A stretch of 64,000 nt of DNA from positions 151,528,001 through 151,592,000 of the forward strand of contig OZ024743.1 of the NCBI GenBank assembly GCA_964016885.1, read 5' to 3'. Positions 1 to 64,000 of the stretch are shown here, piece after piece. The DNA is from Eledone cirrhosa. Its lineage: Eukaryota. The notes beneath the pieces are model-generated. The model did not search any database, was not told the DNA's origin, and saw nothing but the letters and a program-made list of their open reading frames with translations. The first letter of the stretch is position 1. Every line of letters starts with the position of its first letter. The position numbers were made by a program, and so were the translations under genes.

Positions 1-1126
1 CCAAACAAACCAGTCAGTCTAGTGTAAGCTCCTCTATCTGCCACTCATAGCAAACAATACACCCCCTACAAACATACTAATCTACTATAAGCTTATCCAC
101 CCCTTCTTACTTTCTACAATTAGTTGAGCAGTGGTAACTCTGAACAAAACTCCACTTAAACAAGACCTTGCAAACTGCAGCAAATTTAAACTATTTAAGA
201 AAGTAGGAACTCTAAATAAAAACAGAGACAGAGTAAGGGGAATATGGAAGACATAAGTATGGTATAAGCAGAGATAAAGAGTTCTGTGGTGAAAATGACC
301 TAACAATTTGCAAACTAATATTAAGAAACCAGCAAACTTATCAATCAGATAAACATGCAAGCCAGATAGATTTCAAAACCAATCAATAGGAAGACTGGCT
401 GTGAATACTATCTCTTTCTCCAGTAAAGTAAGTACTACTCAGATGAAAGCTAAACAGACAACTTGGAGAAGGAAGCTAAAAAATCCTTTAACCAAAGGAG
501 ATGGATACTTATAATATATAGGACCTCTGGGAGTTTATATAATTATGAGACAACCTGCTGTGGGCTGGACCAAATATGACATGGTGGTGGAATGGTGCAG
601 TAGAGAGGACCATATGAGATAATAGACAGGCCTAAAATGTTTGGAGCAGAGAATAATATCAAGTTGTTAGAAAAGAGGCTAGACACCAAGTAAATATGGC
701 AGAGAAACTGAAAGTAATATGTTTGCCAATGTTCTGCAAAGAGAGGATCAGAGACATGAAGTATTACACAGCAATGTGCCAGTGCATATCATGATACCAT
801 TAGAGAAAATTGAGTATAGAAAGATAGTAGCACACTAAAAAAATGTCAAATGATCTCAGTGGAAGGTATCTAAAGAAGTCATGGGGAGAAATCTCAGGTG
901 GCTGAACTTCATGAAAGAGATAACAAAGACTACAGCAAATTGCAAGCCATTATGTTTGGAAAAGCATATGTAAAGATGATTACAAATCCCACCAAAGTTA
1001 GCTTCGCCTTTCATCCTTATGGGGTTGATAAAATAAAGTACCAGTAATGCACTGGGGTTGATTTTATTGACTTTCCCCTCCCCAAAATTGTTGGCTTTGT
1101 GTCTAAATTAGAAACTATATAAAGTA

Positions 1127-1300
1127 GGGTGGTAGATTGGCAGTATCGGTAGAGCATCGGAAATTATGCTTTACGGCATAGAGTTAAACCTATTTATGAT
1201 CTGAGTTCAAATCCCGCCGAGGTTAGCTTTGTCTTTCATCCTTACGGGGGTCCTCTCCCCCTAAATTGCTGGCCTTGTGCCTAAAAGTAGAAACAATTAT
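1127..1300 (+). mobile_element. tRNA-derived SINE (family A), internally deleted copy
   Basis: Box A-like TGGCAGTATCGGTAGAG, box B GAGTTCAAATCCC, body CTTTCATCCTTACGGGG and tail GGCCTTGTGCCTAAAAGTAGAAACAATTATT. A degenerate copy lies just upstream (about 995-1115). Confidence 0.8.
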
Positions 1301-2361
1301 TATTATTATTAAGGAGATGATGATGATGATGATGATTAAGAGTGAGTGCCATTGAGAGGTTTTTGATGCAGGCCATATACTTGAAAGGTCAGTGCTGAAT
1401 AACAGACTGCTGGTGTAAGGAAGTATAATTGTCAAATATGAGTAAAATCAATATATTTTATTTATGAAACGGAATGAAAGTATAAAGCAGATTTTAAAAG
1501 TACTTCTTTATTTGATGTTTGTAAATATTTTCAAGTGATTGATAATGTATAAATCCCCAAGTCATGACTTACATTTGTTGCATGGAAAGCTTTGTTATGG
1601 AAGAATAATTTATATAGAAACAAATAAATAAAGAAAGAATCTAGTCAATAAGACAGCATTACTTCTAAACAATGATCCAACTCATCCTTAAACAATTCCA
1701 TGACCTAGAAGATTATAAATACTGAATATACCAGGCAATACAAACAACTAATTCTATTGAGCTAAATTTAGTCTTTCTGCTAATTATGAATATTTCACTG
1801 GATAATTCTTTTAAAGAAAACCTAAAAGGCATATTGTTGAGTAGAGTGCTTATACGAAAGCTATAGATATAAAAATGTACTTATTCCTGCAAGGTCAACT
1901 AAGGAGTGAAGATGACATATGGTACACTCATTTGTTCTTTTGCTATTTCAGTCATTGGCCTGCAAATATGGTGGGCTACATACAGCCTTCAAGGGTTTAA
2001 ACGAGTCATATCAATGACATTACATATTTTAGCCCGATACTTATTTTATTGATCTCTATCAATTTACTAAGTAATGCTTTGATACAAAAGGACAGAATTC
2101 AATGGACTAGTTTACACCAGTAAACCTAAGCACAGACATACATATGTATAACACCATTATAATCATTGCTTTTATGCTCAGTTTCCCATGCTTGCATGGG
2201 TTGGATGAGACCTCTTTTTTGGCAAGTCTTCTATAACTGGATGCCTTTTCATACATTATTCTTAATATAGCATATGCCTCTAATGTTTATGAAACCATAT
2301 ATGTTGCTAGATGTAGTGTTTATTGGTGACATGAATAACTGTCACCACAGGCATTATAAAT

Positions 2362-2407
<46 letters not shown>

Positions 2408-2738
2408 ATCATCATAATTGCCATTTAACAATTGCTCTCTCTGCCAATAAGGGTTGCACAGGTCGACATAGACCATGGCAGAACTGAAGTAGGGCTACTG
2501 ACCTCATAAACGGACCAGTTTGTATGGCTGTATGTTTTATCGAGTGCACAGGGGAGGTTGTCATGTCTTTGACTTGACACAACTCAAGAGTCCTCCCAAC
2601 TCTTTGTTTGGCAGGCTTTCTACGAATAGATGCCATTCATATCACCAACCACTGTATAACATGTACTGGGTGTGTTTATCTTGTAGATCACCAGCACTAG
2701 GAAGGTCCCTCCAACCCATATATATGTGTGTTTTTTAG

Positions 2739-3082
2739 ACCCCGTCCCACCCCCACCCCATCCACACCACCCCGTTCTATGTAAAGTTATGTTGGTGCCG
2801 CGCCATCGAGGCCGAAACAAATGAGATTGTGTAGGTGTCACGACAAAAAAACACACAGTCCACGCTGTAATGTGGCCGTGTAGGCAACACGGTAAAAACC
2901 TCCCAGACCCACACTGTAAATGTGGTTGGTGTTAGGAAGGGCATCCAACTGTAGAAAACCTGCCAGACAGTCCTATGCGAGCAAGACAATCACTCTTGCC
3001 TCAAGTGGGACTACCCCCGTCCAAACCCATGCAAGCGTGGAACACGGACGTTAAACGCTGATGATGATGATGATGATGATGA
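2739..3082 (+). mobile_element. 5'-truncated RTE LINE, 3'UTR only (long-3'UTR family)
   Basis: Nearly identical to 17771-18120, which follows an RTE ORF stop. Ends in CCCATGCAAGCGTGGAACACGGACGTTAAACG(ATG)n. Confidence 0.9.
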
Positions 3083-3377
3083 TACCATATCTTTACAAGT
3101 TGTAGATGATTAAAGGATTTGCATTAGGAAGGGCATCTGGCTGTAAAATATAGTCTTAAAATATTCCATCCAATCCATACTAGCTGGCCAGTTTTTCCAT
3201 TTATATGGGTATTTTACCCAATTTTCTCAGCTATTATTTATAGTAACTGATTGTGGTTACTGTTATTTTCTGTCTTTGAAATTTCTATATTTTCTAAGAA
3301 ACAATCTTGTCTGTCATGCTATAGTAAAATTTATTGTAAGCTGTCCTAGCAGAACAGACACATTGTCATTATTGGCT

Positions 3378-3499
3378 TTCTGAGTTCAAATCCCGCCGAG
3401 GTTGACTTTGCCTTTCATCCTTACGGGGTCGATAAAATAAAGTACCAGTAATGCACTGGATAATTGCTGGCCTTGTGCCTAAAGTAGAAACAATTATTG
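3378..3499 (+). mobile_element. 5'-truncated SINE family A with target-site duplication
   Basis: Runs from box B to the tail. ATTATTGGCTTT is repeated on both sides. Confidence 0.85.
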
Positions 3500-4016
3500 G
3501 CTTTGACTTTCTATGGAGGAGACTTCAACTGTCAGTTGTTTGTTTCTAGGACTAGACCACTGAAGAGATTCTTTGAAATCCTAATTGTTAATTAGCAATT
3601 TCTAATATTTGCAATTAGCAATATTTTGGCAAGATTGAAACCGTATGTTTCAGGTGATTAAAATGAGTTTTATTTTTAACATTCTCTTTATTAAATTTCT
3701 TTAATTTCTTATTTGCCCTATTATATTCTATATGGGTATGATTACTTCATGGTTGTATTGCAATGAGTTCACTCTGATACAAGTTTTCACACCTGCTATT
3801 ATTGAGCAAGTACCATGAACGACATGATCATGAGTGGATGCTACTATGCATTTAGTACAGTATTGATCTACATTCTTAAATATATCCTGCCATTATATTC
3901 ATCAAAGGTCATTTATTGAAATGGAACCAGCAGGAGGGGACTTTTACAGTGCCTTTCTTAAACACTCTTTAAAAAAGTCCCAACAGCACTCCAATCTTGC
4001 TGTCAACCTTCACCAT

Positions 4017-4053
<37 letters not shown>

Positions 4054-4384
4054 TTTAATTCCTTTAAATCTTCATCAACACTCCTTCACTCCACTCCCAC
4101 ACTCATTAATACCACACCCCACACACATTCAAATCTCTCTTATATATAGAGTCACACATCACAACACAACCTGATCTCACTTTGACGATCGCCACTGACG
4201 AATGCGAGAAAGTTCTCCAAGAAAGTTAACCAGGAATCTTTAAAATTCTTCCCACCGAAGTTAACAAAGAACTTACTAGATCTACCAACTCATAATATTA
4301 TAATATTATAAAATTAAATCAAATTATTTAGAACTACAAGTGAAGTCATTGATTTCCTTTTTCTCAAATATATATATATCCAGC

Positions 4385-4747
4385 GAAGCCTCCAGCCCAT
4401 ACTGTAAAATGGTCATGATGGCAATACAGCAAAAAAGTGCCCAGCCCATACTATAAAGTGGATGTGTAGGTCTCATGACAAAAAGCACCCAGTCCACGCT
4501 GTAAAGTGGTCGTGAATGGCAAAAGTGCACAGACAACACTGTAAAGTGGTTGTATAGGCGTCACGACAAAAAGCACCCAGTACTCAGTGTAAATGAGGTT
4601 GGTGTTAGGAAGGGCATCCAGCTGTAGAAACCAAGCCCAAATCAGTTCTGTATGAGCAAGACATGGCCACCTGACGTGGCATTGCTCACAACAGGGTAAC
4701 TCATCTAACTTATACCAGTGTGGAAAATTGGACATAAAACGATGATG
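4385..4747 (+). mobile_element. Non-autonomous RTE-tailed element with about 5 tandem ~50-nt units
   Basis: Repeated CCCAG-CCAC-CTGTAAAGTGG units, then GGTGTTAGGAAGGGCATCCAGCTGTAGAAA, then a degenerate RTE tail ending GATGATG. Confidence 0.7.
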
Positions 4748-5997
4748 TGTGTGCGTGTGCGTGTGCGCGCGTGCGTGCGTGCGTGCGTGCGTGCGTGTGT
4801 ACATGATGTAAAGTGGTTGGTGGTAAGAAAGGTATCCAGCCATAGAAAGCTGGCTAAACAAAGGGTTAGGGGGGCTCTTCGGTTCTTTCACAGACATGAC
4901 AACCTCTCTAGTGCACCATAAAATGTACCCAATAGAGTGTGGAACAGTGTATAAGCTAGATACAATCCTCTGATCTGTGCTGGAAAGTTTGTGATGGTCT
5001 TAGCAGTGTTATTAAGTAAGTAAAGTGTAGTATTGAAAGTGTGTTTCTAATATACTTTGTGACACTTTAGGTGATGTTGTATGGTACCAGTTTGTTGTGT
5101 TCTCATTGGAAGATGTATTTAAGATCTCTTGTTAATGGAAGTGGTGCTTGTCTAGTGTGAACTCTCTATATAGCAAGTGGATGACACCTGTGTTGGGAAT
5201 GTTATTGAAGAGTAGCAAATGGACCACCAATGACGACTGTTAAATAAATTACCCCTAAGTAGTGGAGGGTAATGTAAACCTGATTCCTATCAAAACTCAA
5301 GTTAATGCTTTCAACATAAATAGTATTATTCCTTAACAACGACAATTATTGTTTTGATTAGGCACAAACCAGTTTTGTAAGAAGCTGAAATTTAGTTAAC
5401 TAAATCAATAAATTATATAAATGACACCTATTTTTCTTTACCTAAGAAATATATAAAAGCGAAAGTATGTGCTTAAAACTGTTTAGTACTTAAATAAACA
5501 TAAATTATCTATTCTGGCTCTTAACTATCAATGCCCTCCTAACTACTTTAATAAGAATACTAATGGCTTCTTCTAACCCTTTCAATAACAATCTGAGACC
5601 ACCCATGATTCTATAATATAAAACCTATCATCTTAAATTGCATATATTTAAATTAAAACTCCAAATATCTATAGACAGGGGGCTATAACTAATTAAATTG
5701 ACTCTAGTTTCACTACATATTTTGTCAAAGTGAACTGTTTTCCATAGGTAAATGGAAGGGAGTAAAATAATTTCTCTATTTTATCCTCGACTGACAGAAA
5801 TTGGAGGTAATTAACGGACATTCGTGCCAGAACTGTGGCTCAGGGGATTCCCAAATAAAGTTTTTAATGATACAATTAAATTATAATACTGAAATGTTAA
5901 GAATAAATATTCAAACTATTTTATGCTTATTATAACTTAGGCACACACGTAGTAAATGGATTACTAAATATATGGTGGTTGACAGATATTAAACATA

Positions 5998-6091
5998 ATT
6001 GTTTCTATTTTTGGCACAAGGCCAGCAATTATCCTAGTGTATTACTGGTACTTTATTTTATCGACCCCGTAAGGATGAAAGGCAAAGTTAA
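5998..6091 (-). mobile_element. Headless SINE family A copy
   Basis: Reverse complement of the SINE A body and tail. TTAAACATAAT is repeated on both flanks. Confidence 0.8.
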
Positions 6092-6647
6092 ACATAATAC
6101 TTGATAGTTTTGATTTAAATGATTATGGAAGACTGTGAGTGGAGGGATGCTGTGCTTAAAATGACCTGTCCAACCATAGAAAAATAGATATAAAATGATG
6201 ATGATGACTCAATTACTACAGTTAAATCATAGTTTCTCTTATTAACCTTGTACAGCATAAAGAAAATGCTGCTGCAGTTATAATATTTTAATTTAGGAAA
6301 GCAGTAATTTTTTAAATATTTAAAGTAAATATTTTATGAGGAAAATCTCTTTGATACAGCTGTTTGCATGTATGCAGATGATTGTGTTCTTGTGCTATCA
6401 TAGTCAAATCTATAATATAATAAAAGGAGGAGTGCAGGACAGTGTCCGTTTTAAATTTTTTTATCCCGTGAGTAAAATAAGTTGGATTGCTTTGAATAAA
6501 TAATGAATAAATATTATATAATTTATCTACTAAATTTCGTAGCTCTTGTTTAAACATAAATATTCTTATATATAAAGTATTGCTTATTTTAAGATTCACT
6601 TCTTTAAAATTTTCAAATGTCAACACTTCCAGTTAGCATCCATTATT

Positions 6648-6822
6648 TTGGCAGTATCGGTAGAGGGTCGGACGTCATGCTTTCCAGCATAGTTACGTCC
6701 CTTTACGATCTGAGTTCAAATCCCGCCGAGGTTGACTTTGCCTTTCATCCTTACGGAGTCGATAAAATAAAGTACCAGTAATGCACTGGGTAATTGCTGG
6801 CCTTGTGCCAATAGTAGAAACA
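6648..6822 (+). mobile_element. tRNA-derived SINE family A, near full length
   Basis: Box A, extended stem GGACGT..ACGTCC, box B, body and tail. Nearly identical to 62773-62947. Confidence 0.88.
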
Positions 6823-7184
6823 TATAAGGTTTATATTTCGGTCTCCAATTTTCTCCTTTTTTGTTTTCATAACACTTTAGTTTATTATATATACAGTTTA
6901 TATATAATATCTTTTTTTCATATATCATGGATTACTTTACTGATTACAGAAGAGAGTGTAACACAGACTTTGTTTAATTTCTGTGCATATTGTCAATTAC
7001 GATTTCATTTGACGTATCATATCTACATGCACATATATTTGCGTATAATATCAATATGCACACTACACATGCTAGCAGAAAACCACCTGAAGGGTGGTTT
7101 TTCTGCTAGTGAATTTAATTATGATCAATGCAATTTTCCATAATAGATATGAATTAATTGCTTTCATCTTCATACATACATGGA

Positions 7185-7608
7185 AATGTACCCAGTACAC
7201 CCTGTAAGGTAGTTGAGGATAGAAAGGGCCCCATACAGTAAAAACCACACAAAAAGGGTTGAGAGGATCCTTCAGTCATGTCAAAAGCCTGACAATATCT
7301 CTAGTGTTGATGATCTACAAAATAAATGCTGTAAAGTGGTTAGTAATAAGAAGAGTATCCAGCCATAGAAAGCTTGCTAAACGAAGGGTTGAGGGGACTC
7401 TTTAGTTGTGTCAAAGATATGATAACCTCTCGAGTGGTGGTGTCACAAAATGCACATGGTAGAGCATAGGACCATGTGTAAGCGAAATGCAGACACCCTG
7501 CCTGTCTGGGAGATCAGTAGCTGGCTTGAGTACTGATTCAGTCTATGTAAACCCGTCCAACCCTTGCTGGCAGTGAAAACAGATGTTAAACGATGATGAT
7601 GATGATGA
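7185..7608 (+). mobile_element. Old RTE-tailed non-autonomous element
   Basis: Two degenerate CTGTAAAGTGGTT..AAGGGCATCCAGCC units and an RTE tail CCCGTCCAACCCTTGC..GTTAAACGATGATG. Related fragments occur at about 2440-2715 (minus) and 4805-4960. Confidence 0.6.
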
Positions 7609-8439
7609 CATACACATTAGATATGATACTGATTGTTATATAAGCAGAAAATGACAAATTTGGGGGTTGATTGCATAGACTCCACTACTTGACTATTGAT
7701 CCTGGATAGTTGAAATATGAAGTCAACCATGCAGGTTTTGTAGTTGCACTGTAAAGAGATGATTAAATGCCATTAGATAAAATACTATAACATCTATCAT
7801 GTAAATGTTAAGTATTCTATAAACCATAGTGAAAAGAAAAATGCAAAGCTGCCAACATACAGCCAGAGGCAACAGATTGGGTGACATGTCTGTTCAAAAC
7901 TTTACTACAATTAAATGACATTTTATATTTTATTGATCCTAATGTACCAAAACCATACCATAAAGTATTCAACAAAATACTCTTATCTATGTGACAGTCA
8001 TTCCATTTCCTCTTAAATTAATGCATATTATTAATTGGTTGAATTGTATGAACAAAAAGAAGTTAAAAAGAGATACATTTTTAGATAAGGTACCCCACTA
8101 CCTAGCCAAGAACATGTTCTGTTCTACTGTCTCCTTTTCACCACCACGAACACCTGCACCAATGTACATCATATAGACCTGTGTCTGAGGAGGGGAAACA
8201 TTATAGAAAAGAAGAGGCATGTATAGTGAGATAGTTTAGATACAGATGTCAAACTGAGATAGATGACAATTTTCTTTTGTTGATGAACCATTGCATTGTT
8301 AGCGTTCAATTGGAGATATATAAGAATATATCCAATGACAGAAAAGGTAAATGTCAGATAGCTGATAATATTTCTTATGGATTGAGTTTGTAGCTCAGTA
8401 TTAGTTTTTCATTTCTCTGCAGCATTCACATATCTCCTG

Positions 8440-8870
8440 CTTTCACTGACATGAGCAGTGTATGTAGAGGGTATGCGAAAGCTGGAGAGGAATGAAGCAA
8501 GCAGCTTCAATGGATATGCAATGTTAATGTGTGAGAATGACAAAGCATGGATGAATTGAGAGAGAAATTGGGTATAAGAGGAATCTGATATAATGTGTAA
8601 GAGAGAAGACTGTGATGGTATGGACATGTGATGCACATGGATGATGATCACTGGGTGAAGAGGTGTAAAGAAATCCAAGTGGAGAGAAACTGCAATAGAG
8701 GAAGACCAAGGAAGACATGGGCAGATGTGGTGAAAGCTGATCTCAAATTGCTGAGGCTTACAGAGGAGATAGCAGAGGAGAACAACAAGTGGGGAGATGC
8801 TGGGCTAAGAAAGACCTGTCCAGCAAATGCAAGCGTGGAACAGCAAATGTAAAATGATGATGATGATGAT
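8440..8870 (+). mobile_element. Decayed RTE LINE 3' fragment
   Basis: Translates to WYGHVMHMDDDHWVKRCKEIQVE..RGRPRKTWADVV and ends in a (GAT)n tail. Confidence 0.85.
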
Positions 8871-9288
8871 ATGAAATAAGAGCATAAGAAATGGTGAAAT
8901 GTAAGGAGAATATCTGGACACACACAATCAAGGGCAGGCATCAACCATTGAAAGACTTACTAAAGTTGTAGTTAAATCAGTCTACAACCCAACTATAATC
9001 CGAATTAGAAGAAATTTTTTCACCCTCGCTTTTATTTTAATGAAAACTTTTATATAAACATGATATGAAATGAATTGAAATGATGAGTGTGTAAAACATT
9101 TTCATAAAATTGTAAGAATGTCAAATGTGGAAATAGCTGTGAAATAGCCAGCTGTTATGATGAATAGCAAAGAGTTGGGTTAAAATATAACCTCTTATGA
9201 ATGGAAGAATGGTAAAAGAAGAGAGAGAGAGAACGAAAGGAATAGAGTGTAAAGCATATGATGAGAGATAAGAAAGGTTTATATATAT

Positions 9289-9830
9289 ATCATCATCGTT
9301 TATACATGGGTTGGATGGGTCCATCTCAGCATGGCATCTCTCCACTTATCACATTCCTTCATCATCTCCTTGCTCAGTCTTAGCCATTTGAGGTTTGCTC
9401 TCACAACCTCTGCCCAGGTCTTTCTTGATCGTCTTCTCAAGCAGCTTCCTTCAACTGGGATTTCCCGGCATTTCTTCACCCTTCGGTCATTGTCCATGCA
9501 CATCACATTTCCATACCAATACAGTCTTCTCTCCTACTCACTATCGCAGATTCTCTATAAGCCCAGCATCTCTCTCAGGTCATCCAAGATGTGGCTTTCT
9601 CTCACATTTACATTACACTTCCAATGAAACATGGTTGCTTCATTTCTCTCAGGTCTATGCATGTCCTCTGTGATCACAGCCCATGTTTCACTACCATGCA
9701 GCATTTCGCACCACACACAGGCATCATACAGCCTTCCTTTTGTACGTAGGGTGAACCCTTTTGTTGTCAGCAGTGGGCGCAGTCTTCTAAACTTCTTTCA
9801 TCCTATCCTTATTCTAGCTATTATACTCCC
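9289..9830 (-). mobile_element. Decayed RTE LINE 3' fragment
   Basis: Translates to ..MDNDRRVKKCREIPVEG..RSRKTWAEVV. The tail reads CATCATCGTTT on the plus strand. Confidence 0.85.
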
Positions 9831-11786
9831 ATAAACTTCCTTCTAACCACATGATTTATACTGCTCTCTTGTTATGTTTTATCTTTCTACCAACAGAAAT
9901 TTTGATTCAGTTGTGTAGGCTAACCGTTAAATATGTGATACTTCCTGTTCTGCATGCTATCACGTGGCTAGAAGGATGCTGAAAAGGTGATTAGGACATT
10001 AATTCTTTATTTCTTCAACTTTTCTCCACTGTTTTATCATTCTTAATTCTCCACGTCAACTTTTATGCTCACTCACATTCCCATTTTTCTTCTCTCTTTC
10101 TCTATATCTTTCTCATCTCTCATCATAAGCTTTACGCTCTATTGCTTTCATTCTCTCTCTCTCTTCTTTTCTGATCATTCTTCCATTCATAAGAGGTTAG
10201 ATTTTAATCCGACTCCTTCCTATTCATCATAGCAGCTGGCTGTTTCACAGTTATTTTCCCGTTTGTGTTTCCAAAAACTCTCATGGTTTCTCTGAAAGAA
10301 TTTAGGGTGTTTGGAGAAAGTTGATGACATTTTCTACTACCATGAAGATATTAAAGGAGATGTCAGTTAATATGTGGAGAGAGTAAAGTTTCCTTTAGGG
10401 CATAACACTTAGATGTATCCATTACCATTCTGAAGTAGGAGTTAATCATGTAAAAGCGTGAATAGCCTTAAAGATTGTTTAAGAATTGTGAATTAAACAG
10501 CATCAAAACATATGAGTTAAAATGCTAAAAAAAGTTAACAATTAAAATGTATATACATATATATATAAACATACATGGGCATAGTTGGGTCGTTGGCAAC
10601 TAAACTGGTAACTTAGCTAGGCCTACTTGGTGAAAAGGGTGACCTTTGAACTCCCTGTAGGATGAAGACCCCGTCAAGCGATGAGAGAACTCAGGAGAAT
10701 TAATAGTCATTCTATAGTGTGTATTATATATGTATATATATGAGTAATTACATGTGTATATATATGTGTATGGGAAAAGAATTCTCTGACATGAAACTCA
10801 AGGTGCTTGTAGTTTGTGGCCATCTTCCTTCTCACTTAATGCTAGGTTAATGGTTTTATGCATTTGCAGAGTGTTAAGTGTTTTTCACTATAAAATTTGA
10901 TGTTTGGTACTTTTTACATTTTATCTTTCTCAATACAAGTCAAGAATAGAACTTCTTGGAACCACAATCAGATGGCAGACTTTTCATAGCAGTCAGAGTA
11001 TTACATAAGTATACAACAATGAAATAGCACCACATCCATTGTTTTCTTAATGGTGAGTAGGTGCCTGTGTATGTGAGAGTAGTTGACCTCCAGGTCACCT
11101 TCAATTAAATAGAATTTCAGCAGTAACAGACACACCTTCCCTGAAGAAATTATGTATTTTGAAGGAAGAAATTAAAATATATCTATGAAATCGAAGAATT
11201 TATGTAATACAAATTATAATAAGAATAAAGTGAATGTTAATAACATTGTACATGGTGGTTTCCACATATGTATGCACTGAACTGCAAAAGCTAAAGGCTG
11301 TCTTCTTTAGAGAAATCAATATAGCATCAATATGATGGATTTGGGTGGGAATAATGTCAGTTTACTCATGCACACATGTTAAAAAAAAAGGACTTTTAAA
11401 TATATAGTTCTTCCCCCATAATCATCATCCATATATACATACATAAACATACATACATACATATATATATATATAGAGAGAGAGAGAGGGAGGGATAGAG
11501 AATGTAAATGGTGGAAGGCTTAAGGGGTGTGTACTAAGATTGAAATTTTAAAAGAATTGTTTGCTTTTTGCAAAGACTACTGTAATACATATTAACTATA
11601 ATGTGGTTTAATATCGGGGATCTAATCACTTGAGACAGAAAAAAAGTGAACAGAATTACCTGGAGGAATTGAACTATGTCACTTCCATATTCCAGTAGGC
11701 AGGTCTTACTACTAGTAGTTCCTTGTTTTTGTCTCAAGAGGGTATATCTCAAATTTTATTCAACTATATTTGTATGTATGTAGTAT

Positions 11787-12605
11787 ATCATCATCATCAA
11801 CTTCATTTAACGTCCATCTTCCACGCTAGCATGGGTTAGACGGGAGTTGTCCCACTTGAGGCAAGGTTGGTCGGGTGACCATGTCTCGCTCATATAGGAC
11901 TATCTGGCAGGTTTTCTACGGCTGGATGCCTTTCTTAACACCAACCACATTTACAGTGTGGAACTGGGAACTTTTTACACGGCCACATTACAGCGTGGAC
12001 TGTGTTTTTTTGTTGTGATAACTACACGATCTCGATCTCATTATCTCATTTATTTGAACTGGATGTTGTGGTACCAACTTTACAGAGAGAGGGTGGTGTT
12101 GGTGTGAGTGGGAGGATAGGGTAGGGGTAGTGGATTGGGGTGTATATTTGGTTAAGAGGTGCCTACTGACTGTAGGTTTCGCTTTGTACATAGGCAAGGT
12201 GGGTCTTCTGTATTACTGCGTAGCGCCAAAGATCTCGGTCCAGTGACATTGTCTTAGAGAGGTGCAAGTGTGTAAGGTCGGAATTTATCAGATCGTCCCA
12301 GGTTTTTCTGGGTCTACCTACTCCGTAACTACCATCAATTTTGATCACCCTGCACTTTTTTATACAGCTGTCGTCTTTCATGCGCATTACGTGGCCATAC
12401 CAACGTAGTCTTCTCTCAAGTAAACAGCATCTGATCCCTCTTATTCCTAATTTCTCACTTAGTTCATTTATGCTTTGCCATTCACGTATATTACTATTAC
12501 ACATCCAACAGAGCATGCATGCTTCGTTCCTTTCCAGTCTATGCAGGTCCTCTGCACGCAATGCCCATGTCTCACTACCATGTAGCATTGCTGTTCGTAT
12601 ACAAA
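11787..12605 (-). mobile_element. 5'-truncated RTE LINE (long-3'UTR family)
   Basis: ORF 12163-12705 contains AMLHGSETW..RRLRWYGHVMRM..GRPRKTW. The 3'UTR module and (GAT)n tail follow. Confidence 0.92.
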
Positions 12606-14024
12606 GTATATGAATGTTAATGTCATGATATATTGAATTAGCTAGAAATAAATGTTGGATAACAGCAGGCGGTTTTACATGAGCTATATTTGTTCTTTCT
12701 GCCATTTAGTATCATGTTGGCTGACCTAGGATCAAGCAGAACTATGATCAAAGAGATTTTAGCTGATATTGTGCAATATATCTTACAGTCATAGTATATA
12801 TACAAATACATTTATTACAATGATTAGATATGATTTTAAAGAGATTCAACGCCTATTTCCTGCAGATTTGCTATCTATTTAGAGATGGTCTCATTGGCTT
12901 GAACTTCCAAAATTGTAAACGAGGAGAAAGTTAACTGGCTGAAATTGGTAGTTCTGCCTTGTCTTAAGACCCAAATAGCAGACTACATTGACCAGCATTT
13001 GTAACTACAAATGCTATTAAGGAAATTTCTACAGCCAATAATGTTTTAAAATGTGCATACATGGAGTAAAAAAAAAACAAAAAAAAACACGACAGTTGGA
13101 TGTCAAGATAAACTAAACTATTTTCCATTTCACACAGCTTTCTGAATCATTAAGGTGAGATCTAATGAGATTAATATAGTATATAGGCATAACAAGATGA
13201 AAATATTCAGTCAGATGTGAAATAATTCTAGTGTCCATATCAGAAAATTTGAAGTTGAACAGGCTGCTGAATCATAATTTCAAATGAGGTTCAACAAACC
13301 TAGCAAATCTTGATAAAGTATATGTTAGGAATAATATTTTCTTTCTAAATAAAATCATGTTTTTTTTCTCTTTAAAAACTAATTCAGCTCCTAGAAAGCA
13401 AATCTATTAATTTTAGATTTAAAGAAAATGCTTAGAGTTTGCATAAACATAAAGAAGGAGACATTTTGGCAGGCTAAAAGTAAATTGATGCTTATATTGA
13501 TGGATTTGAATATATGCATTTGTATATAATACTCAATTCATATGTAATAGATATATTTATACATTTGAAGCTTCACTCTATTGCTACACTAAAATGTTTG
13601 GTTTCATCACAAAAGAAACACAGAGCTGAGAGTAGCAAAAGAGTAAATCATTAACTTCAACCTGTCTCAGTCTATTCTCCAATATACACATGTCCTTTGC
13701 AGGTTTATTTTAATGTTTTATAATAGCAAGCTTTTCTAATGTTGTGAACTCCATCTAATACATGAACCGAGTGATATACGTATTGAGATTTATATCTTGA
13801 GAGTATTCTAAAAAGCTTTGAATATTTCATGAAAATATATCTTGTTTATATAGAAATTTTCAATACTCCTGCTGAAATATTCATTGTACCAGTCTCACCA
13901 TTAAGAAAGAAGTGACAATAGTCATGGGTTCTGGCCCATCTTTTCCAATTAAATTATAAGAATCAAAATTAATTGGAAGGCAGTTTTTCTGTATACCTAG
14001 ATGTTGAATATCTAAAATGTTAAT

Positions 14025-14405
14025 GGAGGCACATGGCTTAGTGGTTAGAGCATTGGCCTTCCAATCGAAAGGTTGTGAGTTCAATTCTTGGACTGGGTGA
14101 CGTGTTGTTTCCTTGAGCAAGACACTTTATTTCACATTGCTCCAGTTTACTCAGCTGTAGAAATGAGATGATAGGGACTGGGTCCCTATCATTCCACTGC
14201 AAAGTGGTCGTGGAGGTGCCACGGCAAAAAAAAGCACCCAGCCCACGCTGTAAAGTGGTCGTGTAGGCGCCACGGAAAAAAGCACCTAGCACTCACTGTA
14301 AATGAGGTTGGTGTTAGGAAGGGCATCCAGCTGTAGAAATCAAGCCAGAATCAGATCCCGTCCCACCCTTGCAAGCAGGGAAAAGCGGTGATAAAATGAT
14401 AATGT
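14025..14405 (+). mobile_element. tRNA-headed CORE-type SINE with RTE tail (family B)
   Basis: Box A TGGCTTAGTGG, box B GAGTTCAATTC, CORE-like TTGTTTCCTTGAGCAAGACACTT..CTCAGCTGTAGAAATGAG and an RTE-type tail. AATGTTAA lies on both flanks. Confidence 0.85.
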
Positions 14406-15334
14406 TAACACAACAAAAGAAGATACGGAACTATATTTATTACCGATGATTAGAAACATATACTTGTTAGTTACTGGTAATAAGCTTCTTGAATGTCTAA
14501 CACTTTCTTTTTGAATTGTGTTTACACATGAAGAGATGAAACATTTCAAAGACTGAGGTATCACTTTCAATTTATGATAATCTATTCTGATTATTGATAT
14601 ATTCATAGCAATGTAATACCTATGGCAATGAATTTTATCTATATGATAATAATGACTAACATCAGCTCTAAATTATTATCTGTACAGAAATTCAATTAAC
14701 TCTATAATAACTTTCAAACAACATATTCTAATTGTATTCATGTATATTTCTAGAAATACCTACAGATAATACTAACAGATAATATTGAAAGGGTGTATGA
14801 AAGTTGACAAAAGGTTATCAAGATTAATTCACAAATTCACTATTATAACTTCTATTAAAAACAGACAACTTTTTATTTGATGTAATAAAGTATAATGTTT
14901 CAGTTAATAATCATAGAGCCATCAATATGATATGTCATAAAAATCAGATGCATATGTAAAACCTGAGAATGTTTAACTGTACTTCTCTTAGCTTCTATAA
15001 CTCCATAATATCTGATATCTACATATTACATACATATTGTATATCAAAATAATTATTCATAATAATTTACATCAAACGGAAATAACAACAAAATAATATA
15101 TATTATTCATATGAAACACTGTTTTGCATGAAAGAAAAAAGAATATTACGCATATGGTATTTCTAGAATCTTGCTTTATTTTAAACATCATTTTCGAAAA
15201 GTGAAGTGCATCAACAAAATAAAACATAACCTTTAAAATGAGATTGAATTTTTTAATCTTTTGTTGGAGATCTGAAGATTCAACATAATTTCACCCTAAA
15301 AATACTTATATGCATATTTATATATATCTTAGAG

Positions 15335-15570
15335 TTTGGCTGCTCAGCTCATGATTGTAAGGTCCTGAGTTCAATTCTTGGACTAGGTAGTACATTGACT
15401 TTATGAATAAGACACTTTATTTCATATTGTTGCAGTCCACTCAGCAGGCAAAAATGAGTTGTACCTGTAATTTATGGGGCTAAACTTGTTACATATTGTG
15501 TCATGCTGAATCTCATCGAAAACTGGATTAAGGGTACTCATGTCTGTGGAATCCTCAGCCACTGTGTGTG
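15335..15570 (+). mobile_element. Older CORE-type SINE (family C)
   Basis: Box B GAGTTCAATTC, a CORE-like segment and a distinct tail GGGTACTCATGTCTGTGGAATCCTCAGCCACT. A degenerate antisense copy is at about 27410-27610. Confidence 0.65.
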
Positions 15571-15638
15571 ACACACAAAAACAAGATGGCGTAGGACAGA
15601 ACAAAGGAGAGGCACAAAAACAAAGAAAAGAATCCCCA

Positions 15639-15681
15639 GTCACTGAAGAGGTCACAGAATGTGTGACGAAAGAAGTTTGAC
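15639..15681 (+). ncRNA. Degenerate minimal type I hammerhead ribozyme (Penelope-type)
   Basis: GTCA CTGAAGA G GTCACA-gaatg-TGTGAC GAAA gaag TT TGAC: both core boxes, a 6-bp stem II and a 4-bp stem I. Confidence 0.5.
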
Positions 15682-15829
15682 AATATATAAACAATCGTCT
15701 GGTTGTGGAACCAACCAACCAACCGGAAATTTATAAATTCCTAAATTTATGAATTTAATTTATAATAAATTGAAGTGAAAACAACTGGTGCGTGTGTTTC
15801 TTATTGGCAACATGACCCTCCCAAAGTAT

Positions 15830-15866
<37 letters not shown>

Positions 15867-16480
15867 CCTTCCAATTTCATTTTACATTATATACATGCAT
15901 GTGTATATTTCAATTATTCAAAAATTATTTTTAAGGGAACATGACCCAACAGGTCTAGTATAAAATAATGTTAATCAATATATTGAGATATATCTGTTGA
16001 GAAACTAATTAGTATTTAATACATGTATACATATATAACAAATACATTTGTATTTGTTATATATATGTATATATGTATTAAATCCTAGTTCATTTCTCAA
16101 TCGATATATCTCAATATATCGATTAAAATTATTTTATATTATTGATACTCTGAACAGAGTTTATTAAGGTCTTTACTGAGAAACATTATCTATGCATATT
16201 TTATATGTATTGATTAAACCTAAAATTAAGTTATGTATATATATAAATGTATGTATATATAAATGGAATAGAATGAAACGAAATTTCATTTCTCACTCTT
16301 AGTACGGCAGTTACTTAAATGTAAGTATGTATGTATACGTACATACATATATGTATACAGACGTACAGTAGTATGTATACATGCACATATATATATATGC
16401 ATGTATCGGTTTACCGTAATTCGGGCTGTTTGTTTGTTTACAAACAAACAAACCGGGCATTATAATAAATGTTCGGTAAA

Positions 16481-19310
<2,830 letters not shown>

Positions 19311-19317
<7 letters not shown>

Positions 19318-19544
19318 GAACAACGAGGAAGATTCGTTTACATATAAAAAATATTTAGTGTGTATTGATCTGTTATGCATGTTTCGCAGAGGATTGGCTC
19401 AAGGTAACCCATAGGAGTTATGGACCTGACTCCAGTATCGATCTGCTCCTCAGACTGGTTATGGACAAAAGGTTGATGTAAAAGGTTGATACGCAATATA
19501 TATTTTTTATATGTAAACGAAACTTCCTCGTTTTTCTATTATAT
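19311..19544 (-). mobile_element. Miniature element with ~50-bp inverted ends and a hammerhead-like core (probably Penelope-derived)
   Basis: TATAATAGAACAACGAGGAAGATTCGTTTACATATAAAAAATAT pairs with ATATTTTTTATATGTAAACGAAACTTCCTCGTTTTTCTATTATA. The minus strand has CTGAGGA-GCAGA..TCTGC-GAAAC. Confidence 0.6.
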
Positions 19545-19608
19545 ACACTCTGCCTGTGCATAGAGTGCCTGATTTGGAACCAACACCAGTATTTCACTGT
19601 ACTACCTA

Positions 19609-19611
<3 letters not shown>

Positions 19612-19687
<76 letters not shown>

Positions 19688-19688
19688 C

Positions 19689-19719
<31 letters not shown>

Positions 19720-19724
19720 GAGAG
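19612..19724. repeat. (TA)n(GATA)n microsatellite
   Basis: Read directly from the sequence. Confidence 0.95.
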
Positions 19725-21778
19725 AAGCAGACATAGATATAGAAGGAAATAAAGAACATGAAAATAATAGCTTATATAACCTTTGCTTTTCTGTTTAACA
19801 AATATATTTACTCGTAAATATATGACATACAGGATAAACAATTTAAAAGAAAATTAGAAAAATTATAGAATAGACGTACCTCAAGATTTAGTCAATAGGT
19901 TTTGTGATATAGAGGAAACTGTTTTACACATATGAACATATATATTTTTGCCTATGTTTACAGCACACCTATAGCAGCTGAGCTGATGACTATTTATTGA
20001 AACATCATCTTTGGCAAATATATAAAACAAAAAACTAAAAAAAAGTACAAATGCTGACACTTATAGCTTATAGAATAAAAGTTTTGTCAGTAGTGTATCC
20101 AGTGAAAAGCGAGTTCATTACAGCTCAACTAACTACAAGTTTCATCAAGCGGAATACTTATGGTTGTCATGACTACTGATGAAGATACTCCAATAGAAAC
20201 CTCCAGATATACGCTGTTACATCAATAAACGCTTAAAGATACAAGTATGACTTCTTTCATCATAATAAATCTATCGATATTGTCTAATGTAGTCAACCTT
20301 AATAAAGTGCTCTATTTATCATACTAGTTTATTGGAAAATACATAAACCCGTGTGTAATTGCTTCAGAAACATAAAAAATCATCAACTAAATCAATACTT
20401 CAGGCAGGTTGAAAGCAAAATCTAATTGATTTTGATATATATATTTGCAGAATATAGATATTATTTATACTGAGAAGGCATTACAGTAATCAGTACTCCT
20501 TACAAAAATTAGCAGATTTTAAACATTTTGTAGTAACAATAAATATAATGCACACATTTGATGTATGCTCTAAATGAGACCTTCGTTGAAATTAAGTTGA
20601 AATATTTTCTTTTAATCTATTCACATTGACACTCAAATAAACATGGTGTGAGAAATGTAAGAATTGGTAGATTGTCATACACAATGCCTCGTATTAATTA
20701 GTTTATGTCAAAGGGCAGGTGATTGACAAAATCAGTAAAGCATTGGACAACATGCCACATAGTTTTTAGTTCTTGCTCTTTACATTCTGAATTCAAATCT
20801 TGCTAAGGTCAACTATGCATTTCATCCTTCTGGAGTCAATAAAATAAAGTAACAGCCAAGTACTGAGGTCAAGTTAATTGATTATCCCTCTAAATTATTG
20901 GCCTTGGGCCTATGCTATAAAGAATTAGTTACGTCATTTATTTTCTAAGTTCAAATCACACATAGGTCCACTTTGCTTTTCATCTTTTCAAGGATGATAA
21001 AATAAATGCCATCATCATCCTCATCGTTTTTCCATCTGTTTCCAATGCTCCAGTACGACATATCTTCACTTGTTTATGTTTTTCTTTGTGTAATTTAAGT
21101 TTCTTAAGATCATCTTTCACCACTTCTGCCTACATATCACTTGATAAAATAAGTTATAAGCTCTATATAATCAACTCTATGTTAGAAAACTGTACTCCAG
21201 TATGACCACAGTCTAATGACTGAAACTAGTAAAATATAAATGAATGGAACTTATTCAAAATCTGACAACTATGGAGACCTTTGTCCTAAAGAATTAAGAT
21301 TTTAAGTGAAAGATTTAGCAGTGTGCTCTGACAGCTTCCTTAGAAATCAGTGGTCAACAACCGAAGAGGTAAGCACAATAATAGATTTCAGATTTTAAAT
21401 TTTGTTATTTTACAAATTTATTGCTTCACACTCATTATGTAAAAGTTTTTTGAATGATTATACAATATATATAAAGAAAATGCAGGAAATAACTGACAGA
21501 TGTAGAAAACCACTAATTAAATGAAAAAAAATAAATGCCAAAAAACAATTCACACCCTCCCCACCCCTTTGATATCAATCATCTTAAGACCAGCTCTCTT
21601 TCTATGATACAACAAATGATTTAAAGTGTTCATATTTAAATTAAAGCCTTCCATCACAATTTTGTGTAAGAACATTTTTATTAAGTTCTTTTACAAACAT
21701 CAACTTTAATTTCTTTATTCATTTGCATTATTCTTTATTTTTTAATGAGTTCTGCTTTTTATTATTTTTTTTTGCCTC

Positions 21779-22000
21779 AAGGGTGGTGTATTTGCAGTAT
21801 CATTAGGGTGCCAGACAACATGCTTGCAGCATATAGTTATGGTCCTTTACGTTCTGAGTTCATATCCCGCCGAGGTGAGCTTTGCCTTTCATCCTTACGG
21901 GGTCGATAAAATAAAGCACCAGTAATGCACTGGGGTCGATTTAATCAACTTTTCCCTCCCCCAAAATTACTTGCCTCATGCCTAAATAAGAAACCATAAT
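21779..22000 (+). mobile_element. tRNA-derived SINE family A (long variant)
   Basis: Box A, box B, body GCCTTTCATCCTTACGGGGTCGATAAAATAAAG and tail. Older copies lie at about 20715-20925 (+), 22365-22575 (-), 29945-30105 (+), 56325-56515 (-) and 58219-58455 (+). Confidence 0.8.
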
Positions 22001-23202
22001 TTTTTTTGACTCATTTTAGAAAACGTATGTATATGTGAGTGAATGGTGGGATATGTTTGCATATAAGTGTTGTGTTAGTAGTAATATAAAGTGTTATAGA
22101 TAATATTCATGTAAAGACAGTGTACTCCAACCAATGCATCACTCCCCCTGTCTTCAGAACCTCACAGTTGAGCAGACATTTGAGCTCTGCTCTACTATGC
22201 TAACTCATTGCATGTTGGCACAGATCCACAAGCAATATATTTTGACACTGGAAGATAGAAACCAAAATTGCCCTAACATGATTTGGTAGGTAGTAAACGA
22301 GAACAAACACCACAAGGCATTTTGTTCAACAATCTAATGGTTCAGCTAATTCACACCAAGTTAATGATTTCTAATATAGGCACATGGCCAGAAATTTGGG
22401 AGAGGAGCAAGTCAATTAAATCGATCCCAGAACTTTACTGGTACTTTATTTTATCAACCCCAAAAGGATGAAAGGCAAAGTTGACCTCAGAAGGATTTGA
22501 TCTCAAAATGTAAAGAGCCAAAATAAATACTACTAAGTATTTGTCTGAAGCTCTATGTCTGTGCCCATCCACCACTCTACACCAACTTTATAATAACAAA
22601 TTTTCAATTATTTTTACTAAATCTTTCCAAATCCTTGATTATTTTCAAAATTAATAGAAAATACTTGGGCACTCTGATCACAAAAAGGCTAAGCAAAATG
22701 AATTAGCTGTTGACTAGATAGAATTGAGCCCCTTCCTACAATTATCTTGTTATTGTTGACTCTAGGTAAGAGTTTTAGGAGATAATGTTAAGATGTTGCT
22801 TTAAAAAACTATAATAATTATAAGCAAATAATTTTAAAGGCAATATAAACAAATTTCATTTTTACAAAATCACTAACTATATGCACTACTACAATATTAC
22901 AATTCTACTCTACTACACCTATGACACTATAATACCACCCAGCATGTTTATATTACTTTCCACATATGCCCTCACCATTGGTATCTATCATTTGGTGAGT
23001 AAATCTTTTATTAGATTTCCCATTGGAAGGAAGCTGCATTTGGGGGTAACCAAGGAAGATGTGAACCAAGGCTGTGAGAGATGAATGCAAATTGCCCACA
23101 GAGGAAATAATGAAAGGCTTCTAAGATTGAAGGGATGCTGGCAAAGTCCTGTCCAACACATGCAAGCATGGAAAATTAGACATAAAACTGTGATGATGAT
23201 CT

Positions 23203-23403
23203 TTAACCCTTTAGCATTTACATTACTCTATATATACTATTATATGTCAATGGTAAAGGCTTTACCTCACATAAGATTCAATCTATGAGATTTTGATATT
23301 ATTTATTTGGAGAACAATACCTTAAGAACAGTATGAGTGGCTGGTTACAGCCGGTTTGAACAGAAAGATGTGAGAGAATTCTGGCTGGATGCTAAAGGGT
23401 TAA
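23203..23403. mobile_element. piggyBac-superfamily MITE
   Basis: TTAA-CCCTTTAGCAT ... ATGCTAAAGGG-TTAA gives 11-bp TIRs starting with CCC and a TTAA target-site duplication. Confidence 0.8.
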
Positions 23404-24509
23404 AACATGAAATGTAGAAAACAGTTATATTCAATAGTACCACAATACAGATTTTGAAGAAACATCCCTACTCCTGTTAGCATTACTCTGAGCTATGCCT
23501 TAAAAATCACACTGCTAGTTTCTGAGAATACTGCAAATTCAATATTGCTATATAATAATGGAAAACAATTCTTCAGAGAGAGTTGGTTCACATTAATGAG
23601 AAAAGTTAATAACCTTTTACATCCAACACATATCCACTACACAGGAATATTTTGCACACATCTACAATTCAGTTATAAAATAAATAGCAACCAAAAATTA
23701 AAAATAAAGAATACTAAACTACATTCCCCAAAACTATCTCACCAGTTTGCTATGTCTTCACTTTACTTCTAGTTGGGACTTAGAACAATGGCTTTTTTTT
23801 TTTTATCATACTAACCTAAACTTACTTCATGCCCATGTACATTCTCTTTTTTCATCCTTGTTGTATTACCATATCTAACCTCCTCACATTATTAAATAAA
23901 ACAAAACTAAAAATATAGAAAACATGCAGCACTGGCTCTTCTTTCAGATTGACAAAACCTCGTTGTTTTGATATGTTTTAGTAAATATTGTGAACTATGA
24001 AGTACATTCAGTTTATGCCAACAGCATTTTCATGTGTAATAAATACTTTTTCACTGGCATCTGTTGGTAAAAATAAGAAACCTTAATTAAAAATATAGAA
24101 TAATTTACTAATTCGGCACATGTGGAGGAGAAATGGAAAGTAGGTTTCTTAATTAAGGAAAAAGAAACACTGAAACAATTTATGTGTGAAGTTGAATACT
24201 AAGAAGCTAACACGCTACTGCTCATATTTGGGAATTTGTTACACAAGGAATAAGACTTTGTAACACCTAAACTGTATTAAGCACACATTAAATGGAGTAC
24301 TCAGTTCTTATTAAAAATTATATGACTATGGTGCTATTACATAATTATGTAATCTGGTAAACCACTGAACCAAAAATATGGTTTCTCTGTTCAAGCACTC
24401 TGCCTGTTTGATTGAATTAAGAAAGAATTTCCACTATGAACCAACTTTCAAAATTCCTGATATGACATGGCATAAATATTAATTAAGCAAGCTAAAGTAT
24501 CTAACTTAC

Positions 24510-24542
24510 ATTCGAAGTGGGTGGGTAGAGCTAAAAGTCTCT
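24510..24542 (-). CDS. Candidate microexon of an unidentified host gene (33 nt, or 21 nt from the alternative AG)
   Basis: Minus strand reads ccttttcaactttgctgaag|AGAGACTTTTAG|CTCTACCCACCCACTTCGAAT|gtaagt. The donor is perfect and both lengths are multiples of 3. Confidence 0.3.
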
Positions 24543-24785
24543 CTTCAGCAAAGTTGAAAAGGATTGTATGTTTTAGATTATACAACTAACATAAATAGAA
24601 TATTAGTGTTTAATGGAAATATAGTTACAGAAATATAGTTCTCAGAATAAAGGGATGAATATAATTTTGGATACAAGGTTTAAAGAGAGAAACAAAGTAT
24701 GTGTGAAGAAAGTAGATCTGAACGGAAAGTTTATAGGAATCTAGTATATTGTGAATAAAGGTTGTCAGTATAATGTCTTCTTCAG

Positions 24786-24996
24786 AAAACAAAATATACA
24801 GTAGGCAATATGATAAGCTATTCAAAATATAGATCTTTAAGCTATGTTGAAAGCATTACAATGAAAATCTACTAAATGAGATGAATACTTCACAAAACAA
24901 AATATACAGGAGGCAATATGATAAGCTATTCAAAATATAGATCTTTAAGCTATGTTGAAAGCCTTACAATGAAAATCTACTAAATGAGAAGAATAA
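24786..24996. repeat. 108-bp tandem duplication (2 copies)
   Basis: AAAACAAAATATACAG..CTACTAAATGAGA is repeated with about 3 substitutions. Confidence 0.92.
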
Positions 24997-25934
24997 TAAG
25001 TAAACGGTATGATTGAATGATTATATTTAATAGCAACTAGAATACAAAAAAATCTGTTCTGAATGCAAATGAGGTATGTGCAAGCATAATCTACTTTTAG
25101 GCAGAAAATATACAATAGGAATAAATCATTCATTAACCATATTCAGTTGCATAAATAATTGGACAACAGGGTAGATATATGACAAGATTATTAAATTGAT
25201 ATTAATGGGCAATGAATTTTACAGTTCCAGGTAATTCTGCTTCATTACGCAAATAACACACAATTCAGAATCACGAAGTAGTAATTTAGATGGAAAACAT
25301 TTTGAAAAATATGTCAGGTGACAAACATAAATATTCACCATCAGATTAACATTTTTTGTTTTAATGAGGAAAATGGTTGGTAAATACATTTGCTTAAGCA
25401 CGTTTGTTTCGTTTTAATAACTGCACTGGCAGAAGTGAAATAAGCTTATAAGGAATGCTTCAAAATCTTTCATTAATGACATAAGACTAGAGAAATATTT
25501 AAACTGTCAATAATTTATGTTTCTTTTAAATGAAGAACATAATCTACATAATCCTTAGAAAATAATTTTTAGGCTTTTACTTTAAATATTTCCCTACATA
25601 TATCCCAAGGAATATTTCACTTGTCTTTATTGAAGCTTGCTACATTTCAGCATATTTCATAAGTTTTAAATCTTTAGATATTTTTATATCATTCCATTTT
25701 TTTCTCATTTACATGCAGGCTCAATTTGTTCATCTTAATTTAATGTAGTTTTTATGTTTCAATTACATGTCATAAAAAATATTGTGAAATTATTTCAATG
25801 TAATCTATCTAAAGACTCATCAAAAACAAGTTATGTATGCAATACTATTTGTATAGTAATATCTTTCTATCCTACCATTACAAAATTGTAAATTTTCTCT
25901 TCATATGAACTCCCAAGTATAATTTCTCTTAATA

Positions 25935-26232
25935 CTTTGTGCATACTGATCTTGAGCACTGACATAAAATCCCGAGAGCAGGTTGCCCAAAACAGGCCCC
26001 TATGGCATACCTTCATACATAAAGTTGCAAAATACTTGCAAGAGACATGTATCCAGGTAGCAGAAAGCAAAAGTGAACTCCATGAAACCCAGTCAGCTGG
26101 TACTTCAAATAAAACTACCTTATATGTGACAGTTATTTCCATGCCAGGATTGAGCTCATCAGTCATCTATGGACATACACAATTCGGTTAATAAAGTCAT
26201 AGTCATCAATTACTGATGAATGAAGAACAATA
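25935..26232 (+). mobile_element. Decayed BovB-like RTE 3' end
   Basis: EQVAQNRPLW motif and, in another frame, ICDSYFHARIELISHLWT (a C2H2-like C-terminus). Confidence 0.65.
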
Positions 26233-29200
26233 TTATTCCTTATTTGAAATATATATTTTAATTCAAATCTTGATGGTAATTCTTTTTAAAGAAGGCCCTT
26301 GACAGAAATCCCAATCATCACACTACTTCACACAACATTTATAATTTTAGCAGCTTTTGTTTGTTTGCTTTTTTTTGCCAATCTAAAACATTACTAGTTT
26401 TTCAGAGTTTAGTATCTATGTTTCTCAGACCAATTATTTCATACTTCATCTGCTATCCAAAATAAGTAGCTCTAAAGTTAAGTAAATTTTCTACATTTTA
26501 ATTCTGGTAAATTTAAAAAAAGAGGTAAAAAAATAAAGTAAAAATCACTTGATATTTTCAATGATAATTCTGTTTTCCTCATTGGCATAAACATATAACA
26601 GCTTCTCTCAGTCCCTCTATCTAAAATATAGGTTCCACTAACATTCCTATTTGATAGCATATTGATAAAAAGGTTGATGTAATTTTAAATAAATTTGGGT
26701 GCTTGGATAATGTACCAAGCATGAAAATGTCTATATTTATCTGGCAACAGAAATATAACACAAAAGTATATTTAATGACTAAAAAGATAGTCACATGAAA
26801 CAAAACAATATAATGCTTTTATAGTTTAATAGAAAACAATATTTGAAACTTCTTTAGAAGAAAACAGTAAATAAAATAGTAATAATTTTAAAGATAAAAT
26901 CCTCCAAAGAAACTGTAATAAGAAAACACTTGACAGTTTATAGCTTTACTTGACGATAATTCAACAAAATGAATTCCTATATTAGGTAAGAAATTCATTG
27001 ATATTTTAAAATAAACATTAAATGAAGATAATTCCTACTTTCCAATAGAATTGAAAGCAAAATATCACTCTAGAAGTAGTATGATATTCCAAAGTGAATA
27101 GACATACTATAAAAATTTCAAGTAGTTAAAATACTTAAATTTTGAATGTTGAAATAAGAGGGCTTTTGCAACAAATAAGATCATTCTCAAAACAAAAGTT
27201 CTTTATCGTGTCTGAATAAATTGTCAGACTGATATATCTAACACTTCAATTAAGTCATTATAATAAAAAGATCTATAAAAATTATTATACAATTTTCTTT
27301 GAACTTTACTTTATAATGCTGTTTGTAGTTGGACCTCTGACTGCTTTGACTAAGAATGTTCCAGTTGCTTGGAGAACAGAACAGAACAGACAGCTCATGA
27401 TATAAATATGCAAGTAGCTAAGCAAACCACAGACATGTGAACCTTTAACACATTTTTCAGGAAGATTTAGCATGATAGTGTGTGACAAGGATAACCCTTT
27501 GTCTTCAAAAGTACAACTAATTTTTACAAGCTGGAGCAATGAGAAATAATATGTTGGGAATTGAACTTATGATCGTGAGTTGAACACCCTGACCAGAAAA
27601 TCATGTGCCTTTATATGAATCAGAAGATAAATATTATATAGTTTAGTAATAAAAACTAATACATGCAGCATTTAGTAATGGCCCTTTACATTTTGGGATC
27701 AAATTCTGTAGCGGTCAACTTTGCCATTCATATTTACAGAGTTAATAAAATAAAGTTCTAGTCTAGCAGTATGGTCTATTTAATTGACTTTCCTCAACAA
27801 AAACCTACAGCCTTGTGTCAAAGCTGGAAATCAATAATATGTCATTTTCATTAGATATCAACCTTTCTTGAATGCACTTTCCCTCTCAGGTTTTTTTTCA
27901 TGATCTTCTGGCATGAATAGCTTAATGGACAAATAGATAAAATAATAAACAAGTTATTTTTTGCTGATGTTGTTTGGATAAAATGTATTTCATGTATCAT
28001 CAACTTGCTTTTACCTGAAAACTGCTGCAAGAGATGCAAATCAGATCCTCCATTAATAAGCAAAACGTCCAACATTTGGAGGAGAAAAACTACTATCCTT
28101 TGAATAAGTATCAGCATATTATTGACATTTATTTGGTCTTATTAAAAGATTTAAATTAGAATGTAGAGAGGTCAAACTCTATAAAGTAAGTTTAATGTTT
28201 CACCATTTTTGCCCATCAATTCCTCTCTGTCAGCTTTTCAGGCTTTATTCTCATATTGAGTAGATGGCATAAATTACTTACAGCAGAGTTAAGTCAAAGA
28301 AGACTTGATATGAAATTAGTGAATCAAGCATTTAAGAATGGACCACGGAGATAGGTTTCGAATGAATATGGCCTTCAAAATAGTTGGAAATTGGTAAAAA
28401 AATAATTATGTAATAAAGTCGTGAAACAAAAACTGTACTCTAAATGACACCTCAAATATTTTGAATATCAAAATATTAAAACATGAAAATTTCAAAATCA
28501 CACCATCTAAACATAATGTGTTGATTACTTGCTTCAGCTTATACGTAAATGGGGATTAGATTTTTGCTTATTTCTCAAACATAAAATAAGGGATTGGCTT
28601 ATATTTGAGTATATACAGTAATTTGAAAGACATAATGTATGAAACATACATAAGGAGTGTGATGCTACATGGTAGTAAGACATGGATATTCCATTGAAAG
28701 TTGTTGAGGAAAGCATGATCAGTTGGATGTATAATGCTAACCTGCACAAAAATCTGAGCACAAATTGGTTAAGAAAGTTGCTGGGTATTAATGACATTCG
28801 CTGATATTGTGTCATACCAAGTCAGCCCTTATCCAGTATACATATAATCATAGACCATCCAATTTTTCAGACAGTGTATTCAGAAATGCCTTATTCAATG
28901 ACTGTTTTTTTCCTTCTAAGATTGTAGGGAGTAATTTGAGGAATACTTGGCTGCTATTTCTCTCAACTTTTCATATCAGATAATGTATATGCAAGAGAGG
29001 CAACTCCACTTGTATGGCATAAGGTACAAATGAATAATGAGTGCAGAGGGAAAATTACTATATACTATTGAAAATTACTATGAGTTATTACTAAGAGGAA
29101 CAGCAATGAAGACATGGTAAAAAGTGGTAAGATCAGATTTCAAAATGCTGGGTTTTGCAGATGATACAATGAGACATACAAACTATCCCAGGAAAGTGGA

Positions 29201-30343
29201 TATTATACAACTAATGATGAGAGTAATGGCAAATATGTATCTAGAATTTCAAAATGTAATAACTTTTTATCTCTGAACTGCATTATTTAATCATCATCAT
29301 CGTTTAACATCCATCTTCCACGCTAGCATGGGTTAAATATATCACTAATACATTAAGCGATTTATTTTTATACTAAATATGAATAAGCTACCAATTATAT
29401 CAATATTTTGGAGTTGCAATTGTCTGGCAAGTGATTGATCTGAGACTGTGTTGAAACTAAAACAATTATGGCATGGAAGAATTATTTTAGTCATTTAAAA
29501 CTACACAAAAACTGTTATCTTTACTTTATATTTATCATTTATTGTAGGTGTCATTGACCAGGTCACAGTGTGACAAAAAGACTGAGACCAAAACATTAAT
29601 ATGATTATCACCATCCTCATCAATATCATTTTTACATTAACTTTACCATGCTGGTATGGGTTTTACAGGACTTTTTGAGGCAACGTTTTATAGCCAGATG
29701 CTGTTCCTGATACTAATCCTTTTAGTAGCTATTGTAATTATTCTAAACTAGTTAATAGAAAGTAAAGTTAATTGCTTTTGTGCGTTTTTAAGGACTAAAA
29801 TGGTTCTCCTCACAGCAATTATATATATATATATTGTATTAGATAAATGTTTTTTGACATTTTGCTTCATTTGAATATTTTTTTTATTTAATTATTTGGT
29901 GTCATTTATGTTTAAAAAATGTACTCTTTTAATGAAAGATTTAAACGACGAATTGGCAGAGTCATAAAGACATCAAATAGAATGCTTTATGGTATTCGTC
30001 CCACCTCGTTGCATGTTCTGAGTTCAAATCACGCTTTGGTCAACTTTGCCTTTCATCCTTTCAAGGTCGATAAAAAAAGTACCAGTCCAGTACTGGGGTT
30101 GATTCTTTACCTATAGAAAAAAATTGGCCATGTTCAGACCTAGAGAGGGTTGGGCTTCGCCAGGTTTAAAAGTGCCCTAGACATGCCATATGACAGTGCC
30201 TCTATGACTCCACAAGGAGTTATAGGATCTTTATCCTTTTTTTTTTTTTGATACAACTACTTGCCAATTATTTGGAAGAAATTAAGATGAATGAAATATT
30301 GTCATACTCACAAATAGGGCAAACTTGATTTAGAAATCATTGC

Positions 30344-30380
30344 ACTTACCTGAAATAGAGAAAATGTTTAGAATTGATAG
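30344..30380 (-). promoter_or_regulatory. Candidate recursive splice site (AG|GTAAGT)
   Basis: Minus strand reads ttctaaacattttctctatttcag|gtaagt: a polypyrimidine tract and CAG directly followed by a consensus donor. Confidence 0.5.
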
Positions 30381-32779
30381 CATTTGTTTTAAAAATATCA
30401 TATATTTATAATATTCAATATAAAGAAATAGTTTCAACAATTAGTGTTTTATTATACAATAAAGATAAAATAAAAGCCATTGAATGATATTGAGTCAATG
30501 AAAGATCTTCCATATAGCTTTGCTAATGTAGCAGTCAAATAATTCCTTTTTCTTTACAGTCTTAAAAATAGAAATTGCTTGATTGTATGTCTACAATTTA
30601 ATGATCATATAAATACAGTTTAATAGAGAAAGAAAAAAAAGAAAATTTAGCTTGAAAAGAAAGAGTGGAATGTAAAATAGGAAAATATAAAGAAAAAAAG
30701 AGAAAAAACCCTGGGAAATGGCAGGATTGGCAAGGTCTCTAGTGTCACAGAAGAATGGGGAGAGGGGAGGGGAAGGATGATTGGGCTCTGGGCCTAGGGA
30801 GTGGAGGTAAAGGTGCTGCGCCCCATGGACAAGACTTCAAAAGCATTCCCAGACCAAGACTTTCAATATAGATAGCTCATTCTTCTAGAAAATACAGAGA
30901 CATAGTATAACTACGCCAAAGCTCTAAGTCTCTCTCTCTCACAAGTATCTGATTGATTATCTTCTTACATTAGGTATGTGATACAGATGTGGTCAATCAA
31001 ATAAGACACTCTGGGAGGAAAACCAAAACCTATCTAGAATCTTCTAACATTTTCCCTTGTTTTAAGAAGTTGAAATGAATCATTTAATATTATTCAACAA
31101 TTTAGAAAACAAAATCATATCTGCATGATGTGGCCACAACTTTAACAATGCACATCACAAAAGATACACAACTAAAGGTATGAAATAATTACAACACTAT
31201 ATTATAATTCTAAATAAAAATGTCTGTCATTGTTTTAAAGTAATGAAAGGTGAAAAAATATCTATGTATGTTAAGAATTCTTAAATATGATATTTAAAAC
31301 TATAAACTTATATTTTATTAAATAATACTTTTCATGTATGCCATTTTATATTCTCAGAAGTAGATCACAGCAAGTCATTTTATTAGCAAAGTTTTAATCA
31401 TATTACAAAGTTAAGATAAAAACTAGTAATAAAAATATTTAAAAAAACAACATTTCTAGTAAAATTAAATGTTAAATATTTCAGTTTGGATATTATTATC
31501 AAGAGAGAGTGGTCTTACCTAAACTTGACATTCAATTCAGTAACAGTCTCAGCTCAATTAAACTTAATGAATATTGGCTTTTTTCAATAGAGAAAGCCAG
31601 AAAATAAAGTTATTGTTTTCAATATTCACAAAGTATTTCTGAAAGAATTTTATTATCGCCTACCATCCTAGCCAGCTATTACCATATGACCCAAATTAAG
31701 AACTTACTAGGCTGTCTATAAAACATCCTAGCTAGTACATTCTTCTCATTCTGTAGTCATTGACACTCAAGTACACAGTTTACTACAATCAATAACCTAA
31801 CCTATCACCCTGTAAATGCACCAGGAGCTAATTCTTTGTTACTTGTCCAACTACTTAGTTGCATATTTGTATGGTACAGTCTTTCCTCTAACTTCATATA
31901 AACCAGTATACATGTTTGTCATTTACATGAGGACAGGAAATTTGTTTATATGAGATTTAGTTTTTTCCTACTATATATCAATAAAGCCATAGTAAGCATT
32001 GTTGTTAGTCAGCTGTTCCTTTTCTTTAACACAATGATCCTTGTTTTTTCCTTTTTTTTTTTTTTAAAATGGCACAAACAAAAAGACACAATAGAAATAT
32101 AATTAAGTTCAGAAAGAACAGAGAGCTTTTTGTGATGAAACAAAACGATAGATGAGTAATGAAAGTTAACTGTAGAAATCCTATAAATTGATATTTGATG
32201 CAACTGAAGAAGAGGTAGGTGAAAGAAGTACAGAATTACAAAGTTGGAAAAATAAAGTGTTGACATGTAACATGGCAGATAGTAAACCAACTTTCATATT
32301 GATGAAACAAGTTTATACATGTAAGTAAATTATTTTGTATGAGTTTATAATCAAATATAAGCCCAATACTTTTGAAGATTTTCTTTGAAAACATATTTAT
32401 TAGAAATACACAATTAGGTTTTTTTAAAAAGGAATAACTAAAGTATATAAATGGGGTGTATCATATTTAGAATACTGTATCTTTACATGTTGTAAGATAT
32501 GAAGTACATCCTTTTGTAAAATATTGCCTCAAAAAGGACTCCATGGTGAGTATATTTAATGAAGAAGCTTCTCATGAGGCCTACAAGGCTAACCCCTATT
32601 TTAGCAGGTAAATTCCCTTAAAATGCTTGACACAATACTGAATTGTAAAGAGAATTTTAAATAAAATACAAGGAATAAATGAAGCACTTTTTATGCAACA
32701 CACACATGCATAAACAGGTATTACATAGTCAGAAGACGAGAAACAGTGTCCATGATATTTGCAGTATATAGAAGACAAC

Positions 32780-32955
32780 TGATTGAAATTGAGAGGTTAT
32801 GGGTTGGAGATAGCTCCATCAGCACGCAACAATCTAGTGATTTGATAGGAAACTTTGAAGACATTAGATAGATAGAACCTACAGGTAAGCAACTTAGAAA
32901 ATTCTCATGATAAACATGGTCAAAGGTTTTTGATGTTAAGGATAAGAACATAAGA
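32780..32955 (-). mobile_element. Ancient LINE RT fragment (Jockey/CR1-like)
   Basis: SKTFDHVYHENFLSCLP resembles the RT motif SKAFDRVWH..LLSKL. Confidence 0.4.
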
Positions 32956-33216
32956 AATGTTATAGTATATTGAACAAGATGGCACCATTTTGAAGTTTGC
33001 CATACATGTTCAAACTAGGTATGAGACAGCTAATTAGATAAAAGGGATTTGAGTTTTAATATAAAAAAAATAAATTTTACTTAAAGTGAAAGCAAGTTTT
33101 GGGTTTACAAGAAAATATTTTAGCTCTTGGCTCCTTTTATTAAAAGAAAAGTCTATATTGATGCTAAGCAATAAGAAAATGTAACATACTTACATACACA
33201 CACGTATGTATGTGTT

Positions 33217-33256
<40 letters not shown>

Positions 33257-34680
33257 TGTATGTGTATATATATGTGTGTGTGTGTATCATCATGTGTGTA
33301 TGTATGTATATATATACTGGGAGTGAAGGACCTCTAGCCTTTGTCAGGACATTCTTCTAGAAGGCAACTCAGGAAACTGGGATAACTCCGACATAAAACC
33401 TGCAGCTCAGTAGTTACCAATGATGTTGATCTTTTCTTCTTTTCGGGTTATAGCTACTGTCACTCAGAGAGTGGGATTGGCTCAGTGCACAGTCTTTCCT
33501 CAATTTAAAAACAATCTTCACACGCAGGCATTGCACGATAGCATTAATTAATAATTATTAAAAATGTTATATCGTGCAATGGCCATACTCGATAATGAGG
33601 GGGCAACCATCATATATATATATATATCCATCATCATCATCATCATCATCATTTTACGTCCGCTTTTTCCTGCTTGCAAGGGTAGGACGGGAACTGATAT
33701 ATATATAATGTACAAATGAATAATAAACAAAGATTTGGTCTTTAGCTTTAGCTTATACCAATCTATTGCAACTAGAGAAATATAATATAATCTGAGTTGC
33801 TATTCTTAGTTATCTATAAACTAAAACACATTTAAGATTTCCATATTACTTTGTTACAACTACTGATATCTGTTTTCTTATATTATTATCAACATAATAT
33901 AGTACAGAAGTGAAAAGAGATATGATACATAAATATAAACCCTAAATTTTGAGTATATATTTCTTCTTTCTTTTTTTGTTATTTTTGTTTGGTAGAGATT
34001 CCTTTCTTGTAAGAGAATAAACAATGAGAAATAGAGCTATTTCCCATTATAACTGTTATTAAAACTCATTGACTGCTTTTATACTTTAATCTAAATAAGA
34101 AAAAAATTATATGCTATGTCTTTAAAATAGTGTGGGAATTTTGTAACAGTCGTTTTTATTTGGAAAGCAGTTCCATTAAAAAAGAAGCACTTATGGAATT
34201 TATACAAAGATGTCTGGAATGGAAAATAAGTCCAATGCATGGCAATATTGAAAGTAAATGTGGAACAAAAATATATATCTTTGATAATTGAGCAATAAGT
34301 AATGTTTAAGGATTTTTTTAAATAGTTGATAATCTCACATTCGTTCAACTGGAAATAAATATACAAAGTCAACTATATTCACATGTATTTCAAGAAGTTC
34401 TTTCACAAAACCACAAAGGCTCGGGGAGGCAGTACTTAAGTTGCATTTCATAAGCATTAAGAACATCAAAGACAAATATTCCAGTAGACAGAGCAGTAGT
34501 TTATTCCAATAGGCTCAGAGACTATTTTCCAACAGGAGAAATGGATAGAAGTAGAATTATCATGCCCTAATACAATACAGAAATAACATATAATATATAT
34601 ATGAACTAAGAAATATCAACGGTAAGAGCTCAAACAAACAAAGAAAATGTAACAATTTAGCAAATAAAAACACAACTTGC

Positions 34681-34762
34681 CCATCTGGGTTGCTATGTGT
34701 TGTGACACATTCACCAGTGTCAATCTTATCACAACAGCAATAAGCATAGGAGCTGCCATCTG
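34681..34762 (-). CDS. Candidate 82-nt exon of an unidentified host gene (ADGSSYAYCCCDKIDTGECVTTHSNPDG)
   Basis: Strong acceptor actttgtcatttccgttcctctctgtag, an open frame, and a GC-type donor G|gcaagt. Confidence 0.4.
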
Positions 34763-37005
34763 CTACAGAGAGGAACGGAAATGACAAAGTATGAGTCACT
34801 GAGAAAGAGAATCTTTTTTTTATGTGGGTTGCGGTTAAGACTTTCAGTATCTTCAGTTCTCATATGTCACTCGCCACAAAAATATTAAGGGAAAGGTGTT
34901 GCACCTGAGGGAAAAACCCTGAAAGGTAGAATGACTGCTGCAGTGAATATTACTAGCTGTTCTTTGTGACAGTGATTTAGTCATGCTATCCATGAAATGT
35001 AGGTGAGAAAAATGACTGAATGTAGGATTTTTTGTTTATTTCAATAGATATTCCTGTTTCAAAAATTCATTTATCTGTAAATTAAATGAATTTTAGGAAA
35101 ACAATTGAAATAGAAAGGTTTTTATTGCCAGAAAGTATATAATGTTTTGCAAATTACAAATAGGAAATCAATATACATTTTGAATTGAAATATAATATGT
35201 AGTATATATTTATCTTGCTAAGTTGTAGCTCAAGTAAGATAAGTTTGTAACCTGTAGATATTGTGGCTAAATATCCAATATAGAAAACAATATTTCATCA
35301 TCAAATAAAATAGATAGTGACAAAATATTAAACTTTATACTATCCACAACACAGAGATGATAACAAAATGGAAATAATAGAAATAAGTTACCACATAATA
35401 CCAAGCTAAAAAAAATGAAAACTAGCGAAATTTAATCAGACACTAAGAAAGATATTAGAAACAAGTGATATAATACAATAATGGCATTTGTAGCAGGTTC
35501 AATGACCACCATGTGGCTCCTATGTTGGCTTGATCATTGTGAAGGAAAATAGAAGTTGTTTATAAAAGCTATCAAAAAAAGAATATATAAATCAAAACAT
35601 TTACTATTCATTTGAATAGAAATTTAAGAAAAATATTCTTGGTGAATATAATTTCCATCATGTTAAATCATTTGAACATTTCTCTTTGCAAGAAATATAA
35701 AGTTTTGAATAGATTATATAAGTGTATTAAAGTCAACGAATTAAAGGCAGTATTTGAAATAAATTTATCAAATGTTCAAATTTTCAATTATTGAAAACTA
35801 AAAGCTATTTCATCTATTATCAAACATTTTGTAATAAGAAAATATATAGAACAAATGGTAAATTGAACTTGACTGTAAACTACCGTCTGAGATGATTGAA
35901 AATTGGAAAGAAGAAACAAAATTATTTGATATAAATAACAATGGATATTTCATTATATATTTGATACTTACAATGATTACATCTAAGTATTTATTCTTCT
36001 ACTCGGTAAATATGAACAAATCTACAAAACAATATGCCTAATAATTTGGGAATCTTGATATCTCCATCTGGCTAAGGAAATGTGCAGCATAAAGTTTGGC
36101 AACACAAAATGGCAGCAAGCCAACTTCCATATTGGCATTACAAGTTTCTTTTCTTCTTAAAAAAGTTCTTTGTAACACCACAGAATCTTCCATGATTAGT
36201 ACGCACAAGGCTACCCATGCAGTTTGGATATGACAACCATCATCCTGTGAATTGTCCATCTACCCAATAGAAATGAGACACCATCCTATGTAACAAAGCT
36301 TGACTGACACTGACTGGCACGTTTCAACTCCACCTCCCAGCATATCATACACCAATTGTCTGGAATCATTTTGTGTGCAAATCTGCAACTATTCCAGATG
36401 CAAAAGATGTAAAAAAATATATAAAAAAGATGCTGTTGAGTAATCAACAAATGTGTTTATGGTAAAAGTCTAACATTTTTAGTAACAGTAAAAAATATTT
36501 CAAAATTTGTAAATAAAATAAAATATGACTTTTGCATAAAGTGCTCCTTTTATAGGCCATCACAGAGAGGATGATAGTTTTTACTATAATCCTTCTCAGT
36601 GGCCTCACTAGCCTGATTAGCTCATTCCCAATAATGAACCACATCATTCCATTCCTAACAACTGTTTAATCTCTTCTTTGTAAATAGTGTGTCATACTTT
36701 TTTATATTTTAAATTTGTACGTAACTAGTAAAATAAATAAGAAAAAACAAAAAAACCTCACAGTAACACTTAGTTGAACGCCATACATTTGTGGTTAACT
36801 TGTACTCAATCGGACATCAACTGTATCCTTATTGGTGTTTCCCGCAGGCTAAGTCTCAGAATCAGTAAGCAACACAAATGCCATTATAGGTTCATTAAAG
36901 ATCATAAACTGACAAAGTATCAGCCATTCTCCAACAGGTTTCTGTCAAAACCATAACAGTTGAAAAATCTTGCATCTTGGGTCCCTGAAACGCCACCCTA
37001 CATAC

Positions 37006-37104
37006 CCTGATTGGGATGAAGATGACCATCTGTAAGAATAACTCCAGTGATTTGGACTGGTTCTTTCAGCACATTTCTCATGCCGTCCTCCACAGCAATT
37101 CTAT
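37006..37104 (-). CDS. Candidate 99-nt symmetric exon of an unidentified host gene (DRIAVEDGMRNVLKEPVQITGVILTDGHLHPNQ)
   Basis: Acceptor ttccattgttgttgcttgtag, donor CAGG|gtatgt, open phase 1-1 frame and locally higher GC. Confidence 0.4.
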
Positions 37105-37904
37105 CTACAAGCAACAACAATGGAATAAATGCTATTGGAAAATCATTGAAAATAATTATTCTGAGTTGAGGTGCAAGTTGTAAAAAAATCTTTCTCATAA
37201 ATAACCTAAATAATTTTCTGTGCATAGTCTAAAACTTCATCTGTGAATATTATTATAGAATAGTAAAATCAGGCAATGTTATATTGGTATGAAAGAGTGC
37301 TTGGCAAAATTTCAGATTATCTTGTGATATTTAGCCATGGTAAATATGTTCTCCTTACTAAGAAAACAATTAGTGACTGAGCCAATATGATGGAGGCCAC
37401 TTAATGGTTTCCTGACCAGCTAGAAATAAACTTTTTAAAACCACATTCTACAAGTTTTAAAAATGAAAAGCATAATGTGTGGTCCTGAGTGCATTCTACA
37501 TATAAGTATCTAAAAAAAAAAATCAATAATGTTTTTTTTTGTTTTATCTATATAGTGATCAATAAACCTGTATCATAATACTAATAATAAATTTCAATAC
37601 CCATGTTTCCTATGTAAGGAAAGTTTTCTGAGTAAACATATCGCCATAGTACACAGCCTGCACAGGCTTGCATAAACAATAACTATTTGCTCCATCAGAC
37701 TGCTACGAATCGACAAATTCTAAACAAGTATGATAATGAAAAACAAAATTTGAGGCAACTGCTTGAAAGTACATCAAAGGCATTACAGGACGAATTCAAG
37801 TTTATTCTTGTGTAATAGTTATATGAACAGAAATAAAGAGGGAAGGGTAAAAAGAACAGGGTATAAAAATTAAATATAGACATATATACATATAGCTATC
37901 TATG

Positions 37905-38066
37905 TATCTAGGGCGGGTAACATTTCCAAGATCTATGGACGAGTTCTCTCCAGCAGTCTCTGTCCATCATTATCGCTGCCATGTCCTGCATCTCCAACAG
38001 ACCAGTGTCTATCCTTAGGGCATCAACATATGTTAACCTCGGTCTTCCTGTTCCAGTGTGTCCATT
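37905..38066 (-). mobile_element. Short 3' fragment of an RTE/RTEX-like LINE
   Basis: Homologous to 39072-39232 (GRPRLTYVDALR.DTGLLEMQD). Confidence 0.85.
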
Positions 38067-38083
38067 ATATATATTATATATAA

Positions 38084-38225
38084 TATTAGCAGTGGTACCT
38101 GGCGTTGCACGGGATAAGGTATTTTACATATTGTCCAGCCATGCAGTTTTTCCATGATTAGGTCTGTTGGCTGCCCGCATTCCAAAATACCTTATCCCGT
38201 GCAACGCCGGGTACCACTTCTAGTA
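38084..38225. mobile_element. Miniature palindromic element with Helitron-like 3' termini at both ends
   Basis: 42-bp inverted repeats. The right end is hairpin CCCGTGCAACGCCGGG followed by TACCACTT-CTAG-T. Confidence 0.65.
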
Positions 38226-38793
38226 TATATATATAATATATATATAATATATATATATATAATATACATATATAAAATATACATATATAAAATATACATA
38301 TATAAAATATACATATATAAAATATACATATATAAAATATACATATATAAAATATACATATATAAAATATACATATATAAAATATACATATATAAAATAT
38401 ACATATATAAAATATACATATATAAAATATACATATATAAAATATACATATATAAAATATACATATATAAAATATACATATATAAAATATACATATATAA
38501 AATATACATATATAAAATATACATATATAAAATATACATATATAAAATATACATATATAAAATATACATATATAAAATATACATATATAAAATATACATA
38601 TATAAAATATACATATATAAAATATACATATATAAAATATACATATATAAAATATACATATATAAAATATACATATATAAAATATACATATATAAAATAT
38701 ACATATATAAAATATACATGAATAAAATATACATGAATAAAATATACATGAATAAAATATATATAAATAAAATATACATAAATAATATATATA
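38226..38793. repeat. 15-bp minisatellite (AAAATATACATATAT)n, about 30 copies
   Basis: Read directly. Variant units (AAAATATACATGAAT) occur at the right end. Confidence 0.97.
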
Positions 38794-39032
38794 ACTGAGG
38801 TTAGCTGGACATGCTCACCGTCATGCAGAGTTGACATTGCACTCAGTGCTCCTGTGGGAGCCCCTACATGGACACACTAGAAGAGGAAGACCAAGGTTAA
38901 CATATGTTGATGCCCTAAGGACAGACACTGGTCTGTTGGAGATGCAGGATATGGCAGCGATAATGAGGGACAGAGACCGCTGGAGAGAACTCGTCCATGG
39001 ATCTCGGGAATTTTACCTGCCCTAGATGAGAT
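38794..39032 (+). mobile_element. RTE/RTEX-like LINE 3' fragment
   Basis: LRLAGHAHRHAELTLHSVLLWEPLHGHTRRGRPRLTYVD. Confidence 0.9.
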
Positions 39033-39062
39033 ATATAAAATATACATAAATAATATATATAT

Positions 39063-39878
39063 CTAATCTCTATCTAAGGCGGGTAAAATTCCCGAGATCC
39101 ATGGACGAGTTCTCTCCAGCGGTCTCTGTCCCTCATTATCGCTGCCATATCCTGCATCTCCAACAGACCAGTGTCTGTCCTTAGGGCATCAACATATGTT
39201 AACCTTGGTCTTCCTCTTCTAGTGTGTCCATGTAGGGGCTCCCAAAGGAGCACTGAGTGCAATGTCAACTCTGGATGTCGGTGAGCATGTCCAGCCAACC
39301 TCAGTCTCCTCTGTGTCACTTTTGAGCTGACTTTTGGGATGCTCCCATACAGCTCTGAGTTTTTCATCCTCAGTGTATACTGATTAATGTTCAGAGCCAT
39401 CCTCAGCATTCTCGTGTAGCACCCATCCACCATCTGAGTGAGTTTCTTGGTCAGTGTCCAAGTCTCAGACCCATACAGCTACACAGACTCCACTACAGCA
39501 ATGAAGAGGCGGATTTTCAGGTCTCTACGAAGGTCCGACTTCCACACCGATCTCAAGCTGTGGCATGCCGCCCAGGCCTTGCTCTTCCTCTCAACCACAT
39601 CATCTTCCGTATTCCCAATCTTTGCTCCCAAATACAGGAAGTCCTCAACCAATTCCAGCAGCTTCCCGCCTACATTAGTGATCCCCTCTGGCTTCTCAAC
39701 ATTCTCTACCAGATATTTTGTTTTAGTCTCATTCATTCTCAGCCCCACACTCATCGACACAGTCTCAACCTCCCGCATCAAATCCTCTGCCTCCTTCACT
39801 GTATTTGTCACCAAAACTATGTCGTCGGCAAATTCAGCATCCGATACCTTTTTCGTCCTAACTCTCCTGCTCTGAGCC
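39063..39878 (-). mobile_element. 5'-truncated RTE/RTEX-like LINE without PHD insert
   Basis: RT motifs EFADDIVL, GLRMNETKTK and DFLYLG; C-terminal RRLRLAGHAHRH..GRPRLTY. Confidence 0.92.
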
Positions 39879-39990
39879 AGTAATATAATATATAATATAA
39901 TATAATATAATATAATATATATATATAATATATATATATAAAATATACATAAATAATATATGTATATAATATATATATATATAAATAATA

Positions 39991-40331
39991 CAAATACACC
40001 CCGTCCCACCACCCCCACCCGATCCACACCACCCCGTTCTATGTAAAGTTATGTTGGTGCCGCGCCATCGAGGCCGAAACAAATGAGATCGTGTAGGTGT
40101 CACGACAAAAAAAACACACAGTCCACGCTGTAATGTGGCCGTGTAGGCAACACGGTAAAAACCTCCCAGACCCACACTGTAAATGTGGTTGGTGTTAGGA
40201 AGGGCATCCAACTGTAGAAAACCTGCCAGACAGTCCTATGCGAGCAAGACAATCACTCTTGCCTCAAGTGGGACTACCCCCGTCCAAACCCATGCAAGCG
40301 TGGAACACGGACGTTAAACGCTGATGATGAT
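39991..40331 (+). mobile_element. 5'-truncated RTE LINE, 3'UTR only (long-3'UTR family)
   Basis: Nearly identical to 17764-18120 and 2739-3082. Confidence 0.92.
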
Positions 40332-40528
40332 ATAATATATATATATAATATATATATATATAAATAATATATATATATATAATATATATATATAATATAT
40401 ATATATATAAATAATATATATATAAATAATATATATATATATATATATATAATATATATATAATATATATAAAATATACATAAATAATATATATATAATA
40501 TATATATAATATATATAAAATATACATA

Positions 40529-40566
<38 letters not shown>

Positions 40567-40570
40567 CATA

Positions 40571-40610
<40 letters not shown>

Positions 40611-40676
40611 CATAAATAATATATATATATATAATATATATAATATATATATATATAAAATATACATAAATAATAT

Positions 40677-40708
<32 letters not shown>

Positions 40709-40758
40709 AAATATACATAAATAATATATATATATATATATATAATATATATAAATAT
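40332..40758. repeat. TA-rich compound micro/minisatellite
   Basis: Units AAAATATACATAAATAA(TA)n. Confidence 0.93.
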
Positions 40759-40948
40759 AATTGTTTCTACTTTGGGCACAAGGCCAGCAATTATGCCAGT
40801 GTATTACTGGTACTTTATTTTATCGACCCCGTTAGTATGAAAGGCAAGGTTAACCTCGGCGGGATTTGACCTCAGACCATAAAGGGCCGTAATTCTTTGC
40901 TGCAAAGCATGGCGTCCGACCCTCTACTGATACTGCCAATCCATCGCC

Positions 40949-40950
<2 letters not shown>
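40759..40950 (-). mobile_element. Full-length tRNA-derived SINE family A
   Basis: Head GGCGATGGATTGGCAGTATCAGTAGAGGG, box B, body and tail, flanked by (TA)n. A headless copy follows at 40981-41074. Confidence 0.9.
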
Positions 40951-40984
<34 letters not shown>

Positions 40985-41218
40985 GTTTCTACTTTTGGCA
41001 CAAGGCCAATAATGACCCAGTGTATTACTGGTACTTTATTTTATCGACCCCGTAAGGATGAAAGGCAAAGTTAACATATATATAATATATATATATATAT
41101 ATATAAATATATATATAATATATATATATATAACATATATATATATATATATATATAACATATATATATATATTATATATATATTATTTATATAATATAT
41201 ATATATATAATATATATA

Positions 41219-44200
41219 TCATCATCATCATGCTTGCAAGGGTTGGACGGGCCTTATTCAGCACAGCATCTCTCCACTTGTCACGGTCCTTCGTCATCTC
41301 CTCGGTGAGATTCAGCGATCTGAGCTCTGCTCTCACCACTCTGCCCATGTTTTTCGTGGTCTACCTCTACTGCGTCTTCCTTCTACTGGGATTTCTTGGC
41401 ACTTCTTTACCCAGCGGTCATCCTACATGCGCATCACATGTCCATACCATCTCAGCCTTCTCTCCTTCACACCACAACTTATCCCTCTTATACCCAGTTT
41501 CTTTCTATGCTTGGTCATTCACGCACATTGGCATGGCACATCCAACGGAGTATACTTGCTTCATTTCGCTTTCATATCTTCTGCAGTTGCTGCCCATGTC
41601 TCACTACCATGCAGCATCGCGCATCTCACACAGGCTTCATATAACCGTCCTTTTGTACGCAGGGAGAAACCCTTCTTAGTCAACAGAGGAGGCAGCTCCC
41701 TAAACTTCTTCCAACCCGTCCTTATTCTAGATAATATGGTCTTGGAACACCCCCCTCTCATGCTAATCTGATCACCTAGGTACCGGAAGCTATCAACCAC
41801 TTCTATAGAACCCACCTGCATTGGAAAAATGTGTATATCACTGCGATTACTACTGCAAACTTTCCCTGTACATCTACTGCATATGTAGTTTTCCCTACCT
41901 GTTAGTTTGCCTGCTATCCCACTACATCTCTTGTGTACCCAAGATCTGCATTGCGTACATTTTATGGAATTTATGCCAGTTCCTTTCCTACATATCGAAC
42001 ATGGCCATTTCCCCGATGGAATTAGAGTATTGTCCTCTCTTCTACTTATCAACACTTTTGTTTTAACTATGTTCACTCTCAGGCCTCTTGATTCCAACTG
42101 CTGTTTCTATAGCCAGAATTTATTCTCTAGTTCCTCTACTGATTCGGCTATAAGAACCAGATCATCAGCATACAGAAGTTCCCATGGACAGCCAGTCTTA
42201 AACTCCTCTGTTAAACTCCATTCCTATTCTCACTTTACTGACAGTACCCCTGTACATAGCTTGCACTGTCCTCACAAGCCATTCCTCTATACCTAGTTTC
42301 CTTAGAGACCACCAGATGAGAGATCGGAGTACCCTATCAAAGGCCCTCCATAGGTCAACAAAAGCTAAGTATATTGGCTTAATCTTCTCTAAGAACTTCT
42401 CTTGTAATTGTCTCACTAAGAAGAGGGCATCTGTTGTACTTTTCCGAGGCACAAAACCACACTTCATCTCATCTAATTTGACCCTTTCTCTAATCAGTTG
42501 CACTAATATTCTCTCTGCCACTTTCATAACCTGATCCATCAGCTTTATGCCCCTATAATTGTTCCTCTCTAGAGCATCCCCTTTACCTTTGTAGCAATTT
42601 ATGAGAATACTGCTGCACCAGTCTTTGGGTATGACACCACCATATATAGCTCGATTAATGATGCGTGCTTCTCCTGATGCCTTCAGCATTACAGCAACTA
42701 TCCCCGACGGTCCAGGAGCCTTACCATTCTTCATTTCCTTAATTGCCTATTGTACCCTATATTCGTCAATCTCAATAGCTGGTTCCCCTGTCAAGTCTAC
42801 TGGAAGTAATTTCTCTCTGTCCCATTCGTTCTCCACATTCATCAGTCTCTCACAATGACTTTTCCAGGCCTCCTTTTTTTTAATCATTTGTGACACTAAC
42901 TACACTGGCATCATTCTGGACACACCTATCTCCAACAACATCCTGATTTGTACTGACACACTGCCTTGCAATGCGGAACACAGCACGTCTCTGATCTTCC
43001 CGTCGCAGAACATTGGCAAATCTACTCTCAGCCTCCCTGCGTACTAAGTGTACTTGACATCTAGCTTCTCTCTTAGCGGCTGTGTATCCTTCTCTACTCC
43101 CACCATTTTCCCAAGCCTTCCATGCAAGTCTTTTGCCTCTAATGGCCCTATCTACGATGCTGTTCCACCAGCAGGTCACTCTCTGTCTGGTTGAAGCTCT
43201 GCCACAACCATAAGTTTCTTCAGTAGCCGGCAGTAAGTTGTCACGCAAGAAATTCCAGTTATCATCTATGTCATACGGTTCTAAATCGTCTTCTTTTTCG
43301 TCATACACATCTTGAAGGGTTTTGCTAAATTTATATTTTAATGAAAGGTCTTTTAGCTTCCAGACCTTTCTTTTCCACGCCTTCCTGTATGTCTCATTCT
43401 TTCTCTTGCTTACTGAGATGTCACTAACGACTAACCTATGCTGTGGGGTACATTCTTCCCCGAGGTATGCCTTAGTATTTGACACCATCTGTCTGACTCG
43501 CTGTCTAACTAGCAGGGAGTCAATCTAGCTTATGTGCTCGCCAGATTTGTAGGTTATTAGGTGGTTGGTAGGCTTCTGGAAGTTAGTGTTGCAAATGGTT
43601 AGTGCATTTGCATCACAAAATTCAAGAAGCCTCACTACTCCATTTCTTGAGCCATAACCGTACCCTCCATGTACCTCAGTGTATCCATCCTGGAGCTGTC
43701 CAACATGTCCATTGAAGTCCCCCGCCAGCATAACGATGTCTCTGTCCTCTGTCATTGAGGCTGTTTGTAAAAGTTGCTCGTAAAAGCAGTCTTTCTCTTC
43801 TTTACCTAGGCTGCCTGGGGAGCATAGGCAGAGATGATTGTCAGTAGTCTTTTGTCTACAACTAATCTAAGCTTAATTATTGTATCACTAACTCTACCTA
43901 CCTCCATTGTCTTATTGATCTACTTCTCAGCGAGTAATATACCCACCCCAGCTAACCCATCATCATTACCCACCCAGAAACGCTTATAACTACGATGTTT
44001 GCCTGTGATTAGTCTTGCAAAGGCACCTCTCCATCTCACCTCTTGCACACAGCACACATCCACATGCCTTCTCTCCAGCATCTCCGCTATTTCACCAGAT
44101 CTACCTGGTAGAGTGCCAACATTAAGTGTGGCAACTCTGAGATGCGACATCTCGTTCTTTTTCCAGTTGAGCGATTGCTTGATGACGGTAGTGGGGTTCT

Positions 44201-44545
44201 CACACATGGCCTCACTAGCCAGCCCACTACCGTGCGCAGCCCTAACATGGTTAGTGTTATTGCTGTTTACGCAGTTGTTTTTGTGAGATTGCTTGATGAC
44301 TGTCGGGGGGTTCTTGCACATGGCCGCACCAGCCACCCCACTACCGTGTGCAGCCCTAATATGGTTAGTGTTATTGCTGTTGACGCATTTGTTGTAATTC
44401 TTATCTGTTGTGCTCATAATTTTGGCATTTATTATACTGGTTGGATGCCTTTCCTAAGACCAGCACTACTTTACAGCATGGACTGAATGCTTTTATTCGT
44501 GCCACCAGCACAAGAGAGGTCGTCTTACTGGACTCAGGGGCCCTA
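41219..44545 (-). mobile_element. Near-full-length RTE-clade LINE, disrupted: AP endonuclease, reverse transcriptase, PHD finger and C-terminal domain
   Basis: EN motifs ATLNVGTL, CCVQEVRW, AGDFNGHVG and QHRLVV; RT motifs KAPGPSGI, YRGIKL, AFVDLWRAFDRV, LLYADDL and FRYLG. Several frameshifts and stops, a short 5'UTR and a (GAT)n tail. Confidence 0.96.
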
Positions 44546-44596
44546 TGATATAATATATATATATAGATATATAATATATAAGTTTTAATATAGAAG

Positions 44597-44647
44597 AGCT
44601 TCTACAGGACTAGAACTGTTACATTCTTGAGAAATCATCAGGGAGCT
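44597..44647 (-). ncRNA. Type I hammerhead ribozyme with one core mutation (GAAA to GTAA)
   Basis: AGCTCC CTGATGA tTTC-tcaa-GAAt GTAA CAG-ttctagtc-CTG TA GAAGCT: stems I, II and III and a GUA cleavage triplet are present. Confidence 0.6.
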
Positions 44648-44758
44648 GGCTGTCCGAGTAAGTAGCAGTATTTATATCTTTTTTTTTCTGGTAGTAGTAG
44701 GTCATTGGTATAAGTATATATATATATTTGTGCATGTGTGTGTATGTATGTAAGTATG

Positions 44759-47208
44759 TATCATCATCATCATCACCGTTTTACGTCCGTTCTTCCACGC
44801 TAGCATGGGTTAGATGGGTTGTCCTGTTGTGGGCAGTGTCTGGTCGGCTGACCATGCCTTGCTCATACAGGAACTGATTTGGCTTGATTTCTACAGCTGG
44901 ATACCCTTCCTAACACCAACCTCATTTACAGTGAGTGCTGGGTTCTTTTTCGTGGCGCCTACACGTCCACTTTACAGTGTAGGCTGGGTGCTTTTTTGCC
45001 ATGGCACCTCCACGACCACCTTGCAGTGGGCGGTGTGGGGGCATATTGTCTATATGCTTCAGCTTGTACCCATGGGAGGTCGGGTACTCTGTATTACTGC
45101 GTGACGCCAGTGTCACAGTCGTGTGTCATCGCCTTTGAGAGGTGTAATTGGGTAAGGTCAGCTTTTATCACCTCATCCCAGGTCATCTTGGGTCTCCCCA
45201 CTCCGCGGTTTCCATCGACTTCTAGTGCTCTGCACCTTTTTATGCAGCTGTCATCCTTCATACGCATCACATGTCCATACCAACGCAACCGCCTCTCCTG
45301 CACACATCATTTGATTCCTCTTATGCACAGTCTCTCTCTCAATTCATTTATGCTTCGTCGTTCACGTATATTACTGTTACACATCCATCGGAGCATGCAG
45401 GCTTCGTTTCTCTCTAATCTACGTAAGTCTTTCACTTTCAGCGCCCAGGTCTCACTACCATGTAACATTGCTGTTCGGATACACGCATCATACAGTCTGC
45501 CTTTCATTTGGAGGGAAAAGCCTTTTGCAGCTAGCAGTGGCTCCCTGAACTTCTTCCATCCCGTTCTTACCCTAGTTATTGTACTTTCTGAACACCCACC
45601 TCCGCTGCTAATTCGGTCACCTAGGTAGCAGAAGCTGTCTACTGTTTCTACAGAGCCCTCCCAGAGATTGGTGGTACTTGTTTCCTGTGGCTGTTTGCTG
45701 CTTGCTGTCCCAGCACAGCTGCTGCATGTGAAGCCTACATTCTTAATTAAGCATCCTGAGATCCCGCTACATCTCTTGTGTACCCATTGTTTGCATTTGG
45801 GGCAGAGAATCGAGTTCCTACCTACACCTTTCCTACATACTGAGCAAGGCCATTTCCCTGAGGGGATCTGGGTTCTGTTTTCTCGTCTACTTACAAGGAC
45901 CTGAGTCTTTGTCATGTTGACTTTGAGACCCTTTCTTTCTAGTCCCTGCTTCCAAGTTTGGAATTTATTCTCTAGTTCTACCATAGATTCAGCTATAAGT
46001 GCGAGGTCATCAGCATACAGGAGTTCCCATGGGCATCCAGTCTTAAACTCCTCCGTTATTACCTGCAGGACTATGATGAACAGGAGGGGGCTAAGAACAG
46101 AGCCCTGGTGGACCCCAACCTGTACGCTAAATTCCTCGCTATACTCATTGCTAATCCTAACTTTGCTGACTGCTCCCCTATACATGGCTTGTACCGCTTT
46201 CAGAAGCCATTCATCTACTCCTAGTTTTCTAAGAGCCCACCAGATTACAGCACGTGGAACTCTGTCAAAGGCTTTCTGAAGGTCGACAAATGCCAGGTAG
46301 AGTGGCTTACTTTTAGCTAGGTACTTTTTCTGTAACTGCCTGACAAGGAAGAGGGCATCAGTTGTGCCTCTTCCTGGTACAAACCCAAATTGCATCTCGT
46401 CTAGGTTCACCCGGTCCCTAATCAACTGTGCTATAACTGTTTCTGTTACTTTCATGACCTGGTCCATCAGCTTTATACCTTTATAGTTTCCTCTATCTCG
46501 TGCATCGCCTTTACCTTTGTAGCAGTTGACAATGATGCTACTGCACCAATCTTTCGGTATGACACCTTCTAGTATTACCTGGCTATAGTGTGACCTACAG
46601 ACCCAGATGCCTTCAGCATCTCGGCAGCTATACCCGATGGACCGGTTGCCTTCCCCATCTTCATATCTTTGATTGCCTTACTTACTATGCTGCTGCTGAC
46701 TTGTACTGCTGGCCCCTCTATAGGGTCTACTTGGGGTAGGGTCTCTTCTTCCCATGCATTCTCCTCATTTAGTAATCTATCATAATGACTCTTCCATGCA
46801 TCTTTCTTCTCAGCACTTGTGAGGGCAAGCTCACCTTTATCATTCCGGATATACTTCTCTCCAATGACATCACAACTCTCTCTGACACACTGCCTCGCAA
46901 TCTTGAACACCTCCTGTTTCTGGGCCCCACGTTGCAAAACATGCTTGAATTTTCTATCCTCTGCTTCCCTCCTAGCTAAGTATACTTGTCGCCTAGCTTC
47001 CCTCTTGGTCTCTATGTAATGTACGCTGCTCCCCCCGTTCTTCCATTCTTTCCATGACTGTCTCTTGGCCTTAACTGCCTCATCTACCTTATTGTTACAC
47101 CACCAAGTCACTCTCCTCCTGCTTGTGGTCTTACTCCAGCCACAGACCTCATCCGTCGCCTCTAGTAAGTTATTTTTTAGGAACTCCCAGTTCTCTTCTA
47201 CATTGAAT
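44759..47208 (-). mobile_element. 5'-truncated RTE LINE with complete RT and PHD finger, inactivated by stops
   Basis: ORFs 45307-46467 and 46575-47208 contain QFGFVPGRGTTD, FVDLQKAFDRV, GVHQGSVLSPLLF, LLYADDL and C4HC3. The 3'UTR module and (GAT)n tail follow. Confidence 0.96.
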
Positions 47209-47380
47209 GTCTCTATATGTATATATGTGTGTATGTATGTATGTATATATGTGTGTGCGTATATATGTATATATATATTGTGCGTACGTGTGTACATTTG
47301 AATAGGTATATGCGTGTGTATGCATGAGAGCGTATGTGTGCATATATATATATATGTGTATGTATATCTGTATATATATG

Positions 47381-47418
<38 letters not shown>

Positions 47419-47526
47419 CGTATGTATGTACACATATTTGTGACAGATGGAGAGAGGCTGTGCTGAAAAAGATGTTCCATCCATGCAAGCAGGGAAAAGC
47501 AGACATATGATGATGATAATATATAT

Positions 47527-47640
47527 GAGTTCAAATCCCGCCGAGGTTGACTTTGCCTTTCATCCTTACGGGGTCGATAAAATAAAGTACCTGTAATGAA
47601 CTGGCTAATTGCTGGCCTTGTGCCTAAAGTAGAAACAAAT
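47527..47640 (+). mobile_element. 5'-truncated SINE family A
   Basis: Runs from box B to the tail, between TA runs. Confidence 0.85.
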
Positions 47641-47756
47641 ATATATATATATATATATATAATTGTTTCTACGTTAGGCACAAGGCCAGATATAATATAA
47701 ATATAATATATATATATATATAATATATATATAATATATAATATATATATATAATA

Positions 47757-48288
47757 TTGATGGTAGTTATGGAGTAGGTAGACCCAGAAAAACCTGGGAC
47801 GATCTGAGAAATTCTGACTTTACACACTTGCACCTCTCGAAAACAATGTCACTGGACCGAGATCTTTGGCGCTACACAGTAATATAGAAGACCCACCTTG
47901 CCTATATACAAAACGAAACCTACAGTCATTAGGCACCTCTTAACCAAATATACACCCCAAGCCACTACCCCTACCCAATCCTCCCACTCTCTGTAAAGTT
48001 GGTACCACAACATCCAGTCCAAATAAATGAGATAATGACATTGAGAATGTGTAGGTGTCATGACAAAAAACACACAGTCCATGCTGTAATGTGGCCATGT
48101 AGGTAACACTGTAAAAGGTTCCCAGTTCCACACTGTAAATGTGGTTGGTGTTAGGAAGGGCATCCAGCCAGATAGTCCTATATGAGCGAGACACGGACAC
48201 CCGACCAACCTTGCCTCAAGTGGGACAATTGCCGTCTAACCCATGCTAGCGTGGAAGATGGACGTTAAACGAAGATGATGATGATGAT
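47757..48288 (+). mobile_element. 5'-truncated RTE LINE (long-3'UTR family)
   Basis: IDGSYGVGRPRKTWDDL..HLSKTMSLDRDLWRY, then the 3'UTR and (GAT)n. Confidence 0.9.
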
Positions 48289-48422
48289 ATAATATATATA
48301 TATATATAGTAATAATAATAAATTTGAAGACTAAAATCCAAAGAGGGCTCGATAAGGATAAATATATATCAAATATATAAGAACCGTAGAGCAAATATTT
48401 ATTAAAATAAATATATATTTTA

Positions 48423-48462
<40 letters not shown>

Positions 48463-48624
48463 CGTTTCTGAATTTGTTTAGCAAGATTCTTTATCTGAAA
48501 ACGTGTGTTGAAACCGATATTGTTATGCTTTTGGAGGGTCAAGTTGCCAATAAGAAACACATGCACCAGTTGCTTTCACTTAAATTTATAAATTTAATTT
48601 ATAATAAATTGAAGAATTTATAAA

Positions 48625-49800
48625 TTTAATCGGCCTGGTGCACCGAAAACGATAAACGGAAAAAATGAAACAAAATTTCATTTCCCACTCTTAGTACAGA
48701 AGGTATACGTTGCTGACGATAGCTAATAAGCTTGAAACTAGTACAGCGTTCGTTTGTCAGTGTTGAACAAACGAGCAACGATGGTTGCTGGACACTACGG
48801 CTTAATACGGGATGTTTGTTTACAAACACACCGAGCATTATAATAAATGTTCGGTGAATCCATACGTGCATATATATGTGTGCATGTATGCATATATATA
48901 TATACATACTCTGTACGTGTGTATACATATATGTATGTACGTGTACATACTTATATTTAAGTAACAGCCGTACTAAGAGTGGGAAATTTCATTTCATTTC
49001 ATTTTTTCCGTTTATCGTTTTCGGTGCACCCGGCCAATTAACCCACTCGATATGCAAATTGGGCTACTCAGCCGTTAATATGCATAAGGTAAGTATATAC
49101 GTTCAACAATCTGGCAGGAAGGTATACGTTGCTGACGATAGCTAATAAGCTTGAAACTAGTACAGCGTTCCTTTGTCAGTGTTGAACAAATGAGCAACGA
49201 TGGTTGCTGGACACTACGGCTTAATACGGGATATTTGTTTACAAACACACCGAGCATTATAATAAATGTTCAGTGAATCCATAAGTGCATATATATATGT
49301 GTGCATGTATGTATATATATATACATACTACTGTACGTCTGTATACATATATGTATGTACGTGTACATACTTATATTTGAGAGACAGCCGTACTAAGAGT
49401 GGGAATGAAATTTCGTTTCATTATTTCCGTTTATCGTTTTTGGTGCACCCGGCCGATTAACCCACTCGATATGCAAATTGGCCTACTCAGCCGTTAATAT
49501 GCATAAGGTAAGTATATACGTTCAACAATCTGGCAGGAAGGTATACGTTGCTGACGATAGCTAATAAGCTTGAAACTAGTACAGCGTTCCTTTGTCAGTG
49601 TTGAACAAACGAGCAACAATGGTTGCTGGAGACTACGGCTTAATACGGGATGTTTGTTTACAAACACACCGAGCATTATAATAAATGTTCGGTGAATCCA
49701 TACGTGCATATATATATGTGTGCATGTATGTATATATATATATATATACATACTACTGTACGTCTGTATACATATATGTATGTACGTGTACATACTTATA
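48625..49800. repeat. ~419-bp tandem repeat (about 2.6 units) with a ~70-bp inverted terminal copy; probable non-autonomous DNA-transposon derivative
   Basis: GAAGGTATACGTTGCTGACGATAGC starts at 48699, 49118 and 49537. 48625-48697 is the reverse complement of about 48970-49041. Confidence 0.85.
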
Positions 49801-49907
49801 TCATTTCATTTCATTTTTACGTCCGCTTTTCCCTGCTTGCAAGGGTGGGATGGGAACTGATTCTGGTTTGATTTCTACAGCTGGATATATATATATATAT
49901 ATATATA

Positions 49908-50430
49908 CATCATCATCATCGTTTAACGTCCATCTTCCACGCTTGCATGGGTTTGGATGGGAGTTTTCCCACTTGAGGCAAGAGTGGTTGTCTTTCTTGC
50001 ATAGGACTGCCTGGCAGATTTTCTATGGCTGGATGCCCTTCCTAACACCAACCACGTTTACAGTGTGGACTGGGAGGTTTTTACCATGTTACCTACACGG
50101 CCACATTACAGCGTGAACTGTGTGTTTTTTTTGTCGTGACACCTACACGACCTCATTTGTTTCAGACTGGATGTTGTGGTACCAACATAACTTTACATTG
50201 AAAGGGGTGGTGTGGATGGGGTGGGGTTAGTGGGACGGGGTGTATTTTTGTTAGTGGTGCCTACTGACTGTAGTAGGTTTTACTTTGTACTTAGGTAAGG
50301 CGGGTCTTCTGTATTACTGTGTAGCGCCAAATATCTTGGTCCAGTGACATTGTCTTGGAGAGGTGTAAGTGTGTGTGGTTGGAATTTATCAGGTCGTCCC
50401 AGGTTTTTCTGGGTCTGCCTACTCCGTGGC
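49908..50430 (-). mobile_element. 5'-truncated RTE LINE (long-3'UTR family) fused head-to-head to a plus-strand tail at 50431-50550
   Basis: GRPRKTW..HLSKTMSLD on the minus strand; (GAT)n tails point outward on both sides. Confidence 0.88.
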
Positions 50431-50580
50431 TTAGAAAACCTGCCAGACAGTCCTGAGCAAGACAACCAATCTTTCCTCAAGTGGGACAATTCCCGTCCAG
50501 ACCCATGCTAGCGTGGAAAATGGACGTTAAACGATGATGATGATGATGATAATATATAAAATATATGATATATAATATAT

Positions 50581-51606
50581 TTAAGACTGGCTGTCCATGG
50601 GAACTTCTCTATGCTGACGATCTGGTTCTTATAGCAGAATCAGTAGAGGAGCTAGAGAATAAATTCTGGCCATGGAAACAACAGTTGGAAGCAAGAGGAC
50701 TGAGAGTGAAAACAAAAGTGTTGATGAGTAGAAAAGAGGACAAAACTCTAATTCCATCAGGGAAATGGCCATGTTCGATATGCAGAAAAGGAACTGGCAT
50801 AAATTCTATAAAATGCACACAATGCAGATCCTGGGTACACAAGAGATGTAGCAGGATAGCAGGCAAACTAACAGGTAGGGAGAAATATGTATGCAGTAGA
50901 TGTACAGGGAAATTAGACAGTAGAAGTCGCATTGACAGACACATTTTTCAAATGCAGGAGGGCGCTATAGAAGTGGTGGATAGCTTCCGGTTACCTAGGA
51001 GATCAGATTAACATGGGAGGAGGGTGTTCCGAGGCTATAGTATCTAGAATAAGGATGGGTTGGAAGAAGTTTAGGGAGCTGCTTCCTCTGCTGACAAAGA
51101 AGGGTTTCTCCCTGCGTACGAAAGGCCGGTTGTATGATGCCTGTGTGAGGAGCGCAATGCTGCATGGCATGGTGGTGAGACATGGGCAGCAACTGCAGAG
51201 GATATGTGACAGCTGGAGAGAAATGAGGCAAGCATGCTCCGTTGGATGTGCAGTGTAAATGTGCGTGAACGACCCAGCATGAATGTGTTGAGAGAGAAAC
51301 TGTGTCTGAGAGGGATAGAATGTAGTGTACAGGAGAGGAGACTGAGATGGTATGGACATGTGATGCGCATGGAGGATGACAGATGGGTGAAGAAGTGCCA
51401 GGAAATGCCAGTTGAAGGAAGACTTGGTAGAGGTAGACCACAAAAAACATGGGCGGAGGTGGTGAGAACAGATCTCAGATCGTTGAAGCTCACGGTGGAG
51501 ATGACGAAGGACCGTGACGAGTGGAGAGATGCTGTGCTGAATAAGACCCGTCCCAACCTTGCAAGCAGGGAAAAGCGGACGTAAAATGATGATGATGATG
51601 ATGATA
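50581..51606 (+). mobile_element. 5'-truncated RTE LINE, same family as 41219-44545
   Basis: KTGCPWELLYADDL..WPCSICRKGTGINSIKCTQCRSWVHKRC..RRLRWYGHVMRM, with a short tail directly after the ORF. Confidence 0.94.
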
Positions 51607-51619
51607 TATATGGGGGTAC

Positions 51620-51800
51620 ATGGCAATCGGTGTTTACATGCAGTTACAAGTTCGACTTTTTCGGTTAGGAGTTGGTCCTTCGTAAACATTTGTTTTGTTT
51701 CCTCCGAGCATAAGTTACACGGACGGCGTCCTCCCACGTAGGAGTTAGGTCTGGACAGTAAGCTCCAAGTAAGATGGTATGTTATGTTATTATGCGTAGG
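51620..51800 (-). mobile_element. Penelope-like element fragment (C-terminus of the GIY-YIG endonuclease region)
   Basis: TYHLTWSLLSRPNSYVGGRRPCNLCSEE..LLTEKVELVTACKHR matches the PLE pattern WSIL..Y....RCNLCL.E..LLNKRSELVS.CRH. Confidence 0.7.
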
Positions 51801-52061
51801 ACTTTCCTCGCCCTCAAACCCACTCATGACCGGGGTGGACAGACAATGACTGCAACATCCTTCTTTTCCCCACTTGCCTAACAAGATAAGGGAAACCCCA
51901 GCATACATAGGTAGATGTACTTCTTTTCTTTTTTCACTTTATCTCTTCTTTTCACTTCCTTCCACTCCCTCTCCTCTTCCCTCTTTTGCCTACCCATCCG
52001 GCTTTTGTAGCCTCAGTAACCCCCACCCCAGTAAATTCTATATAGCATTGGCCGAAAACAT

Positions 52062-52253
52062 AATTGTTTCTACTATTGGCACAAGGCCAGAAATTATCCC
52101 AGTACATTACTGGTACCTTATTTTATCGACCCCCGTAAGGATGAAAGGCTAAGTTAACCTCGGCGGGATTTGAAATCAGAATGGCAATGGCCGTAACTCT
52201 ATGCGCCAAAGCATGGCGTCCGACCCTCTACCGATACTGCCAATTCACCGCCC
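52062..52253 (-). mobile_element. Full-length SINE family A with ~22-bp TSD
   Basis: Complete from head to tail. TAGCATTGGC(C/T)GAAAACATAAT lies on both flanks. Confidence 0.9.
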
Positions 52254-52876
52254 TAGCATTGGCTGAAAACATAATACCAGCTAAAAATATAGCATTGGCC
52301 GAAAACATAATACCAGCTAAAAATATAGCAGCTGCTTTAGACTAGTTCTTTTTATTATTTTTTATTTAATTTTTTTTTTAAATATTATTTTTTAATTTTT
52401 TAATCTCAATTTATTAACCATTTAATTTTATAACTTCCCACTCTCAGATTCCTCCAGAATTCTTTTTCGCCTGCTTTCTACCTAGCCTAGTTTCATACAC
52501 ACTCCTTAGAATTTGCTGTATAGAATTCACTTTCAATGCTTGACAGGCTCCACCCACTCCCTCATTGTTCTACAGGCAAGTTCAGCCACCCCACCTCCCA
52601 TCCATCACTATGAAAGATTTAATTGTGTTTACAAGAAATTTTGACCAATCCTTTTGACAACTACAATCTTCCCATATAAGGAATTACCCCTTGAAAAGTT
52701 CGGCTATTTATTACCAAGCTAAAAATTCTAATTTAGTCCAGAAATAGCCGTCGAAACGGCTTGAGCTCTGCCATCGGGTTCTTGGATGTTTTGCTATTAC
52801 CCACTCTACTACCCTAAGTATTGAGTACTCTGGTGAGTTATGGTCCATCTGGTTCCTTACCACACTTCCTTCGTTA

Positions 52877-53773
52877 TATCATCATCATTATCTTCGTTTA
52901 ACGTCCATTTTCCACGCTAGCATGGGTTAGACGGGAGTTGTCCCACTTGAGGCAAGGCTGGTCAGGTGACCATGTCTCGCTCATATAGGACTATCTGGCA
53001 GGTTTTCTACGGCTGGATGCCCTTCCGAACACCAACCACATTTACAGTGTGGAACTGGGAACTTTTTACCGTGTTACCTACACGGCCACATTACAGTGTG
53101 GACTGTGTGTGTTTTTTTGTCGTGACACCTACACGAACTCGATCTCATTTTCTTGTGCTGTTGGTGGGAGTGGGAGGATAGGGTAGGGGTAGTAGATTGG
53201 GGTGTATATTTGGTTAGGAGGTGCCTACTGACTGTTGGTTTTGCTTTGTATATAGACAAGGCGGGTCTTATGTATTACTGCATAGCACCAAAGATCTCGG
53301 TCCAGAGACATTGTCTTAGAGAGATCTAAGTGTGTGAGGTCGGAATTTATCAGATCATCCCAGGCTTTTCTGGGTCTACCTACTCCGTAACTACCATCAA
53401 TTTTGATTGCCCTGCACTTTTTTATGCAGCTGTCATCTTTCATGCGCATCACGTAACCATACCAACGTAGTCTTCTCTCAAGTAAACAGCATCTGTTCCC
53501 TCTTATTCCTAATTTCTCACTTAGTTCATTTATGCTTTGCCGTTCACGTATATTACTATTACACATCCAACAGAACATGCATGCTTCGTTCCTTTCCAGT
53601 CTACGCAGGCCCTCTGCACGTAATGCCCATGTCTCACTGCCATGTTTCATTGCTGTTCGTATACAGGCATCATACAACCTGCCTTTCATTTTTAGAGAGA
53701 AACCTTTTGAGGCCAACAGCGGTATAAGCTCTCTGAACATTTTCCATCCCGTTCTGACTACTCCACTTTCAGA
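52877..53773 (-). mobile_element. 5'-truncated RTE LINE (long-3'UTR family)
   Basis: ORF 53225-53845 contains VRTGWKMFRELIPLL..RRLRWYGYVMRM, followed by the 3'UTR and tail. Confidence 0.93.
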
Positions 53774-53829
53774 ATATATATATATACTTACAGAATATAT
53801 ATATATACTTTCAGAATATATATATATAC

Positions 53830-55088
53830 TTACCTGTGATCCCACTACATCTTTTATGCAAATGCAAAGTATGGGTGCATAAAAGATGTAGTGGGATCAC
53901 AAGTAAGCTAACTAAGAACATAGATTTTACATGTGGCCGGTGCTCTGGTGCAATAAGTAGCAGCAAGTGCCCACAAAATACTAGCTCCTTCAACTGCGCA
54001 GAGGGTTCTATAGAAATAGTGGACAGCTTCCGTTATCTGGGTGACAAAATCAGCAGTGGGGGAGGGTGCTCTGAAAGTACAGTAGCTAGAGTCAGAACTG
54101 GATAGAAAAAGTTCAGAGAGCTTATACCACTATTAGCCGCTAGAGGGTTCTCCCTAAAAATGAAAGGCAGGTTATACGATGCCTGCATGCGAACAGCAAT
54201 GCTGCATGGCAGTGAGACCTGGGCATTGTGTGCAGAGGATATACGCAGACTAGAGAGGAACGAAGCTTGCATGCTCTGCTGGATGTGCAATAGTAATATA
54301 CGTGAACAGCAAAGCATAAACGAACTAAGGAAAAAACTAGAAATAAGAGGGATCAGATGTTGTTTACTCGAGAGAAGGCTACGTTGGTACGGTCACGTGA
54401 TGCGCATGAAAGACGACAGCTGTATAACAAAGTGCAGGGCAATAAAGATAGACGGTAGCCACGGAGTAGGCAGACCCAGAAAAACATGGGACGAGCTGAT
54501 AAATTCCGACTTCACACGCTTACACCTCTCCAAGACAATGTCACTGGACCGAGACCTTTGGCGGTACTCAGTAATAGAGAAGACCCGCCTTACCTAAATA
54601 CAAAGTAAAAACCTACTACAGTCAGTAGGCATCTCTATCAAAACACACCCCCGTCCCACCACCTCCACCCCACCCACACCGCCCCTTTCAATGTAAAGTC
54701 ATGTTGGTCCCACAACATCCAGGCCGAAACAAATGAGATCGTGTAGGTGTCACGACAAAAAACACACAGTCCATGCTGTAAATGTGGCCGTGTAGGCAAC
54801 ACGGTAAAAACGTCCCAGCCCCACACTGTAAATGTGGTTGGTGTTAGGAAGGGCATCCAGCTGTAGAAAACCCGCCAGACAGTCCACGCTGTAATGTGGC
54901 CGTGTAGGCAACACGGTAAAAACCTCCCAGCCCCACACTGTAAATGTGGTTGGTTAGGAAGGGCATCCAACTGTAGAAAACCCGCCAGACAGTCCTATGC
55001 GAGCAAGACAACCACTCTTGCCTCAAGTGGGAAAACCCCCGTCCAAACCCATGCAAGCGTGGAACACGGACGCTAAACCTGATGATGA

Positions 55089-55091
<3 letters not shown>
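53830..55091 (+). mobile_element. 5'-truncated RTE LINE (long-3'UTR family) with a 5' fold-back and a duplicated 3'UTR segment
   Basis: Near-identical to 16985-18120, with an in-frame TAG at about 54103. About 115 bp of the 3'UTR is tandemly duplicated (about 54768-54995). Confidence 0.94.
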
Positions 55092-55158
<67 letters not shown>

Positions 55159-55159
<1 letters not shown>

Positions 55160-55497
55160 GAGGCACGCGGCTTAGTGGTTAGAGTATTGACCTTGCAATC
55201 GAAAGGTTGTGAGTTCAATTCTCAGACCGGGTCATGTGTTGTTTCCTTGAGCAAGACACTTTATTTCACATTGCTCCAGTTTACTCAGCTGTAAAAATGA
55301 GATGATAGGGACTGGGGTCCCTATCATCCACTGCAAAGTGGTCGTGGAGGTGCCATGGCAAAAAAGCACCCACCACTCACTGTAAATGAGGTTGGTGTTA
55401 GGAAGGGCATCCAGCTGTAGAAATCAAGCCAGAATCAGTTCCCGTCCCACCCTTGCAAGCAGGGAAAAGTGGACGTAAAATGAAATGATGATGATGA

Positions 55498-55501
<4 letters not shown>
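55159..55501 (+). mobile_element. tRNA-headed CORE-type SINE with RTE tail (family B)
   Basis: Homologous to 14025-14405 and flanked by (TA)n. Confidence 0.88.
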
Positions 55502-55534
<33 letters not shown>

Positions 55535-56584
55535 GATATATAACATGTATAATATATAATATGCAAAGAGGAGTGGTGATTACATTGAGTAAATATTTAG
55601 ATGAAGTTGGCAAGAAAATTTAAAATTTGATGTGAAAAGGTGTAAGACTAATTTAATTTATATCTTTGAAAACAATAATTGTTGGGGAGATGGAGGGACT
55701 CATTAATGATTGTTCAATGTTTAAAGAAGAAAACATTGTTGCTTAAAGGGTGAGGTGTTCATCTCAACTGATGAAGGCATATGAACAATAAAAAAGAAGA
55801 AACCAACCTACTCCATAATTGATTGGTTTCTGCTGAAAATGGCAAGCAACCATAAAACTGTTTGAACACTTACAAATCTGCTGTTTCATTTAATCCACAT
55901 TAATGTGCCAAAGGCAAAGAAGCAGAGAGTGACATGCAGTCAGTCACACATGGAAAGCAAGCATTTTCTATTTTGAGGTTCGGATAAATTATTTTAACAA
56001 CAATACTGTTATAATCTCGCCATAACTCTATGGTTTAAACTAAAGATTCCCAAAGGCTGAATTCATAGTAAAATTAATAGGATTTATAGTCTGCACCTAG
56101 TCATATATTATTTGAGCTATTGCATTCAAATCACTAAAAGTTATCTAATAAGATTTCTTCATTAGACATGAATATTTTAGTGTCTTTCCCAGAGGTACAA
56201 TGTACAGAAACCACACATGGATAAAGAAACATATGGCTTCAAGGTAAGAAGACCAGTTCTTCATCAACAAAGTATGTACATCACACAGAAATCAGTAACA
56301 ATAAGATCTATATTTGATACCTGATATTGTTTTTTCTATTTTTGGCACAAGGCCAGCAATTTAAAGGGAAAAAGAATGCTGGTTAAATCGACCACAATGC
56401 ATTACTGGTACATTATTTTATTGACTGCATAAAGATGAAAGGTAAAGCAACCTTGGCAGAATTTGAACTGAGAATGTAGAAAGTTGTAACCAAATATCGC
56501 AAAGCATCTTGTCAGAAAATAATAATACATTTTTATCAGGCCTTGTGCCTATGTTAGAAATGGACTACTATTTTCAGACTAATT

Positions 56585-56619
<35 letters not shown>

Positions 56620-56686
56620 TAGGGATAACTTGAACCGTTAAGGTATATTATCCTTGGTTATGTCAAAATTTATAAAACACATTTCA

Positions 56687-56748
56687 TATTTTATCTGAAG
56701 ATAGCGTACCAAAATGTTTGGTACCCTTGAAATATATATAATAGAATA
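56687..56748 (+). ncRNA. Minimal type I hammerhead ribozyme, apparently intact
   Basis: TATTTTAT CTGAAGA t AGcGTACCAAA-atg-TTTGGTACcCT t GAAA tatata TA ATAGAATA: 8-bp stem I, about 10-bp stem II, palindromic stem/loop III and an AUA triplet. Confidence 0.65.
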
Positions 56749-57060
56749 AATATGGTTTTATAAATATAGTTTACATTTATTTAATATCATTGTATATATA
56801 TACTAGCATTTTTTTCAACATGCTGGCAGGTATCTGCATGAGTGTGTGCATGTGTGTATGTGCATATGCATACATTTATATGTTTGAGTATATAAATATA
56901 AATGCGCAAACACCGACTCAAATACAAAACTACACACTCACAGACATACATTCACACAAACACACACACACACACACAAACAAACAGACCCGCACACATT
57001 GTATGATGGATGGATGGAGGGACAAAAGTTGCTCAAATTTATATATATATATATATATAT

Positions 57061-57505
57061 ACAATGTCACTGGACCGAGATCTTTGGCACTATACAGTTA
57101 TACAGAAGACCCGCCTTGCCTAAGTACAAAGCGAAACCTACAGTCAGTAGGCACCTCTAACAAAATACACCCCCGTCCCACTACCCCCACCCCATCCACA
57201 CCCTTAAATGTGAAGTTATGTTGGTACCACAACATCCAGTCCGAAACAAATGAGGTCGTGTAGGTGTCACGACAAAAAAAACACACAGTCCACGCTGTAA
57301 TGTGGCCGTGTAGGTAACACGGTAAAAATCCCCCAGTCCACACTGTAAACGTGGTTGGTGTTAGGAAGGGCATCCAGCCATAGAAAACCCGCCAGAGAGT
57401 CCTATACGAGCAGGACAACCAATCTTGCCTTAAGTGGGAAAACTCCCGTCCAAACCCATGCAAGCGTGGAAGATGGACGTTAAACGATGTTGATGATGAT
57501 GATGA
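57061..57505 (+). mobile_element. 5'-truncated RTE LINE (long-3'UTR family)
   Basis: TMSLDRDLW ORF end, 3'UTR and (GAT)n, with (TA)n on both sides. Confidence 0.9.
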
Positions 57506-59664
57506 TATATATATATATATATATATATATTACATAAGCTAGTATACTAGAAGAAAACAGCCTGGAGGGCGTTGTTTCTTCCTGTGGTATTAATGAGAAC
57601 TTTAGTCGGGGAATTTAGTAATATTTTTTATGCTACATAGAGCAAAGTAACATTGACAGATCAGTTTGTAAATAGTCATCCATTTCTCTAATATAGCAAC
57701 AAAAGTTTTTTGGCCTCTTGCAAGATAGGTATATTTATGACATTATGATGGATGGCTTCAAAAAGGAATTTGGCATGATTGTTAAAAAGGAAAACTGATT
57801 TTGTGGTGTTTAGTATGAGGCAGTGATTATCTACTCTTTTGTTAATACTGTTTATATGGGTGGTGGACAGTCTACATCTCTTAGAAAGAGATGTAGACTG
57901 TCTTGATGGTCATCTATATGTATAGACATGTGTATTGCAACTAAGGCTATCAAAGTGAGTTATAAGATAAAAATGCATATTTTCAATAGAACAAAATCAT
58001 GGCCAGAGCCCTAGGGTAAACCTGCTATTACAGATCAGAAGTCTGATTGTACTTGATTAATTACTACTGTTTAAGTATATCCTACAAAGAAGCAGAAAAC
58101 TACTGACACATTCCAGAGATACTGCACAAATCACCCAAAACAATCCCCTGGCCTTCTCTATAAAATACTGTAAATAGATACATCTGTTAAAAATAAGTTT
58201 CAATATTGTTGTAAGCAAAAGGATGGTGGATTGCTAGTATCGGTGGAGCATCGGACAACATGCTTTGTGGCATAGAGTTATGTCTCTTTACATTCTGAGT
58301 TCAAATCCTGCTGAGGTTAGCTTTGCCTATCATCCTTATGGGGTTAATAAAATAAAGCAGCAATGATGCACTGGGGCCGATCGATTTGGTTGACTTGCCC
58401 CTCCCCATGAAAGAAAAAAAAATTGTTGGCCTTGTGCTTAAATCAGAAACCAATATCGTTGTGAGCAAACCTGTGAGTATTTTTGCCCAGATTGGGCAGA
58501 AAAGATTTACAGTTGAATCCCAAGTAATTTTGTACCATGATTATTTTTCATACTAAGTAATCTTGTACCCTGATTACATTGAAGAATATAGGTTGTTGTA
58601 TGGAAGATGATCAAAATGACAATATATACATTTTAAATTATAAATAATAATTATAAATTATAAAAAATATGAGTTTAGATTGGTTTCTTTATGGAAAAAA
58701 CAACAACCTCTATTAAGATGTTTTTGAGAGAACATGATTCAGAGAGGATAGATTTATTTATAATTTAAGAATTAATCTTACTTCTTAATCTCTGCAGATA
58801 ATTTTAGATTAGTTGTGTAGATATATCTTTAAATTATTAAAGATTCAGTAGGTTGGTAATTGGAATAGAAATTAGAATGGATATTTTAAAAATATATTTT
58901 GTTGAAGAGGAATGACTTAAAACAACCAAAAAATATGAATATATTAATGGTGGGTAGGATATTTTATTTTATAACAGAAACTGAAATGTTTGTTGAATTT
59001 CATCAAAATACTTATTTTATAGCAAATTTGTATTCAACACAAATTTCTCTATCCATGTCATTTTTGCCCAGTCAAGTCTTTTGTATAGTTTTCCCCTCCT
59101 TTTTGTAAGCTCAACACATTTTCATCTAACCACTTTAGTCTGTTATAATGAGGATTATGTAGTCATTCAACTTGCAAGAAATAGTAATCAAATTTCAAAT
59201 TCTACTCTGCAAGCAGGGAAAAGCGGACTTATGATGATGATGATGATACTCTAGCATCTTAAAAAAAAAAAGAACACATGACATAATGTAATTTTAGATA
59301 CACATTGTCTTGAAAGACTTTAAACTCATGGCTGACTTGGGGTTAAACAATAACTGCATGAACTTTTGTTTTGTAAAACAGATGCATGCATCAATATTTA
59401 GGATTGTGACACATCAGCCGTAGACATACTTGATGCCTGAATAGAGATTTTATAAAAATCATAATTTAAAAAATCAAGTAATTCAATTTCAACATAAGAT
59501 AGAATACATATGATTGTTCTTTTAGGCTTTTACAACCTTAAACATTGATCTGCTTTGAAGAACAAAGAAGGTTTTCATTGTGGGATGTTTAAAACAATAC
59601 ATACTTTTTATCCTTGCCAGTTAGGTCATTACTGTGGTAATAGTGAATTAGTGCTATCAATAAT

Positions 59665-59855
59665 AATCGTTTCTATTTTTGGCACAAGGCCAGCAATTAC
59701 CCCAGTGCATTACTGGTGCTTTATTTTATCGACCCCATAAGGATGGAAGGCAAAGTTAATCTCAGTGACATTTGAACTCAGAATGTAAAGGACCATAACT
59801 CTATGGTGCAAAGCATGGTGTCAGATGCTCTACCGATACTGCCAATCAATTGCCC
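59665..59855 (-). mobile_element. Full-length SINE family A with 19-bp TSD
   Basis: TAGTGCTATCAATAATAAT lies on both flanks. Confidence 0.88.
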
Positions 59856-60389
59856 TAGTGCTATCAATAATAATGGCAGTAACATAGAAAGTATTTAATT
59901 TTTTGTGTCCATGTATATGACAATTACTAGATATATGAACAATCATACAAACTGAGAAATTTGAGCTTTGATAAACTAATGGTTTACATAAGAGAAACTC
60001 TATAGTTTATGTTGATTACTGACACATGGAAGTGATGAAAGATAAGAATGATATTTCAATAATTCATTTCTGGGATATAATTACAGAAATTTTCAGCATA
60101 TATATACAAATAATTCACATGATTAAATGTATGAGTAACTTTAGAAAAACAACCATTTACTGGGGCAATGTAGGGTTAAAACTGAAGACTGTGATTGAAA
60201 GGCAAACTTCTTATTGTAGCAACATGACAGAGATAGGAAATATATTGTCTGCATGTGAGAGTAAATTTTAAAGATGGAGAGAGACATAAATATACAAATA
60301 TGTGATATAATATTATGGTTGAATGTTTGATGAGATGCAAATTACCTATCAGAAGGAAATATATCAGGTTGAGACAATCATGAAATTGC

Positions 60390-60560
60390 TACATGGTTAC
60401 TCAAACTGCAAGAAATAGAAGCTGAATCTCCCTCAAGCCACATACTACCAGCTTAAAAAAAAGGACACAATGGTTACACAAATCCTGGAAAAAATGGGAT
60501 GGTCATGGCTTCAATGACCCATGGTAATAGGTTTGTTCAATCAGGGCTGACATGTGGCAA
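60390..60560 (+). mobile_element. Old dispersed SINE-like repeat (family D)
   Basis: GCAAGAAATAG..AATCTCCCTCAA..CTTAAAAAAAAGG..GGATGGTCATGGCT..TCAGGGCTGAC. Degenerate copies are at about 12715-12900 (-), 28815-28965 (-), 37400-37510 (+), 59160-59350 (+) and 61375-61545 (-). Confidence 0.5.
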
Positions 60561-62643
60561 AAGATAAATATATGATATTGTCAGCCTAGTGGTTATGTGT
60601 GTCATTCACTCGCAACATAGAGAATTGTTTCAAATTATTAAAAAGTTAGAGTTATTCTTTAGGTGAATGCTGCTGTTACTTCAGATAATGGTATTAGAGA
60701 CCAGGTTAAGACAGTTGTAGAAATTCCTCCTGGAAATTATGAAAATTCTTTATTTACAAAGTAGTGCATAGAATTTTGCACTTGAAAATTTGACATTGCG
60801 CTAACATATTCAGGAGATATGAACATTTTAGGAGTAGAAAGTTACTTCTTAGAAATTTTGCAGTATCATTCCCCTGAGCAAAGGAAATGATTGATGTGAT
60901 AAGAAAGTTACTGAGAGTTGCAGCATAAAAAAATATTTTTCTTTAAAGTCAACAAAGTTTCTAAGATAAAAGCAACATCTGCATCATTGTTTGCTAACAA
61001 TGATCCAAGGGTTGTAATTTTCTTTTGAATTGGCAGAATCAGTAGATCATCTGACAATTTGTTTTGTATTTAGTTACATTACTTTTACATTGTGTTTCAA
61101 CCTTGCTGGGTCAGCCTTGCTCTTCATCCTTCTAGAAGTTGATAAAATAATTGCCAGCTAAGTACTGGGATTGATATGATCTATTATATCCTCTGCTCCC
61201 TAACCCCTATATTTGAAGGCTTTGAAATAAATATGGTTTATGATTGATCAAGCATTACAGAATATAGTGATTATAACATCCTGTTGCAGCTTGGTTGTTC
61301 ATTTTCATACATGGCACATTCAATTAATGCTGCTCTACTATTACTATTTATTAAATATCTTTCTGTACATTTGATGTTTAGTTCCTAATCAATCAAATTT
61401 AGGATCAAAGGCATTCAAAATATGACACCCATGTCTTTTTGGGGGGGGTATCTAGAACAAATTATCTAATGTGTTTTTGCCTTTCTCAAGGTGGTTGAGT
61501 GAGGTTCAGAGATTTGACTGCTTTTTCTAATAGGTTGAGCATCCACATTCTTTTTTGTTGATTTGTGTGTCAAACCTTTTTTTTGAAGAAAATTTGGTAG
61601 CTGTTTTAAGAAATCAAAAGACCACACTATAAACTTGTGTGTACTCATATTTTGAGATGATAAGGTGTAGGAGATTTTGTTGTTACTTTTAGTAGATTGA
61701 GCAACCATGTGGATGTTTTCTCGTTGCCTTGATTCAGTGCATATTTTATACACTTGATGGTGTTACATTTAGAATATTTTGTTTTGTGCTCACTTACACA
61801 TCAAAGTAGAATGAACCGTTTTTTTAGCATTCTCCTTAGAATTATGCAACTTTTCACATTTGTTTATTGATTGTAAACACAGCAGGCATTTAAACCACTC
61901 ATTCTCTTATTTCTACTATTGATTTTATGACAGATTGAGATAAATCTGAATTCTTGTGTATTGGTTTGCTACAAGAACCTTGAAATTGTCATCATTAGTA
62001 TGAGGTTCTAGGGTCTGAGTTTGTATTGTATCTTGAGATTTTTCTTAATAACAAAGGGAAAAAAATAGAAGCAAAAAATAAAAAATAAAGAAGATAAAAT
62101 ACAAGAGGAAGAAGAAACAAGAAACAAGAAACAAAAGGAAGATTTTCTAAAATCTGTAAGATTACTGTTGATATCATGTATCGAGTTAAATTTCTCCTCC
62201 AGTTATGTCCTAAGTAGGTAATGTGTTTGTTTCTTTATATTACAGGCAGAGAAAAAGGACTTGTACATATATCACTATCACTGAAGAACAGTTTTTCAGT
62301 AAAGTAGGCATACATAAATTATCACCAAAACAGTTCATGGCAATACCAAAGAAATGCATGGCTTTAAGGGAAGTTTGTTCTGTTTTATTTTCTCTAACTA
62401 GAAGATAATAACACAAGAAAGTAATATGTGCCATAATCCCATGCGACCAGAAAAAATAAAATAGATGACAGTAGATGAGATTAGATGGCTAAAACTAGAT
62501 GCTTTGTATTTCCAATTCATGTTAATATTTACATTTTATATTTATATTTTTATTTAGATAAAAACAAATTTTGTGAAGTGAATACAGAAAAGATGTTGAA
62601 GTAAATTAAATATTTGTTGTGAAATAATAGCAATAATGATAAT

Positions 62644-62736
62644 AATTGTTTCTGCTTTTGGCACAAGGCCAGCAATTACCCAGTGTATTACTGGTACTTT
62701 ATTTTATCGACCCCATAAGGATGAAAGGCAAAGTTA
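62644..62736 (-). mobile_element. Headless SINE family A copy
   Basis: Body and tail only, ending at GGCAAAGTTAA. Confidence 0.85.
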
Positions 62737-62772
62737 AAACAATGAGATAAAGCAGAAATGTACAATAAATGA

Positions 62773-62947
62773 CAGCATTGGTAGAGGGTCGGACGTCATG
62801 CTTTCCAGCATAGTTACGTCCCTTTATGATCTGAGTTCAAATCCCGCCGAGGTTGACTTTGCCTTTCATCCTTACGGGGTCGATAAAATAAAGTACCAGT
62901 AATGCACTGGGTAATTGCTGGCCTTGTGCCTAAAGTAGAAACAATTA
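62773..62947 (+). mobile_element. SINE family A, near full length
   Basis: Nearly identical to 6648-6822. Confidence 0.9.
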
Positions 62948-63049
62948 TGACTTGACTTCACTAATGAAGATTTATAAAGGAGCCTGCCCACATCTATCAC
63001 AGGCAGACTTGGCCACAGTGGCTGCAATAAAAAATCTGATCTGGGTTTG

Positions 63050-63365
63050 GTGTTGTTGAGCTATATTTCTTCCACCTTCTCAATGTTGGCATTTGATGAG
63101 ATAATGCACACTAGGTAAATGAACTGTTGGACAGTTTTTAGCTTCGTTTCACTGATGGTGATGTAATGAGAGTAATAATTGCTCTAATGTGTGGGCTGGT
63201 AGAAAACCACCATCTTCTTCAAGCTGACCTGAATTCCGAAGAGCTCAGTAGCTTTGGCAAAGCAAAATGTTAATTGCTGTAGGGCTGATTGTGTGTGGGC
63301 AACAAGAGCAGCATCATTGGCAAAGGGTAATTCCAAGATGAGCTGCTTCAAAGTCTTGGAGGAAA
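63050..63365 (-). mobile_element. Decayed BovB-like RTE reverse transcriptase fragment
   Basis: Translates to ELPFANDAALVAHTQSALQQLTFCFAKATELFGIQVSLKKMVVFYQP..TVQQFIYL. Confidence 0.8.
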
Positions 63366-64000
63366 TGGAAATGAACTTTGGTTAGGCAATCTTTTCTAAG
63401 GCAATCTGTGCAAAGCAAACAATATTATCCCCAAAGAAGGCTGCTTGGTCATCCAGAGTGCTGGCAAATGTGGTCATCACCTCCAGTCCACTTCAGGCGA
63501 CCCATACATCTGAAACATCTGCATGCAGAATTGTGGATTCCAGTGCCATCTTTCACCTGCCATTTTTGCTCTCTTCTCTATGCTGCAGGGATTGGTGAAT
63601 TGTTAGAAAATGGTTGGAGACATGAACATATGCTTTGACCTGCACAATGAATTTTGTTCAGGTGGAGTGTAGTGTGCACAATACTACCCGTCACACTGGG
63701 GGTACTTCTGCCACCATCCAGCAAACTGAGACAGTGAGATCCTCAAGTCAGGGTTATAACGTAAGTGTGTCTGTCTCTTAGATGGGTGACCTAACAAGTT
63801 TATCTGGCCAGATTTAGAGTTGTCCTACTTATAGGTTGGATGTCAACCAACGCTGATTGTCCCAGCATATACATTATCTATATACTTATAAAAAGGAAGT
63901 TTGTTTCTACATTGACTTTTAATAATACTAAATAAAATTGGTAATAATTAAGGTTTTTCATGTTTTAAGAATGTCTTCCCACCATTATTCAAGACCTGAG

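What the first reader, a model, noticed from the sequence alone, without database searches (positions are those of the whole stretch)
14165..14340. Covarying pseudoknot-plus-hairpin RNA module shared by an RTE 5'UTR, RTE 3'UTRs and SINE bodies
Seen: the unit folds as stem 1, a loop, an A-rich linker and a short segment complementary to the loop. Examples are GTCGTGG-aGGTG-CCACGGC-A8-gCACC (14207), TCGTG-tagGTGT-CACGA-cA6-ACAC (17867), CCGTGT-AGGca-ACACGG-tA5-CCT (17916) and GTGC-tGGTG-GCAC-gaataaaa-gCATT (minus strand, about 44485-44511). Sequence changes preserve both pairings. Each unit is followed by a CCAC-ctgtaaa-GTGG hairpin, and the last by TTGGTGTTAGGAAGGGCATCCA. The module sits just before the ATG of the full-length RTE, twice in the 3'UTR of two other RTE families, and in the CORE SINEs. 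Established: some SINE bodies derive from RTE 5' ends. Inference: this is a portable H-type pseudoknot that could act in translation initiation, exonuclease resistance or RT recruitment. I know of no structural description of it.
Basis: partly seen in the sequence, partly recalled or inferred. Interest (0 to 1): 0.8.

Follow-up and report, generated by a model that had tools for sequence, protein, structure and literature searches.

The report
Relocatable pseudoknot module in RTE retrotransposons
A short RNA module, predicted to fold as a pseudoknot plus hairpin, sits at the front of one family of jumping genes, at the back of two related families and inside the short parasitic elements that depend on them, which likely means it helps the element's own enzyme pick out its RNA rather than start translation.

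Summary
The module is real. It is a 48-52-nt unit (short stem, loop GGTGC, A-rich linker, GCACC, CTGTAAA-loop hairpin) repeated one to four times before a conserved AGGAAGGGCATCC motif, with roughly 10^5 copies per genome (extrapolated). The claim that changes preserve both pairings is overstated. Two family-level compensatory changes exist in the loop-to-3' helix, but breaks are also fixed in whole families, and no pair is significant in tree-aware tests (best p 0.12; low power). New here: placement is either-or. One RTE family has the module only in its 5'UTR; two sister families have it only in their 3'UTR. Published RTE 5' domains captured by vertebrate and insect SINEs read, by eye, as covarying H-type pseudoknots. 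Best explanation (0.45): a position-independent RNA signal for the RTE protein, with the upstream units as redundant, partly decaying duplicates. No Rfam match and no description found in ten literature searches. Fold and function are untested.

The parts
14024..14400 (+). tRNA-headed CORE-like SINE carrying the module; tail matches the 3' end of RTE family A
   Evidence: 8-bp target duplication at 14016-14023 and 14401-14408 seen
14032..14095 (+). tRNA-derived head
   Evidence: Rfam RF00005, 24.5 bits, E 0.008, below gathering score
14110..14167 (+). CORE-like body ending in a 4-bp hairpin with a CTGTA(G)AA loop
   Evidence: by-eye match to the MIR CORE printed in the supplement of PMC5786205
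14168..14192 (+). 11-bp perfect hairpin at the CORE/module junction
   Evidence: sequence
14207..14258 (+). Unit 1: stem 14207-12/14220-25, loop helix 14215-19/14234-38 (5 of 5 pairs), hairpin 14243-58
14258..14306 (+). Unit 2: same register, family-fixed C.A mismatch in the loop helix, hairpin 14292-14306
14306..14346 (+). Terminal motif (AGGAAGGGCATCC at 14316-14328) with flanking stem and a downstream GCC complementary to its GGC
16861..18120 (+). 5'-truncated RTE family B copy; module in 3'UTR at 17866-18003 (unit 1 with 4 pairs, unit 2 decayed)
44760..47215 (-). 5'-truncated RTE family C copy; module in 3'UTR at about 44880-45030
41220..44535 (-). RTE family A copy (broken ORF from ATG 44417); last unit and terminal motif at 44424-44514 in the 5'UTR; 3'UTR has no module
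55158..55490 (+). Second SINE copy with a single unit (55341)
2826..2965 (+). Module in a family B 3' fragment; further ones at 40088, 48046, 54738 (with an internal duplication), 57255 (+) and 12030, 50151, 53137 (-)
4400..4640 (+). Older copy with three to four units before the terminal motif

Best explanation
The module is a cis-element shared by RTE retrotransposons and their SINEs that likely acts as a position-independent RNA binding site for the RTE-encoded protein, helping it select its template together with the 3' tail. Shown: its anatomy, its either-or placement (5'UTR in family A, 3'UTR in sister families B and C), its retention in non-coding elements with RTE tails, and conservation of the terminal motif in other animals. 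Inferred: the terminal motif began as an RTE 5'UTR element behind a 5' ribozyme, was captured behind a CORE domain in a SINE, the junction was duplicated into 48-52-nt units, and the ancestor of B and C took the module plus tail as its 3'UTR. Predicted: each intact unit folds as an H-type pseudoknot (2-nt loop 1, no loop 2, A-rich loop 3) followed by a small hairpin; extra units are redundant and free to decay while one stays intact.
For: Placement: 8 of 8 scanned family A 5' regions (of 20 found) carry it and 15 of 15 A 3' ends lack it; 4 of 4 B and 16 of 17 C regions 600 nt upstream of the ORF lack it, the exception being a neighbouring element's 3'UTR. B and C are 74% identical to each other and 66-69% to A. 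At least one unit with 4 or more loop-helix pairs is kept in 94 of 105 C/SINE, 38 of 52 young B, 17 of 19 old B, 28 of 29 A and 22 of 28 other copies. A T-A to A-T double change marks a family with 3,112 pattern hits, 88 of 100 listed being A-T; a C-G to U-G to U-A series marks another. The motif recurs in short ORF-less and tRNA-headed elements in metagenome contigs, directly behind a twister-P1 match in L143 (51 bits, E 5.5e-9) and weakly in L135. PMC5786205 reports that RTE 5' parts are repeatedly kept in SINEs for unknown reasons; in its supplement those parts show compensated stems and a GGC(A/C)A loop helix by eye.
Against: No proposed pair is significant in a tree-shuffled test (loop helix best p 0.12, stem best p 0.06; 435 rows, 200 nulls). 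Family-level changes end paired 12 of 25 times against 54 of 164 for private ones (p 0.18); 33 of 500 shuffles reach the loop-helix score on 12 hand-picked representatives. Breaks are fixed in high-copy families. Units expand as plain minisatellites (20 x 48 nt; 3.7 x 89 nt). Other animals' elements have no upstream units, and the terminal motif's own second helix is no commoner than chance there (4 of 25 against 4.2). Nested folding energies are unremarkable (z 0 to -1.9), and GCACC can also pair with the next downstream GGTG. No binding or probing data exist.
Confidence: 0.45

Rival explanations
1. Only the terminal motif matters; the upstream units are unselected tandem duplicates whose complementarity was inherited from one ancestor and is now decaying.
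For: No significant covariation; family-fixed breaks; minisatellite-like arrays; unit number varies from zero to many; older own-genome families and the other-animal elements inspected have the motif without units.
Against: A double transversion restoring a pair in a large family; at least one intact unit kept in most copies of every main family; the rare canonical geometry.
Confidence: 0.3
2. The module promotes cap-independent translation or protects the 5' end of ribozyme-processed RTE RNA, and its other locations are passive hitch-hiking.
For: In family A the terminal helix ends 6 nt before the ATG; the motif follows a twister-like ribozyme in L143; twister variants at the 5' end of a schistosome retrotransposon support translation (PMC8501958, passages).
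Against: Families B and C lack it upstream of the ORF; it is kept in ORF-less elements; no twister core in this genome (1 hit against 1 control).
Confidence: 0.13
3. It works at the DNA level as a transcription-factor site, promoter or enhancer, as PMC5786205 speculates for conserved RTE 5' sequences.
For: The terminal motif is conserved in primary sequence rather than by covariation (partly by construction of the search pattern).
Against: Position in 3'UTRs and inside Pol III SINEs; compensated stems in the published RTE 5' domains (by eye).
Confidence: 0.07
4. The unit is an undescribed self-cleaving ribozyme or a twister remnant.
For: The 5'-most hairpin of family A aligns with the twister 3' arm of L143 (2 of 500 shuffles) and L135 (16 of 500).
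Against: No Rfam ribozyme match; the twister catalytic loop is absent; cleavage inside a SINE or 3'UTR would destroy the template; the unit hairpins align better with the CORE 3' end (0 and 2 of 300 for two of four queries) than with twister (20-284 of 300).
Confidence: 0.05

Closest known systems
RTE 5'UTR-derived SINE bodies (Bov-tA, MAR1, AfroSINE, CoeSINE4/5, HaSE, Ceph-SINE; PMC5786205)
   Same: Head + CORE + RTE 5' piece + RTE tail; MAR1 also has the CORE hairpin directly before a stem whose loop helix is GGCA/TGCC (by eye).
   Different: This motif's sequence is not in that supplement's text (0 hits); no structure is described there; tandem units and relocation into LINE 3'UTRs are not reported for it.
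Octopus OR2 CORE-SINE (named in PMC4758252)
   Same: tRNA head, CORE body, probable cephalopod host (inferred).
   Different: Sequence identity to OR2 could not be tested; the original paper is not held.
3' stem-loop recognition signals of stringent LINEs (PMC3747384, passages) and the protein-bound 5' RNA pseudoknot of R2 (recalled)
   Same: Structured cis-RNA shared by LINE and SINE and proposed to be read by the element's protein.
   Different: Here the element lies 45-130 nt inside the tail or at the far 5' end, and moves between ends.
5' twister variants of Perere-3 (PMC8501958) and HDV-like ribozymes of RTE/R2
   Same: The terminal motif directly follows a twister-P1 match in L143.
   Different: The module itself has no ribozyme match and this genome has no twister core.

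Membership tests
H-type pseudoknot | Two crossing helices with short loop 1, 0-1-nt loop 2 and longer A-rich loop 3 | tested here: met
   Unit 14207: 6+5 bp, loops 2/0/8; 0 of 300 shuffles. Not met by units 14258 and 17915.
H-type pseudoknot | Significant covariation of the loop-to-3' helix | tested here: not met
   p 0.12, p 0.18, 33 of 500; low power, two real double changes
H-type pseudoknot | Fold shown by probing or structure | not testable with these tools
   needs SHAPE/DMS or NMR
Twister ribozyme (RF03160) | P4 loop with both pseudoknot strands; covariance-model match | tested here: not met
   no match in the window or six A 5' loci; core pattern 1 hit against 1 control genome-wide
Any Rfam 15 family (HDV-like, pistol, preQ1, xrRNA) | Covariance-model match | tested here: not met
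   0 at gathering score in 64 kb; only the tRNA head below E 1 in 13950-14450
CORE-SINE | tRNA-derived head | tested here: met
   (E 0.008, below gathering score)
CORE-SINE | CORE domain after the head | tested here: inconclusive
   by-eye match to the MIR CORE; no computed alignment to a reference
RTE-clade LINE | Single ORF with APE endonuclease and RT, microsatellite tail | tested here: met
   Exo_endo_phos E 3.8e-5, RVT_1 E 5e-31, PHD insertion; (GAT)n tails
RTE-clade LINE | RT phylogeny inside the RTE clade | not tested
   no reference RT set at hand; Atlas look-alikes are RVT_1+PHD eukaryote clusters without clade names
BovB-type RTE 5' domain | Homology of the terminal motif to that domain | tested here: inconclusive
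   shared GAAG(G)..GGCA..CCA..TGCC order by eye; not computed

The most novel reading that the evidence does not exclude
RTE retrotransposons need, besides the 3' tail, an H-type pseudoknot signal that their protein reads wherever it sits; this would explain why RTE-mobilised SINEs across animals keep an internal piece of the RTE 5'UTR, and these families show the signal being duplicated, re-paired and moved from the 5' to the 3' end.
Probability: 0.3. Interest if true: 0.8.

Novelty: new variant of a known kind. Interest (0 to 1): 0.5.

Why it matters
Why RTE-dependent SINEs are bipartite is left open in PMC5786205. A movable pseudoknot signal gives a concrete hypothesis with defined pair-breaking and rescue mutants, and the either-or placement in sister families is a natural experiment against a translation role. 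RTE UTRs are also being optimised empirically for gene-writing templates (PMC13708176, passages), where a structural rule would help. If only the terminal motif matters, the result is a modest addition to repeat annotation.

Tried and rejected
Rfam scans found nothing for the module. Twister remnant as origin of the unit hairpin: weaker than a CORE origin. A separate C-G family at loop-helix pair 3: not supported, 19 hits were mixed. First unit parse had a wrong register and was redone (replaced by 39). Pile-up of 5' truncations at the module, as an RT stall would give: none clear among 28 B and 18 C ends. Census of RTE-type 3' ends (71 with motif, 10 family A ORF ends, 40 short or degenerate, of 121) was too noisy to test necessity. 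Expression: no RNA holder listed; four runs of contigs covered mainly the terminal motif and say nothing on RNA. Viral-contig scans gave 4 unrelated hits and two blanks. Bovine-type contigs (23 loci) show the same topology but no variation. Earlier scan notes: none in three look-ups. Ten paper searches listed no description of this structure; the 2011 RTE ribozyme paper was not held, subscription papers and patents are not covered, and the supplement's Fig. S4 alignment is a picture that gave no text.

Full report
Setting. The window lies in a 3.0-Gb animal genome; a cephalopod host is my inference from the repeat types and from RVT_1+PHD look-alikes mostly from molluscs. The interval 14165-14340 is the body of a SINE: tRNA-like head, CORE-like domain (by eye against the MIR CORE in the supplement of PMC5786205), the module, and a tail matching the 3' end of an EN+RT element I call family A.

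Anatomy. The unit has a fixed register: GTG, two free bases, five loop bases starting GG, CAC, an A-rich linker, five bases ending CC, CAG, then a 3-5-bp hairpin with a CTGTAA loop. The parse finds 27 units in the window and 401 in the loci then held, later 631 in 266 loci. One to four units precede a terminal motif centred on AGGAAGGGCATCC, found 14 times in the window and 11 times in 200 kb of dispersed tiles, which extrapolates to about 10^5 copies. Units also form plain tandem arrays (20 copies of 48 nt), and in family A they sit in an 89-nt 5'UTR repeat.

The covariation claim. The best unit has textbook H-type geometry. Across families the loop helix takes these forms: five pairs; five with a wobble; four with the junction pair moved into stem 1 (family A); four with a central C.A mismatch (SINE and family C unit 2); four after a C-G to U-A change plus a broken end pair (family B unit 1); four after a T-A to A-T change (older B lineage, 3,112 hits, 88 of 100 listed); and two or three pairs (younger B unit 2). 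So compensations and fixed breaks both occur. A tree-shuffled G-test found no significant pair among 1,035, family-level changes kept pairing only slightly more often than private ones (12 of 25 against 54 of 164), and 12 representatives that I picked gave 16 of 500 for both helices and 33 of 500 for the loop helix, which relatedness alone can produce. The test is underpowered, so the fold is neither shown nor excluded. The most telling pattern is that each main family keeps at least one unit with four or more loop pairs while a second unit decays.

Placement. Family A has the module 25 nt before its ATG and a 3'UTR of about 45 nt without it (8 of 8 scanned 5' regions, 15 of 15 3' ends). Families B and C have it in the 3'UTR and not in the 600 nt before the ORF (4 of 4; 16 of 17, the exception being a neighbouring element); their 5'UTRs are unrelated sequence, and longer upstream parts may be missing from these copies. 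B and C are sisters by identity, so one relocation suffices. This argues against translation initiation or 5' protection as the general role.

The terminal motif. A metagenome scan returned 120 stretches before its limit, mostly one family of short animal elements plus about ten unrelated contexts; hosts were not identified. None of those inspected has the upstream units. In L143 the motif starts where a twister-P1 match ends (51 bits, below the gathering score), weakly so in L135; both are ORF-less and end like RTEs. In this genome the motif has a downstream GCC complementary to its GGC in 28 of 57 cluster representatives (shuffles 8.3, max 16), which shared ancestry can explain; in the metagenome set it is at chance level (4 of 25). 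The twister core is absent from this genome. The unit hairpin aligns best with the SINE's own CORE end, suggesting the module was assembled at a CORE/RTE-5' junction.

Literature. PMC5786205 (main text parts 1-4 of 5, supplement parts 1-2 of 15 and passages) establishes that RTE 5'UTR pieces recur in SINE bodies, notes that some RTEs carry two copies, and gives no structure. Reading its alignments by eye, the BovB-type piece has compensated outer stems in MAR1, SINE2-2_ACar, AFROSINE3 and SINE-1_Pmo with a GGCAA/TTGCC or GGCCA/TGGCC crossing helix, and the CoeSINE4/RTE-4_PPo piece shows the same topology with changes on both sides. This was not computed, and homology to the motif here is unproven. 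Other papers were seen as passages (PMC8501958, PMC13708176, PMC13282606, PMC7245038, PMC4758252, PMC3747384), passages plus one section (PMC9115989), or a search without hits (PMC13295347). Ten searches found no description of the structure. The R2 5' pseudoknot comparison is recalled.

Verdict. A real, apparently undescribed, relocatable cis-module of RTE elements and their SINEs. The pseudoknot is plausible (about 0.55 that intact units form it) but its covariation is overstated. Protein recruitment is the best-fitting function (0.45); neutral duplication around a functional terminal motif is the main rival (0.3). New variant of a known kind; interest 0.5.

Noticed in passing
window 44414-44428 (-): The ATG inside the last helix opens a four-codon upstream ORF whose TGA overlaps the main ATG of family A (stop-start overlap); a minority of copies lack this ATG.
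   Followed up: no
window 14146-14167 and the unit hairpins: The CTGTAAA-loop hairpin matches the 3' end of the CORE domain, including MIR and MAR1 as printed in PMC5786205; a conserved CORE hairpin may deserve its own test.
   Followed up: partly
L143:319-395 (-), L135:319-376 (-), L073: Short ORF-less RTE-like elements that start at a twister-like ribozyme; in L143 the first helix is completed by the target duplication, as in Perere-3 variants; L073 has a degenerate version.
   Followed up: partly
L353-L382: Family C 5'UTRs consist of tandem repeats of about 370-400 nt, some with a SINE inserted in the repeat.
   Followed up: no
window 44160-44390 (-): Family A encodes a 38-residue N-terminal repeat in variable copy number.
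   Followed up: no
window 45714-45843 (-), 16936-17067 (+): PHD finger inserted after the RT domain in these elements.
   Followed up: no
window 38800-39100: The 3' end of another LINE (39080-39880, -) is followed by an inverted copy of itself next to a 15-nt minisatellite.
   Followed up: no
L383-L405: Most of these 23 contigs in bacterial assemblies are bovine-type BovB/Bov-A repeats, i.e. contamination.
   Followed up: no
window 15340-15560 and 3380-3500: Two other SINE-like families without the module, one CORE-like.
   Followed up: no
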